Sequence record: MK295203
Strand: one strand, 5' to 3'
Source of the DNA: Escherichia phage vB_EcoM_005
Length of the DNA: 64,000 bases
Shown here: positions 1-64,000 of the stretch, piece after piece
Layout: each line of letters opens with the position of its first letter
How positions within the stretch are numbered: the stretch's first letter is position 1
Program-made: the position numbers and the translations under genes
The notes under the pieces: generated by a model
What the model was told of the DNA's origin: nothing
The model's database searches: none
Seen by the model: the letters and a program-made list of their open reading frames with translations, nothing else

Positions 1-297
1 GAACAAATCATCTTTAGCGTAAACAGCACCCGCAGTGAAAACTGGGATAGAGGCACGGTCTTTAGCGGATACTGCACCGGAATAAGTAGCACCTGTCTGG
101 AAAGATAATTCGTTTTTTTCTGTAAGATATTTGATACCATATAGAGCAGCCAAAGGTTGGTTAGTACGCTGCTGAGCTACAAGGTCGGTATAAATCAGTT
201 TGGTCGTAGCTCTGGTTAAAGCTACTAAATTTGGACGACCAATCGAAGAACTCGAAGTAGTGGTCGACTCTTTTAAAAGGTCGTTAATTTTAGCCAT
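1..297 (-). CDS. 24: prohead vertex protein gp24, N-terminal 99 codons (gene runs off window start)
   Basis: Minus-strand ATG at 297 gives MAKINDLLKESTTTSSSSIGRPNLVALTRATTKLIY..., matching the T4 gp24 N-terminus as recalled. Confidence 0.85.
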   Translation of the reverse strand, partial: MAKINDLLKESTTTSSSSIGRPNLVALTRATTKLIYTDLVAQQRTNQPLAALYGIKYLTEKNELSFQTGATYSGAVSAKDRASIPVFTAGAVYAKDDLF

Positions 298-350
298 TGC
301 TATTTTCCTTTGTGGAGTAATAAGTTTATTTATAATTATTTATAAAAGTT

Positions 351-391
351 GTTTACAGCAGGCAGGCCACGTGATACTATAGACCTATCAA
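351..391 (+). promoter_or_regulatory. early sigma70-type promoter cassette (PeSL-like)
   Basis: GTTTAC 351-356, 18-nt spacer, TGATACTAT 372-380, conserved AGACCTATCAA; same module recurs at least 12 times. Confidence 0.55.
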
Positions 392-409
392 AACATGAGG
401 AGATTAAAA

Positions 410-676
410 ATGAACAAATTAAACTTTATCCGTACTACACTTTCTAACCTTGACAAAGACATCAAAGCTCTGGTAGAAAAATTCGGTACCAATCCTAATG
501 GTAATGCAGTTAATGCATTGGTTAAGAAATACGAAGCTCTGGCTTATGAAACTGATTTCTGGTGGAACGGTGAATACTCTACCCATACCAAAGACAAATC
601 TGGTAACTGGCTGAAAATCCAAGAAAATCGTATTGACTTCCGTGATATCATCAACCGTCGTGTCAAAGCAGCGTAA
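410..676 (+). CDS. hypothetical small protein (88 aa)
   Basis: ATG 410 follows GAGGAG at 397-402; ORF track starts at alternative ATG 395; no recognisable motif. Confidence 0.5.
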   Translation: MNKLNFIRTTLSNLDKDIKALVEKFGTNPNGNAVNALVKKYEALAYETDFWWNGEYSTHTKDKSGNWLKIQENRIDFRDIINRRVKAA

Positions 677-679
677 AAT

Positions 680-1339
680 ATGAATTATTTAATTTACAAA
701 ATAACCAATCTCATTAATAACAAGATTTATGTTGGAGCCCATGCCACTACAGATGTTAACGATTCTTATATGGGTTCTGGGGTTAACATAGTAAAATCCA
801 TAAAGAAGCACGGTTTAGAGAATTTTAAAAAGGAAATCCTTTTCAATTTCGAAACACCTGAAGAGATGTATGCTAAGGAAGCCGAACTAGTTGATGAGGC
901 TTTTGTCATGAGAACAGATACTTATAATGCTGCCTTAGGCGGTAAGGGTAATCCTGTTATAGTAGCTTTACAGGAACCCGGGTATCGTGAGATGTTATCC
1001 GAAAAGACCAAGGCCGGTATGACCAAGGAAGTAAGGGCCAAAATGTCTAAATCGAAAACAGGTTCTAAAGAATCCAAAGAGCACCGAGAAAACAAATCTA
1101 TAGCTAATAAAAAGTTTTACGAGAATAGGGATTCTCATCTTAAAGGTAGGAAACTATCAGAAGAACATAAAGCCAAAATTAGAAAGAATTCTAATAAAGG
1201 TAAGAAATTCGTATTTGTGGATATTTCTATTAAAGGTCATGAATTTAGCCATTACGATTACGCTGCCGAATTCTTTAACGTATCCGCAAAAACTATAAGA
1301 AATTGGATTAATGAACGCGATGATTGTTTTAAGCTATAG
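680..1339 (+). CDS. GIY-YIG homing endonuclease (seg-like)
   Basis: YLIYKITNLINNKIYVGAH and YMGSG motifs near N-terminus, basic repeats and HTH-like C-terminus; sits between genes 23 and 24 where T4 has segD. Confidence 0.8.
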   Translation: MNYLIYKITNLINNKIYVGAHATTDVNDSYMGSGVNIVKSIKKHGLENFKKEILFNFETPEEMYAKEAELVDEAFVMRTDTYNAALGGKGNPVIVALQEPGYREMLSEKTKAGMTKEVRAKMSKSKTGSKESKEHRENKSIANKKFYENRDSHLKGRKLSEEHKAKIRKNSNKGKKFVFVDISIKGHEFSHYDYAAEFFNVSAKTIRNWINERDDCFKL

Positions 1340-1345
1340 AAACAA

Positions 1346-1380
1346 GAATGGGAGACCGAAGTCTCCCAAATATTTTTAAG
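1346..1380. terminator. bidirectional rho-independent terminator
   Basis: Hairpin GGGAGACCGAAGTCTCCC at 1350-1367 with T-rich tails on both strands, between convergent genes. Confidence 0.55.
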
Positions 1381-1398
1381 AATTAATAACTTATGTTA

Positions 1399-2825
1399 TT
1401 AAATTCCCTTAACGTAGACACGTCTAAAGTAACCATTCAGACCGAGGCTGTTAACGATGTCAGGCATACCGCTCTGAATACGTTTGGTAGGAGCCTGTGC
1501 AGACGGGTCAGCGAACGGGTTGATACTGTGAAGTAATCGGAACGTGCATACTGGTCGATGTAAACGCGATATTTACCACCAAGAACACCGGCAAATACTG
1601 CTTTGGTTGTGTCAACGTTGAAACCCTGACCCAGACCTTGAGCTGCATAACTTACAGAAGTATCAACTGCAGCCAGTACGTTAACTACGTTACGGGAAGC
1701 GATGATGAAGTTACCAGCACCACGACCGGTCTGACGAGCGATTTCGGCTGCTTCTTTATCAATCTGGAACAGAAGGGCTTTAAAGCTCTCACCGGCCCAA
1801 CGAGCACCACGGATATCAATCGGGTCCTGGAAGTCAAACACACCAGCTTTAGCGCCAACGGTGTTGGTCATACCAGATTTACCAACCTGTGCAGAGTAGT
1901 TAATCCAATCGATAACTTCACGGTTGATTTCGAGCATAATTTCGGTAGCAAGGATACCGGACAGTTCAGCATCTGCATCCATACCGTGTACTGCACGAAG
2001 GTCCTGTGCCAGTTCGATAGAATAGCTTGCTTTCAGCTGACGGGATTTAGCTTCGATAACTTGTTTGTCGATGCGGAAGCCCATTTCGTTCCACGGGTTA
2101 TCCTGGGAACCGTTAAAGCCTTCCTGAAGTTCAGCGATAGAAGTAGCCATACCTTCAGCCAATTCAGCCAACTTACCAGCTTCAATCAAAGCGGTAACAG
2201 CAGCATCCAGTTTAGCGGCATCAGTAGCAGCAGCATCAACGGTTACAGCTTCAACAGCCTGGAAGTGTGCAGCACCGGTAGCTTCGAAGAAGTGAGAATA
2301 AATTTTACCAACTTCCAGAACTTTGCTTGCAGCCAGTGCTTCGAAAGATTCAGCAGCACCCTGACCAGAGAACATAGCGTTCGGAGCATACATCGGGTGG
2401 AAAGCTTCTTTAGCGCCAGCAGCGATAGGGTCTTTACCATAAACTGCGCGCAGGGCAAATACCTGGCCGGTAGGGTTATTCAGAGGCTGAACACCACAAA
2501 TATCAAAAGCAATCAGATGAGGAATAGCACGACGAACCATACCCATTACTGCAGGCCCAATCTGAGTTACAGCACCAGAAGTCTGGCCAGCTGCGATATT
2601 GGTAGCATCATAACCGTGGTCACCGCCAATTTCAGCTTCGGTCAGGAAAGAACCAAATGCTTCAGAGATTTTTTCATCACGGTATTCCGGAGCAGTCAGG
2701 ATGTCTTGTTCCTGGTTTTCGAAAATTTTAGCGATGATAGCTTGTTTAGAAGCACCTACGATTTCAGGAAGAGCTTCGTTTTCCAGCAGAGCGGACCATT
2801 TTTGAACTAATGCATTCTTTTTCAT
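1399..2825 (-). CDS. 23: major capsid protein gp23 (reading frame broken near 3' end)
   Basis: MKKNALVQKW...SKQAIIAKIFENQ... close to T4 gp23; frame changes after DYFTV near 1545; last 41 codons (INPFA...FRRVYVKGI) are in another frame ending 1399; ORF track shows 1437..2825. Confidence 0.9.
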
Positions 2826-2846
2826 GTGTTGTATAACCTTATTAAA

Positions 2847-3563
2847 TTAAGAAATTCGTGATGCTGCGATTGCAGACAGGTCCGCGAAGGACAGGGTAGG
2901 CTTAGCGCCTTTTTCTTCAACTGCTTCTGAAATGTAATTCAGTGCCGCAGCATCGTCTACATTTTTATTTATAGCGGCTTCGGTGATTGGGTTTTCAACG
3001 TCAGTTTCAGTCAGGTCTTTAGTTGCTTCCGTAACAGCAACTTCACGCTGTACGTAATTAATATACGCGTCGCGCTTACCAACTTCTTCGAACAGACGAG
3101 CGGTTTCATCTTTCTGCTCTTGGAGTTCTTCTTCCATTTCAGCAACAACATCTACTGCTTCTTCTGGAACAACCACATTGTGTTCAACAAACAGTTCTTT
3201 CATACCCATCAACATGGATTCGAACAGTTCGGCTTTAATACCTTTATCAACAGCCAGCTGGTTTTCAGCCATCCATTCTTTAGCAACGTGGTCAAGGAAA
3301 CGACCGGCAGCTTCTTGGATTTTCTTATCGGCTTTTTCTTCAGCTTCTTCTTTATTTTTCTCTACTTCTTCTTCCGCTTTTTCAGCGATTTTAGCGATGT
3401 GAGATTCAGCCAGTTTCACGGCGTGTTGCTTGACGGTAGCTTCGAATACAGTGCCGAAAGTTTCTTTTGCTTCCGGAGAAATATTAACTGATTCGAAAAT
3501 ACTATCAAGAGCAACGGAAGCATCAATATTCTGTGCTTCGGCGATCAGTTGTTCTTTAAGCAT
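2847..3563 (-). CDS. 22: prohead scaffold protein gp22
   Basis: 238-aa acidic coiled-coil protein MLKEQLIAEAQ...; position between 21 and 23. Confidence 0.85.
   Translation of the reverse strand: MLKEQLIAEAQNIDASVALDSIFESVNISPEAKETFGTVFEATVKQHAVKLAESHIAKIAEKAEEEVEKNKEEAEEKADKKIQEAAGRFLDHVAKEWMAENQLAVDKGIKAELFESMLMGMKELFVEHNVVVPEEAVDVVAEMEEELQEQKDETARLFEEVGKRDAYINYVQREVAVTEATKDLTETDVENPITEAAINKNVDDAAALNYISEAVEEKGAKPTLSFADLSAIAASRIS
2966..2973 (-). promoter_or_regulatory. possible late promoter TATAAATA
   Basis: Forward TATTTATA = minus-strand TATAAATA, about 140 nt upstream of gene 23 start. Confidence 0.3.
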
Positions 3564-3590
3564 TTTGTAGTCCTGTTGTTTAGATAATAA

Positions 3591-3598
3591 TATTTATA
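3591..3598 (-). promoter_or_regulatory. late promoter TATAAATA for gene 22
   Basis: Minus-strand TATAAATA 28 nt upstream of gene 22 ATG, overlapping gene 21 stop. Confidence 0.5.
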
Positions 3599-4229
3599 AC
3601 GCTTTTTTCATGGCCTCTGCGAGAGCCATAAAGGCGTCATCGGCACTGGTATCGGTTTCTACCGTTTGTGATTCTGTAATTTGCTTTGGAGTTACATAAG
3701 CATCAGGAGCAGATGGTCCCCATACTGCATCAACACCGACGGTTAATTTATAACCTTCGTTTACACGCTTATATCCTTTGTTGGTTTCGGTTAAAGAACC
3801 AAGACCACGAGAACTAACACCAGGAACCCAACCAGCACGGATATTTGCAGCTAGTTTATCACCTGGGCCATGGTCACCTTCGATGATACGTGCACGTCCA
3901 TAAACATCATTACCTTTCCACCACATATCTTCAATAATAATAGCGGCTTGCATAGGGTCAACGTTAGCACGAGGTGGGTGGTTTAATTCTCCTAAAGCTT
4001 GTTTAGTAGCAACCTGTTCCGCCATATAATCGGCAACGGCTTTTTCCAAAATAGGTTTTGGGTAAAGGCGTTTATTACGGTTAACTACCTCTGCTTGCAT
4101 GAAAATGCCTTCTATATAAAGGCCGGGAGCAAGCCCAGAATTTTTTCCATCATGAGATTCCAACATAGGAACCCCATCGATAATTTCACCTGGTTGTCCC
4201 CAATGTTCGATGAGCAATTCAGGTTTCAT
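3594..4229 (-). CDS. 21: prohead protease gp21
   Basis: 211 aa; ...GEIIDGVPMLESHDGK...GLYIEGIFMQAEVVNRNKRLYP... near-identical to T4 gp21 as recalled. Confidence 0.9.
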   Translation of the reverse strand: MKPELLIEHWGQPGEIIDGVPMLESHDGKNSGLAPGLYIEGIFMQAEVVNRNKRLYPKPILEKAVADYMAEQVATKQALGELNHPPRANVDPMQAAIIIEDMWWKGNDVYGRARIIEGDHGPGDKLAANIRAGWVPGVSSRGLGSLTETNKGYKRVNEGYKLTVGVDAVWGPSAPDAYVTPKQITESQTVETDTSADDAFMALAEAMKKAL

Positions 4230-4657
4230 TAGTTAAGTCCAAAAGCTTTACGTTTAGAACGGGCTTTCTTACGCTTACGTTCAGCACGCACTTGAGTAGA
4301 TGGATTAGCACGTTTGGTTTTAGATGCTTTACGAGCAATCTGACGGCGTTTTGCTTTAGATAAACCTGTCGTTTGGAACGCATTACGTTGACGGGTTTTA
4401 ATATCTTTAGTACGAGTAAGCTCACCTTTAGAGGAAACGTGTTTAACGATAAATTCGTTAAGAGCCATTGATTCATTTAAAGAACCAAGAGCGATAGCAC
4501 ATTCGATATCGCCTTCAGCAATCATGTTCTCTACAAGATTATTTATATCGCTTTTCTCGAGCGCTTCAGAAAGAGCAGCAAAACGTCCCTGTGCTTCTGG
4601 AATTTTAGCCTCTACGCTTTCTAGAGTTAATTCGTAATCATCAGGGATAAGGAACAT
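4229..4657 (-). CDS. 68: prohead core protein gp68
   Basis: 142 aa with very basic C-terminus; ATGA overlap with gene 21; T4 order 67-68-21. Confidence 0.8.
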
Positions 4658-4926
4658 TATTCGTCGTCCTCGTCTTCGTCTTTATCATCACCTTCATCCG
4701 CATCGTCAGATTCTTTTTTGTCTTTCTTATCTGCTTTATCGGATTTTTTGTCATCTTCGTCTTCGTCATCTTTGTCGGCTTCTTCGCCTTCAATCATAAC
4801 GGAGCGAGCAATTTCTGCTTTACGGGCTTCAATCAAAGCGGCTACTCGAGATTCGATAAGCGGGCCTGCTGCTTTACGAACTGCTACGAGGTCGTTTGAT
4901 TTAATAGCTTCGATTAAATCTTCCAT
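4657..4926 (-). CDS. 67: prohead core protein gp67
   Basis: 89 aa with highly acidic C-terminal tail (DEDEDD...); between portal and gp68. Confidence 0.8.
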
Positions 4927-6500
4927 TAGAAATCCTCTTCTTCTTCATCTGGGTTTTGGAAACGAGCCTCTTTAGACTCTTCTTCAATTTGCTTAGCTTC
5001 TTGATTAATTTCTTCGTCAGTCATTTGGAGGAAATCTTTCATAGCCGTTTGATGTGAAATGTACTTACCAATAAATGGTTCAGCCATCGTTAGCATATTG
5101 ATTCTGCGTTCCATGATTTCAGCATCTTTCATTTCACTGAAATAGCTATCACGGTTAAACGTAACTTTAATATTATTTATTTCCTTTTCCCACTCATCTT
5201 CTGTAATAATCTTTTTAAGAATGAGGTTTGTTTTTAACGGGTCTAGGAAAATTTCTTCAAATTTGTTTTGTAACTGACGAATCCATTTAGAGAATTTTAA
5301 TTCGTCACGAGTGATTGCTGTACCGGCATCAAACATAACACCAGAATTGGACTCGCTAGGGATACGTGATTCAGGAACACGCAGCGCACGATAAAGTGCT
5401 GTGCGGAAATAAAGAACGTCGTCCATATCACTCATACCAGTAGCGCCTGGCATTGTATCAACTTCTGTAACCGCTTTACCATCACGACGTTGCAACCAAT
5501 AGTCTTCAGTCATGGACATATTGTGTTGTTGGTTTTTAATTTTACCTGTCGAAGCATCATACACCACACGGTTTTTCATCGTGTTCATGATATGTTGCAT
5601 TTGTGCTGCAGCCTTACGTGAAGGCATATTACCTGTATCGATATAAAACACACGACGGTCAGGAGCACGTGTAATACGGTAGATGACCATTGCGTCTTCC
5701 ATCAATTTAAGCTGGTTTGCAGGCTTAATAGCACGTTGCAAATAGCCAATGATGTTTTTACCACAACAATCTAATAATCCAGAATGAGCATAAACCACTG
5801 CAGCACGAGGAATTTTAACTTTAGTCCCGGCTGAATAAATGCGTCCATCAGCGCAATAACTTTCATGGCCTGTATCATAAACGAAAAACTCGCGATATCC
5901 GTCTACAACTTTAACGCCATCTTCCATACGTGTAACGATTTCACGAATATATTGGACTTGGCGTGGGTCTAAGCGACGAAGCTCTTGTACGCCATCTTTC
6001 ATTTTTTTAGGGTTTATAATTTTATGAAAGAAAATTCTTGAGTCTACATACCAGCGTTGGAAATGGTCAGTACCTTTACGTTGGAAATTTAAAAGGTTTA
6101 AAACTTCACTGAATTCGGCCAAGATTTTATCTTTAATTGCTTGACTAAATTCTGTCCCGTCTAAATTCAATGCAACTACTTCTTTATCATCCTCATAGAC
6201 AATAGCGTCAGACACAATTTCCTGTACGGCGTTGTCGACTTCATAGTTGTTCATTAAATTACGGTAGGTATCAATAAGTTCCCTGGTATTTTTAACTTCA
6301 GGCTCATTACTACCAAACATCTGTTGCATAAGAGCATTATAAGGAATATTTTGCTCTTGTGTCTCAATTTCGCGAGCGCCATCATCAAGCTTAGGTGCGG
6401 TGACAGACTCTAAATTGTTATTAATTTGTTGTTTATATTCTTTTTCGTCTTCATTAGCCCATGGCTTAAGAAAACTTAATATTGTATTAAAGTTTGCCAT
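4926..6500 (-). CDS. 20: portal vertex protein gp20
   Basis: 524 aa, same length as T4 gp20; position upstream of 67/68/21. Confidence 0.9.
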
Positions 6501-6548
6501 TAGAGTCTCCGATGAATGGGATAAGGAGCCGAAGCTCCTTGATAATTC

Positions 6549-6556
6549 TATTTATA
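6549..6556 (-). promoter_or_regulatory. late promoter TATAAATA for gene 20
   Basis: Minus-strand TATAAATA about 49 nt upstream of gene 20 ATG; small hairpin GGAGCCGAAGCTCC lies between. Confidence 0.45.
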
Positions 6557-6557
6557 C

Positions 6558-7139
6558 TCATTCATTTTCATGTTTGTGATAACGTGTTATAGCCGAACGA
6601 GTTGATTCAACACCACAGATAGGGCAAATCATCCTTGGCTGATTAATCTTTTTGCCTTTAGCCGGATGTTCTTTACCAAACATCGGATTACCTTCACCAG
6701 ACATAGCTTTGGCTTGGTCTGGTCGCTTACGTCCTTTTAGAGCTTTAGAATGTTCAGGCCTCTTTTTACCTAACCTACAATCTCTTTGTAGCTGTTTGGC
6801 ATGTTCACTCATTGGAATCCCTTTACGAGACATTCCAAAGAACCCGTCAGGCTGAGCTAATGACATATTTATATAGTTTTTAGATTTAACTACATTATAC
6901 TTTATTTGAAGCTCTTTCTCAGCTATACGAGCTTCTTTATCGGTTTCAAATAAAGATAAAATTCTGGTTTTGAAAAGGTGCGGATTTTCTTTACGTTCTA
7001 GATTCCAAATCTTTTTATATGCTTGGGATAATACAGAACCATTATATCCTTCTTTGAGAATCCTTTCAACGTATGTTGAGCCAATATAACGACGGGGTAG
7101 TTTAGACCCCGTGTATATGGTTAAGTAAGTACAATACAT
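6558..7139 (-). CDS. GIY-YIG homing endonuclease with C-terminal zinc finger
   Basis: TIYTGSKLPRRYIGSTY N-terminal motifs, repeated basic H-x-AK segments, C-terminal CPICG...H; free-standing between genes 20 and 19. Confidence 0.7.
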   Translation of the reverse strand: MYCTYLTIYTGSKLPRRYIGSTYVERILKEGYNGSVLSQAYKKIWNLERKENPHLFKTRILSLFETDKEARIAEKELQIKYNVVKSKNYINMSLAQPDGFFGMSRKGIPMSEHAKQLQRDCRLGKKRPEHSKALKGRKRPDQAKAMSGEGNPMFGKEHPAKGKKINQPRMICPICGVESTRSAITRYHKHENE

Positions 7140-7169
7140 TCTAAACTCCTTGACTTCATTGTTTGAATG

Positions 7170-7177
7170 TATTTATA
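7170..7177 (-). promoter_or_regulatory. late promoter TATAAATA for HEG 6558..7139
   Basis: Minus-strand TATAAATA about 30 nt upstream of the HEG ATG. Confidence 0.4.
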
Positions 7178-7206
7178 CTATCATAATTTGCTATAAAAGT
7201 AAAAAC

Positions 7207-7698
7207 TTATTCCCACCAGTCAATAGCAAATGTGCTTTCAAATGTTTCTACCTCGTTATTCGAGTCCCAGTCCATCTGGACTTCACCAACGTTAGTAGGC
7301 CATAAGCCGTAAATTGTAACTTCTTTGGTCACAGTCTTGCCGTCACGATGGAACTGGCGAACTACTGCTTGTTTCTTATATTCTGCAGGTGCTGCACCGG
7401 TAATTTCATTGGTCATACCGTGACAGAGATTCTGCCAATCGACAATTGCTTGACGGGTGTCATGTGCATCATCGTTATAAATGGTAATTGTCCAATCATC
7501 AAACGTACGGTCACCAGCTACGTTAATTTTACGGTTCATGTAGCCAACCGGTACTTTTTCTACAATGCCTGCCGGCATAGGTGCTGCTTTACATTTAAAG
7601 CTAAAGTTTTTACCCAGAAATGGAATTTCCACTTCGAAAAGGTTAGGGCGTGCAAAGTCACCTGACTCGAAGGCCCTAGTGATATCCGTAAGTTCCAT
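7207..7698 (-). CDS. 19: tail tube protein gp19
   Basis: 163 aa; ...ITRAFESGDFARPNLFEVEI...GLWPTNVGE... matches T4 gp19 as recalled. Confidence 0.9.
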   Translation of the reverse strand: MELTDITRAFESGDFARPNLFEVEIPFLGKNFSFKCKAAPMPAGIVEKVPVGYMNRKINVAGDRTFDDWTITIYNDDAHDTRQAIVDWQNLCHGMTNEITGAAPAEYKKQAVVRQFHRDGKTVTKEVTIYGLWPTNVGEVQMDWDSNNEVETFESTFAIDWWE

Positions 7699-7701
7699 AA
7701 G

Positions 7702-8385
7702 TTAGTGTTTCCTATCATATTCTTCAATTAAATGGAATAGCATATCTAAATCTATACTATTTTTAGAATCTTTACTTCGATTCTTTTCCCAAGGAATCAT
7801 TTCTAGATTGCAAATGTGTCCTATTATTTCGGGAGGGACGCCATTTTCAAATCCATATTTGATAGATACCCTATGGTCTAATTGATAAGCTCCTTTAACA
7901 CCACATATCCCGCTTAGATGTCTATTTGGTAGATTATCAACTTCTTCTTTAAAAGTCTTATTAGTAAAAGACCTCACTGAATAATAATATTTATTACGTT
8001 CAGATTTGTTAGGATTCCATCTTCCGTTTTTAGGTCCTGAACAAGCTTCAATCTTTATACCTTTTTTAGACTTAGAAATTTTAGGCCCTTTGGTTTTACG
8101 GATTTTTATGCCTTCATCAGAATTCCAATATTCTTTTCTTGTTTCTGAATAGACTTCCCAACGATGCTCTTTACAGAACTTAGAATTGGTTTCATTAAGT
8201 CGCCCTTTTGTTACAGTATAATAAATGCCACATTTATCACATTTACACGTAACAGCCATTTTTCCAGGACAGTCTTCTAATTTTATTAAATGGGAGCTTC
8301 CACTTTTAACTTGATATCCAAGATTTTTAAAAGCAGAAACATTGCGATTCGTTATAGGTATTTCAAATAGAGTATTAGTAATCAT
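7702..8385 (-). CDS. HNH homing endonuclease (mob-like)
   Basis: C-terminal YQLDHRVSIKYGFENG...HICNLEMIPWEKNRSKD HNH motif, cysteine-rich N-terminus; inserted between genes 19 and 18. Confidence 0.7.
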   Translation of the reverse strand: MITNTLFEIPITNRNVSAFKNLGYQVKSGSSHLIKLEDCPGKMAVTCKCDKCGIYYTVTKGRLNETNSKFCKEHRWEVYSETRKEYWNSDEGIKIRKTKGPKISKSKKGIKIEACSGPKNGRWNPNKSERNKYYYSVRSFTNKTFKEEVDNLPNRHLSGICGVKGAYQLDHRVSIKYGFENGVPPEIIGHICNLEMIPWEKNRSKDSKNSIDLDMLFHLIEEYDRKH

Positions 8386-8407
8386 ACTTATATTTATATA
8401 CCAGAAA

Positions 8408-8436
8408 GTCGCAGGATTGCGCCTGCGACGTTTTTA
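8408..8436. terminator. terminator-like hairpin in 18/19 intergenic region
   Basis: GTCGCAGG-ATTGCG-CCTGCGAC hairpin followed by GTTTTTA; strand assignment ambiguous. Confidence 0.35.
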
Positions 8437-8566
8437 GTTATACAGTTGATAAATCATATTCCTAAAGAATAATCAATCCCAGGCTCAATTCTACGTGATG
8501 TACGCTGTAACCAAACTCATGGTATAATGGTTTTAGGTTCTTTATATTACAGCCTGGGATAATAGA

Positions 8567-10402
8567 TTATACTAACGGTCCAATCAATTCATCAAAATCA
8601 GCACCAGTGCTCGTTGCAACGAAGTTCAACGTGATGTAGTTAATAGAACGAGCAGGTTTAACGTAGATATTAGCAATAAACTCATTACGGTCGATAACCG
8701 CAGGGGTGTTCACTGTAGTATCACAAACCACACGTCCTTCATAAATCCCACCAAGTGCCTTAATACCATCTAAGTACTGAGAAACTTCCATACGGAAGCT
8801 TGAACGGGTGAAGTTATCGTTCAATTCAAACAGTTTATATTTAGAGGCATCACCGATATTTTTCTTAAGCATGTTGAACAGACGGCGAACGTTAATATGG
8901 TCCATCGGAGATGGAACTTTAGTTGCAGTCTTATCACCAAACAATACGAAACCATCACCACCAGCAAAACCAACAACTGGGTTAATAGCTTCCTGGTACA
9001 TGCGGTCACGTTGGGATTGACGAGGTTCAATTGCCAATTTCAGAACGTTAAGAATCTGGCCACGGTTATAACCAGCCGGAGACATCCAAGGCTGAGACAC
9101 ATCATCCGTACGGGCACACAAACCAGCCATATCAGCCGCTAACGGAACCCAACGATTAACGTCGTTATATTTGTCATACTGATATTTATAGTTGCCGTCA
9201 ATTGCAGCATAAGTGGTGCTAATGTTCATGTTGTTGGTATCAAACAATGCTGCACCGGTACGCCAGTCGATAAGGTTATCTACTGCACGAGTCAATGGAA
9301 CGTTAACCAACAGACCTTTAGGAGGAGAAATAAATGCCAAGCAATCCTGACGTTCATCAGCAATGCTCACAACATGTTTCTGGACGGTCGAAGCAACTTC
9401 GTCACCTTCACCGTAGTTCAGCGAGGTAGCGAAGATATAGTTCGAAGTACCTTTAGCGAAATAGTCATCAAGATAAATGTTATTACCGTAAACGTCTTTT
9501 TCGCCTTCTTTGGTAGAAAGTACGACGGATTCTACGATTGCACCGTCACGGCGAACAATAATAGCATATTGGTCTTCTGTTTGAGGACCGTAGTTGAATA
9601 CTGCTTTAGCTACAGAAGCACGAGTACCGCCATTTGGATAAATATCCAACATTTTATTAGAACCAGCATCATAAGCCGCTTTAGAAACAATTTCAACTTC
9701 CAGAGTACTACCAATTTCACCAGGATAAAGGGCGACCACACCAGGCATACCAAACTGTTTAAGAGATGCTTGGAATTCCAGGGAAGTAATAGCTTCTTCA
9801 CTGTTCTCTGCTTCAGTCAACAGAATACCGGAATCGGTTACAATTTTACCGACAGTAATAGTACCAGAAACACCGGAAGAGGCAGAAGTAACTTCAGCAG
9901 TCCACGCCGGGCCGAGGTTCGGATATTGGTTAACAGAACGAGCATAAGAAATAATCTTGCCTGTAGGAATAAACACCGATAGAATTTTACCGTCTGTATC
10001 GACCGAAGTTACACGACCTTCAGATTCGATTACAGTTTGGTTATATTTGATATTAATTTTATCGCCTACCGCATAGTTAGAACCTGCAGTAGTAATAGTG
10101 GTTTGGACGTTACCTGCTATCGGAGATGCGTTTTTAGCGAATTCACGGTTAACAACACGAACAGTACGAAGGTCATTACCGTACTGGAGGAAGTTCATAC
10201 CCGACATGAAGTAATCGGCAACTTCGTTATTAGGACCTCCAAATAAGTCAACCAGTTCAACTTCATTAGTAATCTGAGTTACCTGGAAAGCAGGGCCCCA
10301 CTGGAATTTACCAACCAGCGCTGCACGACCCGTTGCGTTACGAACGACAGTACTCTGTACGGACGTTTCTTTGAGCTCAATGCCCGGTGATAATAAAGCC
10401 AT
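8567..10402 (-). CDS. 18: tail sheath protein gp18
   Basis: MALLSPGIELKETSVQSTVV...ARSINYITLNFVATSTGADFDEL; 611 aa versus about 659 in T4 as recalled. Confidence 0.9.
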   Translation of the reverse strand: MALLSPGIELKETSVQSTVVRNATGRAALVGKFQWGPAFQVTQITNEVELVDLFGGPNNEVADYFMSGMNFLQYGNDLRTVRVVNREFAKNASPIAGNVQTTITTAGSNYAVGDKINIKYNQTVIESEGRVTSVDTDGKILSVFIPTGKIISYARSVNQYPNLGPAWTAEVTSASSGVSGTITVGKIVTDSGILLTEAENSEEAITSLEFQASLKQFGMPGVVALYPGEIGSTLEVEIVSKAAYDAGSNKMLDIYPNGGTRASVAKAVFNYGPQTEDQYAIIVRRDGAIVESVVLSTKEGEKDVYGNNIYLDDYFAKGTSNYIFATSLNYGEGDEVASTVQKHVVSIADERQDCLAFISPPKGLLVNVPLTRAVDNLIDWRTGAALFDTNNMNISTTYAAIDGNYKYQYDKYNDVNRWVPLAADMAGLCARTDDVSQPWMSPAGYNRGQILNVLKLAIEPRQSQRDRMYQEAINPVVGFAGGDGFVLFGDKTATKVPSPMDHINVRRLFNMLKKNIGDASKYKLFELNDNFTRSSFRMEVSQYLDGIKALGGIYEGRVVCDTTVNTPAVIDRNEFIANIYVKPARSINYITLNFVATSTGADFDELIGPLV

Positions 10403-10431
10403 TTTGAATCCTCTTGGTTATGCTTTATTGT

Positions 10432-12741
<2,310 letters not shown>

Positions 12742-12745
<4 letters not shown>

Positions 12746-13608
12746 GGGTTTCTCCTTGGTGCTGGAGGCGCTGGCTCGACAGGCACTGGAATATCTTGTG
12801 AATATGTTTGAACGGAACTTCCATCCCATTCTGTTTGTTCTACACCTCTCGGAACCACTTCGCTATCAACCGATTCGAAATTACCTTCAGGAGCGAGTTC
12901 CTTTGAGTTAGCAAAGAAATCAAGATAAATGGTTTTAATTTCGCCTTCCATTTCTTTAACTGGAGGATATAACCACCCGTTAACCTCAAACATCATGGAC
13001 CATTCTAAACGACGACGAGAAGTGGTATCGCCTTCTAATTGTTCGTCCATTGCAATAGACTGGAACACAATACGAATATCACGGTCAAATTTAATCTCGT
13101 TTGTATAGAGTTCAGTGATTGTTGTATTAAAGTGAGGTTGGAAATAAGGCATAATCTGTTCCACAATTTGGAACATATCATCTTGGGTTCTAGTGTAAAT
13201 ACCCAGTTCGAAAATCATTTTAACCGGAGTAGGAGAATATTGGCTAACCCGTTTACGAGGGTCACCATTCTCAAATTGAATTTGTGTTCTGTTCTGAAGA
13301 GCTGTTTTGTATTGTGAGTTATAAAGCATATCAACCATTTGAAGGTTCATACGTGGAAGAACTGTTTCCACTTTAGCCTTTTGTTCAGCTCGTTCTTTAG
13401 GAGACGTATTGGGATTTGGAATATTCTGTACTGCCGTCCATTTGCCCAAATTTGCCATAAATCTTTCTTTAGAAGCATACGTGATAGGAACCTTAATAAA
13501 TTTAAGCCCTGTATCTTCTCTTTGACGTGCTACTTGAACATGGGAAAATAAATCACCCATCAAAACAATATAGCGACGTAGCGAACTATTATAAAAGTGA
13601 CCGAACAT
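12742..13608 (-). CDS. 15: tail sheath stabilizer/terminator protein gp15
   Basis: [13 protein letters not shown]...VPITYASKE... matches T4 gp15 N-terminus as recalled; 288 aa. Confidence 0.85.
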
Positions 13609-14195
13609 TACTCACCTCTCATTTTACAATTATCATTATGCCAACGATTTATAAGATGGTATCCTATCATCTTGTGGCAATGTGGACACTCTACTTTTCT
13701 CTTTGGTACACCTGTTTGGGCTTGTCCAAAGGATACGGTATGTTCTGCTGAAAGCTTTTTGCCTTTGTGGGTTTCACTGGCTCTCTTTTTAGCATACTCT
13801 CCGTGATGTTTACCAAAAAATGGATTCAATTCACCTATACGAGTTTTACCCCAGGCTGATTTAACCCTCTTCATTTCTATACGGGCTTCTTCGTATTTTA
13901 TTTTTAATTCTTCTTCGGATAAATTTAAATTTCTACGTTCAGAACTACTAAACATAATCCAAAAGGCTAAAATCATTTTAGGGTCTTTTGTTTTTGCTAA
14001 GATTGCATGCGCCTCTAGATGGTCTAAAACATCTATAGAAACTATATTTTCCGGCGTGTTTTCGTATTCTGGAAATAAAGACCTAGGGAGAATATGATGT
14101 TTTTCGGTGTATTCTGTTTTAGGTGGCTTGGAGACCACCGCCAGATATTCATCTGTCAAATCCCCAAGCCATAATCCTACTTTTTCTTCTATCAT
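13608..14195 (-). CDS. HNH homing endonuclease
   Basis: HHILPRSLFPEYENTPENIVSIDVLDHLEAH HNH motif and C-terminal CPHCH...C zinc finger; inserted between genes 15 and 14. Confidence 0.7.
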   Translation of the reverse strand: MIEEKVGLWLGDLTDEYLAVVSKPPKTEYTEKHHILPRSLFPEYENTPENIVSIDVLDHLEAHAILAKTKDPKMILAFWIMFSSSERRNLNLSEEELKIKYEEARIEMKRVKSAWGKTRIGELNPFFGKHHGEYAKKRASETHKGKKLSAEHTVSFGQAQTGVPKRKVECPHCHKMIGYHLINRWHNDNCKMRGE

Positions 14196-14204
14196 AGAAG
14201 TTAT

Positions 14205-14908
14205 TTAATCATCTAAAAAAGCATCATCAAATGCTGTAGGAGGAGCATCTTCTCCTCGTCCATTAATTACAACATAAGGATGTACGAATTCAGCCGCTTC
14301 GGCATTAATCTCATTGACCTCTTCGTATTGAATGTCGGAGATATCAGCCAACCCGTCGATATTCTTAACAGGCATTAAATCAAGCTCACTGAATTCAGGA
14401 ATATTAATACCTTCATTTCTCTGTAATTCAGGACGAAGTTCTTCACCATTGTAAATGAACTTGGTAGCGGTAATTCGACGCTGGACGTTAGCACCTACTT
14501 GATAGAATGGGTCGTAAGGTTGTACCCAGTTAATTTCGAATAGGCTTATTATCCATTGGGAAATAAATCAAGTCGCCTGAAACAGGTTCAGTGCCATTGC
14601 ATTGATGTTTAAAAAGGTTAGGGTTAATTGTGATTGTTACTTCATCATTAACCATCATACCGAACTTACTGAAAGCCTATTCGGTCATTGGCATTTAACA
14701 TATTCACGTGGTATATAATAAAGCTCAATACCACGCATTTGAATAGACTCAGCAACTAAAGCATCAGCCAATGTTTGGGTATTCTCATGCTTGTAATGGT
14801 CGCCATTGGGTCATTGACAAAGGGATTGAGAATTTCGGCTTCGTTCGTATTAGCGTAACCTGTATTATTTTCTAGTTTGGCGAAAAGACTAGAATCAAAT
14901 GTCGACAT
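14205..14908 (-). CDS. 14: neck protein gp14 (multiple frameshifts; not translatable as one ORF)
   Basis: gp14-like segments lie in three frames: [23 protein letters not shown]..., [64 protein letters not shown]...; span of 704 nt is not a multiple of 3. Confidence 0.7.
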
Positions 14909-15521
14909 AACTCCACTCCTTCCATTTAGGTTTATCATTCTTTATTCTATTAATAACTGCGCTTTTGACTATACCAAAATACTCGGCGCATTCTTTACCT
15001 GTCGAGAATACCATTTCTCCGACTCTAACTGCTCTGGCCGCAGGATTTTTACTACCGGTAAAATCTGGGTGTTTCACACGCGTCCACATTAATGCGGTAG
15101 ATTCTTTTCTACGCTTTAGCCCTTCTTCAGTCCATTCTCTTGATTTTGCCGCCTCTGACATTCTTTTTCTTGATTCTATAGAACGGGTTTTACCTATATT
15201 AGGGTTATCTTTAGGATTGTAATAAGAAGGACCACCTTGTCCTCCTTTTACCAAATTAACACACTGAGCAAAATCTTCTTTAAGAATATCGACTAAAAGT
15301 TCTTCGGCTTCCTTTAATAATTCCGGATTACCGAAATCTTTCGACCATAATACCTGTTTTATACAGTTTCGTCCATATTTTTTCTTAGCATTCGAAATAT
15401 ACGTTCCTGAGCCAACGTATGAATCCAGCTTTGGATTAGATTTATCCGAATGTCTTTTACCGCCATAAATTTTTAATCCGTCCGACGTTTCAAACTCAGT
15501 CACGTATAATCTATAAAACAT
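14895..15521 (-). CDS. GIY-YIG homing endonuclease inserted between genes 13 and 14
   Basis: [10 protein letters not shown]...YVGSG motifs, C-terminal HTH; 3' end overlaps gene 14 start; ORF track fuses it to an upstream gene-14 fragment (14895..15668). Confidence 0.75.
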
Positions 15522-15568
15522 AATTATCCAATTAAAATAGGTGTTGGTGGGTCGAGTAAATCTAATTC
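15519..15568. repeat. 50-bp direct repeat, copy 1 (copy of gene 13 3' end)
   Basis: Identical 50-mer CATAATTATCCAATTAAAATAGGTGTTGGTGGGTCGAGTAAATCTAATTC also at 15666-15715. Confidence 0.85.
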
Positions 15569-15572
15569 GAAA

Positions 15573-15668
15573 GTTGACGAAAGGGTTCATTATTTCAGTT
15601 TCGTTCGTGTTAGCATAGCCAGTATTATCTTCTAGCTTAGCGAATAAACTCGAATCGAAAGTAGCCAT
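15573..15668 (-). other. duplicated, diverged 5' fragment of gene 14 (32 codons)
   Basis: [32 protein letters not shown], about 78% nt identical to the real gene 14 start at 14908; reads in frame into the HEG. Confidence 0.6.
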
Positions 15669-15715
15669 AATTATCCAATTAAAATAGGTGTTGGTGGGTC
15701 GAGTAAATCTAATTC
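15666..15715. repeat. 50-bp direct repeat, copy 2 (3' end of gene 13)
   Basis: Identical to 15519-15568; encodes gp13 C-terminus ...[14 protein letters not shown]. Confidence 0.85.
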
Positions 15716-16839
15716 CTCGCGAAGTCGTTCTTTTTCTAAACGAGCTTCTTCAATCAATCGAATAGCCATCTACAGTGGTTCCACCTGCAAGTTGCATGCC
15801 TTGGTGTTTGGCTAAAATATTACCATTGACCTCTTTAACCAGTGCCGTAGCATAATCTTTAACCCAACGGTTATTATATGCACCAGTCTTGAAGACCAAG
15901 GTCCTCACCTACACGCATACCAGAAATACGACGTGATGGATTATCCCAAACAGCTCCAGGGCTCCATTCATTTTCGTCACACCCACCAGAGGCATATCCA
16001 TATCCTGCAGTATTTCCTACCATAGAATCAACCCCATTAAAAGAGCGAGTATAAACTTCAATTACAATAAAATCACCTTTAACAAAGTTACCCATTACCT
16101 TCAACTGTTCAGTGGCATCGTTATACCAATAATCAGGCAACAAAATATTACCATTGACTTCTTTAACCAATGCCGTCGCATAATCTTTGACCCAACGGTT
16201 ATTATATGAACCATCTTGCAAACCAAGGTCTTCACCTGCCCTCATACCTGAAATACGACGAGCCGGGTTATCCCAAATAGCTCCGGGGCTCCATTCATTT
16301 TCGTCACACCCACCAGAGGCATATCCATATCCTGCAGTATTTCCTACCATAGAATCAACCCCATTAAAAGTGGAACCAAAAGGTCTTGCATCATAGAACG
16401 ATATTGCATTAATTGTGTAAAATAACCAAGGTCGGCACCGAAGGCATTAGGCCCAAAGCTGTTACAAGAAGGTTCCAAGACCACCATTAATACCGGCCAA
16501 GCCTAATACAAAATCAGTAAACCATGGATAAGTCGCTTGGCCATCCATAGATGTTAAAGAACCCACGTTGGTTCTCAAAATTTGTGTTACCGCAAATATA
16601 TTACGGCCTTTAAGGTCAAATACACCGTTACGGAATTTTTCTTCGTCATCATGGCCTATATAAAAAGCCTGATAACCTTTGTTATAGCCGTTATAATGAT
16701 ACTCACCGTAGAGCTCCAGTGCGCGCTGGATGCAATCGTATACTTGGTCTGTAGTTACTTCAATATTTGTAATCGGTGCACCCAGGCGGCGCAGGATTGC
16801 GTCCTTGAGTTGCTTAGGGTTATATGATTCACTTGCCAT
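15671..16839 (-). CDS. 13: neck protein gp13 (frameshifts and internal tandem duplication)
   Basis: [23 protein letters not shown]... matches T4 gp13; frame breaks near 16465 and 15760; 1169-nt span is not a multiple of 3. Confidence 0.75.
15814..16043. repeat. tandem duplication inside gene 13, copy A (about 230 bp)
   Basis: About 90% identical to 16142-16370; both encode [43 protein letters not shown]. Confidence 0.8.
16142..16370. repeat. tandem duplication inside gene 13, copy B
   Basis: See copy A; separated from it by a 98-bp unique segment encoding [19 protein letters not shown]... Confidence 0.8.
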
Positions 16840-16860
16840 GGTTTATTCCTCTAATAACCG

Positions 16861-16868
16861 TATTTATA
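16861..16868 (-). promoter_or_regulatory. late promoter TATAAATA for gene 13
   Basis: Minus-strand TATAAATA about 20 nt upstream of gene 13 ATG. Confidence 0.5.
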
Positions 16869-16870
16869 GC

Positions 16871-16892
16871 AAAAAAGGGCCGAAGCCCTTTT
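16871..16892 (-). terminator. rho-independent terminator after wac
   Basis: Minus-strand AAAAGGGCTTCGGCCCTTTTTT immediately downstream of the wac stop. Confidence 0.6.
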
Positions 16893-16893
16893 A

Positions 16894-19107
16894 TTATGGT
16901 GTTGGGGTTAAAGTCACAAAATCTGACAATAATACCCATGCATTATCAACAAGAACATACGGAAGTCCATCAGCAACTGGAGCCGCTGGCGGACGTTTAC
17001 CAAGTTCAGTTTCTAGTGCAGTGATTTTAGCTTCGGCTGCAGTTAAACGAGTAGTTAATCCTGCCACTTTACCTGATTCAACTTCAACAACACCTAAACG
17101 GGTATCAATAGCCGCTACTTTATCGGATTCACCCTTAACTTCAGCCAATCCAGATTTAAGTGTTACTATATCACCTTCTGCAGTGCCAAGGCGGGTATTA
17201 ATACCTGCTACCTTATCAGATTCGACTTTAACAGCGGCAAGTCCTGTTTCTAAAGTGGTGATTTTACCTTCTGCTGTAGTAACTCTAGTTGTTAAAGGAG
17301 CAATTTTGGCAGTATCAACTTTAATTGCGTTAATTTCACCTTCAGTAGAAGAAACTCGGCCAGTTAAAGAAACGATATCGCCTTTGTTCTTGGTGATATC
17401 CGCTTTAATAGGGGTCAACTGGTTTTCTAAATCGGTTACATCTAAAGCCAGTGCAGTAACATCGTCATCAGTAGTATCTGTCTTAGTTTCAAGAGCAGCA
17501 ATTTTACCGTTAATGGTTACATCACTAGATTCAAGTGCTGTTAAACGACCGTCCTGTTCAACGTCTTTAGCCTTTATAGTAACGATATCTGCTTTAATCT
17601 CACCAACCGAAGTGTTTAATGCACCGGTACGAGTATCAAGAGAAGAAATTGAGGTATCATTATCATCGACTCTAGAAGTTAAAGCGGCCACTTTACCGTT
17701 GGTAACAACCAAATCAGCCTTAACAGATTCTATTTCCGTAGAGCTATTGAGAACCTCTGTCCAAGTAGCATTGCGGCGTGCATAAAGCTTACCATCGGAA
17801 GGGGCATCATTCAACTTACCTAACATCTGGGTTTCTAAAGAAGTAACCGCGTTAATAAGACCACGTTCTTCTACAGTAGTACCGTTAGGGTTGGTCCCGT
17901 CAACCTTATTGGTGAGTTTAAGTAAAGTACCCTTAATACCGGATTGGTTATTTCCAATTTCTACTTGAATATCCTGGATAGATGAAGTAGATTGGTTTGC
18001 TTGGATAATAACGTCATTTAAACGCTTATTAATGGTCCCAGCTGCCGGAGATACTTCACTACCTAAACGGCGGTTGATATCAGTAACTTGGAAACGTAAG
18101 CCATCACTTGAACTAACACCCACTATGGTTTTAAGGTCATTTACATCGGTGCGAAGACCGCTTAAACGTCCATTAATAGAAGTAGGAGTTGATTCAGAAC
18201 CTATTTGGATTTCAATTGATGTTACACGAGGTTTTAAATCAACGTTGACTGAATTTTCTAGGGTAAGAGTTTTGCTTTCTAAAGTAGTTACTCGGTCCTT
18301 TATAGGCATACCGGAGAAATCAATATTGGTCTTAATTTCGTCGATAGACGTATTAAAATTAATTGCCGCCGTTTCTAATGCTGAAATTCGGGTATAAGCA
18401 GGTTGTTTACCTACCGTATCAGAATGCGGGCCAAGTTCAGCACGAATTTCATTTAATTTAATACCTAATTGCCCGACGTCAGAATCTTCATAATTCCTTT
18501 CAAGGGTATCAATGCGAAGACGATGGTCGACCAATTCAGTGGTATTATCAATGATGCGACGTTTCATACCGGTGGCTTCGCTGGTTTCACCTGGAGGCAA
18601 TGGATTGCCATTTATATCCTGGTTTTCATAATGACCTATTTCGGTTTTAAGAAGAACAATATTTTCACGTACAGTTAAATATGGGCCATCTTGTAAAGGG
18701 TCATGGTAACCAACGTCTTCACGCAAGTAATCAAAATTGGTGGTTAACTCATCCAATTTTCCTGTTGTTTCTGAAGTAACCTTTTTAAGGTCTACGATAT
18801 CAACACGGTTTTTCTCAATTTGTTGGATGACGGAAATATCCGTAGCCATTTCTAAGGCATCATTGATATTATTAACGTTTTCTACCAGTTCGTTAACTTT
18901 ATCTGCGGTTTTCAAATCATTCGCATCAAGAGCTTCAACGTTTTTCTGAACTCCTAAAGCAGCAGCGTTCAAATTACCTTCATTGCCGTATTTTGTTTTT
19001 GCTGCAGACATACAATCACCCTCGCGTATCCATTGGATACGCTTTTGAGGAGCATCAGGTACGCCGTCAACAAATGGTAACTCACTAAGTTCCAATTTGT
19101 TAATCAT
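16894..19107 (-). CDS. wac: fibritin (whisker antigen control) with extended coiled coil
   Basis: MINKLELSELPFVDGVPDAPQ... N-terminus like T4 wac, long repetitive coiled-coil segments; 737 aa versus 487 in T4 as recalled. Confidence 0.85.
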   Translation of the reverse strand: MINKLELSELPFVDGVPDAPQKRIQWIREGDCMSAAKTKYGNEGNLNAAALGVQKNVEALDANDLKTADKVNELVENVNNINDALEMATDISVIQQIEKNRVDIVDLKKVTSETTGKLDELTTNFDYLREDVGYHDPLQDGPYLTVRENIVLLKTEIGHYENQDINGNPLPPGETSEATGMKRRIIDNTTELVDHRLRIDTLERNYEDSDVGQLGIKLNEIRAELGPHSDTVGKQPAYTRISALETAAINFNTSIDEIKTNIDFSGMPIKDRVTTLESKTLTLENSVNVDLKPRVTSIEIQIGSESTPTSINGRLSGLRTDVNDLKTIVGVSSSDGLRFQVTDINRRLGSEVSPAAGTINKRLNDVIIQANQSTSSIQDIQVEIGNNQSGIKGTLLKLTNKVDGTNPNGTTVEERGLINAVTSLETQMLGKLNDAPSDGKLYARRNATWTEVLNSSTEIESVKADLVVTNGKVAALTSRVDDNDTSISSLDTRTGALNTSVGEIKADIVTIKAKDVEQDGRLTALESSDVTINGKIAALETKTDTTDDDVTALALDVTDLENQLTPIKADITKNKGDIVSLTGRVSSTEGEINAIKVDTAKIAPLTTRVTTAEGKITTLETGLAAVKVESDKVAGINTRLGTAEGDIVTLKSGLAEVKGESDKVAAIDTRLGVVEVESGKVAGLTTRLTAAEAKITALETELGKRPPAAPVADGLPYVLVDNAWVLLSDFVTLTPTP

Positions 19108-19116
19108 TTTTTACCC

Positions 19117-20445
19117 TTATTCTACTTTAATAATAAAAAGAACGGACATTGTCCATGGACGTGTTTCATTGGCAATAAGACCTTCACTATTAAGTGTGGT
19201 ATAGGTAGCGGTATTACCGAAGGCACCAGCATTATCATGTTCACCAAAACCACCAGCATGTTTATGATAACGTAATGCTTGGGCTTGAACGGAAGATTGT
19301 GGGAAAGAACCAACACCATTACCTAAACGGGCTTTACCTTTACCGTCTTCTCCTCGGTTACCGGCAATATGCGGGTTAACTTCGCCTTCAGAATATCCAC
19401 CGACCATGTTAGCGCCACGAGGATATAATCCACGGAAATCTGGAATAGCACCCCACCATCCCCGACAAATAGTACCTACAGGGACGCTATCTGATAATTG
19501 GTCGTGGGTAACAACATCAACACCATTACGACGTAATGCGCCATTAACGTTTAAAGTACCCCATATTTCACCACCTGAAGTAGAAATAACGTTGGCATTA
19601 TAAGCCAGTGCCGTATTACCATCACCTTGGCCCACAGTAGTAGATAATCGAACCAATCCAATACGACCAGTATTACCTGTACGAGCTAACAAAGAAGCAG
19701 GTGTAACAGCGGCAGTGTGGTCAGTACCATTAGATACCATATCCCAACCCGCGAGTTTAATAATACCGCTTCGTTCTTCGGTGGATGTTAATGTGGCTAA
19801 TCCTGCAGGAGAAATAGCGATACCTACAGAAAGATTTCCATTACCAACTTCGGCATTAGTCGCTAAACGAACCAAACCTTCATTTGTAGTCGTTGCCGTA
19901 GAATAAACCGGTAACGCTGCTGTCGCTGCACCAATTGCTTGCGATACTTTAAGTGGGGTCATTGCGGTGGTATCATCGGTACCAGCTAATGCAGCAGGTG
20001 TAGTTGAAATCTTGATAACGCCTGTGGCGTTCTCTGTTGATAAACGGTTCTCAAATGTATAATCCATTACCGCTTTCAAAGAGGTTGCTACGATTGCAGC
20101 CTGGGGCTCTGTGCCTGCTATGGCTTCAGCGTTAGTAGCGTAACGAGTGATACCTACATAAGTTTCTGTTGCCTGAGTAGGAATATCTAAACGGGCTTTT
20201 AAAGTTGCTGGAGTCACTGCACTATAAGCGTCCAATCCGTCCATTACTTCTTGTGTGGTGGCAAGACGAATAATACCTTGGGATGTTTCTGTGGCTGAAG
20301 GAACATTACCTGTGACGCCGATTAATGAAATAGTTGCCAATGCTTCTTGAACATTAGTAATATCAGGCGGGAAATTCGACCCAGTAGGGTCGAATGATTT
20401 GAATTCCGATTTATCACTAATGTGTTTTAGTGTGTTTGTTGACAT
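19117..20445 (-). CDS. 12: short tail fiber protein gp12
   Basis: ...FDPTGSNFPPDITNVQ...MTPLK...YHKHAGGFGEHDNAGAFGNT...NETRPW...IIKVE matches T4 gp12 hallmarks; 442 aa. Confidence 0.85.
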   Translation of the reverse strand: MSTNTLKHISDKSEFKSFDPTGSNFPPDITNVQEALATISLIGVTGNVPSATETSQGIIRLATTQEVMDGLDAYSAVTPATLKARLDIPTQATETYVGITRYATNAEAIAGTEPQAAIVATSLKAVMDYTFENRLSTENATGVIKISTTPAALAGTDDTTAMTPLKVSQAIGAATAALPVYSTATTTNEGLVRLATNAEVGNGNLSVGIAISPAGLATLTSTEERSGIIKLAGWDMVSNGTDHTAAVTPASLLARTGNTGRIGLVRLSTTVGQGDGNTALAYNANVISTSGGEIWGTLNVNGALRRNGVDVVTHDQLSDSVPVGTICRGWWGAIPDFRGLYPRGANMVGGYSEGEVNPHIAGNRGEDGKGKARLGNGVGSFPQSSVQAQALRYHKHAGGFGEHDNAGAFGNTATYTTLNSEGLIANETRPWTMSVLFIIKVE

Positions 20446-21004
20446 TAATATAATCTCTTATAGTAATATAAAGGAATCGTGCCGTTAACTGTACCACCTG
20501 CTAACGATTGGGTAGAGTTACCTAAGTATTCCCACTTACCGTATCCAGCCCTTGGCTGTTGGACTATAGTATGGGAAATTGTACAACCCGGGCAATAGCG
20601 TCTAAAAACACATCATTTACTTTAGATGCAACCAATACAGATGAATCGCCAACTAAGACCTCTACAGGAAGTCCAAACACTTTAATAATAACCGGGTCGC
20701 CAAGTTCACCGCCCGAAGAAATAGAACCGGTAAATGTAATTTTATCAGATTGCTGAATAAATCCAGGTGCTCTGTTTTCTGTGGTAATAATAACAGAGTT
20801 CACAGGAAGCTCTGCTCTAAATGCAATATCATCTATTGCACTTTGAACCGTAGGAAAATAAACACCCTTCTGGGTTTGGTTTGCAGAAGGACCACCGATA
20901 GGTCGTTGGTCAGCGACAGCAGTAGGCTTGTCACTAGTGTAAGATAATTCCAAATAATCGGCTAAGCGGGATTTTAACCCGCTTTTCATTTCAGTTAAAG
21001 TCAT
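20445..21004 (-). CDS. 11: baseplate wedge protein gp11 (frame broken near 3' end)
   Basis: 146-aa ORF (20564..21004) plus C-terminal 33 codons (...GYGKWEYLGNSTQSLAGG...YYYKRLY) in another frame ending at gene 12 ATG. Confidence 0.75.
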
Positions 21005-22716
21005 TATGCAATCCTCAGATAAGCCGGTCCTTGTGAATCAGGGTCAACTAAACATCCACCTACAAAAATAGGGCCATCGTTATCAGCAATAAGGACTTTA
21101 TCATCGGTATTAAGTTCAGGGATATTCTCATATTTCAAATTAGCCACATGAGCACCACCGGTACCACCAGCAGTTGACTGTGGAATACCAGAAGAATCCA
21201 GATCGTTATTATTTGCATTAAACAAAGAAGCCGCGTCAGGAGACCAACCTACCAAGAACACATCAGATAAACGCTTCCATGAACCAAAGCCCATATAAGT
21301 TTTAGGGTTATTAGGGTTCACCGTGTTCTCGTAGATAGTTCCTATAGGGTAGATTAAATCAAAAAATGTTGCTGCTGTGTCTATTGTAATATTAGACGAG
21401 GCGACCGGCTCAACGTTAGGTGCAAAAGGATTATCTACATCAGTAATACGAACCTGGCCTGTTATATCAATCGATGGACCCTTAGAAATATAGATGTTGT
21501 TGGTATAATCCAAAATCTCATCAATTTCCATGGTGGTACCGATATCATTATTGTACCAAATTACTGTAAGAATATCGCCATGTTCAAAGTTACGTCCAAA
21601 TTCGATGGATTCAATCTTGTCTTCAGGAGTCAAATTAAAAATATAGTCTGATTTAGATTGAGTCCATTGACCACCGGCATTAAAACACTCGGTAGCAGTA
21701 CGACCATCAGCACCTTCACAATAAAACGAAGGAAGTCCAGCTGTACCTGCTTGATGAAGTAATGTGCTATTAAGCATAACTTGACAAGCATTTGGGTTGA
21801 TAGGGCTGTTAACAGAAATATTCAAATCAGCGGCTGATATAACATGCGAAGTATTCAAATCTCCGACGAAAGAAGAACCAGGAACAGAAACGTTTTTAGT
21901 CAATTCTGAACTTTGGATTGTTATATCACGGCGGTTATAAGAACTACGCCATTGAGCAAGCCCGTCATTATATGATTTGATAATAACAGTATCACCCGCT
22001 TCACAAGGATATTTTAAACGGATGTCTTTACCATTCAAGGCCACCAATTCACCTGGTTGAGCACCTGGAGAACCAAACTCTGCGGTAGCAGCATCAAAAA
22101 TATCATCAATACCGTAGAACAAATTGTTACCACGTTGTGAAACGCTTAAACTTGCTACGTTATAAGAAAGACCCGGGAAAACATCTAGAAAGTCTGTTTG
22201 ACCTTCAGTGGCAATAAACTGCTTAGTTGCTACAGTAGCAAGGTCGTTATTTGGAATACGGTTTACTTGCTTATTTTCAACATATTCCCAACGTCCTGGA
22301 GCACAATAAACTAATTCAAGGTCAGAGAAGTTGCGAGCAATTTCTACTTGAGTAGCTGAACCCTTAATGGTATCACCTGTGGCAGGGATTAGGGTTACAG
22401 GGTTAGCTTGCCATGAGGAATACACGTCACGTACACGGATAACAAAGTTATATTCTTCAGGGGAGCCTTTAGGAAGCTGAACGTTAATACGCCCACCTTG
22501 AGTATTAAGGGTATAGCTATGACCCATTACAGCGTTCAACAAAGCGCCATCTGCGGTAGAATGCTGTTTCCAAGCGCCTGCGGCATGTGGGTTGTTGCCA
22601 TCACCTAATTGGTAATAAAGCTCATTGAAGTTGTTATTAATTTTAAGACCACCTGCACGCAGGTAATCACCGGACCCGTCATCAACAGCGGAACCTACTT
22701 TTAAGTCTTGTTTCAT
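21004..22716 (-). CDS. 10: baseplate wedge protein gp10
   Basis: MKQDLKVGSAVDDGSGDYLRAGGLKINNNF...DLELVYCAPGRWEYV...NPNNPKTYMGFGSWK matches T4 gp10; 570 aa versus about 602. Confidence 0.9.
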   Translation of the reverse strand: MKQDLKVGSAVDDGSGDYLRAGGLKINNNFNELYYQLGDGNNPHAAGAWKQHSTADGALLNAVMGHSYTLNTQGGRINVQLPKGSPEEYNFVIRVRDVYSSWQANPVTLIPATGDTIKGSATQVEIARNFSDLELVYCAPGRWEYVENKQVNRIPNNDLATVATKQFIATEGQTDFLDVFPGLSYNVASLSVSQRGNNLFYGIDDIFDAATAEFGSPGAQPGELVALNGKDIRLKYPCEAGDTVIIKSYNDGLAQWRSSYNRRDITIQSSELTKNVSVPGSSFVGDLNTSHVISAADLNISVNSPINPNACQVMLNSTLLHQAGTAGLPSFYCEGADGRTATECFNAGGQWTQSKSDYIFNLTPEDKIESIEFGRNFEHGDILTVIWYNNDIGTTMEIDEILDYTNNIYISKGPSIDITGQVRITDVDNPFAPNVEPVASSNITIDTAATFFDLIYPIGTIYENTVNPNNPKTYMGFGSWKRLSDVFLVGWSPDAASLFNANNNDLDSSGIPQSTAGGTGGAHVANLKYENIPELNTDDKVLIADNDGPIFVGGCLVDPDSQGPAYLRIA

Positions 22717-23477
22717 TATACTGGAACTCCAATAGTTTGGGTTTCTACGACCTTAATTGCAAGCCTCATAGGATTGACAGAAGAAGCGGTCGCGATAATA
22801 TAGTTTGATGTATCGAATTTAAAATCTAGGGAATAAATTTCGTCATCATCTGAAGTTTGTCCACGTTTAATAACAGCGTATTCGGTGGAATAAATCTTTC
22901 TAGCTTGGTTGTCGATAAACACAAGGTATTCTGAAGCTTTGTAAATGGTTTCGTTGGCATTCACTGCCGTAACTAAAAGTTTGACCAATGAATACTGGCC
23001 AGAATAAACCACTGGAATATCACGAGCTACAGAAGATATATTATATGTCTTATTTAATGGAACTCGTTTATCACCAAACATACTTTCAATTGAATAATCC
23101 CATACTGCAACGCCGTTTGTATCCGATACACACCATAAAAGAACTCGTGTATAAGGTGTTACGATACGCAAAGTCGAAGTTGAATGGCTTGCAAAAGTAT
23201 CCAATATACGGATTTCAAGATAATTAGTGGAAGAAATACTCCCGTTAGAGTTGATAATCTCGATTCCTTCACCGACTGCACCTTTTACAGTGGTTAATAG
23301 TAATTTCTGACCTGTTAATTCGCCTGTTAAAGCAGTTTTACGTTGGTCACCGAAAGTATTATAAATGTTGTTTAAGTCAGTGTTCAGTTTAACACCGCCG
23401 TCATAAAGAATGTCGCCGGTGCTGGCATTACCAATTTCACCGACGTCAATTAGTTCTTTACCAGTTTGCTTAATCAT
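22716..23477 (-). CDS. 9: baseplate wedge / long tail fiber attachment protein gp9
   Basis: ...KELIDVGEIGNASTGDILYDGG...FGDQRK...FINSNGSIS... like T4 gp9; 253 aa versus about 288. Confidence 0.85.
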   Translation of the reverse strand: MIKQTGKELIDVGEIGNASTGDILYDGGVKLNTDLNNIYNTFGDQRKTALTGELTGQKLLLTTVKGAVGEGIEIINSNGSISSTNYLEIRILDTFASHSTSTLRIVTPYTRVLLWCVSDTNGVAVWDYSIESMFGDKRVPLNKTYNISSVARDIPVVYSGQYSLVKLLVTAVNANETIYKASEYLVFIDNQARKIYSTEYAVIKRGQTSDDDEIYSLDFKFDTSNYIIATASSVNPMRLAIKVVETQTIGVPV

Positions 23478-23539
23478 AGGTATGCCTCATTATTGATATA
23501 CTGTATTTATTAAACCCCGAAAGGGCCTTGCGGCCCTTA

Positions 23540-24445
23540 TTAGAATTCGAAGATAATGTTAATTTCTTCTGTTTGGTCCATGGAACGAATAACCGGAGGA
23601 CGGTTTTCCATATAAATCATTTCACCTGAGTGGCGGGAGAGGTCTATAACATCATAGTACTCTTTTTCGGCTTTAATGATCGGATCGGATGGGTGAGCTT
23701 TAGCTTCTAACGGGTTAGAAATTATCGAAAGCTGTCTAAATCCTTTGTTACCAGGCAGACTAAATTCAGGGAAGTAAACTGAATCTAAGAATGCTTTAAA
23801 ACGAATGGTATTGCCTTTAATACGATAAATCAATCCATAATCGTCTTGCTGCCAAGTAAGGTTATTCTCGTATCCCCAACGTTCTGGGTCTTCGGCAATT
23901 TCTTCCGGCCATGGAACCACGATATATTCATTAGTGCAACGGTTGATACTTACATCAGGTGGAATCTCATACAAATATTCCCAGGTACACTCGGTTTTAT
24001 TATCAAGGGACAAAATAGAACATGTACCTGAGTCAGGAATATCTACACAACGATAAACCATCCAACCTGCACCAACATCAGTACGGTTTTGAGGTTGGCT
24101 ATTCGCCACTACAATTTCACCAATCTGGAAAGTAAACGGGTTAGGATAAGAGGTATCGCCCCAGTCTTTGCGTGGGACAACACAATCCAACATGCTCTTA
24201 TAAACCTTAACACAACCCATCATGTTTGCCCAGACGTCTTCTACGCCTTCAGAATCATCTACAGGATATGGTGGGGCAAAGCCTGGGTCGTTTTCGTTAT
24301 CGGCCCATGGTCGGGCCCTTCCGAAAGATACATACATAGTGTTCTGGTCTTCACCATCACCTATTGTTCTGTAAAAGTTGTACATTTTTTCCGTTCTAAA
24401 TTTTGAAGTAACAATAGAACGATAAACTACTGTAGAATTAATCAT
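23540..24445 (-). CDS. 8: baseplate wedge protein gp8
   Basis: ...YRSIVTSKFRTEKM...RCTNEYIVVPWPEE...HSGEMIYMENRPP... matches T4 gp8; 301 aa versus about 334. Confidence 0.9.
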   Translation of the reverse strand: MINSTVVYRSIVTSKFRTEKMYNFYRTIGDGEDQNTMYVSFGRARPWADNENDPGFAPPYPVDDSEGVEDVWANMMGCVKVYKSMLDCVVPRKDWGDTSYPNPFTFQIGEIVVANSQPQNRTDVGAGWMVYRCVDIPDSGTCSILSLDNKTECTWEYLYEIPPDVSINRCTNEYIVVPWPEEIAEDPERWGYENNLTWQQDDYGLIYRIKGNTIRFKAFLDSVYFPEFSLPGNKGFRQLSIISNPLEAKAHPSDPIIKAEKEYYDVIDLSRHSGEMIYMENRPPVIRSMDQTEEINIIFEF

Positions 24446-24503
24446 TAATTTTTACCTGAGGGGCAAAGGTCACAGCACTTTGGTCAAACAAAATGCGCAT
24501 AGA

Positions 24504-27170
24504 CTAATCGGCAGGAATATCAAACGGTTCTCCTGCTTTAGGTCCAACGTTGTACATTGGAGCACCTGTACGAGGGTCTCGTTCTATATTACCATCAAAA
24601 CCTATTACAGCAACTCTATCATACCATTCAGATGGCAAACCTGAGTCCCATTTATAGTTCTTAAGGATATTAATAATAGTTTCTGTATGTTTTAGCGTTA
24701 AACCAACGTTAACAAACATAGAAAGCAAAGTTATACCTACAAAGCCGAAACCTACTGGATGAACAAATCTCAAAACATCTTTGCGATAACGAGAGGTAGG
24801 GAGATTAGACTTAATAGTCATCACATAATAAGAACGGTTACGGTTGATATAGTCGATATTGTTACTCAAAAGCTCTTTACCACGTACACCCTGAACAATC
24901 ATACCCTTGAACGAAGTACGTTCAGATTTAATTTCCTGTCCGACTATAAAACGACCTAAAAGGTTATGAATGGTTAAACGCCATTGCAGTTTACCATCTT
25001 TGTAATTTCGTTCTATATAAGTAACATTACTACGACCCGTAGGAGTATAAATCGTTTGGCCTACGATATCTTCACTGATATTGTCGGATTCTACGATGAT
25101 ATCATATTCGATAGAGTTCTTGGACTCGATATCAATTTCGACATCTTCGTTGTAAAGCAATTTAAACAGGAACTTATAAGAAGCTTCGGTACCTTTTGTA
25201 GACCAAAAATCGCTTTGGCGTGCCTGGAAAAAACGAACAACTTCATCGCGTTTTTCCTTTGACAAATAGATATTACGCTTATAGATTTCCGACCACAAAT
25301 ATTCCCATGAATCTTCTTCACGCGGATATTGGTTACGAATAAGATTCAACAAATTATTATAGTGCGTACCTGAGCCATCACTAATAAATTGGAGATAGTA
25401 TTCACAGAATTTTTCAAAGTTGGTATCTTGAAGCAAATAACTATCTGGAATCATTTTAACCAGTAAAGGTTGGAGGTCTGGGTCCTGCTCACCAACTTCC
25501 TCTTTAGGCTTCCATGGGATTTCATGTTCTTGGTTTTGCAATTCTGCCGTAAACATAATTTCTTTAGGCTTCCAAATAACACGGACTTCATCACGCACAC
25601 GATAGTCAAATTCAAAATATCCAACCAATTCACCCGTAGATTTGTGAATCATCATTCCGGAAGAATATTTCTTAAAGCCGTTAAATTCTATATTAGGAGA
25701 CGTGACTTTACAAAAACCTTTATTCCAAATCTCGTGAACAATACGTTCAGGTGAAGAACCACTGTTCAGGTCGATAATTTTCTGATATAAAGCATCATTA
25801 TAAACAACCATCGCATGGTCGCCGGTAGTAATCCATGAACGGGTTCCATCACGACGGGACCAACTAAAGAATGGTTCGGCATAATAAGCCATACGTCCAG
25901 GTTTAAATTCTTTGAAATCAGATTTAGAGTTAGACCTAAAACTCATCATCAAATAATGTTTATCATGAATCCATTGTTCATCTTTAACATATTTAACGGC
26001 TGAAGTGACAATTTCAGGATATTCCAAAGGAAGTTCAGAATCAACCTCTACTTCATATCTAAAGTTGCTCGAACTGAAAAATAATTCCTCTCCATCGGTA
26101 GACATGCTGGTATATCCATGCTCTATACGACGACGTTCTTCTTCAGTGTTTCCAAATACACGAGTCCATGTATCGGCTGAAGTGTCTAACCAATAAACAC
26201 CTTTAGATTCGGAATCAACCACATTGGATTCGACTGTAGGGTCCATTTTTTCTTCTTTAACTTCACCTGTAATTAAAGCAAATGTATGGCCTTGGATAGA
26301 ATCTAATTTATAACAAACAGCTTTAGGGTTCCCTGTGATAGTTGAATATCCGCTTTCAAATATCTTCTCTCCATAAGTCGGAGAACTAGGGTCGGTGTCT
26401 ATAGGGGCTTCAGATGTTTTTGCTTTATAAACTCTGTCTCTACCAGCAACATAAATGAATTCATCAGATGCGCACATGGCCTCGGCAATAGTAGAAATAG
26501 GTAAAGGAAGCTTTGCATATGAACCAAATATTTCGATTTCAAATGGAAGGTCGATATCGCTACCTATTTTAGCAAAAGTTACATCCTGGGAACTAAATCT
26601 AACGTCATCAGCAGACCAACGAATATCACTTGATTTACGTCCGTAAAATATTTGGTCATAACCTAGAACATAAGTGGTCGTGTCGGTTTGGTAATGTACC
26701 GTACGTGAAACAGGGTTACCTACTCGGTCATTAAACAAACGGATATAATGCCAGTTCTGCCCTTTATCATTAGAAACCTTAGCGGTGCTTTGGAATCTTT
26801 CTAAAAGGTAAAGTACACCGCCAAGTTCCATTAAAATAGAACGTTTAGGGTCTTTACAAACTGCTTGGATGCTTCCTTGGATTTCATGGAAACGGTCTGC
26901 TTTTAAAACATAATTTGATATAGATGACAAATGCGAATATGCAGGGGTAAAGTTAAAATCTTCACTCATCAAAGAAGCCATAATGGCGTCAGTATTAAAG
27001 TTCACATAATTCTGATTATTTTTTGTGAATTTTTCTTCAATAAATTTATTAGACAAAGTGAATTCGCGCATATGCTCAAATGTATATGCGTTGGTAGAGA
27101 AAGTTTCAAATTCTTCAGTGTAAACCCATTCAGACTGCTCAAACCCCTGGGCAGCTACCGCAACTCTCAT
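24504..27170 (-). CDS. 7: baseplate wedge protein gp7 (start missing, C-terminus frameshifted)
   Basis: Longest ATG-initiated ORF; gp7 homology continues upstream to about 27284 (...LGYTPNNEWF...) with no start codon; C-terminal ...FAPQVKIND lies in another frame at 24443-24500. Confidence 0.85.
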   Translation of the reverse strand: MRVAVAAQGFEQSEWVYTEEFETFSTNAYTFEHMREFTLSNKFIEEKFTKNNQNYVNFNTDAIMASLMSEDFNFTPAYSHLSSISNYVLKADRFHEIQGSIQAVCKDPKRSILMELGGVLYLLERFQSTAKVSNDKGQNWHYIRLFNDRVGNPVSRTVHYQTDTTTYVLGYDQIFYGRKSSDIRWSADDVRFSSQDVTFAKIGSDIDLPFEIEIFGSYAKLPLPISTIAEAMCASDEFIYVAGRDRVYKAKTSEAPIDTDPSSPTYGEKIFESGYSTITGNPKAVCYKLDSIQGHTFALITGEVKEEKMDPTVESNVVDSESKGVYWLDTSADTWTRVFGNTEEERRRIEHGYTSMSTDGEELFFSSSNFRYEVEVDSELPLEYPEIVTSAVKYVKDEQWIHDKHYLMMSFRSNSKSDFKEFKPGRMAYYAEPFFSWSRRDGTRSWITTGDHAMVVYNDALYQKIIDLNSGSSPERIVHEIWNKGFCKVTSPNIEFNGFKKYSSGMMIHKSTGELVGYFEFDYRVRDEVRVIWKPKEIMFTAELQNQEHEIPWKPKEEVGEQDPDLQPLLVKMIPDSYLLQDTNFEKFCEYYLQFISDGSGTHYNNLLNLIRNQYPREEDSWEYLWSEIYKRNIYLSKEKRDEVVRFFQARQSDFWSTKGTEASYKFLFKLLYNEDVEIDIESKNSIEYDIIVESDNISEDIVGQTIYTPTGRSNVTYIERNYKDGKLQWRLTIHNLLGRFIVGQEIKSERTSFKGMIVQGVRGKELLSNNIDYINRNRSYYVMTIKSNLPTSRYRKDVLRFVHPVGFGFVGITLLSMFVNVGLTLKHTETIINILKNYKWDSGLPSEWYDRVAVIGFDGNIERDPRTGAPMYNVGPKAGEPFDIPAD

Positions 27171-27252
27171 TTTATAAAATGAATTAGGAGAAATGAATGC
27201 CTCTTCAAACCATTCGTTATTAGGGGTGTAACCTAAATTTCTCCAAAATAAT

Positions 27253-29121
27253 CTATCGTCGGGAATTTCTACACCCTTCCAACTCTATAGTTGTGTACTG
27301 AGGACGAAGGTCATCTTCAAATACGATTAAAGAACCGTCTTTGGTAAAGATGTTGTCTTGGTCTGGCCCTGCATAAAGTTCAATAGACTGGACTTCAAAA
27401 CGGTCGGAAGTAAGGCCTATTGCGGCGATATCCCAGAAAATAAAGTCTGAGTAATAATCAATTTCGCCAATTAAAGGACCTATAACCATTTTACCATCGC
27501 CTCGTTCGTCTTTATCTGTAGCAACAATACGTACGTTATAAGATTTAATATCATCAGATACGTTTGTTGGGACGAACTCAAATTCACTAGAAGTTACAGA
27601 ACGGTTGGTGTATTGATTATAGTATTTAATACCTGCTTCAGGTGTTTTGAAGAAGTTTAATACCTCGCGAACCATTGTTACCGTAGCCGAAGAGCCAAGG
27701 ATACTGTGGTCTGCATTATCAATATAAGTCAACATTTTAGACTTGGCAAATCCGTGGTTGAATATTTCAACTTCGTTAATATAATAACGGTCTATTTGGG
27801 AAAGGATTTGAGCCGTTAGCCATTGTTCAGATTCCTGTAATTTGTTCAGTGCATATGAAACCTTAATTTTATGTTTCAAGAACAAGTAGTCAGGAGAAAT
27901 AACCGAAGGAGTAATAGGCGCCAAGTTAAATTCTGAAAGATAATTTTGGATATCTTCGCGTTGTACTGCTGTCAAATATAATCCAGATTTAGGCTTAATG
28001 GTAACAAAAGCATAACCAGGTTTATTTGAATCGGTAAAGGTTTGTACTGCTTGTACAATAGACCCAAATCGTTCTGAAACGAATGTATCATAATCTGTAC
28101 CGGTTACAGCACGCATCTGGGCTTCGCGCTTAACTACAGCCAGCTCACGAATACGTTCAATATCTTCAGGGTCACCACCACCATCAGCACCTACATAATC
28201 CGGGTTTTCATCGTAGTTTTCTGTAATTTTTTCAACAGTAATATACGCCAAAGAATCCGCATAACTAAAGTCTACGGCACCGTTAGCAACTTCACCGTCA
28301 GTACGAAGATATTCTATAACAATGGTAGCATCTTTAACAGGTTTTAAACCACCGATATAATTGGCTTCTAATACACCACCTGCAACTGATTTTTCAGCAA
28401 CACCTTCACCAAAGAAGAATTCGGTATTACCATCTACGGTTTCGCGCATATAATAAATGGTAGATGTGCTACCAGCGTGAACCATGGATTTATTAGTCCA
28501 GTTAATCCATTCTGAGCCATCAACATAAAGCTTAACTTCTTGACGGTCGATATCCGGGTCGCGAATAAGAATAGGAGTTTTAGGGTCGTACTTAAGTTCA
28601 GTACGAATAATACGACCTTGTGCTAAAGATACAATAGGGAGATATTGGTTATTAACATCACGTACGGCAATAACGTTTTCCGTGGTAACAAAAGCATACG
28701 GGTCGGCCGAAGTATCACGGGCATAAGCCAAGAATTTAGTACCACGTGGGATACGAATATTCTTTTCATTCAGGGCCTGAGTACAGGTCAACATGATACT
28801 TGTTTTTGCTGCTGATTTAGAACTAGGAAGGTAGCCATTATCCTGTGCAGCCTGGACTACAGAGGAACGCAAGTTAGCGGTACCGATGAAAGATTCATAT
28901 ACGGCGGTGTTAGCAAACTGCTGCATATACAGGGTATTGTAAGCTAACATGTCAATCAGGATATTCATTCGCGAACCTACGAAATCATAATCCTGGAATT
29001 CTTTCTGGCTAGAAAGCCAATCGATAATATTCTTTTTAATCTCTTCAAACGTAGCTCCCACAAATACTTTTGGGATAGCGTTAACGGTTCTTGTTAATTG
29101 GTAATTCGTAGGAGTAGCCAT
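27253..29121 (-). CDS. 6: baseplate wedge protein gp6
   Basis: MATPTNYQLTRTVNAIPKVFVGATF...SMVHAGSTSTIYYMRETVDGNTEF... matches T4 gp6; 622 aa versus about 660. Confidence 0.9.
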   Translation of the reverse strand: MATPTNYQLTRTVNAIPKVFVGATFEEIKKNIIDWLSSQKEFQDYDFVGSRMNILIDMLAYNTLYMQQFANTAVYESFIGTANLRSSVVQAAQDNGYLPSSKSAAKTSIMLTCTQALNEKNIRIPRGTKFLAYARDTSADPYAFVTTENVIAVRDVNNQYLPIVSLAQGRIIRTELKYDPKTPILIRDPDIDRQEVKLYVDGSEWINWTNKSMVHAGSTSTIYYMRETVDGNTEFFFGEGVAEKSVAGGVLEANYIGGLKPVKDATIVIEYLRTDGEVANGAVDFSYADSLAYITVEKITENYDENPDYVGADGGGDPEDIERIRELAVVKREAQMRAVTGTDYDTFVSERFGSIVQAVQTFTDSNKPGYAFVTIKPKSGLYLTAVQREDIQNYLSEFNLAPITPSVISPDYLFLKHKIKVSYALNKLQESEQWLTAQILSQIDRYYINEVEIFNHGFAKSKMLTYIDNADHSILGSSATVTMVREVLNFFKTPEAGIKYYNQYTNRSVTSSEFEFVPTNVSDDIKSYNVRIVATDKDERGDGKMVIGPLIGEIDYYSDFIFWDIAAIGLTSDRFEVQSIELYAGPDQDNIFTKDGSLIVFEDDLRPQYTTIELEGCRNSRR

Positions 29122-29129
29122 TTTAATTC

Positions 29130-29423
29130 CTATTTTATGAATACTTTAGATGAGGCTTGTGCGACTGTATCTCCGCACGAAATAGGGTCTGCCATCTGGA
29201 CAGCCTTTTTGCCTGTAACATATACCTTTGATGTTCTAGGTTGGGTTACCCCACCATGGGTTTCATATGGTTTTTTAATTTCTGTATGTTCTGTAATAGG
29301 GTCACCATCTACTAATACAGGAATACCACCCGTAAATACTTTACCTTGGGTAGCGTTTATTACTGTAGGAGGCCATGCTTCATGACCTGCGGTTACACAT
29401 TGGTTATAACTTAAGCCCGACAT
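29130..29423 (-). CDS. 5.4: PAAR-repeat spike tip protein gp5.4
   Basis: 97 aa, same as T4 gp5.4; position between gene 5 region and gene 6. Confidence 0.8.
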
Positions 29424-29980
29424 TATGGCCTCGCATATACATATTCTCTTAATTGGTTAGCCCATTTGCTCCAATTACCCACTATAACTTTGGTATAAAC
29501 CTTAGTAAGGGTTTTTCTTACCGGAGCAGGAGGTGGGTCTGTTTCGCTACCGGCTCTAGAATTACTACCGCCTGAGTTCCCTGTATCACCTCCTGACGAC
29601 TCTTCCTGAAAGTCATAGATTAATGTGACCGTATAAGAAAAAGTCTTCTGGAGATTGCTAGGGGCTTTCCAGAGGTATAATTGAGTGCTCTTGTCCTCTG
29701 GTAAATCTTTCCATGAACCGGCAGTTTTAAATTCATCACCTAATCGGTATTTTAATGCATCCTCAGAGAAACCAAATACTGATTCGTAAGTTCCATATAA
29801 ATGAGCCCCATCAACTGTGATGCCTTCTGTCGGCTCATATTCTGTTATATTTATTTCGACTAATGTTTCGTTTGTTTCTAATTGAGCGGTAAACGTAACA
29901 TCGATAGAGCTTCCTTCCATGGAATCTCCTAAATCAGTGCTCATCGGTAGGATATTAGCCAATGTCAATCCTCGAACCAT
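29423..29980 (-). CDS. 5.1: gene 5.1-like protein (start uncertain)
   Basis: ORF between gene 5 and 5.4; track start at 30004 is TTG; candidate ATGs at 29980 and 29944. Confidence 0.45.
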
Positions 29981-31376
29981 CAATAGTATATTGACCGGAT
30001 GCAATTGAACTCATAGTCGACATAGTTTCAGACCAATTGCCTGCAACAGTCATATCAACGTTTCCATTTACGGACCATTTAACGTTTCCATTTACTGTAT
30101 AGTCATGGTTGCCTTCAACTAATGTTTTTGCATCGCCTTTAACAGTTATATCAGCATTACCCTCGACAAGAATTGTTACGTTTCCTTTAACAATAAGGGT
30201 CCCATCACCTTCTACGGTTTTAGTTTCATTACCACGAATATGATATCCGTCTGCTACTGTCTTGGAAGTTTTGCGACCATCAGGAGCAACTTCTTCATAA
30301 CTACCTGTAGGATGGATTAAACGATAACGTTCTTGCCCTGGAGTGTTATCAAATTCTTGGATATGCCCGCCTTCAGTCTGCATGGTTTGGACATATGGGT
30401 ATTCACCTTTATAACTAGAATCAGGCTCTTTAAAAAGAATCCTTGTATCTTCTGGAGTCCATGGGTCGGCAGGGTCTGAATTTTTAGGGGCTGCAAAGGT
30501 TTGAATCATTCTATACGAACGCCCTTTAAATGACCTTTCTTTAGGGGCCATAATACCGTATGATTCCATGTTACCTGTAAGGATAATCATTGATACCCTT
30601 GATGCACGACCTTTAGTTTGGTTAAACCACACAGAATCACGAGCGGCATCAAATGCTTTCTTATAATCTCCGGCTAACATTGCAGCGAGCATGGTTCTAA
30701 ATTTAGCCAGTCCACCCAATCCCATTTGGAAAGCCATGTTTTCAAGAGCCATTTGTCTTGAACGGTTTTCTTTATTGTAAACTGGCCCTACAACACTATG
30801 CCGACCTATATCGCTTTGGACTTTTTTAAGGTCTTCTTGGAATAATTTAGAAGCCTCGTCCATTGATATTGCACCTGGGTTACCTTTAACTTCTCGTCCT
30901 ACCTGATTAGATAATATTTTGTTTATTCGGTTCATATCTCTAATAGGTTGCGGTGTGATAAGGTGGCCTATACCTATAGTAGGATAACCTTCGGTGTCCC
31001 AATAGTTAATACCCACATCAGTGTTTGCATCTTGTATTACGTTAGAAGTGGCATCATATCCAACTTCACCGCCTCGGTTTAGTGCTGCAGCATCATTACC
31101 TAAATAAAGTGGATATTGACCTGTTGGGTCGCTAAAACCTTCATTAGGATTAGCCTTTTGTCTTGAAGCGGAACCATATGTACCGAGGACAAGCCCGTTT
31201 AATTTCCACTTATCAAGAAAGTGCCCATAAGTACGAAGGCCTTTTACAGGACCTTGGACCTTTTCGTAAGGATGCAAGCCCCAGACACGAACTCGAACGC
31301 GTCCTTGTTGGAGTGGGTCCATACGGTCTTCAACCACCCCTACGAACCAACTGACATTATCAGACATGTTAATCAT
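29955..31376 (-). CDS. 5: baseplate hub / tail-associated lysozyme gp5
   Basis: N-terminal ...WFVGVVEDRMDPLQQGRVRVRV, central T4-lysozyme-like domain (GINYWDTEGYPTIGIGHLI), C-terminal VxGNxxxxV beta-helix repeats. Confidence 0.9.
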   Translation of the reverse strand: MINMSDNVSWFVGVVEDRMDPLQQGRVRVRVWGLHPYEKVQGPVKGLRTYGHFLDKWKLNGLVLGTYGSASRQKANPNEGFSDPTGQYPLYLGNDAAALNRGGEVGYDATSNVIQDANTDVGINYWDTEGYPTIGIGHLITPQPIRDMNRINKILSNQVGREVKGNPGAISMDEASKLFQEDLKKVQSDIGRHSVVGPVYNKENRSRQMALENMAFQMGLGGLAKFRTMLAAMLAGDYKKAFDAARDSVWFNQTKGRASRVSMIILTGNMESYGIMAPKERSFKGRSYRMIQTFAAPKNSDPADPWTPEDTRILFKEPDSSYKGEYPYVQTMQTEGGHIQEFDNTPGQERYRLIHPTGSYEEVAPDGRKTSKTVADGYHIRGNETKTVEGDGTLIVKGNVTILVEGNADITVKGDAKTLVEGNHDYTVNGNVKWSVNGNVDMTVAGNWSETMSTMSSIASGQYTIDGSRIDIG

Positions 31377-31975
31377 AGCGCTTTTTCCATTTCTCTAATT
31401 AAAGCGGAAACAAAGGACTCGATGTCATTAGGGTCTATAATCTTTATTTCGCGCTTATATTCATTTTTACGAATGGCATCCTCGTAAATATCTACTGCAG
31501 CCAAAGGCCCTTCATATTGAGGATAACGTTTTTCGGTATCGCCCTTATCATACCAAGTATAAGGATTTTCCGGGGTATTTACTAGATTCCAGAATTTCTC
31601 ACCCTTTTCATTGACATGATAAAGGACTTGGTTTCCGCCTGCAGTAGCATAACGTTGAATAGCCGCTTGATACGCCGATTCTTGGCCTGTAATCCATCCA
31701 TAATACGGGTCATAGATATTGTTACACATTAAAAGGACCCAATATAATTGCACGTTACCATAAAGTTGATTGGCCAATTCTTCTGGACGAGGGGCCCCAC
31801 TGATGTAATATGTTTTAAGTGTATAATTTTTAGCCACTTTGTTAAAATATTCTTTATAATTTCTAAATATATCAGTCATCGGAACGCTCAGTACATCGGC
31901 ATTGGTTAATGAGCCGGAATCTGGCTTGACTGTTTTTGATTCGTAATTTATAGGGTCGAAAAATGAGAAGAGCAT
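31373..31975 (-). CDS. 53: baseplate wedge protein gp53
   Basis: MLFSFFDPINYESKTV...PMTDIFRNYKEYF...NPYTWYDKGD... matches T4 gp53; 200 aa. Confidence 0.85.
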   Translation of the reverse strand: MLFSFFDPINYESKTVKPDSGSLTNADVLSVPMTDIFRNYKEYFNKVAKNYTLKTYYISGAPRPEELANQLYGNVQLYWVLLMCNNIYDPYYGWITGQESAYQAAIQRYATAGGNQVLYHVNEKGEKFWNLVNTPENPYTWYDKGDTEKRYPQYEGPLAAVDIYEDAIRKNEYKREIKIIDPNDIESFVSALIREMEKAL

Positions 31976-31987
31976 AGTGCCTCCGAG

Positions 31988-31995
31988 TATAAATA
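31988..31995 (+). promoter_or_regulatory. late promoter TATAAATA for gene 4
   Basis: TATAAATA 27 nt upstream of gene 4 ATG, in divergent 53/4 intergenic region. Confidence 0.5.
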
Positions 31996-32002
31996 ATATT
32001 AA

Positions 32003-32010
32003 TATTTATA
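32003..32010 (-). promoter_or_regulatory. late promoter TATAAATA for gene 53
   Basis: Minus-strand TATAAATA 28 nt upstream of gene 53 ATG. Confidence 0.5.
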
Positions 32011-32021
32011 AGGAGGCGACT

Positions 32022-32471
32022 ATGGCTTACTCAGGGAAATTTAAACCTACAAACTTACAAAAATATAAAGGTGACTGGAAGAAAATCCAATATCGTTCCT
32101 CTTGGGAAGCATGGTTTATGCGTTGGCTTGACAACCATCCTAATGTAGTCCAGTGGAATTCAGAAGAGGTAGTCATTCCTTACTTTTGCAATGCCGAAGG
32201 AAAGAAAAGACGATATTTTATGGACTTCTGGGTTAAATTTGATACAGGTCAACAATTCTTTTTTGAAGTCAAACCTTTTAAAGAAACCCATGCTCCTGCT
32301 GTTCCTGCTAAAATGACTACGGCTGCTAAAAAGAGATATATCAACGAACACTATACTTGGTCTGTTAATACCGATAAGTGGAAAGCAGCTAAATCTACAG
32401 CAGATAAAATGGGTATCACGTTTAGATTGATTACCGAACATTCACTGAAAAAATTAGGATGGAAAGGATGA
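32022..32471 (+). CDS. 4: head completion protein gp4
   Basis: [19 protein letters not shown]...[11 protein letters not shown]...[13 protein letters not shown]... after AGGAGG RBS; matches T4 gp4. Confidence 0.8.
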
Positions 32472-33295
32472 GTATATTTTCCTACATCAATGAGGCTACT
32501 GAAACCACAAAGGGTTCCAAGCCTACTCGTTCAGAACAACAATGGATAGCATTAGGTGTCCAGTATGCCGAAGCTAAAGCAAAGGGCGTCTCGGCTAAGA
32601 AATTCGCTGAAGATAAAGGCATTAAGTATTCTAGCTTTACATCTGCGATGTCTCGATACTCGAGTCGAATTAAAACTGCTGTACAGGTTGAAAAACTTCA
32701 GAAGAAACCTGGCAATAAATTAACCAAAGCCGAACGTCAATTAATTTTGGTGAATAGTTTTAGAAAGAGTATTCGTGATAAGATTGCTAACGAAGGTGCT
32801 GCTGTAAACAATAAATCAGCTAAATGGTTTACAGAAACATTAAAGAAAGGAATTCGCGGACACCAGGTATCTAAACCATCTCCTGGTAAGCTTTATGCTT
32901 ATATCTATGATGCCAAACACAAGGATACCCTACCATACTGGGACAAATATCCTTTAATCATTTATCTTGGGTTAGGTAAGCATAATTTAATGTACGGGCT
33001 GAACTTACACTATATCCCACCTAAAGCACGACAGCAATTTCTGGAAGAATTGCTGAAGCAATACGCGAGTACGCCTACCATTACGAACTCGACTAAATTA
33101 AAAATCGATTGGAGCAAGGTAAAAGGATTCGCCGGAGCCGATGTGATGATTAAGGCTTATATCCCTGGAAATATCAAGGGACCTTTAGTAGAGATAAAAC
33201 CGTCTGATTGGGCTAATGTAATAGGATTACCACTTCAGCAATTTGTATCTAAAGGTAAGCGTTACTCAGCTCAGAAAGTATGGAAGAATTCATAA
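32468..33295 (+). CDS. 2: DNA end protector protein gp2
   Basis: ATGA overlap with gene 4 stop; 275 aa as T4 gp2; position 4-2-3. Confidence 0.75.
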
Positions 33296-33377
33296 TCTAT
33301 TATCCCGGCCAGTTATTGAATGGAACAGACCTAGGACCATTATACACTGTCTGGGACTTAAGCAATATAGGAACCCT

Positions 33378-33968
33378 ATGAACGGTTTATTTAACCAAAC
33401 TAACACTACTAACTTTATCTTAGAGGTTAGTGACGCAGGAATGACGCAGGCATTCAAATTGAACGTACAAGATGTAACACTACCGGGTATCCATATTCCG
33501 GTCTCAGACGTCCCAGGATCGACCCAGGGCATACATCGTGCTAAGCTGCCAGGTTCTACGGTAGAATTCGATCCATTGATTGTGAACTTTCTTGTAGACC
33601 GTGAATTGAAATCATGGCTTGACGTTTATAAGTGGATGTTGTCATTAAACAACTACGTAACACATGATTCAGAAGCCTGGCATCCTAAAGGTCAACCTGA
33701 AGCTATCACCCTCCACATCCTTGATAACAACAAACAAAAAATCGTAATGAGCATTCATTACTACGGTGGTTGGCCATCTGACCTCTCGGAAATCCAGTAC
33801 TCTTATAAAGAGGATTCTGACCCAGCGATAATCGCTACAGCAACATTCAACTTCAAATCGTTTGCTGTAGAAATAGATGGTACAATAGTTACAGGTCGTC
33901 CACAAATTGATTCGTATGCCGAACAACGTGTGGCTCGTATGTCTATGCATCCATCTATGAGAAAATAA
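33378..33968 (+). CDS. 3: tail completion and sheath stabilizer protein gp3
   Basis: Internal ATG of ORF 33243..33968 chosen (MNGLFNQTN...); position between genes 2 and 1. Confidence 0.7.
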   Translation: MNGLFNQTNTTNFILEVSDAGMTQAFKLNVQDVTLPGIHIPVSDVPGSTQGIHRAKLPGSTVEFDPLIVNFLVDRELKSWLDVYKWMLSLNNYVTHDSEAWHPKGQPEAITLHILDNNKQKIVMSIHYYGGWPSDLSEIQYSYKEDSDPAIIATATFNFKSFAVEIDGTIVTGRPQIDSYAEQRVARMSMHPSMRK

Positions 33969-34721
33969 TGAAACTAATATCAATTGTAGGAATCAAACGT
34001 AGCGGTAAGGATACCGTTGCTAACTATGTAATCGAAAATATGGATTCGGTAAAATTTCAGCTCGCAGGTCCTATTAAAAAGTATCTGGCCGAAGCCTATG
34101 AATACATCTCTGATGACCCTGTATTCGACCGTAGTTATATGCCTAAACTCGATTTTAACTGTTTTGAAGGTATCGGTTACGACCGTGAAGAAATCCTTCC
34201 TTTAAAACCATATGATGTTATTGATATCTTTGAAAATGCTATTGTCAAATTGAATAATATCCTTCCTATTCCAGGAATGGACGTTCGTACCGCATATCAT
34301 TATGGTCTTACCCCAGTCCAGTATCTGTCTGAAGAAACAAAAGACCGACTGTTTGAAGTAATAAATAAAAATAACAATTGGTCAGTACGTCGTCTCATGC
34401 AGACCCTTGGGACTGATATTATTGTTAACCAATTTGATAAGATGTATTGGGTTAAGTTGTTCGCTTTAGACTATTTTGATAAAATATACTCTGATGCGAA
34501 ATACTATGTCGTACCTGATGTTCGTCAAACACACGAAATTGATTCGCTCAGAGCGATGGGTGCTACGATTATTCATGTAGTTCGCGCTGAAACCGGTCAA
34601 GTACAAGACTCGCACATCACTGAAGCGGGTCTACCAATTTTACCTGGTGACGTTGTTGTTGAAAATAACGGCACTCTTTCTGAACTATACACCACTATTG
34701 ATAAATTATTAGGAAATAAAA

Positions 34722-34729
<8 letters not shown>
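33968..34729 (+). CDS. 1: deoxynucleoside monophosphate kinase gp1
   Basis: P-loop GIKRSGKDT; ...WSVRRLMQTLGTDIIVNQFDKMYWVKLFALDY... near-identical to T4 gp1 as recalled. Confidence 0.9.
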
Positions 34730-35422
<693 letters not shown>

Positions 35423-35428
35423 AAAGTT

Positions 35429-35468
35429 GTTTACAAGGTCTATAGGCATGATACTATAGACCTATCAA
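35429..35468 (+). promoter_or_regulatory. early promoter cassette (PeSL-like)
   Basis: GTTTAC, spacer AAGGTCTATAGGCA, TGATACTATAGACCTATCAA; spacer AGGTCTATAG pairs with CTATAGACCT. Confidence 0.6.
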
Positions 35469-35494
35469 AACAAACTAACCAAACGGAAATCAAA

Positions 35495-35719
35495 ATGAAA
35501 ACTTATCAAGAATTTATTACCGAAGCTAAAAGACATGAAGATGAACTGCCAATTGTTACAAAAACCTTTGATGGCACACTGGCTGATTTTAAAAAAGTCC
35601 CTAGTGATAAGCTTGCTAAATTGACTGGCTCTATCAATGAAAAAGGTGGCAAGGTCACGTTTTCTGCTGGCGGCATAGCCAATCTTAAAAAACTTTTGAA
35701 AGCCGCTGGCGCTGAATAA
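35495..35719 (+). CDS. internal protein with capsid-targeting leader (ipI position)
   Basis: Starts MKTYQEFITEA; 74 aa; located after 57B where T4 has ipI. Confidence 0.7.
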   Translation: MKTYQEFITEAKRHEDELPIVTKTFDGTLADFKKVPSDKLAKLTGSINEKGGKVTFSAGGIANLKKLLKAAGAE

Positions 35720-35720
35720 A

Positions 35721-35993
35721 ATGAAATCATACCAAGAATTTATCACTGAATCTATTCTTAATGAAGAAGTAAAAATTAACAAATCTGTTAAGACCGTGAT
35801 TGATAATATAAATCATCTCTATAACATTGATTTGACTAATCACGTGACTTTAGGCAATAAGCGAAACTTTTTTGTTTTTGATACTTCAGAACTTGACCAG
35901 AATCAAATTAACAATATTGAACGTTTTGCTAATGAAAAAGGACTGCGTCACGAAACGGCTGGTTATAAAAAGTATGCAATTTATCTAAAATAA
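35721..35993 (+). CDS. internal-protein-like (leader MKSYQEFITES)
   Basis: Same leader family; 90 aa. Confidence 0.6.
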   Translation: MKSYQEFITESILNEEVKINKSVKTVIDNINHLYNIDLTNHVTLGNKRNFFVFDTSELDQNQINNIERFANEKGLRHETAGYKKYAIYLK

Positions 35994-35995
35994 TT

Positions 35996-36038
35996 GTTTA
36001 CAACGGGCTCTAGTGGTGATACTATAGCCCTATCAAAA
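35996..36038 (+). promoter_or_regulatory. early promoter cassette (PeSL-like)
   Basis: GTTTAC...TGATACTATAGCCCTATCAAAACAA followed by GGAGAATAAAATG leader. Confidence 0.55.
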
Positions 36039-36061
36039 CAAATGAGTGATTGGAGAATAAA

Positions 36062-36247
36062 ATGAAACGTTGCGAATTAATTAGAAATGTTACTGCACTG
36101 GCCGCCGTTACTGCTTTTGGCTTTAGTATGTTTGCAGGATTCATGCTCGATATGCTTTCAACTTCCGAGAATATAATCTCTTTAGTAGTGGCATTTTTAA
36201 TTGGTTCAATCTCTTTTGTTATGGATAAAATCTCTAAAGGTGAGTAA
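36062..36247 (+). CDS. small hydrophobic (membrane) protein
   Basis: ATG after GGAG leader; two hydrophobic stretches; track start 36050 is TTG. Confidence 0.5.
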   Translation: MKRCELIRNVTALAAVTAFGFSMFAGFMLDMLSTSENIISLVVAFLIGSISFVMDKISKGE

Positions 36248-36248
36248 A

Positions 36249-36629
36249 ATGTATAAAGTGTATGCGGACTACCAAGCTAATCCATCCGAAAAACCAGATT
36301 GTCAAATTGGATGGGCGCATGACACCCTGCTTGAAGCGGTAGATGAAGCTCAAAAATTAGGGTATAGTTATGTAGATATTGTTCAACCAAATGGAACAGT
36401 TATTACTCTTGAAGAATTCAAGAATATCAAAACAAACTTTTTGCTCTTTGCTGGTGATAACTATTATCCTCGTGGCGGTTATGCTGACTTAATTGCAAAA
36501 GCGGCGTCTGAAGATGAACTACGCGATATCATTAAAGAAAACGAGAATAAGCCTCAATATGGGTCTAATCGTTTTGACTGGTGGCAAATTGTTAATGCCA
36601 ATACCCACACAATTGTAGACGAGGGTTAA
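36249..36629 (+). CDS. hypothetical protein (126 aa)
   Basis: ATG 36249 right after previous stop; no recognisable motif. Confidence 0.55.
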   Translation: MYKVYADYQANPSEKPDCQIGWAHDTLLEAVDEAQKLGYSYVDIVQPNGTVITLEEFKNIKTNFLLFAGDNYYPRGGYADLIAKAASEDELRDIIKENENKPQYGSNRFDWWQIVNANTHTIVDEG

Positions 36630-36914
36630 ATGCTATACGTTAAGGTTACTAATCCAGAGAATGGCTATAACTCCGATCAGGTTGCAGCTGAGTTGTTGAT
36701 TCGCAATTATGGCAAAGATGCTGTTCTTGATGTTCAACAGGTTAATATAGGACGTAGTTCAAGCGATGTTAAGCTCAAAGTTAACAGCCATCGTTATAAT
36801 TCTGTTAACTTTACTTTTTATACCGCAACTGAAAACGGATTGGTCGAATACGACATCTTTAAAAATCCTTTGAAGATTGCTTCTATTAAACTTGATTACA
36901 TTAATATGCTTTAA
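36630..36914 (+). CDS. hypothetical protein (94 aa)
   Basis: TAAATG coupling with previous ORF. Confidence 0.55.
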   Translation: MLYVKVTNPENGYNSDQVAAELLIRNYGKDAVLDVQQVNIGRSSSDVKLKVNSHRYNSVNFTFYTATENGLVEYDIFKNPLKIASIKLDYINML

Positions 36915-37043
36915 GAATTATGTGATATTATTACTCTATCATTAATACCCTCTATTACCAAAGGTTCTTCCCTCAAAGAACCTTTCATAATAGACAAGGT
37001 CTATTAATCAAACTTACTTTACTTAATTTTATTTGAGGTGTTT

Positions 37044-37310
37044 ATGTTAGTATTAAAATTAGCTTTTTATGACCCAGAAACCAAGACAACAACTACCAAA
37101 CGTTGTTCTATTTCATATGACTGCCAATTTGGCGAAGTTGAGACTGACGGCGAGCCCTTTATGGCAATTGCCGATAGCACATTCGCTAAACCAAAAATAA
37201 TTCCACTAGTTAACGCTGCGGCTTATCTGGTTGCTCCTGAAGAAATGACTTATCATACAATTCAGCACATGGCTAAAGACGATAATGCTCCTGCTGGATT
37301 TGTAATTTAA
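37044..37310 (+). CDS. hypothetical protein (88 aa)
   Basis: ATG after GAGGTG; preceded by hairpin AAGGTTCTT-TCCCTC-AAAGAACCTT and a decayed promoter cassette. Confidence 0.5.
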   Translation: MLVLKLAFYDPETKTTTTKRCSISYDCQFGEVETDGEPFMAIADSTFAKPKIIPLVNAAAYLVAPEEMTYHTIQHMAKDDNAPAGFVI

Positions 37311-37315
37311 ATTAA

Positions 37316-37389
37316 GGCCCTGTAGCTCAATGGTTAGCAGCAGTCCCCTCATAAGGGAAAGGTTACCGGTTCAAATCCGGTCTGGGTCA
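37316..37389 (+). tRNA. tRNA, anticodon CAU (Ile or Met)
   Basis: Hand-folded cloverleaf: acceptor GGCCCTG/CTGGGTC, anticodon loop CTCATAA, T-arm ACCGG-TTCAAAT-CCGGT; no encoded CCA. Confidence 0.6.
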
Positions 37390-37397
37390 TTAACTAC

Positions 37398-37472
37398 GTC
37401 CCGCTGGTGTAATGGATAGCATACGATCCTTCTAAGTTTGCGGTCCTGGTTCGATCCCAGGGCGGGATACCA
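37398..37472 (+). tRNA. tRNA-Arg (anticodon UCU)
   Basis: Acceptor GTCCCGC/GCGGGAT, D-loop AATGGATA, anticodon loop CTTCTAA, T-arm CCTGG-TTCGATC-CCAGG, discriminator A plus CCA. Confidence 0.75.
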
Positions 37473-37707
37473 AATGAAGACTATTATATAGTCAAGCCGT
37501 CGTATGAAGGACTGATTACCAGCATTCACCGGCGCAACAAACAAGAAACCGGGTCGCTACCGGTAAGTCGTCGGACTGAAGTTCCCTGAATAAGGACTGG
37601 CATTAACAAATCTTTACGATCTGTTAACGTCCCCTTATCTCACAGCTGAAACGGCGCACCGAACACTTGCCTAGCAGGTGGAACCCCGACAAGGTTACCC
37701 TAGGTTA
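37473..37707 (+). ncRNA. candidate small stable RNA downstream of tRNAs
   Basis: About 235 nt without ORF between tRNA-Arg and a strong terminator; T4 has stable RNAs next to its tRNA cluster. Confidence 0.3.
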
Positions 37708-37738
37708 AAGGCCCTTCCGAAAGGTTGGGCCTTTTTTG
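37708..37738 (+). terminator. rho-independent terminator
   Basis: AGGCCCTTCCGAAAGGTTGGGCCTTTTTT; identical copy at 38851-38880. Confidence 0.7.
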
Positions 37739-37746
37739 TATAAATA
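37739..37746 (+). promoter_or_regulatory. late promoter TATAAATA
   Basis: TATAAATA 29 nt upstream of internal-protein-like gene 37775. Confidence 0.5.
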
Positions 37747-37774
37747 GATAAGTTAATTAACACAGGAAACAATA

Positions 37775-38248
37775 ATGAAAACTTACAATGAATTTTTGAA
37801 CGAAAGCGTTCTGACTGAAGCCTCCGCTTCAGATGTTCGCGCTGCAGCAACTGCTGCTATTAAAGCCGGTAAATATTCTTATAAAGATGCTTCTGATGAA
37901 TCTCGGTACAAGTTCTACGACGATATGAGAGCTGAAGGCTTTGTGGGTAACTATGTTACCACCGCCTGGAAAAGCATGGTTGCTTCTGGTGCAGCTTTCG
38001 AAAAAGCTTCTGGTAAACCCGCTCCTAAGGCCGACCCTAAAGCAGCACAAGAAAAAAATATTGCTAAAGGAATTATCTCTAAGTATGAAGCAATTCTTAA
38101 AGAGCTTTTAGTAATCAAAACAGAAGGCCAGAAACTGGCACGAGCACATAGCTTCAAAGATAATCCACATGCTCACGACTTAGAGTATGTTGAAGATATT
38201 CAGAAAATCATCAAAGACCGTATCTGGTCTGCTAAACAAATCAAATAA
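37775..38248 (+). CDS. internal-protein-like (leader MKTYNEFLNES), 157 aa
   Basis: Leader variant, Ala/Lys-rich. Confidence 0.6.
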   Translation: MKTYNEFLNESVLTEASASDVRAAATAAIKAGKYSYKDASDESRYKFYDDMRAEGFVGNYVTTAWKSMVASGAAFEKASGKPAPKADPKAAQEKNIAKGIISKYEAILKELLVIKTEGQKLARAHSFKDNPHAHDLEYVEDIQKIIKDRIWSAKQIK

Positions 38249-38250
38249 CG

Positions 38251-38276
38251 AAAGCCCCGTCTGGGGCTTTTTTGGT
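38251..38276 (+). terminator. rho-independent terminator
   Basis: AAAGCCCCGTCTGGGGCTTTTTT. Confidence 0.65.
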
Positions 38277-38292
38277 TAACTTAGAGAAATAT

Positions 38293-38847
38293 ATGAAACT
38301 TTTAAAATATTTGAGTTGGGTTCTGTTGGTTCCACTGGATTTCATCTCTATGGTTCTGGCCGTTATCCTTGCGCCTTTTGTAGTTCCTTTCCATAATAAA
38401 AAGACCGGTAAATTGCCTTATGGCTTTGATTGGATGATGACATACGATAATCCAATTGACGGTGACAAAGGTCATATTAAACGTTGGGCTAAAATCAGGA
38501 AAATGCCGGGCGGTGTTTATCTCCAGAGGGTAGCTTGGCTATGGCGAAATAAAGCTTATAACTTTGCTTACCATAAACTTGGACGCGATTGTAGCTCAGA
38601 ATTCCATTATCGTGGTAATCCTGACGTTGAATCTGGTTCTCCTGATAAAGCTCATCATGGGTGGCTATGGATGTGGAATGATGAAGCATGGGGAGTCTTT
38701 GCTTCGGTTCCTTATCTTAAGGTTGGAGGTATTACCTTTTATCTTCGCGTGTACTGTGGTTGGAAACTTAAGAGTCTTTTGTCTCGTAAAATCCCTAAGG
38801 CTATGTTAGCCTTCCACATAAACCCGTTCCGGTTCTACAAGAACTGA
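38293..38847 (+). CDS. membrane protein, 184 aa
   Basis: N-terminal TM (LSWVLLVPLDFISMVLAVILAPFVV); Trp-rich C-terminal part; track start 38272 is TTG. Confidence 0.55.
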   Translation: MKLLKYLSWVLLVPLDFISMVLAVILAPFVVPFHNKKTGKLPYGFDWMMTYDNPIDGDKGHIKRWAKIRKMPGGVYLQRVAWLWRNKAYNFAYHKLGRDCSSEFHYRGNPDVESGSPDKAHHGWLWMWNDEAWGVFASVPYLKVGGITFYLRVYCGWKLKSLLSRKIPKAMLAFHINPFRFYKN

Positions 38848-38850
38848 TTC

Positions 38851-38880
38851 TAGGCCCTTCCGAAAGGTTGGGCCTTTTTT
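38851..38880 (+). terminator. rho-independent terminator (second copy)
   Basis: AGGCCCTTCCGAAAGGTTGGGCCTTTTTT identical to 37708-37738. Confidence 0.7.
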
Positions 38881-38903
38881 GTTTCTAAAAGTTTAAAAAA
38901 GAT

Positions 38904-38945
38904 GTTTACACCTCCTTTAAACATGATACTATAGACCTATCAAAA
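38904..38945 (+). promoter_or_regulatory. early promoter cassette (PeSL-like)
   Basis: GTTTAC...TGATACTATAGACCTATCAAAACAACAGAGTGAAGGAG leader. Confidence 0.6.
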
Positions 38946-38967
38946 CAACAGAGTGAAGGAGAGTAAA

Positions 38968-39231
38968 ATGGATAATTATGGTGAATTGTTTAATTTCTTT
39001 ATGAAATGCGTTCCGGAAGAATTTGGTGCTACCGTTAACGATATTAAGGTTATCGGTCCTGAACATCCGGTATATGAAACGTATGCTGTAATGGGTAATG
39101 AAGACGGACAATGGTATACAATTAAGGTTGTGGTTAATATGTTCTCAGCTGAAGGTTATGCTAAATCGTCTACCAAAGTTTATCATGATAACGATTTTGA
39201 TGCGGAAGATTATTTCAATAATATGAAATAA
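38968..39231 (+). CDS. hypothetical protein (87 aa)
   Basis: ATG 9 nt after AAGGAG; track start 38953 is GTG. Confidence 0.55.
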   Translation: MDNYGELFNFFMKCVPEEFGATVNDIKVIGPEHPVYETYAVMGNEDGQWYTIKVVVNMFSAEGYAKSSTKVYHDNDFDAEDYFNNMK

Positions 39232-39235
39232 AAAT

Positions 39236-39266
39236 GTTTACAACCCTCAGAGGACAGGGTATAATG
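39236..39266 (+). promoter_or_regulatory. early promoter (GTTTAC / TATAAT)
   Basis: GTTTAC 39236-39241, 18-nt spacer, GGTATAAT. Confidence 0.5.
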
Positions 39267-39307
39267 TCCTCATGGATTATAAATCTTAACCAACTGAAGG
39301 AAATACT

Positions 39308-39901
39308 ATGAACACTTTAAAGAAAATCGTTGAATTCATCCGTTCTAAACTGGGTACTGCAATGGCTCAGAACCTGTCAATCGAAGACCAATACACCAAA
39401 GCTGCTTCTACCCTGATTGATAAAATCACTGAACTCCAGACTGCTCATGTTAAGTCTGTGAATGAAGAAAAACGTATTCGTGCGTTGGCTAATGAAAAAG
39501 ACCAGCTCGCTGCTTCTAAAGAACGTGAAATTCGTAAACTGATTGCCGAAGGCGCTGATGTCCAGGTACATGCTAAACTTGGCCTCCTTTATCGTCGTAC
39601 AGCTACTCAGCTTCGTAAGAAAGCTGATGATTATATCGAAATGCGTAATGAAATTAAACTGAAGGTTAAGGAACTTGATGACTCTCGTCAGGAACTGGCT
39701 GTTAAGCTCGAGTACATCCGTGAAACTCGTAATATGGCTGCCCTTGGTATTGCTACTGCTGATGATGTTGTTGAAATTGCTGCACTGACCAAGATTGATA
39801 TCGAAGACACCCTGATGCGTGTAGAAACGTTTAAAGGCCCACAAGTTGGAATGGATACGACTTCTGCTGATATCGAAGACTACATTAATTCACTTAAGTA
39901 A
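39308..39901 (+). CDS. coiled-coil protein, 197 aa
   Basis: Long heptad-like helical sequence; function unknown. Confidence 0.5.
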
Positions 39902-39906
39902 TGTTA

Positions 39907-39932
39907 CCGGGAGACTTCGGTCTCCCTATTTG
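39907..39932 (+). terminator. terminator hairpin
   Basis: GGGAGACTTCGGTCTCCC (same stem as the 1350 hairpin) with weak T tail. Confidence 0.45.
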
Positions 39933-39949
39933 GAGGAGAGGAGAATATT

Positions 39950-40486
39950 ATGAGTTTATACGACGACCTGATATCAAATATTGATTGGTTTAAACATAGT
40001 GGTCTTTCACATGAAACTAATGCAGTTCTTTATAGAATTCGCCAAGACCTAGGTTATTCAAACGATTTCTTAAGCAGAACATCTAGCCGTGGGCATACTA
40101 CCAAATTACCCTTTATCTTTGCTTTAGCTGAGGACCTTTCTTTTGCAGATGCTTTAGAAATTATTGACCTTGAATTAGGTATACAACGTGTGGAGTTCGC
40201 TGGGCTACGCTATTCAGTATACTCTTTAAATGAACCAAGCGATTATAAACAGCTTGTTGATGCCGACGATGATTACCATTTAGTATGCTATTTGATGTTA
40301 GAAAATGGTGACCACTTTGGTATGGTCGACCGTCGCCCGAGTTATTCGGATATTAAAAATTACGATAAAGATGAGCTTATTATTTTGGCTAATGAGTATA
40401 CATCAGAGATTCGAAAACAACAACGGAAGCTTAATCGTTTTATTGCTGAATGCCGCGAATACGCTAAAGAGGTTCGTAATGTATAA
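39950..40486 (+). CDS. hypothetical protein (178 aa)
   Basis: ATG after GGAGGAGAGGAG; no recognisable motif. Confidence 0.55.
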   Translation: MSLYDDLISNIDWFKHSGLSHETNAVLYRIRQDLGYSNDFLSRTSSRGHTTKLPFIFALAEDLSFADALEIIDLELGIQRVEFAGLRYSVYSLNEPSDYKQLVDADDDYHLVCYLMLENGDHFGMVDRRPSYSDIKNYDKDELIILANEYTSEIRKQQRKLNRFIAECREYAKEVRNV

Positions 40487-40832
40487 GCCTAGTAAAACCG
40501 ACCCTGGTTACGCATTAGCAGATTATGATATAGCTATTTCATTATTCCTCGGCATTGCTACTAGTATGGTTGCAGGGATAATTGGATTTCTTGTCGGCGG
40601 GATTATTAATGGTATGCCTCGCCATCCGTTTGAAGATATGAGCCTCGCGTGGATTTGGGTTCCAGCTTTAATAGGATACTTTATCCCAGTGGTCTTTGAT
40701 ATTACCCAAACCAATAAAATAAACAAGCCACGTAAAAAGAGATATGCTTTAGAGATGGCTAATTATAATGAGTATGTAAAACAAACCAAACGTAATGACC
40801 TTGAAACCTTTATTAAGGAATGTAAATCATGA
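40479..40832 (+). CDS. membrane protein with C-terminal ...ETFIKECKS (paralog of 45357..45944)
   Basis: Two TM segments; C-terminal motif shared with 45357..45944 (...NSFIKECRK). Confidence 0.55.
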   Translation: MYKPSKTDPGYALADYDIAISLFLGIATSMVAGIIGFLVGGIINGMPRHPFEDMSLAWIWVPALIGYFIPVVFDITQTNKINKPRKKRYALEMANYNEYVKQTKRNDLETFIKECKS

Positions 40833-41119
40833 ATAAAATTGAAATTGAAATCCCTGAATACAACAGCGCGCTGTCTGCAGAAAAGGCTATCTATGACCTG
40901 CTGGGTAAAGTAGACACCATCGAATCCAAATGTGAAGAAATCGCAGATGAATATGGTATTGAATTCAGCACAGGTGATTATGGTTCAGGCCGTACATATT
41001 ATCCTGTCGGTTATGAATGCTCCCAGTGGTTTAAAGATGAAATTGAAAACAACGGTGGTGAAGTTGAAAACGGCGTCGTTACAGTTGGTGCTTGGGTCTC
41101 CTCTTCAGCAATGTGCTAA
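40829..41119 (+). CDS. small acidic protein, WxSS..C-terminus family, member A
   Basis: Ends GAWVSSSAMC; stop TAA overlaps next RBS TAAGGA. Confidence 0.6.
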   Translation: MNKIEIEIPEYNSALSAEKAIYDLLGKVDTIESKCEEIADEYGIEFSTGDYGSGRTYYPVGYECSQWFKDEIENNGGEVENGVVTVGAWVSSSAMC

Positions 41120-41128
41120 GGAAACGCT

Positions 41129-41410
41129 ATGATGAATGATTACCGTAAAAATAAAGAACTGGCTGAAGCAGTAAATGATATCCATAAAGCTATTCGTCGT
41201 GCTGAGGAAATTGCAAACAAATATGAGACTCATTTTAATATATACCCTGCTCGCGGTATGGGCGGTGACTATTATTCTCCTGGCGCCTTGAAAGCCGACC
41301 TTGCCCACTGGGAAGAATACGGTGAAGCTCAGTATGCTATTGTAAACCAACATGATTACACTACCAGCCTAGAAAATGGTGGATGGGTGTCCTCTTCTTC
41401 TGAATGTTAA
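41129..41410 (+). CDS. small acidic protein, WxSS..C-terminus family, member B
   Basis: Ends GGWVSSSSEC; TAAGGA coupling. Confidence 0.6.
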   Translation: MMNDYRKNKELAEAVNDIHKAIRRAEEIANKYETHFNIYPARGMGGDYYSPGALKADLAHWEEYGEAQYAIVNQHDYTTSLENGGWVSSSSEC

Positions 41411-41419
41411 GGAATTATT

Positions 41420-41617
41420 ATGTCTCGTGAACTAGATTGTGCAATCCGTACTGCAGCCGCAGCTATTGAAAACGTTATCCAGATTTGTAAAGAAGAACGC
41501 GAAGAAGCTGATATCTATATCGATGGCGCTCGTGACCTAGAACGACATATCACGCTTTATAACGGTTGTATTACTATTAGTGGTACTTCCTGGGTATCAT
41601 CCTCTTACGAATGCTAA
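41420..41617 (+). CDS. small acidic protein, WxSS..C-terminus family, member C
   Basis: Ends TSWVSSSYEC; TAAGGA coupling. Confidence 0.6.
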   Translation: MSRELDCAIRTAAAAIENVIQICKEEREEADIYIDGARDLERHITLYNGCITISGTSWVSSSYEC

Positions 41618-41626
41618 GGAAATAAA

Positions 41627-41836
41627 ATGACTATTGATGAAATTGAAAAACAAATCCGCGAATTAGTACGTAAAGGCCAGTCCGTGGCTGACGAAACAGG
41701 TCAGCACTTCCACGCTGGAGGCGAAGAATATATTCCAGCTTCTAGTCCGGAATATGATGATTACGAATGGGCCCGTGATGATTACGGTATCCCAGATGGT
41801 GAAGGTTTCTGGTTTACATCCTCTATGTCTTGCTAA
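41627..41836 (+). CDS. small acidic protein, WxSS..C-terminus family, member D
   Basis: Ends GFWFTSSMSC; TAAGG coupling. Confidence 0.6.
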   Translation: MTIDEIEKQIRELVRKGQSVADETGQHFHAGGEEYIPASSPEYDDYEWARDDYGIPDGEGFWFTSSMSC

Positions 41837-41846
41837 GGTGATAAAA

Positions 41847-42071
41847 ATGTCTGATATTAATGAATTAGAAAAAGCGGCACTTGAACTGGCTGCACTGTAT
41901 AAGAAAGTAAAAGATATGGCTTCTGCTCAGGATTTCCGTGTTGAGCTCGATGATTATGACGGTGAAGTTCGTCTCGAAGATTGGCTGAATAGCTCTTGTT
42001 ATGGTGAAGAAGCTGGTCGCACCTTCGTTGCTCAGGCCGATGGTAAAATCTGGTATCCTAGCTCATGCTAA
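41847..42071 (+). CDS. small acidic protein, WxSS..C-terminus family, member E
   Basis: Internal ATG of ORF 41754..42071; ends KIWYPSSC. Confidence 0.55.
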   Translation: MSDINELEKAALELAALYKKVKDMASAQDFRVELDDYDGEVRLEDWLNSSCYGEEAGRTFVAQADGKIWYPSSC

Positions 42072-42292
42072 AATTAAAGAAAAGATACATTCGTAAAATA
42101 AATGGTCTTCGCGATTATGCTAAAGGTTGGCCATTAAGTATTATTATGGCTGATAGACACCCGCGTTATAATACTGAGATGACTTATTACAAAAAGTACG
42201 ATTCATATTGTCGGTCTAAAGCAGGTCGTTTAGATGGTTCTTATGAAGACTATTTCGGTAAAAAACCTACCCGTATTTCGTTAGGAAAATAA
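42065..42292 (+). CDS. hypothetical basic protein (75 aa)
   Basis: ATG overlaps previous stop; Lys/Arg/Tyr-rich. Confidence 0.45.
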   Translation: MLKLKKRYIRKINGLRDYAKGWPLSIIMADRHPRYNTEMTYYKKYDSYCRSKAGRLDGSYEDYFGKKPTRISLGK

Positions 42293-42322
42293 TTTAATCA
42301 CACGGATGTGGTAGGAGGACTT

Positions 42323-42652
42323 ATGCATAAAGATTCAGTATTCAAATATCTTTTGAAAACAGATAAAGAATTCTATATGAATGGACAAGCTTTCTTGTTC
42401 GTTCGTGGTAAACGTGAGATGTTTTACAAATGCGACCTCTCAATGCACCATCATATGTATCACACCCATGGTGAGCCTATACTGGGGTTCTCTGGTGACG
42501 AAACCAGACATATAGCTATGTACTACGACCATTTTAAGCTCAATGATTGTGGTGACAACGCTCTGGTCTGGAATCCATCTTGGCGTCGTTGGGATACGGT
42601 AGACAACGATAAATTATTTTTAGAATATTGCAGAAGCGATGTACAACTCTAA
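42323..42652 (+). CDS. hypothetical protein (109 aa)
   Basis: ATG after AGGAGG; His-rich (HHHMYHTH); track start 42308 is GTG. Confidence 0.5.
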   Translation: MHKDSVFKYLLKTDKEFYMNGQAFLFVRGKREMFYKCDLSMHHHMYHTHGEPILGFSGDETRHIAMYYDHFKLNDCGDNALVWNPSWRRWDTVDNDKLFLEYCRSDVQL

Positions 42653-42695
42653 AAATACGTGTTACTATTACCCTACACAAACATGAGGAGAACAT

Positions 42696-42935
42696 ATGTG
42701 GTATTACGCTCCGATGTCCGATAAGTCTAATGAACCGCTACGCATTACTCGTGCCAGGTTTAAAAAGATTTATGGCTTTGCTTATAAGAAGTCTGATTAC
42801 GGTGTTCGTTTTGAAGATGCCCACTGTATCAATGACCCTTATGCAGAAGAAATTTCTAATGAGATAATTCCTATCATTAAGAATAATTCTGATGATATGT
42901 GGGAATTGCATAACGATTACGTCGCTGAAATTTAA
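42696..42935 (+). CDS. hypothetical protein (79 aa)
   Basis: ATG after GAGGAG. Confidence 0.5.
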   Translation: MWYYAPMSDKSNEPLRITRARFKKIYGFAYKKSDYGVRFEDAHCINDPYAEEISNEIIPIIKNNSDDMWELHNDYVAEI

Positions 42936-42954
42936 GTTTACTGAGGAAAATATT

Positions 42955-43818
42955 ATGATGTTAGTTATTGGTTCTCGTGCACTGCACCACGCTGGTCTGA
43001 TTGAAAGTAAGCATATCGAAAATTCTGATTGGGATTTCATTGCCGACCAAGGTTCATGGAACCATTTTAAAGCTCGGATGTTTGGTGCCCATGTTTCTGT
43101 GGATAATCCTGATGTCCAGGCTTTTAAATGCATGTACAACGGTAAAGAAACCTATTTTGAAGCATATATCGTTCGTGCTCTGACTAACGTACGAGAAATT
43201 ACCGGCGAGCTTCAAGACGAAGATTTCACCTCAAGTTATCGTCTCCTGAAATATGCCGAAAATCATATTAAAAAGGACCGTCTTACAGGTTTCTATTGGG
43301 CTACGCCTGATATCTGTCTGGCTATCAAAACCTCTCATCGTTTCCTGAAGAATAATCCTTTCTTCTTGAAAACTATGTCCCACATCAAATACCTTCGTAA
43401 TAAAGGTACCACCTTGAATGAAGAACTCCAGGAAATTATGCTGCAACGTCAAAAAGAAACGTTGAGCTATTCCCATCCTAAATTGGATGTAAACAAATCA
43501 TCGTTCTTTAATGATACCATGGAGAAGTTCGAGGCTTTGCCTGAAGCTATTAAATTGGCTGGTGTGTATGAAGAAACCTGTGTCCTGGCACTAGAACGTT
43601 CACAGGTTCCTAATGACTTCAATATTTCACCATCATTAAGTTTCTATATGGCTCTTGAGAAAGTGTGTACCTCAATCACTTCAGGTTGGTTCCGCACTTA
43701 TGCATGGGAAAACTACCAAGCTGTGGTTAATATGTACAAGACTTTAGGTGAAAGTGACTACATTGAACGATTTAAACGTAATCAACATCTTATTAAACCT
43801 TTCAAAAAGGCTGAGTAA
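42955..43818 (+). CDS. hypothetical protein (287 aa), possible nucleotidyltransferase-like N-terminus
   Basis: Internal ATGATG start after GAGGAAAA; N-terminal LVIGSRALHH...SDWDF loosely resembles a GS...DxD motif. Confidence 0.5.
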   Translation: MMLVIGSRALHHAGLIESKHIENSDWDFIADQGSWNHFKARMFGAHVSVDNPDVQAFKCMYNGKETYFEAYIVRALTNVREITGELQDEDFTSSYRLLKYAENHIKKDRLTGFYWATPDICLAIKTSHRFLKNNPFFLKTMSHIKYLRNKGTTLNEELQEIMLQRQKETLSYSHPKLDVNKSSFFNDTMEKFEALPEAIKLAGVYEETCVLALERSQVPNDFNISPSLSFYMALEKVCTSITSGWFRTYAWENYQAVVNMYKTLGESDYIERFKRNQHLIKPFKKAE

Positions 43819-44468
43819 TGGGACGGCCTCTAAAAGATTTAACCGGACAGGTTATAAATGGTATTAAATTTTTATCGGTGGCCTATAAAGCCACCGGATC
43901 GCCAACCAAGTGGCTTTTATTGTGCCATTGCGGTGAAGAATTCGTTACCACCGCCTCTAGAATAAAAACAGGAAAAACAAAATCATGCGGCTGTGAAAGA
44001 TACCATTATTCCTTTATAAAGAATAGGTATACATATTCCTCATATTCTGCTATGATTGCTAGATGTACAGACCCTAAACATAAAGCCTATCCCGCCTACG
44101 GTGGTAATGGTATAGTTGTTTGTGACGAGTGGCTTCCTAAAGGAAAGAAAGGGTATTTAAAATTTGTCGAGGATATGGGCGAGAGACCTAAAGGGACTTC
44201 AATAAATCGAATAGGTTCTGTTAAAAGGTATAGCAAAGAAACTTGTGAGTGGGCTCCATTTACAATGCAATCATTTGACCAAAGAACGCGTCATGATTCA
44301 CCGGGTCCTATTTCAGGAGTTGTATATAGAAAAGATAGAAATAAATGGGTAGCTTCTATAACAGTAGAAGGCGAAGCCATAGGGCTATATTATGGTGATA
44401 CTGAAAGCGAAGCGATAGAGGCTAGAAAACAAGCTGAACTTAAATATTTTGGAAGATTTAAGTCATAA
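43818..44468 (+). CDS. AP2-domain DNA-binding protein (homing-endonuclease-like)
   Basis: C-terminal ...GVVYRKDRNKWVASITVEGEAIGLYYGDTESEAIEARKQAELKYFG AP2-type motif; Cys-rich N-terminus. Confidence 0.55.
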   Translation: MGRPLKDLTGQVINGIKFLSVAYKATGSPTKWLLLCHCGEEFVTTASRIKTGKTKSCGCERYHYSFIKNRYTYSSYSAMIARCTDPKHKAYPAYGGNGIVVCDEWLPKGKKGYLKFVEDMGERPKGTSINRIGSVKRYSKETCEWAPFTMQSFDQRTRHDSPGPISGVVYRKDRNKWVASITVEGEAIGLYYGDTESEAIEARKQAELKYFGRFKS

Positions 44469-44473
44469 AAGTT

Positions 44474-44514
44474 GTTTACAAGGTCTATAGGTGTGATACT
44501 ATAGACCTATCAAA
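44474..44514 (+). promoter_or_regulatory. early promoter cassette (PeSL-like)
   Basis: Near-identical to the 35429 cassette. Confidence 0.6.
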
Positions 44515-44539
44515 ACAACAGAGTGAAATGGAGAATAAA

Positions 44540-44752
44540 ATGAAACTTTCTAACCAAGCAATCAACATGTTAAACGAAGTTCGTGCAGCTGGTGCTAAAT
44601 GCCTGATGGTTGACACTCGTGATGGAGACCTTCGTCAAGCATTTGGTGAATTGAAATCTGCTGACCTGGTTAAATGTTCAGTTGGTATTGGTAACGCACT
44701 TCGTGTATCCTTATCTCCTAAAGGTAAAATGTACTTTTTCAACAAAAAGTAA
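44540..44752 (+). CDS. hypothetical protein (70 aa)
   Basis: ATG after GGAGAATAAA leader; alternative ATG 44528. Confidence 0.5.
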   Translation: MKLSNQAINMLNEVRAAGAKCLMVDTRDGDLRQAFGELKSADLVKCSVGIGNALRVSLSPKGKMYFFNKK

Positions 44753-44766
44753 GTGAGGAAAATATT

Positions 44767-45357
44767 ATGAACGGTCCAAAAACTTTTAATTCTCAAGCTC
44801 GTGCAGTCGGTGGTTTTGCTCAAGATATCAGTAATGATATGATTAAAAATGAGCCTATGTTCTTTAATTGCGATGCTTATTTTGCTCATAAACACGGCGG
44901 TCCTATTACTCGTAGCTTTATTGAAAACCTGCCTGAAGATTGGCAATGTGGCCCTGATATTGTATTTGATTCCCGTGTACACATGTTAATGCCTGGCTGG
45001 TACCCTGCAATTCCAGGCTTCCACCATGATGATGTACCACGTCCGGATATTCCGGTCGGCCAACACTTTATTACCGCAGGGCAGCCTGATTATGATAATC
45101 CTCGTTACCATTCTGAACATATTCTTGGTCTTGTTAACGCTGGAATTGAGTCCAATGAATTAACCAAGTGGGATGCTCCTGACCGCACGTTGCTCCAGTT
45201 TGATTGGCAGACGTGGCATACCGGTTCTCGTGCAGTAAGTAATGGTTGGCGCTGGTTTGGTCGTGTCTCTCGTAATACTGACCGTGTTAAAAAGATTACT
45301 AATGAAATCCGTGTTAATGCTCAAGTTTATCTGGAATTCCCTATGGAGGGCTGGTAA
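44767..45357 (+). CDS. hypothetical protein (196 aa), possible Fe/2OG-oxygenase-like
   Basis: FHHDD...WHTGSR...RWFGRVSR resembles HxD...H...R arrangement; unverified. Confidence 0.5.
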   Translation: MNGPKTFNSQARAVGGFAQDISNDMIKNEPMFFNCDAYFAHKHGGPITRSFIENLPEDWQCGPDIVFDSRVHMLMPGWYPAIPGFHHDDVPRPDIPVGQHFITAGQPDYDNPRYHSEHILGLVNAGIESNELTKWDAPDRTLLQFDWQTWHTGSRAVSNGWRWFGRVSRNTDRVKKITNEIRVNAQVYLEFPMEGW

Positions 45358-45944
45358 TGGCCCTTTATGAACCTGGGTGTATGGGCATTGATGCAAACTT
45401 CATCCGTCGGTCGGAAAATGCTGGAATTATTATCCCAAGTGGTGAGAATATGATTATTAAAAAGTCCTGGCGAAATATCGATGACTGTGATGAAGGAATT
45501 TCAGCCAGTACAATAGATTGGTCAGGTTGTACTGCCGAAATGAAACAGCTTTTAATTGAGGAATATAAAATGGGCTATATTGTAAACGGCTGGCAAGCGG
45601 AACCACATAAAGAACAGACTCCAGACCCATTGATTTGTTATAGCAAAAAATACGGCTTCCGTGCCTGGAGTGATGAATACGACAAATTGGTGAGTTCTAG
45701 ATTCTATGTTTGGATGGGTATATTATTTTTCCCACTCCTAGGGTTTTTCCTGACAACAGATAATGACCTGCCTATTTGTGTATTCGCTTCAGCGATGTCT
45801 GCTGCTATCTTAGGTCTTATCGCATCATTTTTATGGACCTCTGTTATCGAAGTACCTTTTCGTATTTCTAAAGTTAAAAAGGTATATGACGATATCACTA
45901 AGAAAAATACATTAAACTCTTTTATTAAGGAATGCCGTAAATGA
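45357..45944 (+). CDS. membrane protein with C-terminal ...NSFIKECRK (paralog of 40479..40832)
   Basis: Two TM segments in C-terminal half; shared C-terminal motif. Confidence 0.55.
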   Translation: MALYEPGCMGIDANFIRRSENAGIIIPSGENMIIKKSWRNIDDCDEGISASTIDWSGCTAEMKQLLIEEYKMGYIVNGWQAEPHKEQTPDPLICYSKKYGFRAWSDEYDKLVSSRFYVWMGILFFPLLGFFLTTDNDLPICVFASAMSAAILGLIASFLWTSVIEVPFRISKVKKVYDDITKKNTLNSFIKECRK

Positions 45945-46177
45945 GCATTGCAATTTATATTAAATCTGAGTCATGTGATTCTTATCTGTATTCCTATGAT
46001 ACCGGAACATCAGAAGAGAAAATTAAAGAAGACTTAGAAAGCGATATGGATATGTTCTGTCCTATTGGTGACTATATGCTTCAAGTGTCTGATAGTGAAA
46101 GTCCATCATCAGAAAATAGACTTCAAATTATTATGCAAGATATTTTTAAACAATCATGGGAACGAGACGATGAGTAA
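45941..46177 (+). CDS. hypothetical acidic protein (78 aa)
   Basis: ATGA overlap with previous gene. Confidence 0.45.
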   Translation: MSIAIYIKSESCDSYLYSYDTGTSEEKIKEDLESDMDMFCPIGDYMLQVSDSESPSSENRLQIIMQDIFKQSWERDDE

Positions 46178-46619
46178 GAAAGCTAAGGAATTATCGGCAG
46201 GTATTTTGTTCATGACCGTTGATAAAGAACTAGTTATGGGTCGTGTAACAGGCTCTCGTAATCCAGAGAATATGCGTCATAAATGGGACATTCCTAAGGG
46301 TCATGTCGAACCAGGCGAAGAGCCTATTCAAGCGGCAATGCGCGAAACCGAAGAAGAGATTGGATTCACAGCATACGATCCTGCGTTCCTGAAAGACCTA
46401 GGTGAGTTCAAATATTCAAGCAATAAGAATCTACATCTGTTCTTATATACAGTGCCTGTGGAACACGAGCAGTTCAAGGATTGCAAATGTACGGCTTACC
46501 ATACGTTCCCTGATGGTCGTACTATTCCTGAATTCGATGCGTTCGCTTTGATTAAACGTCCGCAATGGGAATATGTCATGGGCCCGTCGATGTTTAAGGT
46601 TTTAGATTCGCTCTTTTGA
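46170..46619 (+). CDS. nudE: Nudix hydrolase NudE
   Basis: Nudix box GHVEPGEEPIQAAMRETEEEIGF; directly upstream of e as in T4. Confidence 0.85.
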   Translation: MSKKAKELSAGILFMTVDKELVMGRVTGSRNPENMRHKWDIPKGHVEPGEEPIQAAMRETEEEIGFTAYDPAFLKDLGEFKYSSNKNLHLFLYTVPVEHEQFKDCKCTAYHTFPDGRTIPEFDAFALIKRPQWEYVMGPSMFKVLDSLF

Positions 46620-46649
46620 TATAAATACCTCCTATACTCAGGAGGTATT
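46620..46649 (+). promoter_or_regulatory. late promoter TATAAATA plus RBS-sequestering hairpin of gene e
   Basis: TATAAATA 46620-46627; hairpin ACCTCC-TATACTCA-GGAGGT (46627-46646) contains the e Shine-Dalgarno. Confidence 0.6.
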
Positions 46650-47081
46650 ATGGATATTTTTGATATGTTACGTCAAGACGAAGGTCTTGATTTAAATCTT
46701 TATAAAGACACTGAAGGTTATTGGACTATTGGTATTGGCCAATTGATTACTAAGAACCCTTCTAAAGATGTTGCTCGTGCTGAACTTGATAAGCTTATGG
46801 GTCGAGTTTGTAATGGTCGTATTACTATGGCTGAAGCTGAACAACTCTTTAACCGATCGGTTGAAAATGCTCGTAGAGCTATTCTGCGTAATCCTAAATT
46901 GAAACCTGTTTATGATGTACTGGACGAAGTTCGTCGTTGTGCTTTAATTAACATGGTCTTCCAAATGGGTGAAGCAGGCGTAGCAGGGTTCACTAACTCT
47001 TTACGTATGCTCCAACAGAAACGTTGGAACGATGCGGCAGTTAACCTGGTTTATCGCAGAGAATGTAATTCCTGCATCTAA
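46650..47081 (+). CDS. e: lysozyme (endolysin) e, C-terminally truncated
   Basis: [33 protein letters not shown]... matches T4 lysozyme to ...AAVNL then diverges and stops (143 aa versus 164). Confidence 0.85.
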
Positions 47082-47094
47082 AGAACTTTTGGCG

Positions 47095-47430
47095 ATGTTT
47101 GAATCTGAAGAGTTCACTGAAGAACTGAATGAGAACCTGACCCAGGCCACTCCTCAGGTTATTCGCGTTCGTAACGCTCTGCAGACAGGCATGCAGGCCC
47201 GCGTATCTAAGACTATGAAGCTGGCATTCACCACTTCTAAAAATGAAGACTATGGCGACGGTATTGCAATGAACACTGGACAGTATTATGTCGAGTGGAA
47301 TGGTGAAACCGGTACGGCTAAGATTCGTCAGACACGTGCAGCGGGTGGTAAAATGTTAGACCTTAAACTGAACGTTAAAGAGAAAGACGTCGCGGCTTTG
47401 TTCAAGAATTGGATGAAAACCTACAAATAA
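47095..47430 (+). CDS. hypothetical protein (111 aa) ending in a stray MKTYK leader fragment
   Basis: ORF replaces the 3' end of e; last codons ATGAAAACCTACAAATAA look like the start of an internal-protein gene. Confidence 0.4.
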   Translation: MFESEEFTEELNENLTQATPQVIRVRNALQTGMQARVSKTMKLAFTTSKNEDYGDGIAMNTGQYYVEWNGETGTAKIRQTRAAGGKMLDLKLNVKEKDVAALFKNWMKTYK

Positions 47431-47462
47431 GTTTACATCTCCTAGAATTATGATAGTATATC
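47431..47462 (+). promoter_or_regulatory. early promoter cassette (variant)
   Basis: GTTTACATCTCCTAGAATTATGATAGTAT upstream of ipIII. Confidence 0.5.
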
Positions 47463-47512
47463 TACAGTTACTTGAACAGACCAATTAAAATATTTACCTT
47501 TAAGGAACCAGT

Positions 47513-48109
47513 ATGAAAACGTATAAAGAATTTATCACCGAAGCTTCTGTAGGAAAGGTCCAAGGCATTAATAAAGATGAGTGGACTTACCGAGGAAACG
47601 GCGTTGACAAAATAGGAAACGGCTTTGACGCTAAAACAGCTCCTATTGAACGGTATTTAGCTACAAAGGCTTCCGATTTTAAAGCTTTCGCTTGGGAAGG
47701 ACTTCGCTGGCGTAACGACCTAAATATTGAAGCTGATGGGCTTAAATTTGGCCATATCCAAGATGTTGTTGCTAGTAACTTGGATGCAGCTTTTATTAAA
47801 GCCGACGGTGACCTTCGTCGCTGGAATTTAAAACTGTTCTCTAAACAGAAAGGTCCGGTATTTGTACCTAAAGCAGGTAAATGGACTATTGATAATAAAT
47901 TGGCTAAAGCGGTTAACTTCGCTGGTCTTGAATTTGCCAAGCACAAATCAGCATGGAAAGGTCTTGATACAATGGCTTTCCGTAAAGAATTTGCTGATGT
48001 TATGACTAAAGCCGGCTTTAAGGCAGAACTAGATACCTCTAAAGGTACGTTTAAAGACGCTAATATTCAGTACGCTTACGCCGTTGCTAATGCAGCCCGT
48101 GGTAATTAA
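47513..48109 (+). CDS. ipIII: internal protein III
   Basis: MKTYKEFITEASVGKVQGINKDEWTYRGNGVDKIGNGFD... matches T4 IPIII as recalled; 198 aa. Confidence 0.8.
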   Translation: MKTYKEFITEASVGKVQGINKDEWTYRGNGVDKIGNGFDAKTAPIERYLATKASDFKAFAWEGLRWRNDLNIEADGLKFGHIQDVVASNLDAAFIKADGDLRRWNLKLFSKQKGPVFVPKAGKWTIDNKLAKAVNFAGLEFAKHKSAWKGLDTMAFRKEFADVMTKAGFKAELDTSKGTFKDANIQYAYAVANAARGN

Positions 48110-48137
48110 TAAAGCGATTTACCTTTAAAGGAAACAT

Positions 48138-48440
48138 ATGAAAACCTATCAAGAATTTATCACTGAAGCCCGCGTAACCGCAGGTAAATTAGAAGCCGCT
48201 GTAAATAAAAAGGCCCATTCATTTCATGATTTGTCAGATAAAGACCGTAAGAAACTTGTAAGCCTTTATATTGACAAAGAGCGTATTCTCGCTCTCCCGG
48301 GCGCTAATGAAGGTAAACAGGCCAAGCCTTTGAATTCTGTCGAAAAGAAAATTGATAACTTTGCTTCTAAGTTTGGTATGTCTATGGATGACCTTCAGCA
48401 AGCGGCTACCGAAGCAGCTAAAGCAATTAAAGGTAAATAA
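48138..48440 (+). CDS. ipII: internal protein II
   Basis: MKTYQEFITEARVTAGKLEAAVNKKAHSFHDL...; 100 aa; T4 order e-ipIII-ipII-denV. Confidence 0.8.
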   Translation: MKTYQEFITEARVTAGKLEAAVNKKAHSFHDLSDKDRKKLVSLYIDKERILALPGANEGKQAKPLNSVEKKIDNFASKFGMSMDDLQQAATEAAKAIKGK

Positions 48441-48443
48441 CAG

Positions 48444-48472
48444 TTTACTTTTACAATAGCTGTGATATAGTG
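48444..48472 (+). promoter_or_regulatory. early promoter (variant) upstream of denV
   Basis: GTTTAC 48444-48449, spacer, TGTGATATAGT. Confidence 0.4.
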
Positions 48473-48500
48473 TTCTCACACAAACATGGAGAACACTAAA

Positions 48501-48917
48501 ATGACTCGTATCAACCTTACCTTAGTATCTGAATTGGCTGACCAACACTTAATGGCTGAATATCGCGAATTACCACGTGTTTTCGGTGCAGTTCGTAAGC
48601 ATGTTGCTAATGGTAAACGTGTTCGTGATTTTAAAATTAGCTCTACTTTTATCCTTGGTACAGGCCATGTTACATTCTTTTACGATAAGCTTGAGTTCTT
48701 ACGTAAACGCCAAATCGAGCTTATAGCCGAATGTTTAAAACGTGGTTTTAATATCAAGGACACTACGGTCCAGGACATTAGTGATATTCCTCAGGAATTC
48801 CGTGGTGACTATACTCCACACGAAGCTTCTATTGCTATATCTCAGGCCCGTTTGGACGAAAAAATTGCACAACGCCCTACCTGGTACAAACATTATGGTA
48901 AGGCTATTTACGCTTAA
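48501..48917 (+). CDS. denV: endonuclease V (pyrimidine-dimer DNA glycosylase) DenV
   Basis: [35 protein letters not shown]... near-identical to T4 DenV; ORF track starts at upstream ATG 48486. Confidence 0.9.
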
Positions 48918-48959
48918 TTAAATCCGTGATAGAATACTTCTATCAACTTAAGGAATAAT

Positions 48960-49259
48960 ATGAAAACTTATCAAGAATTTATTACAGAAGCCAAAGCTCC
49001 TAAAGCATTTCAAATTGGGGTTCAAGGCAATTTAGACCAAGAATATGTTGATGCTATTGTAGCAAGCCTCGGTAAACAGGGTGTACAAGTGGATTTGGTT
49101 GATTTTACCAAAGGTAATACTTTTAATATTGTTACGTCTAAAGGCTCTTTAGCTAAAGTTAAAAAGGCTTTTGGTGTAGCACAAGCCTACGAAATCGACC
49201 ACTCTGAATTAGAAAATAAAGGTCGCCAGAACACAATTAAAGGTTCTGGTTCTTTCTAA
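48960..49259 (+). CDS. internal-protein-like (leader MKTYQEFITEA), 99 aa
   Basis: Same capsid-targeting leader. Confidence 0.65.
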   Translation: MKTYQEFITEAKAPKAFQIGVQGNLDQEYVDAIVASLGKQGVQVDLVDFTKGNTFNIVTSKGSLAKVKKAFGVAQAYEIDHSELENKGRQNTIKGSGSF

Positions 49260-49423
49260 TAAAGGCAAGCCGACCCTCTCCTCATGAACGTCGCGTCCTC
49301 TGAGTGATGGACCTTTCCCTACCTGTAATAAGGTCGAGCCCAAGTGCGGTAAAGGGTTTACATACGGATACATGGACGAATTATGTGCCAAGGAATGGCC
49401 CCACAACTTAAAAAGAGACAATT

Positions 49424-49969
49424 ATGAAAACGTTTTTAACCGGTAGTTATCTATCCCTGATGAATGCTTTTGCAAACCATTCTGATGCTAGAGTAGAACA
49501 CATTTGTAATAGTGGGTTTTATGTACCTGATTCACAAACCCTGTTTAAAGAATGCTGCACCTTAAAACTTGATGGTGGGCGCCAATCCGGTAAAACTAAA
49601 GCAGTATCCATTTTTGCCACAGAATGGTTAGCTAATGGCGGCTCTATTGTTATTTTATCTAATAACACAGCATATGCCAATGTTTCGGCTACTGCAATCC
49701 GAAAGGAATATTTTAATAACCATACAGAAAGTATTAAGTACCGTTTGTACACTGATTCTGTTCGTAGTTTTATTGGTAATACTGCATGCAAATTCCGTGG
49801 ATTATCGCTTTCACGTGTTCTGTATATAATTGATGAGCCTGTTAAAACACCTAATATGGATAAGATTTATGATGCCCATATAAAGGTGGTGCAACATTGC
49901 TGTCATGCATCATGTGTCGAAACCAATCAAACTGCGCGTCCTCTGTTCTTTGTGATAGGAATGCAATGA
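49424..49969 (+). CDS. small P-loop NTPase (181 aa)
   Basis: Walker A GGRQSGKT, Walker B VLYIIDEP. Confidence 0.6.
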   Translation: MKTFLTGSYLSLMNAFANHSDARVEHICNSGFYVPDSQTLFKECCTLKLDGGRQSGKTKAVSIFATEWLANGGSIVILSNNTAYANVSATAIRKEYFNNHTESIKYRLYTDSVRSFIGNTACKFRGLSLSRVLYIIDEPVKTPNMDKIYDAHIKVVQHCCHASCVETNQTARPLFFVIGMQ

Positions 49970-50262
49970 TGACTGATGAAGAACTTTTTGAGTTCTGTTA
50001 TTTCTCACGTAAGGTTCGAAGAGAGGACCTTACTAAAAATTTCGAGTATGCTTATTTCTATCCATTAGAATATGTATTCATGACAGGGCCCTTTAAGGGC
50101 TCTCGTTTTAGATGTCATGCTCCAAGCATCCGATTAATGAAACAGGTTCCTTACTTCACCCTCGAGTTCATCTCAGGGCCTTGTAAGGGTATTATTACTC
50201 GCAGTCTCTTAACTTATGACCAAGAGATTCATATGATTTCTGGCTGGAAGAAATATGTCTAA
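49966..50262 (+). CDS. hypothetical protein (98 aa)
   Basis: ATGATG start overlapping previous stop. Confidence 0.5.
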   Translation: MMTDEELFEFCYFSRKVRREDLTKNFEYAYFYPLEYVFMTGPFKGSRFRCHAPSIRLMKQVPYFTLEFISGPCKGIITRSLLTYDQEIHMISGWKKYV

Positions 50263-50473
50263 ATTGACAATTGAAGGCTCTGATGAAGCTCTGAAGATGT
50301 TTGTTGACTGGTTCCACGAACAGGGCGAACAAGGCTTTTTGGAATGTTGGGATGGCGGACAATGGAATGGTAAAGAAATTGTTTACCCGACTACGTATAT
50401 CTCTGTTCGTGGTGGATATGACGGCCTTCATTTGGTTGAATACGATATTGCATCTGATGAGGAAGTGAAATGA
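50255..50473 (+). CDS. hypothetical acidic protein (72 aa)
   Basis: Translationally coupled small ORF. Confidence 0.5.
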   Translation: MSKLTIEGSDEALKMFVDWFHEQGEQGFLECWDGGQWNGKEIVYPTTYISVRGGYDGLHLVEYDIASDEEVK

Positions 50474-50748
50474 TTGAAGATATTAAGGGTTATAAGCCGC
50501 ATACCGACGATAAAATCAGTAAAGTGAACGCTATCAAAGATGCCGAAGTTCGATTAGGGCTAATCTTTAAAGCCTTGGAAGAAGAATATGTTGAAGCCTT
50601 TACATGCTCGGGTGTTGATAAAATGAGTGATGAAGAATTCAACCTCACCCATGAACGCCTAGCCCAGATTCGTACGGCAATAGAACGCTTGAAAGAAGCA
50701 AGCATGTGGGCGTGTCGTTCCGTTTTCCAACCCGAGGAAAAATACTAA
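50470..50748 (+). CDS. hypothetical protein (92 aa), T4 vs.3-vs.6 position
   Basis: Immediately upstream of regB; no recognisable motif. Confidence 0.5.
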   Translation: MIEDIKGYKPHTDDKISKVNAIKDAEVRLGLIFKALEEEYVEAFTCSGVDKMSDEEFNLTHERLAQIRTAIERLKEASMWACRSVFQPEEKY

Positions 50749-50753
50749 AAGCA

Positions 50754-50796
50754 GTTTACATCTCCTGTAGACGTGATACTATAAACCTATCAACTA
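50754..50796 (+). promoter_or_regulatory. early promoter cassette with SD-sequestering inverted repeat
   Basis: GTTTAC, spacer ATCTCCTGTAG, TGATACTATAAACCTATCAA, then CTACAGGAGAT (perfect 11-bp complement holding the regB SD). Confidence 0.65.
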
Positions 50797-50810
50797 CAGG
50801 AGATTACAAA

Positions 50811-51269
50811 ATGTCAGAAATTAATTCAGAAGTATTCATCCGCCGCAACAAATTACGTCGTCAGTTCGAAACCGAATTCCGTGAACTGAATGCGTCCATC
50901 AAAAAAGCCGCCATTAAGAGCGGAGTCCCAGCCTTCTTTATTAAGTACTCTAATCACTTGTTGGACCGTGCTATCCAACGTGAAATCGACGAAAAATACG
51001 TTTTTGCTTTATTCAAGCAACTCCATAACCATGTTAAAGAAATCCACGAATTCTTAATCCAGGAACCTCTGCCTGATGTAGAATCCGAAATTGTCCCTGG
51101 TAAAGTGTATCGTCCATTGCGTCTCGAAATTACCGATAAAACCTTATGGCTAGGTATGACAGTAGACCGTAAACATCCTGATAAAGGATATTCCCTTAAA
51201 TGCCGTATGGCATTTGTTAACTCTAAACGTTTAGAAGGTAAAACCAGCACGAAAGTAATCTATCTTTAA
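50811..51269 (+). CDS. regB: RegB endoribonuclease
   Basis: MSEINSEVFIRRNKLRRQFETEFRE...YSNHLLDRAIQREIDEKYVF... matches T4 RegB. Confidence 0.85.
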   Translation: MSEINSEVFIRRNKLRRQFETEFRELNASIKKAAIKSGVPAFFIKYSNHLLDRAIQREIDEKYVFALFKQLHNHVKEIHEFLIQEPLPDVESEIVPGKVYRPLRLEITDKTLWLGMTVDRKHPDKGYSLKCRMAFVNSKRLEGKTSTKVIYL

Positions 51270-51281
51270 TAATGAGGTCTC

Positions 51282-51821
51282 ATGAAAAAAGTATTAGCCA
51301 CTTTACTATTGACAGTTAGTATGTCTGCCCATAGCGTAGAGCCTACTTTCAGTAATGAACAACTCGATAATTTACATTATGCGTATGCTTTCGGTGAACA
51401 ATACCAAAAGTCGGGAAAGTTCAAAGAAAACCCTAATCAAAAAGGATTAGGATATATCATGGCCGGATTACTATGGCAGGAATCATCCGCCGGAATTAAT
51501 CAAGGTTTAAATAAAGATAAGCACCATGCTTATGGCATGTTCCAAAATTACTTGCCTACGTTAAGAAGTCGTGTTCAACAGGTAGGTTGGAAGATGTCAG
51601 ACAAAGAAATAATTCGTATGGTCCAAAAACGACAGAACAGTGCCTCTTGGGCCTACATTGAACTGTCTTATTGGATTGATGTTCACAAAGGTGACCTGAG
51701 AAAAGCGATTGCTTCTTATAATGCGGGCTGGAATGTCAAAGCAGGCAGTAAATATGCTTCTGAAGTTCTAGAAAAGGCCAATTACCTAAAATCTAAAAAG
51801 ATGTTTGAGGCGGTATATTAA
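51282..51821 (+). CDS. secreted SLT-domain lytic transglycosylase
   Basis: Signal peptide MKKVLATLLLTVSMSAHS; ...WQESS...GMFQ...SYNAG... SLT motifs. Confidence 0.65.
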   Translation: MKKVLATLLLTVSMSAHSVEPTFSNEQLDNLHYAYAFGEQYQKSGKFKENPNQKGLGYIMAGLLWQESSAGINQGLNKDKHHAYGMFQNYLPTLRSRVQQVGWKMSDKEIIRMVQKRQNSASWAYIELSYWIDVHKGDLRKAIASYNAGWNVKAGSKYASEVLEKANYLKSKKMFEAVY

Positions 51822-52079
51822 ATGATTAAGCAGATGACTATAGCGCTTATGTTGATCGCTCCGGGAGTATTAGCGTCACAAGTTGATGATAGCAATAATT
51901 CAATTGTCGAGTATGCTACCCGTACAGTCCGAATGAAAGAGAAAACTCTTTCTAAAAGATACGAGCAACGTCTAAACGTTACTGAATGTATTCCATCTGA
52001 TAAAAAGTACAAAGAAATGTGCGCGTCTATGGTAGACAGACTCGTTGATTCTTACAATCGAGGATTAAACTCTAAATGA
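51822..52079 (+). CDS. small secreted protein (85 aa)
   Basis: Signal-peptide-like N-terminus MIKQMTIALMLIAPGVLAS. Confidence 0.5.
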   Translation: MIKQMTIALMLIAPGVLASQVDDSNNSIVEYATRTVRMKEKTLSKRYEQRLNVTECIPSDKKYKEMCASMVDRLVDSYNRGLNSK

Positions 52080-52543
52080 TTATCGATTATATTAAGGGCG
52101 ATATCGTCGCCCTGTTTCTTCAAGGTAATAATGTTGCACACGGGTGCAACTGTTTCCACACAATGGGTTCAGGTGTAGCCGGACAATTGGCTAAGGCTTA
52201 TCCACCTATTCTCTCTATCGATAAAACCACTTATTTAGGCAATTTGGAAAAACTTGGCACGTTTACTCAAGCCACAGGTAATAATGGCCAAATTTGCTAT
52301 AATTTATACACCCAATACGAACCAGGTCCTAATCTTGATTACGGTGCTTTAGTAAACTGTATGATAGAATTAAACCGTACCGCAAAGGGTCTTTTGTTTA
52401 AACCAAGAATTTATATTCCTCGCATCGGTTGTGGTATTGCTGGCGGTGATTGGGACAAGGTTTATCAATTGATTAATTTGTTTACTCCTGATATTAATTT
52501 AGTGGTGGTAGATTATGAAAGCCCATTACCCGCATCCGTTTGA
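52076..52543 (+). CDS. macro-domain protein (ADP-ribose binding / hydrolase-like)
   Basis: GDIVALFLQGNNVAHGCNCFHTMGSGVAGQLAKAY and RIYIPRIGCGIAGGDW resemble macro-domain motifs. Confidence 0.65.
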   Translation: MIIDYIKGDIVALFLQGNNVAHGCNCFHTMGSGVAGQLAKAYPPILSIDKTTYLGNLEKLGTFTQATGNNGQICYNLYTQYEPGPNLDYGALVNCMIELNRTAKGLLFKPRIYIPRIGCGIAGGDWDKVYQLINLFTPDINLVVVDYESPLPASV

Positions 52544-52727
52544 CCCTAAAAACAAAGCGGAAATTATTCGACGCTGGACCGAAACCCGAGTAACTAAATG
52601 CCCTATAAAAAGTCAACACAACACCGATAAATGGTATATCGGTGAATACGTTGAATATACTTTTATAGATAAAAATAAACGTAAACAGCATGTAGAAGAA
52701 TATTGCTTAAAGGTGCAATGGTTATGA
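52515..52727 (+). CDS. hypothetical protein (70 aa)
   Basis: Overlaps 3' end of macro-domain gene in another frame. Confidence 0.4.
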   Translation: MKAHYPHPFDPKNKAEIIRRWTETRVTKCPIKSQHNTDKWYIGEYVEYTFIDKNKRKQHVEEYCLKVQWL

Positions 52728-52909
52728 GTCTGAGTAAAGAACAGAAAGATAAATTGTTTGAGCTTATCCACGAGCTTTTGGATGAGCATGCAGAAGCAAA
52801 CGCTTTTTACGATGAATATGGCCCTATAGATGCCGAACACCAGGAAGAATTCGCCAGTCGGTTTGATGAGAAAGAAAACGAATTAATTGCTTATGTAAAT
52901 AGTCTTTAA
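52724..52909 (+). CDS. hypothetical acidic protein (61 aa)
   Basis: ATGA overlap; track start 52703 is TTG. Confidence 0.45.
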   Translation: MSLSKEQKDKLFELIHELLDEHAEANAFYDEYGPIDAEHQEEFASRFDEKENELIAYVNSL

Positions 52910-52918
52910 GAAGGTAAT

Positions 52919-53491
52919 ATGGCCCAACTTTATTTTCACTACGCAGCAATGAATTCCGGGAAGACCGCTTCATTGCTAACAGCCGCTCATAACTACAAAG
53001 AACGTGGTATGGGCGTACTCCTTTTAAAGCCTGCGATAGACAATAGAGAATCAAGCCATAGCATTTCGTCTCGTATAGGGATTAGCCAAGAAGCTAATGC
53101 AGTGACTCCGGATATGGACCTATACGAGTTCTATCGTTGGGCTGAATCTCAAAAAGATATCCACTGTGTGTTTGTGGATGAAGCGCAGTTCTTAGAACCT
53201 GTACAGATAAAACAACTGGCAAAGATAGTAGACAATTATAATGTTCCAGTTATGTGCTATGGACTAAGAACTGATTTTCAGGGTAAACTGTTTCCTGGCT
53301 CTGCTGAATTACTCGCTACAGCAGATAAACTCGTTGAGTACAAAGGTGTGTGCCATTGCGGCCGTAAAGCTACTATGACGGCTCGTATCCAAGATGGTAT
53401 CGCAATTAAGGACGGAGCCCAAGTTTCTATAGGTGGCAACGATTCTTACGTGTCATTGTGCAGGAAGCACTGGATAGAAATAACGAGTTGA
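52919..53491 (+). CDS. tk: thymidine kinase
   Basis: MAQLYFHYAAMNSGKTASLLTAAHNYKERGM...VFVDEAQFL...CHCGRKATMTAR... matches T4 Tk. Confidence 0.9.
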   Translation: MAQLYFHYAAMNSGKTASLLTAAHNYKERGMGVLLLKPAIDNRESSHSISSRIGISQEANAVTPDMDLYEFYRWAESQKDIHCVFVDEAQFLEPVQIKQLAKIVDNYNVPVMCYGLRTDFQGKLFPGSAELLATADKLVEYKGVCHCGRKATMTARIQDGIAIKDGAQVSIGGNDSYVSLCRKHWIEITS

Positions 53492-53574
53492 GGGTACTAT
53501 GGACCTAAATTCAAAGATTTTAATTCTAGCGTTCGCTGTGGCTATTTCTTATATTGTTCTTTTGCCTATCATGG

Positions 53575-53760
53575 ATGGTGTGGCTTACTAAAAGAGAGAT
53601 AGAGGTTGTAGCAGCGACGTATAATGCTAATAATAAAGAGTGTCCTAATAAAAATGGGATGGATTTAATTAAAGCGCATTATATGCTTTCCATTACCTCG
53701 CCTATACAGAGGAATTGGGTTGAATATAATTTTAACGACGTGTTCTATTCTTATTTGTAG
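53575..53760 (+). CDS. hypothetical small protein (61 aa)
   Basis: ATG within ORF 53554..53760 (TTG start in track); overlaps a 30-codon hydrophobic ORF at 53499..53591. Confidence 0.3.
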   Translation: MVWLTKREIEVVAATYNANNKECPNKNGMDLIKAHYMLSITSPIQRNWVEYNFNDVFYSYL

Positions 53761-53774
53761 TAAGCTTAAAAAGC

Positions 53775-53782
53775 TATAAATA
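53775..53782 (+). promoter_or_regulatory. late promoter TATAAATA
   Basis: TATAAATA about 90 nt upstream of the rI-like gene. Confidence 0.4.
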
Positions 53783-53871
53783 ATAATACTAACCGTAGAG
53801 CTTTAGCTTTTGGTAATCGCTATCGGTTAAGGCCGAAAGGCAAATAGTATAAAACAACAAAGGACTTTTGT

Positions 53872-54186
53872 ATGGATATTTTCCGTACAGCGGCTTGTAT
53901 CCTTATGGCGGGATGTTTAAGCCCTACAGTTTCACTAGCAAATGATACCAATGATAAATTGATGGATGCGTTTGCTAGTAGTGCGATGCCTGTTTATGCG
54001 CAAATGAGTAGACCTAGCGTAAAGGCCTCCGAAGACTATTGGGCCTATGTTACGGCTTCCTGGAAGATTTCAAGTTGTCGGACTATAGAAGCGTGCTCAA
54101 TTGAAGGTCGTGCCATCGGAGAGCGTTATGCAAAACTATTCAGCCCATTTAGAAACCAAAAGCTATGCAAGACACAAAGCGTATGA
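53872..54186 (+). CDS. rI: RI-like lysis-inhibition regulator candidate (secreted / lipoprotein)
   Basis: Signal peptide with lipobox-like LMAGC; C-terminal ...SSCRTIEACSIEGRAIGERYAKL resembles T4 RI as recalled; located after tk. Confidence 0.45.
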   Translation: MDIFRTAACILMAGCLSPTVSLANDTNDKLMDAFASSAMPVYAQMSRPSVKASEDYWAYVTASWKISSCRTIEACSIEGRAIGERYAKLFSPFRNQKLCKTQSV

Positions 54187-54436
54187 CTTCTATTATGTAG
54201 AAGTTCAAGGACCTCTGGACCAATTTAGTGAGCAATATCTTGGATTCAGTGGCAAAGAATATAAAGCATCATTACCGTCTGCTTCAGACTTGCCTAAGGA
54301 CCCGGTAGATTTTCTTGACGAGCTTCTTAAAGCATCTGATAAAATCTATGGCACCCTTCCTAAGGCCATCCAGTCGACTTTGGACGATATCACTGGCGTC
54401 TTTTACCAGACTAAGTATTTGCTGACGTTAGAATAA
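54128..54436 (+). CDS. hypothetical protein (102 aa)
   Basis: Internal ATG of ORF 54101..54436 (TTG in track); overlaps rI-like 3' end in another frame. Confidence 0.45.
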   Translation: MQNYSAHLETKSYARHKAYDFYYVEVQGPLDQFSEQYLGFSGKEYKASLPSASDLPKDPVDFLDELLKASDKIYGTLPKAIQSTLDDITGVFYQTKYLLTLE

Positions 54437-54441
54437 TCAAA

Positions 54442-54466
54442 GGTCCCACTTCGGTGGGACCTTTTT
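54442..54466 (+). terminator. rho-independent terminator
   Basis: GGTCCCAC-TTCG-GTGGGACC followed by TTTTT. Confidence 0.7.
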
Positions 54467-54475
54467 CGTTTAGGT

Positions 54476-54517
54476 GTTTACATCCTCTAGGAACATGATA
54501 CTATAGACCTATCAACT
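54476..54517 (+). promoter_or_regulatory. early promoter cassette (PeSL-like)
   Basis: GTTTACATCCTCTAGGAACATGATACTATAGACCTATCAACTAATGAGGAG. Confidence 0.6.
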
Positions 54518-54532
54518 AATGAGGAGAACAGT

Positions 54533-54769
54533 ATGAAACTTACAAGTACTACGGTTTCATTAGAATATGAAATCAACGGTCGTATCCTTGAGATTAAGAT
54601 ATTCGACGACCGAAGTATCTTCGCTGATTATCGAGGATACAGAATTCGTCTAGAAAAGGACGAGCTCAAGGAACCGTGGCTCCTTAAAGACACATTAAAG
54701 GGTTGTGGGTGTAAACTGAACACCACCCAGGCCCAAGAATTAATTTCTACCATCAACAAATACTGGTGA
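54533..54769 (+). CDS. hypothetical protein (78 aa)
   Basis: ATG after GAGGAG. Confidence 0.55.
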   Translation: MKLTSTTVSLEYEINGRILEIKIFDDRSIFADYRGYRIRLEKDELKEPWLLKDTLKGCGCKLNTTQAQELISTINKYW

Positions 54770-54773
54770 TATT

Positions 54774-54956
54774 ATGTTAACTACTGAACAGATTGAACAA
54801 ATCCTTAAACTCGCTACTGCTGTTGAACGCGATTCGTATGATATTGCAGTAGAACAATGTGAAGGCTATTCATATTCCGGAATAGAGCAGTGTAAACGAG
54901 ATTTGGCTAACTCTAAAGCAGCATTGGTTGGGTATCTTAATGAGTTGAAAGCATAA
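54774..54956 (+). CDS. hypothetical protein (60 aa)
   Basis: Coupled small ORF. Confidence 0.5.
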   Translation: MLTTEQIEQILKLATAVERDSYDIAVEQCEGYSYSGIEQCKRDLANSKAALVGYLNELKA

Positions 54957-55057
54957 TGGCTGATGGCACAGGAGCATGAGATGATTTACTATCTTGAACC
55001 TTGGGCTTGGCTAACTTTGTTCTAGAACCTGAGACATTAGCCGGTTCTGGTGATGAT

Positions 55058-55186
55058 ATGACTGTTGAAGTGGTAGAATGGAATCTCATTAAAGGTGGGA
55101 TTGTTCTGGAACAAGATGACGAGGTCATTTATCTGGATGCAAGCCAAGTTGAAGAGCTTTATAGTATTTTAAAACACAACCGGTGA
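55058..55186 (+). CDS. hypothetical small protein, apparently disrupted paralog of 55383..55844
   Basis: Removing 55001-55029 restores one ORF from ATG 54981 (MIYYLEPETLAGSGDDMTVEVVEW...) that aligns with the N-terminus of 55383..55844. Confidence 0.35.
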   Translation: MTVEVVEWNLIKGGIVLEQDDEVIYLDASQVEELYSILKHNR

Positions 55187-55189
55187 TTT

Positions 55190-55372
55190 ATGAAAACCGA
55201 AGAAAAGCATTTAAAACTTGAAGAGCTTATCGAGATATATTCTGGAGCAGTGGCCAGATTTGAAACTGCGTTTTGCAATGATTACCCAGCTAGTGAATGC
55301 AGCAGGCTTTCTAAAGAAGAAGATGAAGCTCTTAAAGAGTTGTTAAATTTTATTAAACAAAATGTGAAATGA
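55190..55372 (+). CDS. hypothetical protein (60 aa)
   Basis: ATGA-coupled. Confidence 0.5.
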   Translation: MKTEEKHLKLEELIEIYSGAVARFETAFCNDYPASECSRLSKEEDEALKELLNFIKQNVK

Positions 55373-55382
55373 GGAACGGAAA

Positions 55383-55844
55383 ATGATTATTGAAACATCT
55401 GGGCTGTTTGGTGACCTGACTGCTGAAGTAGTTGATAATGCAATTGTGCTTTCACAAGAAGACGATAAAATCGTACTGACTATCCAAGATATCAAACCAC
55501 TTTACGATTTAAAGGTTTTGGACAAACACGAATATCTTAAGGGTAGTTTTAGAGGTGTATTTGATATTAACGATGATATGTGGGCCCAGATTTATAACCA
55601 TGACAACGGGTTTAATTTGGAAACGGATGCAGAATGTCTAAGCATTAGTGATTCCGCTAATTTCTTTAAATGTATTTTTAAACTGTTCCAGGAAGAATGC
55701 AAGCCGGAAGTTGAATGGAAAGTCCCTGGCCAAGATGCGGTAATTCGTTCTATCGACGGTGAAAATGAAGTGGTATTTACTAAGGACGAGCTTAAAGTTT
55801 TAGTCTCTTATCTGAACTCTGTTATCCCAACTATGAACGCTTAA
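55383..55844 (+). CDS. hypothetical acidic protein (153 aa)
   Basis: ATG after GAGGAACGG; N-terminus paralogous to 55058 ORF. Confidence 0.55.
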   Translation: MIIETSGLFGDLTAEVVDNAIVLSQEDDKIVLTIQDIKPLYDLKVLDKHEYLKGSFRGVFDINDDMWAQIYNHDNGFNLETDAECLSISDSANFFKCIFKLFQEECKPEVEWKVPGQDAVIRSIDGENEVVFTKDELKVLVSYLNSVIPTMNA

Positions 55845-55853
55845 GGAAATATT

Positions 55854-56207
55854 ATGGTTATCAATACAAGGTGTTCTGTGCTTGCAGGTAGTACTATTTT
55901 CGGCTTAACTGTTGCAGGTGCCGGTATATTGGAGCAGTTCTTTGTATTGAGTACTCCTGTTGGTTTAAGTTTAGGTTTTATTTTAGGACTGGTTACACTG
56001 GCTCTTATTCTGGCGGTAGCTGTTGGTATTGTGTATTGTATAATGAGTTTCTGGGCCTGGTATGATTTACGTAAAGAAGAAAAAGAATGGGAACTAATTA
56101 AAGCTAAACGTGAAGGAAAGGAAATTAAAGAAAATATCGTTATTCAATATATCAAAGCTCGTAAATCTAAGGTCTGTCCGGTAATCCACTTCGAGGACAA
56201 AGAATGA
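55854..56207 (+). CDS. membrane protein (117 aa)
   Basis: Two or three hydrophobic helices then Lys/Glu-rich tail; overlaps next gene by 4 nt. Confidence 0.55.
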   Translation: MVINTRCSVLAGSTIFGLTVAGAGILEQFFVLSTPVGLSLGFILGLVTLALILAVAVGIVYCIMSFWAWYDLRKEEKEWELIKAKREGKEIKENIVIQYIKARKSKVCPVIHFEDKE

Positions 56208-57115
56208 GAACAGTTATGAAAGGCTACTTCGGTAGCCACCTTTATGGAACAAGTACTCCGGAATCTGATGTCGATTTTAAAGAAATCTTTGTTCCACATC
56301 CGCGTGATATTCTGTTAGGTACGGCTATGAACCATACCAACCTGAATACGAATAACACAGCTTCTAAAAACACTAAAGATGATGTTGACCACGAGCTTTA
56401 CAGCCTGAAATATTTCTTTAAACTAGCGGCTGAAGGCGAAACCGTTGCTCTGGATATGCTCCACACTCCACCTGAATTGGTGGTTAAATCTGATTTACCT
56501 GATGTATGGAAATTTATCCAGGATAACCGTTCTCGGTTCTATACAACCAACATGAAAGCCTATTTAGGGTATGTCCGTAAGCAAGCTTCTAAGTATGGTG
56601 TTAAAGGTTCTCGGGTAGAAGATATCAAACACAGACTCCCTGAAAACGAGTTCTGTGAATGGGTATTCCATAACCACGAGAAAACAGGTCCTCAAACGTT
56701 CTATACTGTTCTTGGACGTAAGTACCAAACCACCTTGTCTTTAATCGAGCTCAAGCAATCTCTGAATAAGCTCGATGCGGAATATGGTGAACGTGCTCGT
56801 AAGGCTGAAGCCAATGAAGGTATTGACTGGAAAGCTCTGAGCCATGCTTATCGGGCTGGATACCAGTTGAAGGAAATCTATCAAACTGGTGACCTCCAAT
56901 ATCCTTTACGTACAGCACCGTTTATCCTTGAAATCAAACAAGGGCTTCATGCTTTTAAAGATGTACAGGCCGAACTTGAAGCTATCGTTGATGAAGTCGA
57001 AACTAATGCTATCTGGGCCGCTAAGAATGGTATGCCTGAGAAGGTAGACATGAAGTTCTGGGACAAGTTCGTCGAAGAGGTTTACCTAGAAAACCATAAC
57101 TCGTATTATAAATGA
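56204..57115 (+). CDS. Pol-beta-superfamily nucleotidyltransferase-like protein (303 aa)
   Basis: N-terminal GYFGSHLYGTSTPESDVD fits the G[SG]...DxD NTase signature. Confidence 0.6.
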   Translation: MRTVMKGYFGSHLYGTSTPESDVDFKEIFVPHPRDILLGTAMNHTNLNTNNTASKNTKDDVDHELYSLKYFFKLAAEGETVALDMLHTPPELVVKSDLPDVWKFIQDNRSRFYTTNMKAYLGYVRKQASKYGVKGSRVEDIKHRLPENEFCEWVFHNHEKTGPQTFYTVLGRKYQTTLSLIELKQSLNKLDAEYGERARKAEANEGIDWKALSHAYRAGYQLKEIYQTGDLQYPLRTAPFILEIKQGLHAFKDVQAELEAIVDEVETNAIWAAKNGMPEKVDMKFWDKFVEEVYLENHNSYYK

Positions 57116-57118
57116 TAA

Positions 57119-57138
57119 AAGGCCTTCGGGCCTTTTTT
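57119..57138 (+). terminator. rho-independent terminator
   Basis: GGCC-TTCG-GGCC followed by TTTTTT. Confidence 0.65.
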
Positions 57139-57157
57139 GGGTTTAGTGCAAAAAAGA

Positions 57158-57200
57158 GTTTACACCCTCGTAGAGCATGTTATTATGGACCTATCAAATC
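57158..57200 (+). promoter_or_regulatory. early promoter cassette (variant)
   Basis: GTTTACACCCTCGTAGAGCATGTTATTATGGACCTATCAAATC. Confidence 0.5.
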
Positions 57201-57223
57201 TACTGAGTGAAATGGAGAATATA

Positions 57224-58204
57224 ATGTTAACTATCAAAATCAACAAAGGTATCTATCGCGGTAATGAAATCTCTGGTACGTTCATGAGTTCAGGTAAAAC
57301 CTGGTTCCCTAATAAAATTCATGAATCCGAAGCTCACCTCGGTGACGGCAAGGTATTCGTACAGATTGATGGTGTTGAACGTGGTGTATGGGTGTTCAAA
57401 TGTGACGTTGAAACGGAAGGTGCTGAAGCTCCTGTAGTGGTTACTGAATCCGCTGAAGAAATGAAGCATCGCATCAACAAACGTTTTAAAGTAATGAACA
57501 TGATGACTAACGGAATCATCGATGGTAAAATTCGTTCCCTTATCATCTCTGGTGCCGCAGGTATTGGTAAAACGTATTCTTTGGATAAAGCATTACAAAA
57601 TGCCCACGAAAATGAAACTATCGAATATAAATCAATCAACGGAAAGATTAGTGGAATCGGTCTTTACGAGCAGCTTTGGAATAACCGCGGCCCTAATAGT
57701 GTTCTTCTTATCGATGATGTTGATGTATTCTCTGATATGGATATCCTGAACCTGTTAAAAGCAGCATTGGATACCGGTGAAAAACGTAAGGTGTGCTGGA
57801 GCACTTCAAGTTCTTACCTCGATGATAAAAATATCGATAAAGAATTCGAATACGAAGGCACCATCGTGTTCATCACCAACGTTGATATTGACCGTGAATT
57901 AGAGCGTGGAACTAAACTTGCTCCACACCTCCAGGCTTTAGTATCTCGTTCAGTTTACTTAGACCTCGGAGTTCACTCGAACGAAGAGATTATGGTTCGT
58001 GTTGAAGACGTTATCCTGTCCACTGATATGATGCAAAATCGAGGTCTGACTGATGCTGAGACTTATCAAGCTTTAGCATGGATGAAGGCTAATGTATCTC
58101 GTCTTCGTAACGTATCATTACGTACAGCTCTTTATCTGGCAGACTTCATTGCCACCGATAAAAATGACTGGAACGAAATCGCTGAAGTTACACTTCTGAA
58201 ATAA
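57224..58204 (+). CDS. AAA+-type ATPase (326 aa)
   Basis: Walker A GAAGIGKT, Walker B VLLIDDVD; ATG after GGAG; ORF track extends upstream from TTG 57137. Confidence 0.65.
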   Translation: MLTIKINKGIYRGNEISGTFMSSGKTWFPNKIHESEAHLGDGKVFVQIDGVERGVWVFKCDVETEGAEAPVVVTESAEEMKHRINKRFKVMNMMTNGIIDGKIRSLIISGAAGIGKTYSLDKALQNAHENETIEYKSINGKISGIGLYEQLWNNRGPNSVLLIDDVDVFSDMDILNLLKAALDTGEKRKVCWSTSSSYLDDKNIDKEFEYEGTIVFITNVDIDRELERGTKLAPHLQALVSRSVYLDLGVHSNEEIMVRVEDVILSTDMMQNRGLTDAETYQALAWMKANVSRLRNVSLRTALYLADFIATDKNDWNEIAEVTLLK

Positions 58205-58214
58205 AGGTGAAATT

Positions 58215-58556
58215 ATGTTCGAACAATTTAGTTACGACCTTATAAAAGCAGAGTTGAAGTACTCTAATGCCATGAAACAGTCCGTCGAGGACTATGATAA
58301 TGAATTTAAATACAAATTCGCCGAGAAGGTTTATAAAACTGATTGTGAAGAAGGAGACTATAAGAGACTGGCCTTGGCAGCTAAGACTCAGGCCTTAATA
58401 AATCTAGACCGCAAACAGGTAAAGTTGGCAGGCGACTTCCGAGGTGAACTCTGCGCCATCAGGAATGAATACCTTATTCGTATTAAACACCAACGGAAAG
58501 AGAACACCCAATCTGCGTGGTTTAGTGGACAATCAGGTGAAAAAAGTTTCTATTAG
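58215..58556 (+). CDS. hypothetical protein (113 aa)
   Basis: ATG after AAGGTG. Confidence 0.5.
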   Translation: MFEQFSYDLIKAELKYSNAMKQSVEDYDNEFKYKFAEKVYKTDCEEGDYKRLALAAKTQALINLDRKQVKLAGDFRGELCAIRNEYLIRIKHQRKENTQSAWFSGQSGEKSFY

Positions 58557-58557
58557 T

Positions 58558-58600
58558 TGTTTACATCTCCAGTAGAAATGATACTATAGACCTATCAACT
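58558..58600 (+). promoter_or_regulatory. early promoter cassette with SD-sequestering inverted repeat
   Basis: GTTTAC, spacer ATCTCCAGTAG, TGATACTATAGACCTATCAA, then CTACTGGAGG. Confidence 0.6.
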
Positions 58601-58613
58601 ACTGGAGGTTATC

Positions 58614-59039
58614 ATGAACGCTAAAGATATTTTTTCACTGATTAATTTCAACAACGGTAATTTCAAATCTGAAAAACAAAGCAAGTTCTTTAACGACGTT
58701 GCTTGTGGTAATGAGATTACCGTATCTGGAGGAGAGATTTACAAAAGCCGTTGGAACTGGATTGTTATCATCGATTCAGTTGGTATTGTAGAGCTCTATA
58801 AAAATACTAACAAAAAACGTACTCTTCACTGGAGTCGTGAAACCAATCAATCTTATCAAGCTGAACGTAACAAACGTTTAATGCCTACTGAATCTGACCT
58901 GGCAAATGTTAAATCTGATATCGCTTATTTCGATAATCTGATTGCCGAGGAACAAGCGGTTATTGATAAGTTTGACGAAATCAAAGCTTGTAAAGAGATT
59001 CCTGAATTCATGGAGCGTTTAAAGACGGTTCTCGCATAA
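58614..59039 (+). CDS. hypothetical protein (141 aa)
   Basis: ATG after GGAGG. Confidence 0.55.
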   Translation: MNAKDIFSLINFNNGNFKSEKQSKFFNDVACGNEITVSGGEIYKSRWNWIVIIDSVGIVELYKNTNKKRTLHWSRETNQSYQAERNKRLMPTESDLANVKSDIAYFDNLIAEEQAVIDKFDEIKACKEIPEFMERLKTVLA

Positions 59040-59040
59040 A

Positions 59041-59066
59041 CGCTTTATACCAAGGATGGTATAATG
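59041..59066 (+). promoter_or_regulatory. possible early promoter (TATAAT type)
   Basis: CTTTATAC...GGTATAAT upstream of 59103. Confidence 0.3.
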
Positions 59067-59102
59067 GTTCTAGGTTCTTAATTACTTACTGAGGAAATTA
59101 TT

Positions 59103-59948
59103 ATGTCACAGGCAATTAATCAAATTCGTTCTGAAGTTAAAAAAGTTATTAAATTTGGTCGTATTCCACTGAATAAAGAAGTGGTTGAAAAGGTTTTGGC
59201 CATGATGTGGGAAAAGTTTGAAGTTTGTATTTCTGTAGATGAATTCACTAAAATCTTTGACAAGACTAAAGGTTTGTTTACGTTAGAAGACCGAGTCATG
59301 AAATCTCTTCACAGGGCCGGTATGTTGACTCGTGCTAACGCCAGAATTATTCTTAGAAATTATAACAAAGGCTATGACCTCTACGGTCGTTTAATCCCGG
59401 CGATGTCATTTGATGAAGTTGTTAAAGACCTTAATGCCAACCAACGACGTCTACTGGCTCTTGGCGCTCGCCTTGCAAAAGGTCTTGATAAACAAATGAC
59501 CTTTAAGACCAATGGTTCAGGCGATTGGATTATCTTTAGTATTGTTAACCACCCCAGAAATGAAAATGAGTATACTATTTCCCATTACAGTGGATGTCAA
59601 TACGACAACTGGAAGTTCCATCTGCGCTTAGCCCTGTCTGAATTAGAACAGCATGGTGTTCTTAGTTTTGGTGATGCCGAAACTGGAGTGGGTCAGCGTA
59701 TTAAACTTTATAAAATTAAAGACCTGGCTGAAGAGCCTTCAGAACAAGCTCCTAAACCGGAACCTGTGCCAGTGCGCAGCAATGAGAAGCATCAATCCCA
59801 GATTGAGTATTTTAGCAATTTGCTTACTTGCTTGAATGTTACAATCCAACAACAAGATGATGAGATTTTCCGACTCTCTGGTCTGAATGCTAAAGCTAAG
59901 GCTGAACGTCAAAAATATATCGATATCCTAAATCTTCTTAAGGATTAA
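59103..59948 (+). CDS. hypothetical protein (281 aa)
   Basis: ATG after GAGGAAA; no recognisable motif. Confidence 0.55.
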   Translation: MSQAINQIRSEVKKVIKFGRIPLNKEVVEKVLAMMWEKFEVCISVDEFTKIFDKTKGLFTLEDRVMKSLHRAGMLTRANARIILRNYNKGYDLYGRLIPAMSFDEVVKDLNANQRRLLALGARLAKGLDKQMTFKTNGSGDWIIFSIVNHPRNENEYTISHYSGCQYDNWKFHLRLALSELEQHGVLSFGDAETGVGQRIKLYKIKDLAEEPSEQAPKPEPVPVRSNEKHQSQIEYFSNLLTCLNVTIQQQDDEIFRLSGLNAKAKAERQKYIDILNLLKD

Positions 59949-59949
59949 T

Positions 59950-60165
59950 ATGGCTACTTTAATTATTGGTTCTATTTTTGGATACCTTGTGATAGGATTC
60001 ATTACTACCGTATTAATCCATAAATTCGATGGCCATTTTGAAAGAGGTGACAAGTATGATGCAGTATTCACTACCCTTGCATGGCCTATATTCTGGATTG
60101 TATGTATTGTTTTGGTAGTAGTGTGGCCTATGGCTAAATTCTATGAAAAATTATTTGGACTTTAA
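59950..60165 (+). CDS. small membrane protein (71 aa)
   Basis: Two hydrophobic helices. Confidence 0.5.
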   Translation: MATLIIGSIFGYLVIGFITTVLIHKFDGHFERGDKYDAVFTTLAWPIFWIVCIVLVVVWPMAKFYEKLFGL

Positions 60166-60166
60166 T

Positions 60167-60949
60167 ATGAACATTAAAACACGTAAAGAATATTCTCGAT
60201 ATGATTTTGATACCACACGTCGTATCGCTATTGACCGTCTGGCAGACTTTGGCCATATTTGTAATGGTAATTATACTTATGGTGTAGGTCGTAAAGGAAC
60301 TTATATTGGTTCTTTGAACGATTATTGCCGTTGCCCGGCCCACCTGTTTGGTGCAACATTGCGAGCTAATATCAAAGACCTCTTGGCTACAGCAGGGCGT
60401 ATTTCTACGGTTCCTGTTAATATCAAAAATATTAATTTTACAGCTCGTAACCTGGTCATTAATATTTTGGCAGACGGTATTCAAGTTCGTTTCCGTCCTA
60501 CCTCAAAAGGTAATAAAGCCCTTCGTGAAGCATTTGAAACCGTTAATGTTAAACTAACTCGCGAATATCTTTTGTCTTACGCCCCTTATCAATCCCAACA
60601 AAAGGAACCACAAATGGAACGTCGTATCTCTATCTCTACATCTGCGGTATCATGTGACAGCGTAGGCCAGTATGCAGCCTATGACAAATTCAAAACCACC
60701 GCTGTGCCGAGTCCATTCAATTCCAAACCGTATCATTGGAAAATTGCACCTGATAATTCTATGGTGGTTACTAACCCTACGATGAAACCTATCGAGAAGT
60801 ATCATGAGGACTACATCCAGGAATCAATCCACCGTTTAAACGGTCAAATCGAAGATGAGAAAAAGAGTATCCAAGACGTATTGATTCGTATCAAGAACAT
60901 GGAACTCCAGCGTGACAAGCTCCGCGCGGCAGTATTAGCTCTAAAATAA
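60167..60949 (+). CDS. hypothetical protein (260 aa)
   Basis: TAATATG coupling with previous ORF; track starts at upstream ATG 60143. Confidence 0.5.
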   Translation: MNIKTRKEYSRYDFDTTRRIAIDRLADFGHICNGNYTYGVGRKGTYIGSLNDYCRCPAHLFGATLRANIKDLLATAGRISTVPVNIKNINFTARNLVINILADGIQVRFRPTSKGNKALREAFETVNVKLTREYLLSYAPYQSQQKEPQMERRISISTSAVSCDSVGQYAAYDKFKTTAVPSPFNSKPYHWKIAPDNSMVVTNPTMKPIEKYHEDYIQESIHRLNGQIEDEKKSIQDVLIRIKNMELQRDKLRAAVLALK

Positions 60950-60950
60950 T

Positions 60951-60985
60951 GTTTACATCCAAGGATGGATGGAGTATAATCCTTT
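60951..60985 (+). promoter_or_regulatory. early promoter (GTTTAC / GAGTATAAT)
   Basis: GTTTAC 60951-60956, spacer, TATAAT about 60975. Confidence 0.45.
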
Positions 60986-61008
60986 TATCAACTACTGAGG
61001 AGAATATC

Positions 61009-61920
61009 ATGACTCGTACTGAATACATCAATGCCTTTACTACGTATATCACTGCTGCCACCCCTCCATTAACCCCATACGAGGTAATAGTTTCTAATAT
61101 CAATAAATGGGTAGACCAAATTGATGAAGCACTATCTGGTTGTTTCAAAGATGAAATCGAAAAGATTGCGAGTCGTTTGTTTATTTCTGATATCACGGAA
61201 ACTTTTAAAGGTTCTCGTTTGCTTTCACGCCTGGTCAATAAGGACATCCTTTCAGAGTTTGGCAAAGAGAAACATCCAGGTTCCAGCCATGTTGTTAGCT
61301 ATCAATGGTTTGGTGACGTTTTAAAAAGCTATGTCAAAATTAAAGGTGCCGATCCTAGTGGCCTATTTCCACAACGTTGGGCTGGTGAATTTAAGGCTAA
61401 CTCCGCATTAATTCTAAAAGCAGCAACCAAAACCTTTGTAAAGGGTGATTGTCGTACTATCCACCCTATGGCTAATTGCATGATTAAAACAAACAGCTAT
61501 AAAGGGAAGGTACTTATTTCTATTATTTGGTCGCCTAGTCGGAAACCTAAAGAAGTTGAAGTTTCGAAATACCACGATATTTCCTACAATACCCTGAATA
61601 TGGTAGAACAGGCTTTAGCTTTGATGGATACAGTAGAGAAATATGAGATTCAAGAAATCAAACACCACTTAGGCTGGAAAGGATATGAAGTTTTAGTAAC
61701 AGTTCGCGAAATCAAATGCCCTGTTCCAAAAACCGACGCTGAAATTTATCAAGAAAAATGTGAGGAAATTGTGAACACTGATAAAGAGCCTGCAACCTTA
61801 GAAGACCTGATTGATGAGCTGAATAGCCCGAGGCTATTGGCCTGTGCACAAATTACTAAATCCAAGTTACCAGAAGTCGTTGCGGACCGTCTTGAACAGG
61901 CTCTGGAGCTGCTGAAATGA
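61009..61920 (+). CDS. hypothetical protein (303 aa)
   Basis: ATG after GAGGAG; track starts at 60949. Confidence 0.55.
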   Translation: MTRTEYINAFTTYITAATPPLTPYEVIVSNINKWVDQIDEALSGCFKDEIEKIASRLFISDITETFKGSRLLSRLVNKDILSEFGKEKHPGSSHVVSYQWFGDVLKSYVKIKGADPSGLFPQRWAGEFKANSALILKAATKTFVKGDCRTIHPMANCMIKTNSYKGKVLISIIWSPSRKPKEVEVSKYHDISYNTLNMVEQALALMDTVEKYEIQEIKHHLGWKGYEVLVTVREIKCPVPKTDAEIYQEKCEEIVNTDKEPATLEDLIDELNSPRLLACAQITKSKLPEVVADRLEQALELLK

Positions 61921-62249
61921 AACAACGTTTAGCTGAAGATATTGCTTCAACAACCAATACAGGTTTATTGGAATTTATTAAAGCCGAGGATGTTGAAGCT
62001 GAATTGGTTGGTAAGATTCATGGTGATGAGTATAGTGATGTCGTTAATTGGGACGCTGTGATGGCCATGGTTGAACGTCGTGAAAAAGCTTCTAAGAACG
62101 TTCCGAACTGTCCTATGTGTGGAACTGAACAGGTCCAGTTGGTTCAATGGCGGCATAATCCACTTCAGTATAAATGTCGCATGTGTAAACACAAATTTGA
62201 GCGAGACGAAAATGGCAAAGCGCAAAGAATATGTAGAGGCGGCCGATAA
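61917..62249 (+). CDS. zinc-ribbon-like protein (110 aa)
   Basis: CPMCG...CRMCKH four-Cys motif; ATGA overlap. Confidence 0.5.
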
Positions 62250-62448
62250 GGCGGTCCGCGAACTTACTCTAGCTTATTATAAAGAGCACGGTAAATTTCC
62301 TGACAGTTATTCAGTTTTAAAATCTGCTTTAACTCGCTCGTATAATAATATACTATCTGATGTGTATGATTTAAAATATGAGCACATGGAAAAATATGGA
62401 ACAGAACTTGACCGTTCTGAAGCATTCAAACAAATATTAGGAATTTAA
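62212..62448 (+). CDS. hypothetical protein (78 aa)
   Basis: Internal ATG of ORF 62071..62448. Confidence 0.45.
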
Positions 62449-62449
62449 A

Positions 62450-62614
62450 ATGGATGTGATGCCGGAAAAAGGTGTATTTGATGATGAGAAGATTGCTGAA
62501 CTCCTGGCTTCTCTTGGACGTGAATCTCAGGTAGGTTTGACTATGCCTCAGGTATTTGCTCCGGACGGAACTTCTATTGGTGGCTTTGACCAATTGCGAG
62601 CATATTTCAAATGA
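62450..62614 (+). CDS. nrdC: thioredoxin NrdC, C-terminal fragment only
   Basis: MDVMPEKGVFDDEKIAELLASLGRESQVGLTMPQVFAPDGTSIGGFDQLRAYFK matches the C-terminal part of T4 NrdC; N-terminal CxxC region absent. Confidence 0.6.
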   Translation: MDVMPEKGVFDDEKIAELLASLGRESQVGLTMPQVFAPDGTSIGGFDQLRAYFK

Positions 62615-62901
62615 TTGAATTAAATGAACAGACTATTTTTCTAGGTGATGGTACCGAAGATGACCTGGAATATAAACTATACGAATATATGGTTTGGCTG
62701 GCTAAAGCAGAAGGTATTGACTTTGCTGTAGCTCACCCGTATGGCGAGAACACCGTTGTAATCGGTGGCACTGCTTATGAAGTCCAATGGCAATACGTTG
62801 GGCTTGAATCCGAAGAATTTGAAGAAGATGAACACGGTGATTGGCACCCAGTCGGCCCTTGGTACTGGGAAGATGGTGAACCCGATTTTGAAGTAGCATA
62901 A
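62611..62901 (+). CDS. hypothetical acidic protein (96 aa)
   Basis: ATGA overlap; an open frame without start continues 62911..63044. Confidence 0.5.
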   Translation: MIELNEQTIFLGDGTEDDLEYKLYEYMVWLAKAEGIDFAVAHPYGENTVVIGGTAYEVQWQYVGLESEEFEEDEHGDWHPVGPWYWEDGEPDFEVA

Positions 62902-63042
62902 AGGCCGTCTGATTGAACATTCGCTTTATGAACTTTCGGATTCAGGTTCTTTACCTGACCTAGAATCCGATTTGATTAAAGCTGCTGCTGACTATATCCA
63001 TTGGCTTGAAGCTCAACTTCGCTTTGCTGATAAGGCGTTCTG

Positions 63043-63219
63043 ATGAAAACTAAATTAGTCTATACCGAAAAGTTGGATGGCAGTAAGGTCTGGAAACTTC
63101 TTATCAAAGGAAGTCCTACCGACCAGTTTATGGCCACCTGTGTAGGATTGTATACTCGCCCTACCAAAAAGATGATTCGTCAATTTAAACGGTTGCATCG
63201 TTCGTTCTATAATGTTTAA
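63043..63219 (+). CDS. hypothetical basic protein (58 aa)
   Basis: TGATG overlap with upstream frame. Confidence 0.4.
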   Translation: MKTKLVYTEKLDGSKVWKLLIKGSPTDQFMATCVGLYTRPTKKMIRQFKRLHRSFYNV

Positions 63220-63257
63220 TAAATACCTATATCTAATTATTATTAAAGGTATAGGTC

Positions 63258-64000
63258 ATGCAAGATTTCGGACATTGGGCGGTATTTGAAGAAACCGATA
63301 TTAAAAACCATATTGGATTTGTATACGTAATCACTTTTGAAGATGGCAAAAAATATGTAGGTGCTAAAAAGATTTGGAAACGAATTAAAGCTGCACCTTG
63401 CACATTTAAACGCGGCCCTAAAAAAGGATTTGAAGAATCTGATTGGAAAACCTATACCTCATCATCTAATGAACTAAACGCAATGATAGAAAAGGGTATA
63501 AGTCCTAAAGAGTACCTTATTGTAGGATGGTATCCTACTTGGGGTAAAACTCTTATGGCAGAAATGGAAATGCAATTAGCCAATGATGTTTTACGAGACC
63601 CTATGTGGCTTAACAAGCAAATTGGCGGACATTTCAACCCTAACTGCTTTGACGATTTAACCGCTGACGAAGTTGGCAAGTATATTAAATCTGGGTGGCA
63701 ATTTGGTCGTTCTAAAACAGAAAAACATTCTGTTACCTATAATTGCTCTAAATTTACTATATGGGACTATCAAGAAAATAAAGCAGTGGAAGTTCTAAAT
63801 CAAAATGAGTTTGCTCGTAATAATGATTTAAGTAGCAACCATCTAACTAGACTACTTCAAGGAACTCTCGACCTTATTAAAGATCGCTGGGGACTTCCAC
63901 CAGATATTGCTCGTCAGCGTTATAAATTTCAGGACGTTTCTTCAGGAACAAAATTTTTATCTAATTCTGAGTTAGAAGAATTTTACGGTATGACTCGCGG
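63258..64000 (+). CDS. GIY-YIG homing endonuclease (3' end beyond window)
   Basis: MQDFGHWAVFEETDIKNHIGFVYVITFEDGKKYVGAKK... GIY-YIG motifs; no stop before window end, so absent from ORF track. Confidence 0.7.
   Translation, partial: MQDFGHWAVFEETDIKNHIGFVYVITFEDGKKYVGAKKIWKRIKAAPCTFKRGPKKGFEESDWKTYTSSSNELNAMIEKGISPKEYLIVGWYPTWGKTLMAEMEMQLANDVLRDPMWLNKQIGGHFNPNCFDDLTADEVGKYIKSGWQFGRSKTEKHSVTYNCSKFTIWDYQENKAVEVLNQNEFARNNDLSSNHLTRLLQGTLDLIKDRWGLPPDIARQRYKFQDVSSGTKFLSNSELEEFYGMTR

Follow-up and report, generated by a model that had tools for sequence, protein, structure and literature searches.

Why should two otherwise different membrane proteins of a T4-type phage end in such similar residues? 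The question arises from the window, the whole 64,000-nt stretch of Escherichia phage vB_EcoM_005 DNA analyzed here, in which the initial annotation had described two ORFs as paralogous membrane proteins with a common C-terminal tag. Both ORFs exist and end as it had quoted, in ...LETFIKECKS (40479..40832) and ...LNSFIKECRK (45357..45944), and a Kyte-Doolittle scan found two transmembrane (TM) helices in each. The features discussed below are collected in Table 1.

Table 1. Tagged genes, tags and neighboring features of the window, with tagged tails of T4 and RB69 for comparison
Feature	Position	Strand	Evidence or remark
Promoter-like site of sigma-70/T4-early type, TTTACA-17-TATAAT	39237..39265	+	11/12 consensus matches; 5' of e.6, the e.5-position gene and e.3
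e.6 homolog, conserved coiled-coil hairpin protein	39308..39901	+	Directly 5' of the first tag-bearing gene; candidate partner only
e.5-position CDS, soluble, 178 aa	39950..40486	+	phrog_8788; no TM segment (hydropathy scan)
e.5-position tag, L-N-R-F-I-A-E-C-R	40430..40456	+	9 residues before the stop
T4/RB69 e.3 homolog CDS, 117 aa	40479..40832	+	phrog_2330, tblastn, Kyte-Doolittle
e.3 tag, L-E-T-F-I-K-E-C-K-S	40800..40829	+	ORF ends ...LETFIKECKS
Second early-type promoter-like site, TTTACA-16-TACTAT with TG	44475..44502	+	Consensus match only; 5' of the e.2-containing unit
e.2 homolog CDS, 195 aa	45357..45944	+	phrog_2203, Bp7/JS98 annotation, tblastn, PF26896
TM hairpin of the e.2 homolog	45702..45824	+	Residues 116-134 and 138-156 (Kyte-Doolittle); short acidic TDN loop between
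e.2 tag, L-N-S-F-I-K-E-C-R-K	45912..45941	+	ORF ends ...LNSFIKECRK
T4 e.5 tail			..EKFVKECREYVKAITIPSK
T4 e.4 tail			..MKFVKESRCKSQS; Cys shifted
T4 e.3 tail			..KEFVIDCRKIK
T4 e.2 tail			..NNFITECRKLK
RB69 ORF133c tail, fifth tagged member			..LENFIKECRGK

Identity and context of the two membrane proteins

The window is Dhakavirus (JS98/Bp7-like) T4-type DNA, and the surrounding 6.8-kb stretch is 90-96% identical to Dhakavirus phages, among them Bp7, JS98, IME08 and WG01. In the annotation of Bp7 and JS98, the ORF that matches 45357..45944 is e.2, a 'conserved hypothetical predicted membrane protein', which lies directly 5' of a 78-aa ORF, nudE and e. The window has the same order, with the e.2 homolog followed by a 78-aa ORF, a Nudix gene (Pfam NUDIX, E = 7.6e-15) and the lysozyme gene at 46650; Bp7, JS98 and RB69 likewise have e.2 just before nudE (e.1) and e, all on one strand. 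The profile phrog_2203 matched residues 32-195 of the protein with E = 3.6e-70, which assigns it to the T4 e.2 family, and tblastn against RB51 and T4-type e.2 gave 30% identity over 84% of the query. All close homologs of the protein carry the precomputed Pfam assignment PF26896.

The shorter ORF corresponds to orf130 of JS98. It was matched over its full length by phrog_2330 (E = 1.9e-43) and belongs to the e.3 family; tblastn found RB69 e.3 at 31% identity (E = 2e-5) and T4 e.3 with E = 2e-3, and the homolog in VR5 is annotated as 'similar to T4 E.3'. The T4 e.2, e.3, e.4 and e.5 families are classed as conserved hypothetical (predicted membrane) proteins, under PHROGs 2203, 2330 and 8788 and the precomputed Pfam families PF26896, PF26873 and PF26876. 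Sequence searches of Pfam, NCBIfam and the PDB returned no match for any of the three tagged proteins described here.

The e.2 homolog consists of a Dhakavirus-specific extension (residues 1-31), a soluble N-domain (32-115), two TM helices and a basic helical tail that ends in the tag. The tail after the hairpin is rich in K/R (9 K+R vs 4 D+E), and in the AlphaFold2 (AF2) model, with helices at 105-133 and 140-194, it forms one helix continuous with the second TM helix. The mean pLDDT of this model was 61, with 10-residue block means of 63-81 over residues 141-195 and values below 50 in the N-domain. In the e.3 homolog, TM segments at residues 22-40 and 55-73 are followed by a basic tail of 44 residues with 11 K+R vs 6 D+E. 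Since the loop of the hairpin is short and acidic and the 115-residue N-domain of e.2 lacks a signal peptide, an N-in/C-in topology is predicted, which would leave the tail in the cytoplasm. The cytoplasmic placement of the tag in the initial annotation agrees with this hairpin and with the positive-inside rule; it is what would be expected from the charge distribution and from the existence of a tagged protein that has no TM segment at all.

In the T4 reference genome, e.2 is split by a frameshift into the annotated 102-aa CDS and a 51-aa ORF that holds the second TM helix and the tag, which indicates that e.2 is dispensable in the laboratory. The gene is unbroken in the T4-type phages wV7, PhiZZ30, G3F8 and DalCa. 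The strand orientation of the tagged genes, which is as in T4, and the two promoter-like sites, which are consensus matches only, make early transcription of these genes likely.

A third protein carries the tag

The ORF at 39950..40486, which ends in ...LNRFIAECREYAKEVRNV, carries a third copy of the tag that the initial annotation had missed. Its tail FIAECREYAK matches those of T4 and RB69 e.5 (FVKECREYVK and FIMECREYVK). The e.5-position proteins of different genera show weak, colinear similarity, with E = 2.5e-9 for Roth68-ZX14, 1e-4 for 44RR2-Roth68, 4e-3 for RB69-ZX14 and 8e-3 for Dhaka-Roth68, and on this basis the ORF is probably a fast-evolving, divergent e.5 ortholog of which the tag is the best-kept part.

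The very ends of the Dhakavirus e.5 and e.4 proteins share the residues KEV(R/Q)N, which are encoded in the initiation regions of e.4 and e.3, themselves almost identical (AARGAGGTTCRWAATG). The end of JS98-type e.5 equals two VR26 pieces put together, the left one from the end of e.5 and the right one from the end of e.4, which suggests that e.4, absent from the window, was lost through recombination between these initiation-region repeats.

Frequency and spread of the tag

The tag can be written as hydrophobic(-3)-[E/N/D](-2)-x-F(0)-[I/V](+1)-x-[E/D](+3)-C(+4)-[R/K](+5). Translated in six frames, the 64 kb contains FIxEC only three times, and the strict form F[IV]x[ED]C[RK] was observed 3 times against 0.14 expected from composition; none of 200 codon shuffles reached three copies. 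All three copies lie at most 9 residues from the stop of a long plus-strand ORF, where ~0.002 would be expected. The complete T4 genome, translated in six frames, has the strict motif in e.5, e.3 and e.2 only, and the four consecutive genes e.5-e.4-e.3-e.2 all end in the tag or a variant of it.

More distant Straboviridae were inspected 3' of e.6, namely Klebsiella Roth68, Enterobacter ZX14, Citrobacter Moon, Yersinia phiR1-RT, Aeromonas 44RR2 and RB43, and 1-5 ORFs per phage were found to end in [FW][IV]xxC[RK]. The groups that bear the tag are Tequatrovirus, Mosigvirus, Dhakavirus, Roth68, Kanagawavirus ZX14, Moonvirus, Tegunavirus, Biquartavirus 44RR2 and Pseudotevenvirus RB43, with the tagged genes downstream of e.6 in every one of them. 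We defined the tag-bearing e.2-e.5 group by two features, hydrophobic-x-x-F-[I/V]-x-x-C-[R/K] no more than about 25 residues from the C-terminus and a gene position downstream of e.6; the description fits all three window proteins and 32 tails from 10 lineages. Position -3 was hydrophobic in 32/32 aligned tails, although it lay outside the search pattern, and position -2 was mostly E, N or D. The tag is constant within each family even where the bodies fall to 38-53% identity, and on this point, a conserved C-terminal tag on diverged proteins, the initial annotation was right. The e.4-type proteins have V, M, S or I in place of the Cys at +4, so that some members can do without this Cys.

Position +3 was E or D in 18/18 tags of Tequatrovirus, Mosigvirus and Dhakavirus vs 1/16 tags elsewhere. 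Such a concerted pattern could arise if paralogous tags track one partner; gene conversion between tags is an alternative source of it. Between the two window tails, recent conversion was rejected, as their nucleotide identity spans just 14 nt, for which codon bias suffices, and the flanking codons differ.

The family boundaries were also apparent in database searches. A profile of e.3, run against 1.84 billion representative proteins, returned seven clusters, all of them e.3-like and all ending in tag variants (FIKECKS, FIDDCKNWR, FVRDCRKTK, FIREVRNAKTR), and retrieved neither e.2 nor e.4. A scan of IMG/VR with the e.3 alignment found 8 loci, in Dhakavirus only. A profile of the tail itself, which is short and has little power, returned just fragments of the e.2, e.3, e.4, e.5 and ORF133c families from 5.8 billion proteins.

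Secure similarity of e.2 and e.3 is confined to the tail

BLASTP aligned the e.2 and e.3 homologs over their last 18 residues only, with 10/18 identical and E = 2e-4. With Dhakavirus-only alignments, hhalign gave 42 columns at a probability of 64% (E = 6.6e-5); with T4, RB69 and other members added to both families, the probability rose to 91% (E = 1e-6), and the confident part after realignment was 17 tail residues. When the tag was cut off, the e.2-e.3 probability fell to 12% (E = 2e-3). In these sequence comparisons, e.2 and e.3 are similar with statistical confidence in the tail alone, and similarity outside the tag, such as whole-length paralogs would have, was not significant by BLASTP, hhalign or the e.3 profile search. 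By the test that the initial annotation had set, significant similarity beyond the last few residues in a formal alignment, paralogy of the bodies of the two proteins fails.

These scores bear on whether the tag is a mere relic of descent, in which case the C-terminal half of e.2, e.3, e.4 and RB69 ORF133c would be tandem paralogs with the tail as their slowest-evolving part and with no shared partner. The proteins do have a common architecture of two TM helices, a basic tail of 40-45 residues and the tag; e.5-e.4-e.3-e.2 are adjacent in T4; N-terminal KPS/PSKP peptides are common to e.3 and e.4; and hhalign paired e.3 with e.4 at 91% over 113 colinear columns, with e.2 at 91% and with ORF133c at 89%. 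However, the profile scores collapse without the tag, to the 12% given above for e.2-e.3, to 26% for e.3-e.4 (E = 7e-4, 86 colinear columns) and to ~0 for ORF133c. The same tag also occurs on the e.5 proteins, which are soluble and lack the hairpin, and neutral remnants would not stay invariant during a complete turnover of Arg codons. A common origin of the module of two TM helices, basic helix and tag is plausible from the shared architecture and the tandem position in T4, and such descent is compatible with a function, so that it complements the explanation preferred below but does not replace it. As the whole explanation of the tag, descent appears rather unlikely.

The tag is a protein motif that overlaps a ribosome-binding site

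In both membrane-protein ORFs of the window, the tag codons read TTT ATT AAG GAA TG(T/C), and TTTATTAAGGAATG(T/C) is identical in the two. The AAG GAA codons (45927..45932 in e.2, 40815..40820 in e.3) form a Shine-Dalgarno site whose distance to the ATG of the downstream gene (at 45941 and 40829, respectively) is exactly 8 nt; this gene overlaps the end of the ORF as ATGA. The tag could accordingly be viewed as a by-product of constraint on DNA or RNA, its codons being nothing more than a Shine-Dalgarno site with its spacer for the gene that overlaps downstream (AAGGAA-N8-ATG). Most e.2 relatives have GAG as the x codon, which likewise gives a purine-rich Shine-Dalgarno site, and the terminal KEV(R/Q)N of e.5 and e.4 described above is a clear case of a protein end encoded by an initiation region.

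The codon spelling in other members and lineages argues against this origin. The e.5 tags lie 30-75 nt before the next start and have GCT, ACT, AAA or ATG as the x codon, yet keep F-I-x-E-C-R; in the window, the downstream Shine-Dalgarno site (AAAGAGG, 40467..40473) lies apart from the e.5-position tag. In T4-type e.2 and e.3, which have two extra residues, the site is shifted two codons downstream to Arg(AGG)-Lys(AAA), whereas the peptide stays the same; with an earlier stop, CGT or AGA encodes the Arg and Lys/Glu-Glu codons form the Shine-Dalgarno site. The Arg codons, which range over CGT, CGC, AGG, AGA and CGA, include pairs 2-3 nt apart (CGT vs AGG/AGA), the Cys codons switch between TGT and TGC even among close relatives, and no Shine-Dalgarno site reaches F, I or the hydrophobic position -3. 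Furthermore, 1, 3, 9-15 or 25 residues separate the tag from the stop and the x position is K, E, T, A, M, I or S, with F, I/V, C and R/K fixed in all. The peptide is constant while its codon spelling and its register to the next start change, which indicates selection on the protein. The codon table speaks strongly against a pure Shine-Dalgarno or initiation-region origin, and nucleotide constraint as the explanation of the tag is very improbable.

The downstream Shine-Dalgarno site is, from these codons, a secondary constraint that is accommodated by synonymous choice. The tags of e.2 and e.3 overlap the initiation region of the next gene, and part of their invariance there is due to dual constraint. 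The locus is a clear case of dual coding, in which the same codons spell a protein motif and the ribosome-binding site for the following gene, and the choice of Arg codon (AGG vs CGT) tracks the required position of the Shine-Dalgarno site.

Proposed role of the tag

Our preferred reading, to which we give a probability of about 55%, is that the tag is a cytoplasmic docking or assembly motif at the end of a helix, shared by the probably early-transcribed proteins of the e.2-e.5 cluster. In this model, e.2 and e.3 would be early inner-membrane proteins with an N-in/C-in two-helix hairpin, followed past the second TM helix by a basic cytoplasmic α-helix of ~40 residues with the tag at its end. 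Residues -3, 0, +1 and +4 would lie on one face of this helix, which makes a helix-packing interface in the cytoplasm the most likely mechanism. Through this interface the proteins may bind one another or a partner common to them all, and soluble e.5 and membrane-bound e.2 and e.3 (and e.4, where present) would so converge at the inner membrane. The pattern of conservation points to strong purifying selection on one helical face, the Cys and the Arg/Lys, and the occurrence of the tag on otherwise diverged proteins fits the shared partner that the initial annotation had suggested. The invariance of the Cys outside e.4-type proteins hints at a chemical role, speculatively in metal binding or as a thiol. 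Points that weigh against the preferred reading are the low overall confidence of the e.2 model, the e.4-type tags without the Cys at +4, gene conversion as another source of the concerted variation, the overlap of the e.2 and e.3 tags with the next initiation region and the split e.2 of T4.

The specific functions suggested in the initial annotation, superinfection exclusion or lysis timing, fared less well. The tagged proteins are probably early, small inner-membrane proteins from a non-essential region, in which they are similar to Imm and rI, and PHROG classes e.2 under 'moron, auxiliary metabolic gene and host takeover'. However, comparison with T4 Imm, Imm.1, Sp, rI, rI.-1, rIII, Ac and T found no significant similarity, the best BLASTP match in this 8-protein database being a TM segment with E = 0.06, and the motif was absent from all eight. 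In addition, Sp and rI act in the periplasm, as opposed to the cytoplasm predicted for the tag, and a literature search of limited coverage found no phenotype data for T4 e.2-e.6. A role in exclusion or lysis timing of the kind played by Imm, Sp or rI is improbable.

The position of the tag near the C-terminus and its basic end (CRK, CRKLK) would also suit a degron, a turnover signal that confines early proteins to a time window, and basic C-terminal ClpX signals loosely resemble this end. In e.5-type proteins, however, the tag lies 9-25 residues from the C-terminus, and a one-sided hydrophobic pattern with an invariant Cys is foreign to known C-terminal degrons. We regard a degron as highly improbable.

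The e.6 protein as a candidate partner

If the tags dock to a common partner, the product of the neighboring gene e.6 is a candidate. e.6 is present in 1109 phage records and was followed directly by a tagged gene in 9/9 lineages examined. Its AF2 model, computed from a single sequence, is a long helical hairpin with a core pLDDT >90. Foldseek against the PDB placed Vipp1 on top (7o3w_A, E = 5.6e-4, TM-score 0.35), followed by 7o3x, 9eom, 8qbr and 6zvr, with chemoreceptor and SMC coiled coils close behind; the TM-scores to Vipp1 were low (~0.35-0.5). The e.6 family profile aligned colinearly with Vipp1/sll0617 (residues 3-140 vs 3-142) with an E value of only 0.09-0.2, and Pfam PspA_IM30 gave no match to e.6.

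It is a long shot that the tags dock to e.6 as a protein of the PspA/Vipp1 type (ESCRT-III superfamily) and that e.6 and e.5-e.2 form a module for membrane maintenance or remodeling. A conserved ESCRT-III-like effector would then be recruited or regulated, through one common cytoplasmic helix, by several fast-evolving adaptors in the membrane and a soluble one, and the invariant Cys-Arg might act as a thiol or metal switch. If this lead is true, the phage would encode an ESCRT-III-like membrane module arranged as effector plus adaptors.

Significance and comparison with known systems

The genes described here are already known as uncharacterized T4 families, and the relationship among them through the tag is a modest new observation; in the literature and libraries searched, whose coverage was limited, we came across no account of the shared tag, of its breadth in Straboviridae or of its dual coding. 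The finding is solid, but it is a motif-level observation on known gene families. The e.2-e.8 block is a conserved and functionally blank part of the T4 genome, and a cytoplasmic tail shared by four or five of its products allows these separate 'hypothetical membrane proteins' to be tested as one system.

The arrangement of an e.6 hairpin protein followed by small inner-membrane proteins with cytoplasmic helices is reminiscent of the Psp system, in which a PspA/Vipp1 effector is combined with PspB and PspC. However, the link between e.6 and Vipp1 is weak, and neither PspB nor PspC is similar to the tagged proteins with their two TM helices. T4 Imm, Sp and rI are small, non-essential, early proteins that act at the cell envelope, as the tagged proteins probably are too, but Sp and rI are periplasmic and Imm has no comparable basic helical tail. 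The closest comparison is with T4 e.2-e.5. Compared to T4, the window phage lacks e.4, has ~4.5 kb of extra genes between e.3 and e.2, as does RB69, and bears a 31-residue N-terminal extension on e.2, whereas the synteny (e.6 ... nudE, e), the hairpin topology and the tail are the same in both.

N-terminal regions of e.2

The N-terminal extension of e.2, which is specific to Dhakavirus (see the table), was compared with loci L019 (6634..) and L020 (6657..) from other phages. It is similar to the N-terminus that the e.5-position protein has in Klebsiella phage Roth68 (MLYECAGDIP) and in Enterobacter phage ZX14 (MSFYEGCGPD), and is therefore a second short peptide common to otherwise different cluster members. 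The metagenomic relative P0030 has MLYEVAGDGPG. The N-domain of e.2 is matched at ~40% identity by an ORF at another locus of Mosigvirus-type phages (hits H58-H65; also phrog_35263), and this domain is thus found in another context too. The Mosigvirus-type ORF is adjoined by a 2OG-Fe(II) oxygenase gene.

Coordinates of features in and around the e.2 cluster
Feature	Location	Strand	Description
e.6 homolog	window 39308..39901	+	predicted model a long helical hairpin
Five consecutive small ORFs	window 40829..42071		65-105 aa, paralogs
216-aa ORF	window 43818..44468		weak AP2-domain match
e.2 N-terminal extension	window 45357..45449	+	MALYEPGCMG..; Dhakavirus-specific
e.2 N-domain	window 45450..45590	+	W..DDGDEGI..VDWSGC; e.2 residues 26-77
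Lysozyme (e) ORF	window 46650..47081		only 143 aa
T4 reference e.2, split	L003 1173..1661 = T4 AF158101.6 67472..67960	-

Flanking and intervening ORFs

The 216-aa ORF upstream of e.2 may be a homing-endonuclease-type insertion, and Bp7 has no counterpart of it at the equivalent position. The neighboring ORF (44767..45357) is shorter than its Bp7 homolog and showed a partial match to phrog_1843, in addition to phrog_23363. The lysozyme ORF diverges from the T4-type sequence beyond ..WNDAAVNL and its end is overlapped by a different ORF (47032..47430); a replacement or a frameshift may have affected its 3' end.

A second family with a C-terminal Cys motif lies between e.3 and e.2. Each of the five small paralogs has W(V)SSSxxC or ..PSSC as its C-terminus (SSSAMC, SSSSEC, SSSYEC, SSMSC and PSSC). 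This family is also present at the equivalent position in ZX14, Moon and phiR1-RT, and the RB69 counterparts are ORF136c-139c.

Absence of e.4

The e.4 gene is absent from vB_EcoM_005. Comparison of the e.5 tail (window 40457..40486) with L013 6640..7014 and L002 2060..2093 showed that the JS98-type tail is a hybrid of the e.5 and e.4 ends of the VR26-type. The translation initiation regions of e.4 and e.3 are near-identical (AARGAGGTTCRWAATG), and the hybrid tail is consistent with an e.4 gene lost through recombination between these two regions. P0059 (phage OLB35) resembles an e.3/e.4 chimera.

Comparison with T4 e.2 and with Vipp1/PspA

The annotated T4 e.2 CDS encodes 102 aa without the second transmembrane helix and the conserved C-terminal tag; a separate 51-aa ORF carries both. 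Intact e.2 (162 aa) was found in wV7, PhiZZ30, G3F8 and DalCa.

A tag-bearing gene always directly follows e.6 in the lineages examined. The Pfam family PspA_IM30 did not match the e.6 homolog. Vipp1/PspA-family proteins were the best structural matches of its model (Foldseek, 7o3w_A, E = 5.6e-4) and also its best colinear profile matches (E = 0.09-0.2). The e.6 homolog may be a phage ESCRT-III-like protein.

Follow-up and report, generated by a model that had tools for sequence, protein, structure and literature searches.

phrog_1843, a phage family of predicted Fe(II)/2-oxoglutarate oxygenases, and its shortened member in the deposited genome of Escherichia phage vB_EcoM_005

What kind of protein is encoded by a 196-residue open reading frame (ORF) of Escherichia phage vB_EcoM_005 that the source record names 'tail sheath monomer', and can its recorded length be believed? 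In this article, I will follow this gene through 64,000 nucleotides of sequence record MK295203 (hereafter the window), DNA that is 96-97.5% identical to that of the Dhakavirus phages IME281, MX01 and Bp7 (T4-like Straboviridae), and through the phages that carry its relatives. The protein is 100% identical to one deposited protein of vB_EcoM_005, itself a T4-like Dhakavirus, and the name given to it there is wrong. A sequence-only reading of the window had proposed a possible Fe(II)/2-oxoglutarate (2OG) oxygenase from three motifs, FHHDD, WHTG and RWFGRVSR, and both the ORF and the motifs do lie where that reading had placed them (Table 1). The explanation that I hold to be very probable is a joint one, namely that the protein belongs to an uncharacterised family of Fe(II)/2OG oxygenases, nearest to phytanoyl-CoA hydroxylase (PhyH)-like small-molecule hydroxylases, and that its 196-residue form is an artefact of the record.

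Table 1. Features of the oxygenase gene and its surroundings (window coordinates; residues in the numbering of the recorded protein)
Feature	Position	Strand	Remarks
Conserved gene upstream of the oxygenase	42892-43818	+	Pfam DUF7277 + DUF7275; phrog_2141 (unknown function)
Free-standing HNH homing endonuclease, 216 aa	43818-44468	+	phrog_374, E 1e-61; no Pfam match; two genes upstream of the oxygenase
Shine-Dalgarno-like GAGGA	44755..44759	+	7 nt 5' of the oxygenase ATG; direct sequence reading
Predicted Fe(II)/2OG oxygenase, phrog_1843 member	44767..45357	+	196 aa as recorded; ATG start, TAA stop
FHHDD, residues 85-89	45019..45033	+	H86 and D88 are the conserved HxD pair, proposed Fe ligands
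Junction codon Gly126	45142..45144	+	In place of 34 residues (D126-K159) of IME281/Bp7; at 45143, 1 nt stands where the relatives have 100 nt
WHTG, residues 150-153	45214..45225	+	Contains the conserved distal His, H151, as the third proposed Fe ligand
RWFGRVSR, residues 162-169	45250..45273	+	R162 proposed to bind the 2OG C5 carboxylate; R166 also near-invariant
e.2-like membrane protein	45357..45944	+	phrog_2203; directly downstream of the oxygenase; ATG overlaps the oxygenase stop (TAATG)
NudE Nudix hydrolase	46170..46619	+	
Lysozyme e	46650-47081	+	Ends early, 143 aa (164 aa in IME281)

The window protein matches the PHROG profile phrog_1843 (E 1.1e-73, in two stretches because of the gap discussed below), as does gp132 of phage Nanosmite (9e-77), and ORF132c of RB69 is a further member of what PHROGs lists as a family of unknown function. 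An exhaustive profile search against 1.84 billion representatives (50% clustering) returned 734 at E <= 1e-3, and a large protein collection holds 1568 homologues, nearly all of them 226-231 aa long among the matches listed, with the 196-aa form as a singleton cluster. By tblastn, the family is present in 471 of 50,697 phage records, with Escherichia (199), Aeromonas (63), Mycobacterium (33), Klebsiella (26) and Gordonia (22) as hosts, and its carriers include RB69, Dhakavirus and Mosigvirus. On the bacterial side, one genome for each of 185,579 species yielded just 8 loci, and the two large loci that were annotated are prophage early regions, one with RecT, YqaJ and HerA and the other with DNA methylases and DUF5131; phrog_1843 is therefore essentially a phage family, and these loci provide no host operon to learn from.

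The oxygenase label is not new, since at least two annotators have already given it to family members: UniRef calls the homologue in Aeromonas phage AS-yj a 'Phytanoyl-CoA dioxygenase family protein' and the record of Citrobacter phage Ursula calls its own a '2OG-Fe(II) oxygenase'. Profile libraries are silent on the matter. The window protein has no Pfam match even at E <= 10, and 118 diverse members searched at E <= 0.01 gave no 2OG family, only two stray single-member hits to unrelated families; PhyH (PF05721), 2OG-FeII_Oxy_2 and TET-JBP were matched by neither. NCBIfam and PADLOC hold no match for the family, and searches of PDB sequences (phmmer and profile) returned nothing significant, the best profile match having an E-value of 0.41. 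This match is to the halogenase BesD, and in it the distal His and the Arg of the family align with the His and Arg of the BesD stretch 'HRTIPLREDTTR'.

Structure prediction speaks more clearly. The sequence-only reading was to be dropped if no double-stranded beta-helix was predicted, and the AlphaFold2 model of the full-length member P0002 (pLDDT 89.1, pTM 0.87, from a 41-sequence alignment) does have the eight-strand jelly-roll core of that fold. When the model was compared with the PDB by Foldseek, the top 50 matches were all Fe(II)/2OG oxygenases, among them ColD, proline hydroxylase H11, HalB/HalD, HygX, GriE, WelO5, PHYHD1 and EctD, with a best E-value of 6e-4 and TM-scores of 0.3-0.45, and the structural matches in BFVD include viral entries named 'phytanoyl-CoA dioxygenase' and '2OG-Fe(II) oxygenase'.

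Across the 118 members, which are 32-63% identical to the P0002 reference, conservation is 90% or higher at H85, D87, H183, R194 and R198 (P0002 numbering). In a set that extends to 26% identity, the HxD pair, the distal His and both Arg of RWFGR do not vary at all; the window residues H87 and D89, the second His and second Asp of HHDD, vary in distant members (HLDD, HCDD, HHDY). By sequence and strand position, H85, D87 and H183 (H86, D88 and H151 in the window) make up the HxD/E...H facial triad, and in the P0002 model the HxD ends strand 83-85, the distal His lies in strand 182-185 and R194 (R162 in the window) lies in strand 192-201 as the predicted basic residue of strand VIII. As modelled, this is the canonical 2OG-oxygenase layout, from which I infer the triad geometry, and the motifs that had been picked by eye for their resemblance to an HxD...H...R triad turn out to be the conserved motifs of the family in the 118-member alignment, and they take canonical strand positions in the AlphaFold2 model. 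R162 is 11 residues past the distal His in the window protein. In human PhyH, H264 and R275 are also 11 residues apart, and this is the distance found in the family.

Longer members of the family are either tandem duplications, with an active and a degenerate copy, or carry N-terminal extensions without a Pfam match, and domain fusions were accordingly rejected as a clue to function. The tandem-duplicated forms include the metagenomic proteins P0136, P0166, P0219 and P0269 (387-455 aa), and such forms suggest that the single-domain proteins may act as dimers. They also raise the question of whether the family might have retained the fold as a non-catalytic cupin or double-stranded beta-helix module for binding or regulation. 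The N-terminal copy of the tandem forms retains HxD...H...R and the C-terminal copy lacks the HxD motif, which means that non-catalytic copies do exist in the family; structural similarity to known enzymes is moderate, and no biochemical work on any phrog_1843 member was found in the literature. However, the triad and Arg are conserved family-wide, even at 26% identity, and the fused forms always keep both in one copy, a pattern that fits catalysis as far as sequences can tell and makes a purely structural role very improbable.

Taking the family as putative enzymes, then, their nearest relations are PhyH-like. The comparison covered human phytanoyl-CoA hydroxylase (2a1x), PHYHD1 (3obz), EctD, EasH, ColD, proline hydroxylase H11 and the halogenases HalB, HalD and BesD, with which the modelled family would share a double-stranded beta-helix core with N-terminal extension strands, an HxD closing the second core strand, a distal His on the seventh, an Arg 11 residues later on the eighth, and a helix inserted between strands IV and V. 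Unlike these enzymes, the family is not recognised at sequence level by Pfam PhyH or any of the other 2OG families, is smaller (228 aa versus 245-290 aa), possesses a long conserved loop (residues 86-115, 'VPRPDIPVGQHFITAGQPDYDNPRY') for which no counterpart was identified in PhyH-like enzymes, and occurs almost entirely in phages and prophages. With good confidence at the level of the superfamily, I conclude that it is a distinct clade of Fe(II)/2OG oxygenases nearest the PhyH-like small-molecule enzymes, and one not yet modelled, since neither Pfam nor NCBIfam matches it. T4-like cyanomyoviruses also carry 'phytanoyl-CoA dioxygenase domain' and 2OG-Fe(II) oxygenase genes (PMC3037559), which resemble the family in being accessory genes of this fold in T4-like phages, but the BFVD structural matches between the two are weak (E 8e-3 to 3e-2, TM ~0.3).

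The recorded length of the window protein is another matter. The IME281 and Bp7 homologues are 229 aa long and close relatives span 226-231 aa, and in the window a single Gly replaces D126-K159, leaving a net 33 residues missing, in frame, between the motifs. The spacing of about 70 residues that the sequence-only reading had given from FHHDD to WHTG is thus fair for the 65 residues recorded from His to His, but not for the protein of close relatives, which have 98, and because these 33 residues are missing between the motifs the spacing in the window cannot be trusted. The segment contains the near-invariant P128, T129 and F131 and, in the P0002 model, strand 130-138 and most of helix 147-160, which I take for core strand IV and the IV-V insert. 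When the 196-aa form is modelled, the remainder of the fold is preserved, as it tends to be with AlphaFold, but this strand and helix and the short strand after them are absent, and residues 127-131 fall below a pLDDT of 50.

Is this gap, then, a real in-frame deletion, so that the phage carries an impaired or inactive copy of an accessory gene that it can do without? The gene is indeed dispensable: in the e-to-tRNA region of T4 that was examined, e.2, NudE and e are present and no copy of the oxygenase was found. Furthermore, the family member is split in Aeromonas phage 65 into pieces of 143 aa and 86 aa, a separate PHROG (phrog_23363) exists for C-terminal fragments, the gap preserves the frame and the deposited protein record has it too. 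However, the alignment of the window with IME281 shows the same event, ~1 nt where IME281 has ~100, at no fewer than 20 sites in 64 kb. Thirteen of these junctions lie at 26-63 kb of the window (27472, 31005, 31230, 43521, 45143, 47049, 51928, 54139, 55753, 56613, 59012, 60542 and 62454), where 99-103 nt of IME281 (exactly 100 at seven of them) became 0-3 nt, usually one, and at least seven more lie at 1-26 kb (3004, 16370, 19202, 19466, 21018, 23299 and 23985); the comparison with Bp7 confirms those at 43521 and 45143. They fall in and out of frame, also in structural-gene regions and in lysozyme gene e, where the dropout at 47049 joins e out of frame to the next gene, and natural deletions would not share one size. 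Add to this that the lost segment holds near-invariant residues, a core strand and a helix, and that the model of the shortened form lacks these elements and is poorly predicted at residues 127-131, and a real deletion appears unlikely. At the gap itself, no microhomology fits a simple repeat-mediated deletion.

Most likely, therefore, the gap is an artefact of the deposited sequence (record or assembly) rather than biology, a reading that is based on comparison with relatives, not on reads, and that is drawn because the dropouts have one fixed size, both in and out of frame, across essential genes. The complete vB_EcoM_005 record is 155,101 bp long, compared to ~170 kb in relatives. The real protein of the phage would then match those of IME281 and Bp7, at ~229 aa and a His-to-His distance of 98 residues, and the 196-aa form, short of 33 residues through a systematic 100-nt dropout, would not be what the phage makes. 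Since so many dropouts affect the window, in lysozyme e and in other genes as well, its ORF lengths and frameshifts need to be checked against relatives, and the gene lengths, frames and motif spacings of deposited vB_EcoM_005 are not to be taken at face value.

Turning to the surroundings of the gene, it sits in an early accessory region between tRNA-side genes and lysozyme e, and is followed by the e.2-like membrane protein, a 78-aa ORF, NudE and e, in this order. The overlap of stop and start codons (TAATG) makes it probable that the oxygenase and the e.2-like gene are co-translated. A scan for promoters and terminators gave counts no higher than in shuffled sequence. As an obligatory partner e.2 was rejected, since a Stenotrophomonas phage copy of the oxygenase has no adjoining e.2 and the T4 region has e.2 without the oxygenase. 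In 21 T4-like loci NudE follows the oxygenase at a distance of 370-1000 nt, and the annotation of T4 NudE lists ADP-ribose, NADH, FAD and Ap3A as its substrates. Upstream, the conserved DUF7277/DUF7275 gene, itself shortened by the dropout at 43521, is separated from the oxygenase by a 74-aa ORF and by the HNH gene, an insertion of 665 nt that IME281 and Bp7 lack.

The window has other insertions. Five further stretches of 590-730 nt are inserted relative to IME281 in the structural-gene region (680-1339 on the + strand; 6558-7139, 7702-8385, 13608-14195 and 14895-15668 on the - strand), each with one ORF whose N-terminus resembles that of a GIY-YIG or HNH homing endonuclease, so that candidate mobile endonuclease genes are unusually dense here. 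The set of internal-protein genes also differs from that of IME281, with ~1 kb inserted, and the extra ORFs at 47513-48440 and 48960-49259 (+) start with MKTY(K/Q)EFITEA, the capsid-targeting N-terminus of T4 internal proteins.

Can the genes that accompany the family in other phages tell us what it acts on? Two sets of 80 viral loci, retrieved with two different query alignments, and annotated phage records were used to call ORFs, cluster the neighbours by BLAST (over 78 and then 158 viral loci) and count them per oxygenase lineage. Nearly all neighbour clusters in the 158 loci are lineage-specific, and only three recur in at least four lineages, namely a Nampt/Namat-like phosphoribosyltransferase, an SPFH-like protein and a primase-helicase. 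The phosphoribosyltransferase (Pfam NAPRTase + NAMPT_N) is near the oxygenase at 9 of the 158 loci, in 5 lineages; the two genes overlap by 4 nt in L042, L052 and L081 and lie 0.4-4.6 kb apart in the others. The phosphoribosyltransferase is accompanied by an NMNAT-Nudix gene in L052, L088 and L090 (NARP2-like) and by a PRPS-like gene in L042 and L080 (NARP1-like). In the cultured Pseudoalteromonas phage H101, gp078 belongs to the family (28% identity; phrog_1843, E 2e-54) and comes immediately after genes annotated as 'ribose-phosphate pyrophosphokinase' and 'nicotinamide phosphoribosyl transferase', the Nampt gene lying 77 nt upstream. The H101 genes gp075-gp078 (L101:1769-5453) form one co-directional block of a PRPS-like gene, an HNH endonuclease, a Nampt-like gene and the oxygenase, which by its gene content is a putative NARP1-type operon with an extra oxygenase gene. 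The SPFH/band-7-like protein, a putative assignment made by eye (its PHROG match, phrog_200, is named only 'lipoprotein'), was seen at 17 loci in 4 lineages, often directly upstream of the oxygenase. Among the IMG/VR loci where this predicted membrane protein (~260-300 aa) takes that position, in several lineages, are L172, L173, L125, L126, L115, L119, L120 and L168, and e.2, the co-translated downstream neighbour in the window, is likewise a membrane protein.

The two phage pathways for NAD+ reconstitution consist of Adps and Namat (NARP1) and of Nampt and Nmnat (NARP2), the latter reported in ~1.1% of phage genomes (bioRxiv 10.1101/2024.02.11.579819). Family members directly adjoin such genes in several unrelated phage backgrounds, but neither pathway has been described with this oxygenase as a component: the text of that paper mentions no oxygenase or dioxygenase, and that of a survey of viral NAD+ metabolism contains neither dioxygenase, 2OG nor oxoglutarate (PMC9503650). 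One may picture the phrog_1843 oxygenases as an accessory enzyme of an NAD+-centred counter-defence, co-transferred with NARP1-type genes (PRPS-like + Namat), with NARP2-type genes (Nampt + NMNAT-Nudix) and, in T4-like phages, with NudE, and oxidising a metabolite derived from NAD+ or ADP-ribose, an immune signal, or some modified degradation product that, left in place, would stand in the way of NAD+ rebuilding. This picture is improbable as it stands. Nampt/Namat is absent from most of the oxygenase loci, Nampt was not found in the 64 kb of the window, and the RtcB, SPFH, DNA methylase and RecT neighbours point away from NAD+. NadV-like genes are reported in 22-33% of medium and jumbo phages (PMC9503650), and in the cultured phages YB07, PMBT1 and BrutonGaster, which have Nampt, no family member was found within 5-8 kb of it; since NadV is this common and three Nampt phages have no family member nearby, the NAD+ link is a lead, not a finding.

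Some of the same neighbours bring up nucleic acids, and an AlkB-like or TET/JBP-like oxygenase, which would repair or modify the bases of DNA, RNA or tRNA belonging to the phage or its host, needs to be considered; the sequence-only reading had named nucleic-acid bases first, next to host metabolites, as what a phage oxygenase could act on. The AlkB and TET/JBP dioxygenases include phage enzymes acting on 5mC and T (PMC13229309). An RtcB RNA ligase gene lies 0.4-2.2 kb upstream of the oxygenase in 13 actinophage-type loci, prophage copies have DNA methylases (L008) or RecT/YqaJ/HerA genes (L013) around them, the T4-like copies belong to the e-to-tRNA region, and many Arg residues are conserved. 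However, such neighbours are typical of any early or accessory region, and linkage to a cytosine methylase is unusual in the family, with L008 as the only case seen. The best structural neighbours are all PhyH-type small-molecule or amino-acid oxygenases, AlkB and TET/JBP rank below them, TET/JBP structures are absent from the top 60, and the Pfam families 2OG-FeII_Oxy_2 and TET-JBP are unmatched, as noted above. I thus consider a nucleic-acid substrate doubtful, though less so than either the NAD+ scenario or a non-catalytic role. The recurring neighbours are all accessory, host-takeover or counter-defence genes; they are in keeping with an auxiliary enzyme that works early in infection, and do not by themselves single out a substrate.

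For the preferred reading, a PhyH-like oxygenase, the chemistry can be sketched. H86, D88 and H151 (window numbering) would hold Fe(II), R162 and probably also R166 on the following strand would hold the C5 carboxylate of 2OG, and the reaction of O2 with 2OG would yield succinate and CO2 and leave an Fe(IV)=O species to hydroxylate the substrate. The gene would serve as an early-region accessory gene coupled in translation to the e.2 membrane protein. As to the substrate, a small anionic metabolite of the nucleotide or NAD+/ADP-ribose type is a guess that I offer with low confidence.

What is new here is an uncharacterised clade of a well-known kind of enzyme, a family that is common and very strongly conserved in phages, yet has no Pfam or NCBIfam model. 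The repeated NAD+-salvage neighbourhood gives one concrete hypothesis for this family, and the superfamily assignment, together with the named catalytic residues, makes the family directly testable.

Follow-up and report, generated by a model that had tools for sequence, protein, structure and literature searches.

A truncated lysozyme gene e in Escherichia phage vB_EcoM_005 is very probably a by-product of recurrent 99-bp losses from the sequence copy, downstream of an intact promoter-hairpin switch

Gene e of Escherichia phage vB_EcoM_005 starts as a T4-type lysozyme but stops after 143 amino acids, and a second reading frame lies where the rest of the enzyme is expected. Does this phage make a shortened lysozyme with a new C-terminus, or has a piece been lost from the sequence in which the gene is read? 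We analyzed the locus within a stretch of 64,000 nucleotides of sequence record MK295203, hereafter called the window, and compared it with related phages and with public contigs.

The window belongs to a JS98-like T-even phage of the genus Dhakavirus. No identical record is present in the phage collection and, among the best-covering records, the top identity over 22 kb around e is approximately 96% (phages AnYang and C6). The order of the genes in the region is that of T4, namely nudE, e, an ORF of 132 codons, ipIII, an ipII-type gene and denV (Table 1).

Table 1. Features of the e region and positions of the net 99-bp gaps in the window
Feature	Position	Strand	Basis
nudE, Nudix hydrolase, upstream of e	46170..46619	+	Pfam NUDIX 55.5 bits; homologous annotation (nudE/nudix hydrolase) in AnYang and JS98
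Late promoter element, T4-type, TATAAATA	46620..46627	+	Sequence; overlaps the first 4 nt of the hairpin 5' arm
Hairpin 5' arm, AATACCTCCT	46624..46633	+	Fold of 46615-46655
Hairpin 3' arm, AGGAGGTATT, contains the e Shine-Dalgarno sequence GGAGGT	46640..46649	+	Fold
Gene e, T4-type endolysin, codons 1-133 and first base of codon 134	46650..47049	+	Matches to E33, T4, Pfam and PDB
Junction, 99 bp absent	47049..47050	.	Alignments with AnYang and JS98; E33 carries the exact 99-nt block
False e tail, (V)YRRECNSCI-stop	47050..47081	+	Codons 7-17 of the neighbouring gene in the e frame
Downstream gene, codons 7-132 and stop, PHROG 15461, candidate internal head protein	47050..47430	+	phrog_15461, E = 1.5e-91
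ipIII, internal head protein III, intact	47513..48109	+	phrog_5341 internal virion protein, E = 2e-114; ipIII annotation in relatives
ipII-type internal head protein, intact	48138..48440	+	phrog_7857, E = 5e-54
denV	ends 48917		
Net 99-bp gaps, sites 1-9	near 3004, 21018, 23298, 23984, 27472, 31005, 31231, 45143, 47050		Comparison with AnYang
Net 99-bp gaps, sites 10-18	near 51928, 54139, 55016, 55753, 55870, 56614, 59013, 60542, 61884		Comparison with AnYang

The part of e that precedes the junction is authentic. Within the reading frame at 46650-47081, residues 1-133 are 100% identical to the endolysin of phage E33 and align without gaps to T4 lysozyme, with 98 of 133 residues identical (74%) and the catalytic Glu11, Asp20 and Thr26 all kept. 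The Pfam family Phage_lysozyme (PF00959) is matched with 45.6 bits, against a cut-off of 22.3, over profile positions 2-103 of 125, and T4 lysozyme in the PDB with E = 4e-63. The match ends at residue 133. Past this point, 10 other residues and a stop codon take the place of 31 residues in T4, and the complete C-terminal domain (residues 134-164) is absent from the window. A preliminary description of this DNA had reported a T4-like lysozyme running into a 10-residue tail, 143 amino acids long instead of 164, and the alignment to T4 confirms it. Residues 134-164 form the helices at the C-terminal end of the large domain in T4 lysozyme, and an enzyme cut at residue 133 would be inactive, judging from the T4 structure. 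Our search of the literature on C-terminal truncation of T4 lysozyme returned nothing usable.

We then asked what separates this locus from its counterparts. In the local alignments to AnYang, E33 and JS98, one clear-cut difference stands out, a block of 99 bp absent from the window at 47049|47050, between collinear flanks; apart from the block, E33 has 100% identity to the 221 nt of the window that span the junction. The block begins with the second base of codon 134 of e, closes with codon 6 of the downstream gene, and encodes the last 31 residues of lysozyme, the stop codon and the first six codons of the neighbour (MKTYNE). In AnYang and E33 the e product has 164 residues, the last 31 of which are clearly homologous to the T4 C-terminus, and the next gene, which lies in the +1 frame, overlaps the end of e by 14 nt. 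Since the block spans this overlap, the e frame of the window enters the neighbouring gene out of frame and stops after 10 codons. Loss of the same block leaves the neighbour without its start codon and N-terminal signal. Full-length e is the ancestral state because the block encodes a homologue of T4 residues 134-164. Insertions in the relatives, instead of a loss in the window, were considered and rejected, as the block encodes the conserved C-terminus of T4 lysozyme.

The junction appears to be private to this sequence. Both flanks are found in 23 public phage records; all of them measure 320 bp across the region, against 221 in the window, and none carries the junction. The 99 bp and a lysozyme of 164 amino acids are likewise present on two Logan contigs that encode a nudE or ipII protein exactly as in the window; the exact match of the ipII-type protein lies on one of them, SRR35032046_7484. 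Exact look-ups of the nudE and ipII proteins returned relatives only, all with lysozymes of 164 or 162 amino acids, and no record of the 143-residue product was found by exact protein look-up. The exact ipIII protein and a 28-mer specific to the window likewise gave no record. The junction sequence was not found in IMG/VR, metagenome contigs or GTDB genomes, and the position 47049|47050 has no microhomology of the kind expected of replication-slippage deletions. The missing 99 nt and 31 residues are also absent from other frames and from the remainder of the window, as searched by blastn and tblastn. With the missing residues as query, tblastn gives a single hit, in the lysozyme domain of gp5, which is a paralogue, and blastn with the block itself finds nothing beyond the ATGAAAACTTA-type sequences with which other internal-protein genes start. 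The full-length C-terminus is seen in every relative. The proposal in the preliminary description that a different ORF had replaced it does not hold, as this ORF is the normal neighbour of a full-length e in at least 23 related phages.

The loss at e is not isolated. Compared with AnYang, the window shows 26 gaps of 95-180 bp, and in 18 of these the net number of bases missing from the window is exactly 99. Comparison with phage UGJNEcP3 returned 13 junctions of net 99 bp, 12 of them at the same window coordinates as in AnYang and one additional near 62455; sites 55016 and 61884 fall in stretches that do not align cleanly with this phage, and four others are outside the part compared. The three junctions nearest to e recur in six relatives; those at 45143, 47050 and about 51929 were found again in E33, C6 and Logan contig SRR21412980, and those at 45143 and 47050 also in Logan contig SRR35032046, the end of which falls short of the third junction. 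For 13 of the 18 junctions, the window has 1-3 unmatched bases where AnYang has 100-102 nt, and at 45143 a single unmatched base is present with respect to all six relatives. Most events thus look like the exchange of 100 nt for 1 nt and not like plain deletions. The missing blocks have an ordinary composition, and share no motif, repeat or base-composition bias.

Several of the losses affect genes of known function. In tblastn alignments, exactly 33 amino acids are missing in frame from gp22, gp6, gp8, gp9, ORF63, vs and NrdC.11, and gp5 (29958-31376, minus strand), which combines baseplate hub and tail lysozyme, lacks 107 residues compared with AnYang gp5; two gaps of 99 bp and one of 123 bp are located in it. 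In T4, the head and baseplate proteins gp22, gp5, gp6, gp8 and gp9 are essential. The same net loss of 99 bp thus affects 17 or more sites besides e, some of them in genes that T4 cannot do without, which speaks for a defect in the sequence and not in the phage. Most of the other 99-bp gaps lie within a single reading frame, with the product merely shortened. Only at e does a gap show up as a truncation, because this one happens to cover two overlapping genes that are read in different frames. The remaining gaps with respect to AnYang are of other sizes (97, 102, 106, 123, 126, 133, 147 and 174 bp). Six of these, of 133, 147, 97, 106, 123 and 102 bp, lie near 1527, 9414, 16370, 20589, 30240 and 43521, respectively. 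Several of the six likewise show one unmatched base where the flanks meet, and the six may have the same cause as the 99-bp losses or be natural indels.

Our main reading, to which we assign a probability of approximately 0.93, is that this copy of the sequence is defective, and that the 143-residue lysozyme follows from the defect and is not a property of the phage. According to this reading, 99 bp, or possibly 100 bp swapped for 1 bp, would have been lost at 47049|47050. The fixed-size losses would derive from a computational step, which may have been the assembly, the joining of contigs, or the removal or collapse of masked stretches of 100 nt. What is seen in the window is a fixed size that recurs at unrelated sites, and we know of no natural process that removes an equal number of bases at about twenty such sites. 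If the genes known to be essential in T4 are essential here as well, losses of this kind would also be incompatible with viability. Three observations weigh against an artefact. The nearest public relative is only about 96% identical to the window, so that the relatives testify to the 99 bp in the real phage indirectly. Gaps of other sizes do occur, so that the rule of 99 bp is not perfectly uniform. In addition, 99 is a multiple of three and the genes mostly remain open, which is not expected from a purely random artefact; a fixed block size, however, explains this last point equally well. In practical terms, the window holds at least 18 fixed-size gaps, and genes of unusual length, fusions of ORFs or absent domains in it need to be checked against relatives.

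A real deletion of 99 bp in a viable phage is the alternative that survives best, although we consider it very improbable. The phage would then produce a truncated and probably inactive endolysin, the neighbouring protein would no longer be packaged, and lysis would follow another route, for instance by way of the lysozyme domain of gp5, altered by a compensating mutation as happens in suppressors of T4 e mutants. The deletion is indeed present in the sequence as given, and T4 e mutants can reportedly be rescued by spackle or gene 5 mutations (Emrich 1968; Kao & McClain 1980), which we count in its favour. Yet the same net size is missing at 17 or more other sites, at the cost of 33 amino acids in each of the essential gp22, gp6, gp8 and gp9, and gp5, on which any compensation would depend, is itself without 107 amino acids. 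The junction is moreover found in no relative and in no public contig searched, and is devoid of microhomology. It is therefore hard to believe in a living Dhakavirus that has a 143-residue endolysin without the last three helices and an internal-protein homologue without capsid-targeting signal, and that lyses its host without intact gpe. Such a phage would be a natural endolysin knock-out among the T-even phages, and moderately interesting for lysis biology, but the evidence is strongly against it.

The preliminary description had seen the C-terminus as replaced; on that reading, a rearrangement or the insertion of a cassette would have laid a foreign ORF across the 3' end of the gene, so that lysozyme acquired a new C-terminus. 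Internal-protein genes do move as cassettes in this region, and the 132-codon gene itself follows e in AnYang and E33, follows ipIII in JS98 and is absent in Bp7. However, wherever this ORF follows e, its start lies within the final 14 nt of e and the lysozyme is intact at 164 amino acids. The ORF of the window has in turn lost its own first six codons, which an insertion would not cause, and the 10-residue tail is nothing but the neighbour read out of frame. The alignments to AnYang, JS98 and E33 refute the insertion, and we regard it as extremely unlikely. A C-terminus supplied from another place or by recoding, through a split gene, a frameshift or translational bypassing such as that for which T4 is known in gene 60 (a subject that appears in the reference list of PMC3014915), has a negligible probability; a search for the 31 missing residues in all frames and in the rest of the window found no sequence that encodes them, and refutes this reading within the window.

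The missing block also accounts for the form of the downstream gene. The ORF listed for it starts at an ATG at 47032 and ends at 47430, and its 132 amino acids consist of MRQLTW followed by FIAENV and the rest of the protein. Residues 7-132 are identical to the E33 protein. In the relatives the gene likewise encodes 132 amino acids, beginning with MKTYNEFIAE, and overlaps e by 14 nt. An ORF of this length is still listed in the window because the neighbour's frame stays open upstream of the junction as far as the accidental ATG at 47032. The preliminary description had placed an ORF at 47095..47430; its end is correct, while the ATG at 47095 is an internal methionine of the longer ORF. Both ATGs are apparent starts only, the true start having been lost in the gap.

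To characterize this gene, we relied on the relatives. PHROG 15461 is represented in 48 phage records, from phages of Escherichia, Salmonella, Klebsiella, Serratia and Erwinia, and each covers at least 99% of the 132 amino acids (residues 1-132 in 43 records and 1-131 in five). The protein is annotated as hypothetical in all 48, among them ORF058 of AnYang (L001 2632-3030), the E33 protein (L004 2692-3090) and orf114 of JS98 (L002 3363-3761). In the internal head proteins IPI, IPII and IPIII of T-even phages, the capsid targeting sequence at the N-terminus reads MKTYQEFIAE (Rao & Black 2010, PMC3012670). An N-terminal MKTYxEFIxE together with a protease site of the form (L/I)xE is found in the AnYang and E33 proteins and is missing from the window, where the first six codons are gone. 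With this N-terminus and its changing position within the ip cluster, the 132-residue MKTYNEFIAE protein is likely to be an internal head protein that has escaped annotation; it is also a candidate for an anti-defence role. This is a modest point on the relatives and not on the window. In the window, capsid-targeting-type starts of the form ATGAAAACNTAYNNNGARTTYAT open six plus-strand genes, at 35495, 35721, 37775, 47513, 48138 and 48960, where none is expected by chance. Adding the gene beheaded at 47050, the phage has at least seven internal-protein-like genes.

Upstream of the junction, the control region of e is preserved. The late promoter motif TATAAATA occurs 18 times in the window, compared to 7.8 +/- 2.6 expected, and the copy at 46620 occupies the position of the first of the two late promoters of T4 e. 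Next to it, AAUACCUCCU pairs with AGGAGGUAUU in a perfect stem of 10 bp, which has the pairing of ACCTCC with GGAGGT as its core, encloses a loop of 6 nt and ends one base before the e ATG at 46650. The fold has a free energy of -14.1 kcal/mol (z = -3.7), and none of 200 shuffles folds equally well. When the RNA begins in the loop, at 46634, the stem is gone and the free energy is -3.4 kcal/mol (z = 0). Promoter, stem and loop are the same base for base in AnYang and E33; JS98 differs in loop and spacing, and T4 has a homologous stem with one G.U pair. The late promoter and the hairpin sequestering the Shine-Dalgarno sequence, both proposed in the preliminary description, are thus borne out by sequence, fold and homology to T4.

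Early transcripts that read through from nudE would contain both arms of the hairpin and keep the Shine-Dalgarno sequence hidden. Late transcripts would start a few bases past TATAAATA, if the start sites are those of T4, and would be translated since they lack the 5' arm. The placement of the promoter (46620-46627) on the arm (46624-46633) is consistent with such relief, with the start site taken from T4. A hairpin that sequesters the Shine-Dalgarno sequence of e, and is relieved in transcripts from the late promoter, was shown for T4 by McPheeters et al. 1986, as stated in the review by Uzan & Miller (2010, PMC3014915), which also reports this arrangement in related T4-type phages. The switch is therefore real, conserved and previously described for T4-type phages; it is a textbook mechanism, and its conservation in a JS98-like phage adds nothing new.

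Besides the gaps, the window differs from AnYang by additional sequence. Six insertions of 590-735 bp are located at 667-1334, 6564-7204, 7699-8432, 13609-14200, 14911-15569 and 43809-44473, each with one ORF of about 190-220 amino acids and each between or beside structural genes. These ORFs look like free-standing homing endonuclease genes, with weak support from Pfam: three of the six match SegE GIY-YIG, GIY-YIG and NUMOD3, of which one NUMOD3 match alone reaches the cut-off, and the other three have no Pfam hit. A further 678 bp (17038-17715) lie inside the fibritin gene wac and add more coiled-coil-like repeats (heptads of the TALE/TRLG type).

The pattern of losses can be compared with that left by assembly or masking artefacts. 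It shares with them a constant block size, irregular positions, the lack of a sequence signature, the involvement of essential genes and the absence from all relatives, and differs from them in a few gaps of other sizes, between 97 and 174 bp. The product of e compares directly with T4 lysozyme (gpe, glycoside hydrolase family 24, PF00959, PDB 2LZM and others): it has 74% identity over residues 1-133 and the same catalytic trio, and lacks, as written in the window, residues 134-164, which the relatives have.

The control of e closely resembles that of T4. In both phages TATAAATA overlaps the 5' arm of the hairpin, the 3' arm contains GGAGGT and ends at the AUG, the arms are nearly equal (AUACCUCC versus AUACCUUC), and nudE lies upstream on the same strand. 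T4, however, has two late promoters, with the second TATAAATA in the loop of the hairpin (L003 2499-2540, minus strand), whereas the window (46620-46649) and its close relatives have the first only; the stem of the window is fully Watson-Crick, with G-C where T4 has G.U. As for the T-even internal proteins, the downstream gene differs from them in being annotated as hypothetical only and, in the window, in having lost its first six codons. It resembles them in starting with MKTYNEFIAE in all close relatives, in lying in the ipIII-ipII cluster and in shifting its position between phages, as other internal-protein genes do.

Follow-up and report, generated by a model that had tools for sequence, protein, structure and literature searches.

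Why one short N-terminal leader should recur in gene after gene of a T-even phage, and once more at the very end of an open reading frame, is the question raised by the interval 47095-49259 of a 64,000-nt stretch of Escherichia phage vB_EcoM_005 (sequence record MK295203), here called the window. Genes for internal proteins (IPs) that carry a capsid-targeting sequence (CTS) have been described from hypervariable loci of T-even phages since the 1990s, an anti-defence role being the accepted working model, and the occurrence of several such genes in two loci is thus already known. The initial annotation had recognised six T4-type IP genes in the window and had described a seventh leader as a stray fragment. 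By sequence comparison, the phage itself is a JS98-like (Dhakavirus) T-even phage. The best explanation, which very probably holds in all three parts jointly, is that the leader genes are T4-type IP cassettes, that the supposed fragment MKTYK is a native protein tail, and that a 99-nt gap next to it is technical.

All six ORFs exist as described, on the plus strand, and begin with MKTYQEFITEA (35495), MKSYQEFITES (35721), MKTYNEFLNES (37775), MKTYKEFITEA (47513) and again MKTYQEFITEA (48138 and 48960), thus matching MK(T/S)Y.EF(I/L).E. A six-frame scan of the window found MK(T/S)Y seven times, always on the plus strand, against about 0.8 occurrences expected per window in order-2 Markov simulations; a 15-nt leader pattern, written post hoc to include the MKTYK fragment, was seen seven times against 0.04 expected. 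Chance would not come near to accounting for the six full leaders, which are embedded in a 62-nt repeat that comprises the ribosome-binding region and the leader. The published CTS has about 10 residues and a consensus resembling MKTYQEFIAE, in which Tyr4 and Phe7 are the targeting residues and Ile/Leu8 and Glu10 the processing residues (PMC9026906). These four residues are present in all six intact leaders. The predicted site of gp21 cleavage, (L/I)-x-E with a small residue behind it, takes the forms ITE/A, ITE/S, LNE/S and IAE/N in the leader-type family (the slash marking the cut). The predicted mature forms are small and basic (6.7-20.8 kDa, pI 8.0-9.7). The same window encodes the gp21 prohead protease (3594-4229, minus strand), which has the GELNHPPRANVDP motif and matches PHROG 207 with E 3e-76 ('head maturation protease'), as well as the gp22 scaffolding core protein (2847-3563, minus strand; PHROG 237 match).

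By gene order, the leader genes lie either between e and vs.8 or downstream of 57B. In this JS98-like T-even phage the interval 47095-49259 corresponds to the e-to-vs.8 IP locus and the region from 57B to the tRNA genes, at 35.5-38.2 kb, to the second one; the six full-leader ORFs are ordinary IP genes in these two known hypervariable loci. In the e-to-vs.8 locus (all genes on the plus strand), the naming of the 47513 and 48138 ORFs as ipIII and ipII proved right: ipIII (47513-48109, 198 aa; PHROG 5341, E 2e-114) is 86% identical to T4 IPIII, and ipII (48138-48440, 100 aa; PHROG 7857) is 94% identical to T4 IPII over 86 aligned residues. They are direct orthologs of the T4 genes, sharing the leader, the orientation and the order e-ipIII-ipII-denV, but differ in having Thr9 instead of Ala9 in the leader and, in ipIII, a 6-residue insertion. 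The gene denV (endonuclease V; 48486-48917, annotated in relatives) is a fixed non-IP gene between two cassette slots. It is followed by a PHROG 2667 gene for an internal head protein (48960-49259, 99 aa, E 2.7e-43; similar to JS98 orf112 and RB32 ORF139c), which keeps its leader in homologs. The AlphaFold model of its product (pLDDT 75) shows a small alpha/beta fold, for which a structure search returned only weak, generic ferredoxin/ACT-like matches (E about 0.01, TM 0.4-0.5) that are uninformative on function. The GC-rich spacer behind it (49258-49440) gave no Rfam family and a folding z-score of 0.

The second locus, also on the plus strand, starts with an Ip8-like gene (35495-35719, 74 aa), which matches PHROG 8765 (E 8e-27), a family labelled 'internal virion protein', corresponds to Ip8 in QL01, and has a predicted mature product of 6.7 kDa and pI 9.6 after cleavage at MKTYQEFITE/A. 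Next to it lies an Ip9-like gene (35721-35993, 90 aa, MKSYQEFITE/S; PHROG 7673 with E 2.5e-55, labelled 'internal head protein'), the counterpart of which is annotated as Ip9 in QL01 and WG01. Together these two genes fill the place, downstream of 57B, that ipI has in T4. About 1.8 kb past Ip9, beyond the tRNA genes, a gene matching PHROG 2280 (37775-38248, 157 aa, MKTYNEFLNE/S; predicted mature pI 9.2) is preceded by the late-promoter motif TATAAATA at 37739. Besides ipIII and ipII, IP-annotated PHROG families ('internal virion/head protein') match four further leader genes. The assignment to T4-type IPs with a capsid-targeting leader made in the initial annotation is thus borne out by IPIII/IPII homology, PHROG families, Ip8/Ip9 annotation and the presence of gp21 and gp22 in the window. 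No significant Pfam family was found among the eight IP-type proteins.

The remaining leader sequence required a comparison with relatives. It had been reported as the end of an ORF at 47095-47430. The ending is indeed there, ATGAAAACCTACAAATAA at 47413-47430 (plus strand) encoding M-K-T-Y-K and a stop, but the ORF starts at 47032 (132 aa), position 47095 being an internal Met codon. From 47050 to 47430 (plus strand) it constitutes the body, codons 7-132, of a gene of the PHROG 15461/JS98 orf114 family, the intact ABTNLsp5 copy of which matches PHROG 15461 with E 1.5e-91. In relatives this gene begins MKTYNEFIAE, overlapping the stop of the lysozyme gene e out of frame, and the copies of ABTNLsp5, AnYang, QL01, JS98, Marfa, 4S and Cronus all start with MK(T/S)Y(N/K)(E/Q)F(I/L). 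The fragment-bearing ORF is therefore itself of the leader type, which makes seven leader-type genes in the window. The initial count of seven IP genes was right to this extent, although its text listed six and a fragment, missing the 47032-47430 gene as the seventh. The IP-type nature of this ORF had been overlooked, as had the recurrent 99-nt gap behind its missing leader.

The window copy does not have the full CTS found in the copies of all relatives examined, only because a 99-nt gap, of a kind that recurs across the window, has removed its codons 1-6. The preceding gene e (46650-47049, plus strand; PDB search, alignment to ABTNLsp5 and JS98) retains its first 133 codons: the PDB alignment of its product with the 164-aa T4 lysozyme covers residues 1-140, but real identity stops at residue 133. 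Homology ends at AAVNL, after which the sequence is read in the wrong frame until a stop at 47081. Alignment to relatives places the junction at 47049/47050, with the identical gap size against two relatives. The 99 nt absent there comprise the last 31 e codons and stop and, from the PHROG 15461 gene, the six codons that encode MKTYNE, so that translation from a fortuitous in-frame ATG at 47032 yields a hybrid 10-residue N-terminus followed by NV. An intact junction would restore 31 C-terminal e residues and ATGAAAACTTATAATGAA.

The window has 19 short gaps, this one included, that have the same sizes against ABTNLsp5 and against QL01; 11 of them are exactly 99 nt, and the others are larger except one. 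They cut gp23, gp22, gp18 and gp5; gp22, for instance, is shortened by a further 99-nt gap near position 3004 and has 238 aa here, compared with 271 aa in relatives. The 19 missing segments were compared for a shared motif or composition, and none was obvious. Since it is one of 19, many of the same size and several cutting essential genes, the gap at 47049/47050 is most likely, indeed almost certainly, a defect of the sequence record and not biology, as judged from these alignments. That it should be a genuine deletion in a living phage, which would be lysozyme-defective and carry a decapitated IP gene with a perhaps still processed hybrid N-terminus, is extremely improbable. The ATG at 47032 does restore a 132-aa ORF with Phe7, Ile8 and Glu10, and viable T4 strains without e, ipIII and ipII, with an s12 mutation in addition, have been used experimentally according to the account in PMC9026906. 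However, no Shine-Dalgarno sequence precedes 47032, the targeting residue Tyr4 is lost, and the junction has blunt ends, a search for microhomology having found none. Moreover, at least 12 relatives have 229-230 nt where the window has 131, the gap being absent from all relatives compared. The 18 other gaps, ten of exactly 99 nt, are common to the comparisons with two independent relatives and remove at least 33 codons each from the major capsid protein, scaffold, tail sheath and gp5 hub, and no phage could carry them all. A biological reading of the truncated lysozyme and decapitated IP gene was dropped once the gap proved to be one of many. Because of these 19 internal gaps, any truncation, frameshift or "fragment" in the window needs comparison with relatives before it is read biologically.

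The claim of a stray leader fragment is not supported: ATGAAAACCTACAAATAA, found as the same ending wherever the PHROG 15461 gene sits, appears by comparison with its homologs to be the native C-terminus of a protein with a proper N-terminal leader in every relative, and not a displaced leader. The tail could alternatively be a recombination scar, namely the first five codons of a deleted downstream IP gene, fused in frame and travelling with the cassette. Such an origin would fit the rarity by chance of the 15-nt pattern (0.04 expected per window) and the close adjoining of IP genes, as with the 35495 ORF, whose end at 35719 is followed by the start of its neighbour at 35721. Recombination from leader to leader is also known from IME08, and T4 has another junction relic in this locus, a copy of the e 3' end after ipIII. 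We nevertheless consider a scar unlikely, as the tail changes exactly where leaders stay fixed, with T/S/I/V at one position and Tyr/His at the other. Among 18 database homologs the N-terminal leader is near-invariant (single exception MKPY, a T3P variant), whereas the family tails read TYK, THK, SYK, IYK, VHK, THAK, K or none (from WMKTYK to WLKK and WLK), with a Tyr/His swap even between close Klebsiella-phage copies. The preceding W-(M/L)-K is retained out to homologs from Erwinia and Serratia phages, which end in K, KK or KTHAK. Three of six distant homologs (P0014, P0015 and 4S) have His in the tail, which points to Tyr as the derived state; in the remaining three the tail is shorter or unrelated. 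Finally, an AlphaFold model of low confidence (mean pLDDT 56) puts the tail at the end of a C-terminal helix. A Foldseek search of the PDB with this model gave nothing below E 0.05.

The native tail ends at 47430, directly before a T4-type early promoter (47431-47459, plus strand; GTTTACA ... TG.TAGTAT). The same promoter directly follows e in JS98, where no PHROG 15461 gene lies between the two and the gene sits between ipIII and denV instead; in most phages compared it lies between e and ipIII. From these arrangements, the promoter belongs to the slot and not to the cassette. Cassettes end exactly at TAA/GTTTAC early promoters, and the presence or absence of ipII, ipIII and PHROG 3966 varies from phage to phage. 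The slots that cassettes occupy differ between phages, and we propose that their left ends recombine through shared ribosome-binding-site and leader DNA and that their right ends lie at slot-specific early promoters. The ipII gene of IME08, in one published assembly, begins at the e-overlap position with a chimeric leader, MKTYN-EFITEARV. This leader, by its sequence the apparent product of a crossover within GAATTTATC, provides a clean illustration of leader-mediated cassette exchange. Cassette ends at TAA/GTTTAC and a promoter that stays with the slot are also features of the PeSL/early-promoter shuffling that Arbiol et al. 2010 (PMC2839356) describe for T4-type genomes, with the difference that here the left recombination site would be the coding leader and ribosome-binding region, as shown by the IME08 chimera.

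Over 30 IP variants, along with two hypervariable loci, are on record for T-even phages (PMC2839356), and the polymorphic family (Ip4-Ip9 and others) is credited to Repoila et al. 1994 and Comeau et al. 2007 in the citations of that paper. As in the window, these are unrelated small basic proteins with the CTS alone in common, from two hypervariable loci with early-promoter/stem-loop flanks and presence or absence between close relatives. The window differs in that the PHROG 15461 gene starts inside the end of e, out of frame, and in that neither PHROGs nor the GenBank entries listed give PHROG 15461 or PHROG 2280 an IP label. Four of the seven genes (Ip8-like, Ip9-like, PHROG 2280 and PHROG 15461) have only the leader in common with experimentally studied IPs. 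The nearest functional model, T4 IPI* (PDB 2JUB), would follow the same leader logic and presumed route, being packaged, cleaved and injected, but it has no sequence similarity to the four extra IPs searched, and no ipI ortholog is recognisable in the phage. PDB sequence searches (E<=10) with the products of 35495, 35721, 37775 and 48960 returned no IPI* chain and no meaningful match.

From T4 biology and homology, the product of each gene would be small and basic and carry a CTS of 10 residues at its N-terminus. The CTS, in which Tyr4 and Phe7 matter, would bind the protein to the scaffolding core that gp22 forms in the prohead; gp21 would then cut after Glu10, and the mature protein would stay in the head and be injected with the DNA. 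Some IPs, at least, counter host defences: T4 IPI* blocks the type IV restriction enzyme GmrSD, IPs being viewed as a diverse defence set (PMC3012670), and T4 IPIII is needed on E. coli ECOR17 (PMC9391042). The anti-defence role is established for T4 IPI alone and probable for IPIII. To regard the extra leader genes as candidate injected anti-defence proteins, as had been suggested, is by analogy the standard view (PMC3012670; PMC9391042). A literature search for Ip7/Ip8/Ip9 and for virion proteomics of JS98-type phages yielded nothing usable.

The shared 5' sequence might instead be mainly a module for translation initiation and recombination, with the products of some leader-bearing genes (PHROG 2280, PHROG 15461) acting unpackaged in the infected cell. 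The 62-nt repeat does take in the ribosome-binding region ahead of the ATG, both families are called hypothetical in databases, and host-expressed T4 IPIII can rescue infection even without a CTS (PMC9391042). This is very improbable, however, as the peptide, including Tyr4, Phe7, Ile/Leu8 and Glu10, is conserved despite synonymous DNA differences, and as ten CTS residues are enough for the packaging of foreign proteins in T4 (PMC9026906). Packaging of the leader-bearing products remains our preferred reading. A further, tentative proposal is that PHROG 15461 and PHROG 2280 (and PHROG 3966 in relatives) may be unrecognised packaged and injected anti-defence proteins and, at the same time, that the leader DNA may serve as a portable recombination site for hopping between slots, with IME08 as an example caught in the act. 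Both PHROG 15461 and PHROG 2280 are widespread and annotated only as hypothetical, and could be taken into virion proteomics and screens for anti-defence activity at little cost: the PHROG 15461 gene is present in 48 phage records, and PHROG 2280 homologs occur in 509, all 30 of the matches listed being hypothetical or unannotated.

A six-frame scan of the window located seven MK[TS]Y sites, all on the plus strand (35495, 35721, 37775, 47413, 47513, 48138 and 48960), against about 0.8 expected in simulations that keep the window's trinucleotide statistics. A 15-nt leader pattern, composed post hoc so as to cover the fragment at 47413-47430, was expected 0.04 times in the same simulations and observed seven times. 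Six of the sites open full ORFs of 74–198 residues beginning with MK(T/S)Y(Q/N/K)EF(I/L)(T/N)E(A/S), the same six that the initial annotation had listed as starting with the leader of T4-type internal proteins (IPs). The remaining site, ATGAAAACCTACAAATAA at 47413-47430, closes an ORF, supplying its five terminal codons and its stop. This ORF had been placed at 47095-47430; it does end in MKTYK, but it starts at 47032, 47095 being an internal Met.

The T4-type IP-gene reading of the six intact ORFs, all on the plus strand, is supported by homology, family labels, leader residues and gene content. The products of ipIII (47513) and ipII (48138) are 86% and 94% identical to T4 IPIII and IPII, respectively, while the genes at 35495 and 35721, named Ip8 and Ip9 in the QL01 and WG01 annotations, belong to PHROG families annotated as internal virion or head proteins. 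The 48960 gene, an "internal head protein" gene, falls in PHROG 2667 (JS98 orf112, RB32 ORF139c-like), and the 37775 gene matches PHROG 2280, a family without assigned function with homologs in 509 phage records, all hypothetical or unannotated among the matches listed. In the T4 leader, residues 4 and 7 serve targeting and residues 8 and 10 processing, and the first ten residues of T4 IPIII are enough for packaging (PMC9026906); Y4, F7, I/L8 and E10 are present in all six intact leaders. Without their first ten residues the six products have computed masses of 6.7–20.8 kDa and pI values of 8.0–9.7, so that the predicted mature proteins are basic, as are the T4 IPs. The window also carries the genes for the scaffold gp22 and, at 3594-4229 on the minus strand, for the prohead protease gp21. 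Judged from homology and context, these ORFs are ordinary IP genes, with products predicted to be packaged and cleaved; this interpretation is already known.

The genes lie in two loci. The 46–50 kb region has 93–97% identity to JS98-like T-even phages of the genus Dhakavirus in a database sequence comparison (closest relatives Salmonella phage ABTNLsp5, JS98, AnYang, MX01 and QL01), and carries on the plus strand nudE, the lysozyme gene e, an unnamed ORF, ipIII, ipII, denV, the small "internal head protein" gene and vs.8. It corresponds, in transcription direction, to the e-ipIII-ipII-denV-vs.8 region of T4. Between the last IP gene and vs.8 lies a non-coding spacer of about 160 nt (49260-49420) with a relatively high GC content; it is conserved in ABTNLsp5, matches no Rfam family and shows no better folding than shuffled sequence does. 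The second locus lies downstream of genes 1, 57A and 57B, with 35495 and 35721 directly after 57B and 37775 after two tRNA genes, and here the leader is part of a 62-nt direct repeat that includes the ribosome-binding region.

In the alignment with ABTNLsp5 and JS98, the ORF that MKTYK closes proves to be a gene with a leader of its own in these relatives. The gene belongs to PHROG 15461 (E 1.5e-91 for the intact ABTNLsp5 copy) and occurs in 48 phage records. The ABTNLsp5 copy is a 132-aa ORF whose ATG lies within the final codons of e (GCC TAT GAA AAC TTA TAA, which one base further on reads ATG AAA ACT TAT AAT). A proper leader stands at the N-terminus of every copy examined, and the copies of E. 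coli and Klebsiella phages end in WMK..K. The tails vary (TYK, THK, SYK, IYK, VHK, THAK in Serratia 4S, K in P0017, and none in Erwinia Cronus, which ends in WLK), whereas at the N-terminus these proteins keep an almost constant leader. A Y/H swap is found even between close Klebsiella-phage copies, and H occurs in the tail of three of six more distant homologs (P0014, P0015 and 4S), while in the other three the tail is shorter or unrelated. Most simply, W-(M/L)-K is read as an old C-terminus followed by a short drifting tail that resembles the leader in this clade by chance. The initial annotation had taken MKTYK for a stray leader fragment; the relatives' alignments show it to be where the product of a seventh IP-type gene natively ends, and a displaced leader was rejected, as the tail drifts and the leaders hardly do. 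An ancient recombination scar, to which the leader-like residues might also be ascribed, appears improbable beside this drift.

The PHROG 15461 start codon precedes the e stop by 11 nt, in another frame (1631-1644 of L001, with equivalents in AnYang, QL01 and Marfa). This overlap with the end of e suggests that the IP gene is translationally coupled to the lysozyme gene, which is expressed late and for which a late-promoter motif, TATAAATA, is found at 46620. In the window the overlap site falls in a missing stretch between 47049 and 47050.

Exactly 99 nt that ABTNLsp5, QL01, AnYang and no fewer than ten further phages have at this point are absent from the window: the final 31 codons of e together with the stop, and codons 1–6 of the IP gene. 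In the record as it stands, e forms a 143-aa ORF in which T4 lysozyme homology ends at residue 133, and an ATG present by chance at 47032 opens the reading frame of the seventh gene's body. A private deletion was rejected once a window-wide comparison with ABTNLsp5 and QL01 had revealed 19 gaps, identical in size versus both relatives and also hitting essential genes. They are located at about 1524, 3004, 9413, 16370, 19202, 19463, 20590, 21017, 23297, 23984, 27276, 27471, 30242, 31004, 31230, 37663, 43520, 45142 and 47049, and the window itself supplies just 0–3 nt at each. Eleven measure exactly 99 nt, the others 97, 102, 106, 123, 133, 146, 147 and 173 nt. Shortened products include the major capsid protein gp23 (462 residues versus 519 in the relatives), the scaffold gp22 (238 versus 271), the tail sheath gp18 (611 versus 660) and the hub gp5 (473 versus 580); a phage with all these gaps is not viable. 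That the sizes bottom out at about 99 nt suggests a technical origin, with stretches having been cut out or assembly bubbles having collapsed; 99 equals 2k-1 at k = 50, and the missing segments of the 19 gaps have no obvious common motif. In view of this record-wide pattern, the shortened lysozyme and the loss of the IP gene's start are treated as record defects; in the actual phage all seven leader genes are very probably intact. Any truncation in the window should first be compared with relatives. Shortly before the start of the 37775 gene, the 146-nt gap lies between 37662 and 37663; the stretch that relatives have there closes with a T-arm and acceptor sequence resembling those of a tRNA (GGTTCGAATCCCGGCGTTTCGTACA), is called by neither ARAGORN nor Rfam, and is possibly a small stable RNA of the T4 type.

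Slot occupancy of the e-side locus varies even between close relatives. With the 99-nt gap restored and PHROG families given by number, the window reads e, 15461, ipIII, ipII, denV, 2667. From 47050 to about 49400 it is colinear with AnYang, with no technical gap and with an additional PHROG 3966 cassette in AnYang as sole difference (e, 15461, ipIII, ipII, denV, 3966, 2667). QL01 (e, 15461, ipIII, denV, 2667) and ABTNLsp5 (e, 15461, ipIII, denV, 3966, 2667) have no ipII, and other orders are found in JS98 (e, ipIII, 15461, denV, 2667), Marfa (e, 15461, ipII, denV, ipIII, 2667-like) and IME08 (e, ipII, denV, 2667). The right end of the 15461 cassette is always TAA followed by GTTTAC, the early promoter staying with the slot. 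In IME08, ipII (1432-1734 of L008) starts inside the end of e, at the e-overlap position, with a chimeric leader, MKTYN-EFITEARV, of which codons 1–5 come from PHROG 15461 and the remainder from ipII, the crossover lying within the shared GAATTTATC. With this leader-by-leader crossover IME08 has lost 15461 and ipIII. T4 has a degenerate copy of the e 3'-end plus a GTTTAC promoter right after the ipIII stop (ACTTGGGACGC..A..AAAGC.GTTTAC; L011, about 2025-1995 on the minus strand, set against 2730-2695), a junction relic of cassette insertion or duplication. This behaviour agrees with the published description of the IP loci as two small, hyperplastic regions shuffled through flanking early-promoter elements (PMC2839356), to which the leader contributes homology on the left. 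Elsewhere, five inserts of about 650–770 nt relative to ABTNLsp5 (about 660-1335, 6563-7205, 7686-8433, 14795-15571 and 43763-44474) each carry one ORF, two of them (680-1339 and 6558-7139) with GIY-YIG-like N-termini; these are probably seg/mob-type homing endonuclease genes.

With respect to function, a Pfam search of the IP-type proteins found no domains, and a PDB search (E<=10) with four of the extra IPs found neither IPI* nor other homologs. The structure model of the PHROG 15461 protein was of poor quality, with no fold match, and that of the 48960 protein was a moderately confident small alpha/beta fold with generic matches only. Since T4 IPI* blocks GmrSD, a type IV restriction enzyme (PMC3012670), and T4 growth on E. 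coli ECOR17 needs IPIII (PMC9391042), the earlier suggestion that such proteins may act against host defences coincides with the hypothesis that is generally accepted. The two of the seven leader families that carry no IP label in databases are reasonable, low-cost candidates for experiments.

Follow-up and report, generated by a model that had tools for sequence, protein, structure and literature searches.

Within the window, which is the whole analysed stretch of 64,000 nucleotides of Escherichia phage vB_EcoM_005 (sequence record MK295203), the open reading frame (ORF) that starts at 50811 encodes RegB (Pfam PF10715, E 5e-69), a site-specific endoribonuclease. The 3 kb around this gene are 94–97% identical to coliphages of the JS98/IME08 type (Dhakavirus, Straboviridae; T4-type), and the gene order annotated in these relatives is vs.7, vs.4, regB, vs.1, vs, tk.4 and on to tk. 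RegB is the enzyme that shuts down the early messages of T4, and its production, according to reviews, needs tight control. The ORF upstream of regB, a homologue of vs.4, ends 5 nt before the -35 hexamer of a promoter of the T4 early type (GTTTAC-N17-TACTAT with a TG extension), and no terminator lies between the two (Table 1).

The regB leader harbors a perfect 11-bp inverted repeat, in which ATCTCCTGTAG is the reverse complement of CTACAGGAGAT. The 5' arm of the repeat is located inside the -35/-10 spacer and the 3' arm 12–22 nt 3' of the -10 element, where it contains the regB Shine-Dalgarno (SD) sequence. This exact match between a promoter spacer and the downstream SD region is what the original prediction, made from the DNA letters, had described, and it was borne out in full. 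The prediction had also given a distance of 7 nt between the SD and the ATG, which agrees with the 3' end of GGAGA, while GGAG itself ends 8 nt ahead of the start codon. When the regB spacer was shuffled, a complementary run of at least 11 was obtained in 2.5e-5 of the trials.

Table 1. Features of the regB and nrdC.8-like leaders in the window.
Feature	Position	Strand	Remarks
Upstream ORF, vs.4 homologue, Acb2/Tad1-type	50470–50748	+	TAA stop 50746–50748
-35 hexamer GTTTAC, T4-type early promoter	50754–50759	+	pattern match
5' arm ATCTCCTGTAG	50760–50770	+	nt 1–11 of the 17-nt spacer between -35 and -10; no variation across 13 Dhakavirus genomes
Extended -10, TG-a-TACTAT	50774–50782	+	TG 50774–50775, TACTAT 50777–50782; within the hairpin loop
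Predicted transcription start, A	50789	+	7 nt past the -10; placed from T4 early-promoter geometry
3' arm CTACAGGAGAT	50794–50804	+	contains the regB SD, which is also a potential RegB cleavage motif, GGAG (50799–50802)
regB, 152 aa, site-specific endoribonuclease	50811–51269	+	ATG at 50811; stop codon included
Second early promoter, same cassette type	58559–58587	+	-35 58559–58564; 5' arm ATCTCCAGTAG 58565–58575; -10 TACTAT 58582–58587
3' arm CTACTGGAGGT	58599–58609	+	contains the SD of the nrdC.8-like gene; 11 pairs to 58565–58575, one U.G
nrdC.8-like ORF, 141 aa	58614–59039	+	70% identical to T4 NrdC.8

Predicted RNA structure of the leaders

In the predicted folds all four bases of the regB GGAG are paired with the promoter spacer, both in the MFE and in the centroid structures and both for a 60-nt and a 151-nt RNA, and the core of the helix has an energy of -18.9 kcal/mol. 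The hairpin has a loop of 23 nt and the tail UACAAAAUG and is retained in the MFE and centroid structures of the 151-nt fold with a z of -2.3. The same holds for the hairpin of the second cassette, at 58559 (z -4.4), the SD of which is likewise paired. An RNA that begins at the predicted start, ~50789, is unstructured (-4.6 kcal/mol, z -0.1), and the regB GGAG is predicted to be single-stranded only on such promoter-proximal RNA. An intrinsic terminator at the regB hairpin was rejected on account of its large loop, the lack of a U-tract and the fact that the terminator scan did not call it. An RNase III site was set aside, as stems of 11–17 bp are short for this enzyme.

In the terminator scan, the stretch from the upstream early promoters (48443 and 48906) to position 50754 is free of intrinsic terminators, as is that between the 58559 cassette and the early promoters before it, and read-through into regB is therefore expected. 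An Rfam scan of positions 34000–64000 revealed no family besides two tRNAs.

A second strong site and two weak ones

The arrangement seen at regB had also been proposed for a promoter at 58558 and, in weaker form, for promoters at 54476 and 57158. The first of these proposals holds with a small correction, in that the promoter starts at 58559; its -35 hexamer lies 2 nt past the stop codon (58554–58556) of an upstream DUF7203 ORF, and ATCTCCAGTAG and CTACTGGAGGT form a helix of 11 RNA pairs, comprised of nine Watson-Crick pairs, one U.G and one A-U. We then compared the cassettes by a swap control that keeps motif content, in which each spacer was combined with the SD region of every other cassette of the window, giving 156 non-cognate pairs. 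Only the cassettes at 50754 (-17.7 kcal/mol) and 58559 (-17.3 kcal/mol) proved better than all 156 of these pairs, the minimum of which was -15.9 kcal/mol. By the same control the weaker arrangement did not stand: the cognate duplex at 54476 (-8.1 kcal/mol) was equalled or bettered by 27% of the non-cognate window pairs and that at 57158 (-4.0 kcal/mol) by 70%, and the pairing predicted at 57158 misses the SD altogether. UUCG terminators are located immediately 5' of both cassettes (54439–54464 and 57117–57136 in the terminator scan). SD-hiding hairpins at these two sites were dropped, given their chance-level energies; the terminators ahead of both are strong ones.

The nrdC.8 cassettes of T4-type phages likewise bury the SD, with unrelated arms (CTGTTCCTCTGTGG / CTACGGAGGAACAG; 13–15 pairs, two G.U). 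In some strains the nrdC.8 hairpin has gained two pairs via changes on both arms. The JS98 hairpin has one mismatch that is not compensated, which counts against the explanation that we favor below.

The early-promoter cassettes of the window and of T4

The two strong sites belong to a series of 14 early-promoter cassettes on the + strand at ~35–61 kb, which have the form GTTTAC - 17/18 nt - (TG)nTACTAT - AGACCTATCAA... - SD - ATG and share the elements GTTTAC ... TGATACTAT-AGACCTATCAA ... SD-ATG, that is, a repeated sigma-70-type early promoter such as characterizes the PeSL cassettes discussed below. In the window as a whole the pattern GTTTAC-N16-18-TANNNT has 15 matches compared to 2.65 expected. 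The SD is buried in a minority of the early cassettes, namely 2/13 in the window and 4/25 in T4, where our survey covered the first 77 kb and 25 cassettes and where the swap null left four standouts, regB, nrdC.8, denV and dexA. As so few early cassettes hide the SD, the property is gene-specific and not a general one of the cassette promoter.

Sister cassettes often contain a repeat between the spacer and the +1 region that leaves the SD free (35436/35454, 44481/44499, 36005/36026 and 39250/39266 in the window; T4 cassettes 57990, 65799, 73939 and 20612). Hairpins embedded in these promoters may thus have a more general role, of which SD occlusion would be a special case, a point against the explanation favored below. 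The T4 denV cassette (T4 coordinate 65413) is nearly identical in sequence to the window's regB cassette (ATCTCCTGTAG ... CTACAGGAGA), while the window's own denV promoter, at 48443, is without such a repeat; whole cassettes have therefore moved between genes. Within Dhakavirus, the regB cassette is found behind two different upstream sequences and ORFs.

Conservation of the pairing at regB

For a comparison across phages we used the regB upstream regions of 42 IMG/VR contigs together with those of T4, RB69, RB49, Aeromonas phages 31 and Asfd_1, Yersinia MHG19 and six more Dhakavirus genomes. Pairing between the spacer and the SD region is present in at least 11 of the 17 lineage types in which regB has its own promoter, and the arms differ outside the CTCC/GGAG core (Table 2); helix positions 5, 7, 8 and 9, as indexed from the GGAG core, each show 3–4 pair types. 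When the spacer and leader partners of 15 lineage types were permuted, the cognate sum was -248 kcal/mol compared to -158 +/- 11 kcal/mol for the permuted partners, and 0 of 100,000 permutations were as low. In the majority of T4-type lineages, compensatory changes have preserved the pairing. Occlusion of the SD is also more frequent at regB than elsewhere, with 11/17 regB lineage types compared to 4/36 other early cassettes (Fisher 1e-4).

Table 2. Pairing between the promoter spacer and the SD region in regB lineages.
Lineage	Spacer arm	SD-region arm	Pairs
Dhakavirus	ATCTCCTGTAG	CTACAGGAGAT	11
L019 group	ATCTCCTTTTAGT	ACTAAAAGGAGAT	13
L027	ATCCTCATTTG	CAAATGAGGAT	11 (17 with one mismatch)
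RB69 / Av-05	TTCTCCTCTAGTTG	CAACTAGAGGAGAA	14
STML-198	TTTCTCCTCTTTATG	CATAAAGAGGAGAAA	15
T4	TTTTCCTCTTGACTG	CAGTTAAGAGGAGAA	15, two G.U
Citrobacter CF1 / Moon	TCTCCTGTAAG(T); CF1 also given as TCTCCTGTAAGT	(A)CTTACAGGAGA; CF1 also given as ACTTACAGGAGA	11–12
L031			9
Pectobacterium PM2			8–9
L029			7–8
Yersinia MHG19			15, extending into the -35

None of the 11 arm positions of the spacer varies among 13 Dhakavirus genomes, whereas four of the six remaining spacer positions do (p = 0.0063 for all four falling outside the arm), which shows purifying selection on the 5' arm. An unbiased tally of interior transition mismatches gave four G.U and two A.C, a difference that is not significant; the wobble asymmetry is no proof of a sense-strand structure at the RNA level and was not used as evidence.

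Not all lineages conform to this picture. The regB leaders of the Karamvirus and Klebsiella types have a composite fold, with an inner stem over the -10 and an outer stem of 5–7 bp on the SD. In L006-8, regB has a promoter of its own with no terminator ahead of it, the partner of the spacer is the +1 region and the SD is unoccluded; in RB49 the gene is without a separate promoter. Aeromonas phages 31 and Asfd_1 have a strong terminator followed by the regB promoter, and no hairpin. The absence of the hairpin does not always go with an upstream terminator: at regB, both are missing from L022-24 and L039-40, though the gene has its own promoter there. Taken together, the comparative data favor a selected structure at regB as judged from the sequences, and the feature at regB and nrdC.8 is real, non-random and evolutionarily maintained.

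Relation to known control of T4 genes

The T4 genes e, soc, 49 and I-TevI carry an experimentally established helix that hides the ribosome-binding site (RBS), the 5' strand of which lies upstream of a proximal promoter, and long RNAs are silent while proximal RNAs are translated (PMC3014915 section 29; PMC2988022 section 12). The class also includes I-TevII/III, segB and mobE of Aeh1 (PMC3014915; PMC2988022), and the window itself contains a hairpin of the known T4 e type at 46620–46652, with TATAAATA at 46620, CCTCC at 46628 and GGAGG at 46641. The regB element resembles this class in that its SD resides in a stable predicted helix and in that RNA from the proximal promoter, from its predicted start, lacks the 5' strand; it has the structural features of the class and departs from it in promoter type and temporal logic. 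The promoter embedded in the e/soc hairpins is a late (gp55, TATAAATA) or middle one and translation is delayed, whereas that of regB is a sigma-70-type early promoter, with which translation would be restricted to the first minutes. For the e/soc class the effect has been demonstrated, whereas we know the regB element from sequence and predicted folds.

A search near regB for a middle or late promoter that could supply later read-through found neither TATAAATA nor a MotA box; the MotA-type candidates of the window are limited to 36905 and 40743, and its late boxes to 37739, 46620 and 53775. The gene is an early one (PMC3014915), and a 2010 review states that the genes with RBS-sequestering hairpins 'are all late genes' (PMC2988022 section 12). 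We came across no account of RBS sequestration with an early promoter in the searchable literature, the coverage of which does not extend to key older papers. Valerie et al. 1986 (NAR 14:8637) reportedly noted in their abstract that possible stem-loops stand ahead of ipII, denV and tk, and the T4 denV hairpin may already have been seen as a structure, without a translational interpretation.

The hairpin would also bear on the autoregulation of regB. RegB cleaves the GGAG of its own SD in vivo, this GGAG being conserved in 35 T4-related phages (PMC3014915 section 11), and the enzyme needs its RNA in single-stranded form, structure being inhibitory (PMC1702504). The two controls are alike in their target, the regB SD GGAG, and in that both limit RegB synthesis. 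Cleavage by RegB acts in trans on single-stranded GGAG, whereas the hairpin would act in cis and leave read-through copies both untranslatable and RegB-resistant. The 3' context of the motif, AUUACAA (GGAGAUUACAA), carries U and C at positions 6 and 9, respectively, both of which have been linked to weak RegB cleavage of T4 denV. Two observations go beyond the original prediction: the same pairing would shield GGAG from RegB, and T4 late genes have long been known to use the principle.

A candidate promoter-embedded translational insulator

We consider it probable that the regB element is a promoter-embedded RNA translational insulator. The hairpin would enclose the regB early promoter, with the start of the spacer as its 5' arm, the -10, the start site and the first bases of the leader as its loop and the SD region as its 3' arm. 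Polymerases coming from the upstream early genes (denV ... vs.4) would copy both arms, and on the resulting read-through RNA, should the hairpin form in vivo, a stem of about -18 kcal/mol would bury GGAG, such that no ribosome could initiate on regB. The read-through RNA would also be shielded from a RegB cut at its own GGAG because RegB needs this motif in single-stranded form. RNA from the gene's own promoter would begin ~5 nt before the 3' arm; as the 5' arm lies upstream of the predicted start site, only read-through RNA could hide the SD, and the own-promoter RNA, with no partner for its SD, would be translated and open to autoregulatory cleavage by RegB. RegB would then be made during the firing of its own immediate-early promoter and at no other time, whatever amount of read-through RNA builds up, and its synthesis would be confined to the 2–3 min of early-promoter activity. 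The same device may operate at the nrdC.8-like gene of the window and at regB, nrdC.8, denV and dexA in T4. At regB and the nrdC.8-like gene of the window, the element is probably an insulator that limits translation to the gene's own early promoter.

The idea that read-through RNA hides the SD and that own-promoter RNA lacks the 5' arm was already contained in the original prediction. It is strengthened here by the compensatory changes, the constraint on the 5' arm, the predicted folds and the lack of an upstream terminator, and it is narrowed by the finding that two of the four sites cited are at chance level and that the arrangement occurs in a minority of cassettes.

Alternative explanations

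The regB cassette has all components of the PeSL cassettes of RB49/phi1, PST/T4 and nt-1/KVP40 described by Arbiol, Comeau and Krisch: an AT-rich upstream region, a repeated early promoter, a stem-loop that touches the spacer and an SD and ATG at the 3' end, in a setting of hyperplastic early regions and gene shuffling. A PeSL-type stem-loop would be a transcriptional attenuator or insulator and a cassette for recombinational shuffling, and its coverage of the SD would be incidental. The finding of the same cassette before denV in T4 and before regB here, and its two different upstream ORFs within Dhakavirus, speak for this explanation, as do the sister cassettes with stems over the -10/+1 region, where PeSL stems are described (those at 35429, 44474, 35996 and 39236 correspond to the published subclass in which the stem overlaps the -10); furthermore, one RB49 stem lowered downstream lacZ like a strong terminator (PMC2839356). 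In published PeSL cassettes the stem precedes the promoter, falls within it or follows it closely, and it has been read as a terminator or attenuator and as a recombination site, whereas the regB stem ends on the SD. No U-tract follows its 3' arm (GGAGAUUACAAAAUG), and the terminator scan passed it over while calling genuine UUCG terminators nearby. A 3' arm on the SD occurs in none of the five published subclasses (PMC2839356), and the PeSL papers describe neither a stem with the SD as its 3' arm nor a translational role. Attenuation moreover accounts neither for the gene-specific enrichment nor for a 3' arm that coincides with the SD in at least 11 regB lineages whose flanks are unrelated. 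We regard a PeSL-type attenuator with incidental coverage of the SD as unlikely. Translational coupling, in which a ribosome finishing vs.4 would open the regB SD on the long RNA and tie regB translation to vs.4 without abolishing it, appears less probable again. The upstream stop codon lies 0–5 nt from the regB -35 in nearly all lineages, which places the beginning of the 5' arm 6–11 nt after the stop, where the footprint of a ribosome at termination ends. Such a ribosome would reach at most the first 1–5 of 11–17 pairs, the general packing of genes in these genomes accounts for the tight spacing equally well, and coupling gives no reason for a promoter inside the hairpin. The base of the stem could also be partly opened by a ribosome that terminates 9–11 nt upstream, a possibility that goes against our favored explanation.

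A palindrome at the DNA level without an RNA function, produced and held exact by quasipalindrome template switching in T4-type replication or recombination or serving as a protein operator or cruciform at the promoter, would account for the perfect arms of several lineages and is compatible, as a strand-symmetric process, with the tally of four G.U and two A.C; the first demonstration that template switching corrects imperfect palindromes reportedly came from T4 rIIB. A protein operator was rejected, as the arm sequences vary between genes and between lineages and offer no common protein site. Loops of 15–25 nt are poor for cruciform extrusion, and the helices of T4 regB and T4 nrdC.8 need two G.U pairs each, which are mismatches in DNA. 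Nor would a neutral mutational by-product place an arm over the same gene's SD again and again or hold the 5' arm invariant amid a variable spacer, and we judge a purely DNA-level origin to be very unlikely. Coincidence would require that a pyrimidine-rich TTTCC/TCTCC run after the -35 happens to meet a GGAG SD without selection. Runs of the (A/T)TC(T/C)CC type do start the spacer in 7 of the 15 GTTTAC promoters of the window and in many of T4, non-cognate pairs of spacer and leader reach -8 to -15 kcal/mol via the core, and chance fully accounts for 54476 and 57158. It leaves unexplained the 7–11 extra cognate-specific pairs around the core at 50754, at 58559 and in other lineages, and at the two strong sites it has already been refuted by the permutation tests, such that we give it almost no credence there.

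Implications

RBS hiding built on an early-promoter (PeSL-type) cassette would, on the sequence evidence, be a familiar mechanism in a new setting. If the regB element is indeed a translational insulator, the T4 trick of placing a promoter inside an RBS hairpin extends beyond late genes and fits into the 17-bp spacer of a sigma-70 promoter, and part of the PeSL stem-loops would have to be reinterpreted as translational, not transcriptional, control. It would also provide a very compact insulation of genes in polycistronic arrays, of interest for phage engineering and synthetic biology. The prediction is directly testable in T4, where the hairpin has 15 bp, by a few point mutations. More tentatively, a subset of the mobile T4-type early cassettes (PeSLs) may be self-contained translational insulators, in which the spacer serves as an anti-Shine-Dalgarno, such that a gene is read only from the transcripts of its own cassette and is blind to the heavy read-through of dense early regions; nucleases would then be the genes under the strongest selection of this kind (regB in at least 11 lineages; denV and dexA in T4). 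For RegB itself, a promoter-embedded anti-SD would be a simple cause in cis of a brief, promoter-limited pulse of the enzyme, on top of its self-cleavage.

Evidence of cassette exchange at regB

The regB cassette of vB_EcoM_005 (window 50754-50810) differs only slightly in sequence from the one that heads denV in T4 (NC_000866, minus strand, about 65413-65355), with the common sequence GTTTAC ATCTCCTGTAG ... TACTAT AGACCTATCAA CTACAGGAGA. The denV promoter of the window itself, at 48443, is unrelated to the regB-type cassette, and within Dhakavirus two different sequences lie upstream of the regB cassette. Together, these comparisons provide evidence of shuffling of cassettes between genes.

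In window 50799-50809, the GGAG motif of regB is followed on its 3' side by AUUACAA, so that position 6 is a U and position 9 a C. Because poor RegB cleavage of T4 denV has been ascribed to a C at position 9, self-cleavage by RegB, the endoribonuclease that cuts GGAG, may be weaker in vB_EcoM_005 than in T4. In the GenBank record of IME08 (L043 16927-17478, equivalent to window 50706-51269) regB is annotated from an upstream in-frame GTG, giving 183 aa; this start would fall within vs.4 and read across the promoter. Homology to T4 RegB and the Shine-Dalgarno sequence (SD) point to the ATG at 50811 and a protein of 152 aa. The vs.4 homologue, the ORF directly upstream of regB (window 50470-50748), has a Pfam hit (E 5e-16) to the Acb2/Tad1 hairpin domain, which belongs to the anti-CBASS/Thoeris nucleotide-sponge family.

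Related hairpins in the window and in T4

Hairpins and other features (window coordinates unless T4 is stated)
Feature	Coordinates	Context
Gene e (lysozyme) late-promoter hairpin	46620-46652	Classical; TATAAATA at 46620
Inverted repeat, promoter spacer with -10/+1 region	35436-35463, 44481-44508, 36005-36030, 39250-39271	Four early cassettes
Outer, second helix at nrdC.8-like gene	58531-58545 with 58630-58645	Predicted fold; encloses entire promoter, SD and ATG
Strong UUCG-loop intrinsic terminators	54439-54464, 57117-57136	Directly upstream of cassettes 54476 and 57158
tRNA genes (Rfam RF00005)	37316-37389, 37398-37469	Early region
T4 early cassettes with SD-occluding promoter hairpin	T4 62797, 65413, 8218, 53943	regB, denV, dexA, nrdC.8

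The window also holds a known case of a promoter embedded in an RBS-sequestering hairpin, the same principle as proposed at regB, about 4 kb upstream of that gene. In this gene e hairpin, CCTCC (46628-46632) is complementary to the SD GGAGG (46641-46645), and the ATG of a T4-lysozyme-like ORF follows. In four other early cassettes the spacer pairs with the -10/+1 region (for example, AGGTCTATAG / CTATAGACCT) and, unlike in the regB-type pairing, the SD stays free. These repeats agree with the published promoter-early stem-loop (PeSL) type whose stem overlaps the -10, and have T4 counterparts of 13-14 bp at 57990 and 65799.

The arms of the outer helix at the nrdC.8-like gene are formed by the final codons of the upstream DUF7203 ORF (GGTGAAAAAAG...) and by nrdC.8-like codons 6-11 (...TATTTTTTCAC). 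The 151-nt fold there has a z of -4.4, and the helix is present in five Dhakavirus genomes and absent from T4.

Cassettes with a terminator in front of them have no strong promoter-embedded hairpin in the window, in T4 (58780, 15288, 55384) or upstream of regB in Aeromonas phages, a rule with exceptions. The two tRNA genes adjoin a terminator, beyond which lies a late-promoter box at 37739.

Of the four T4 early genes whose promoter hairpin occludes the SD, a small sample, three encode nucleases (RegB, endonuclease V and exonuclease A), which is reminiscent of the RBS sequestration known at homing endonucleases.
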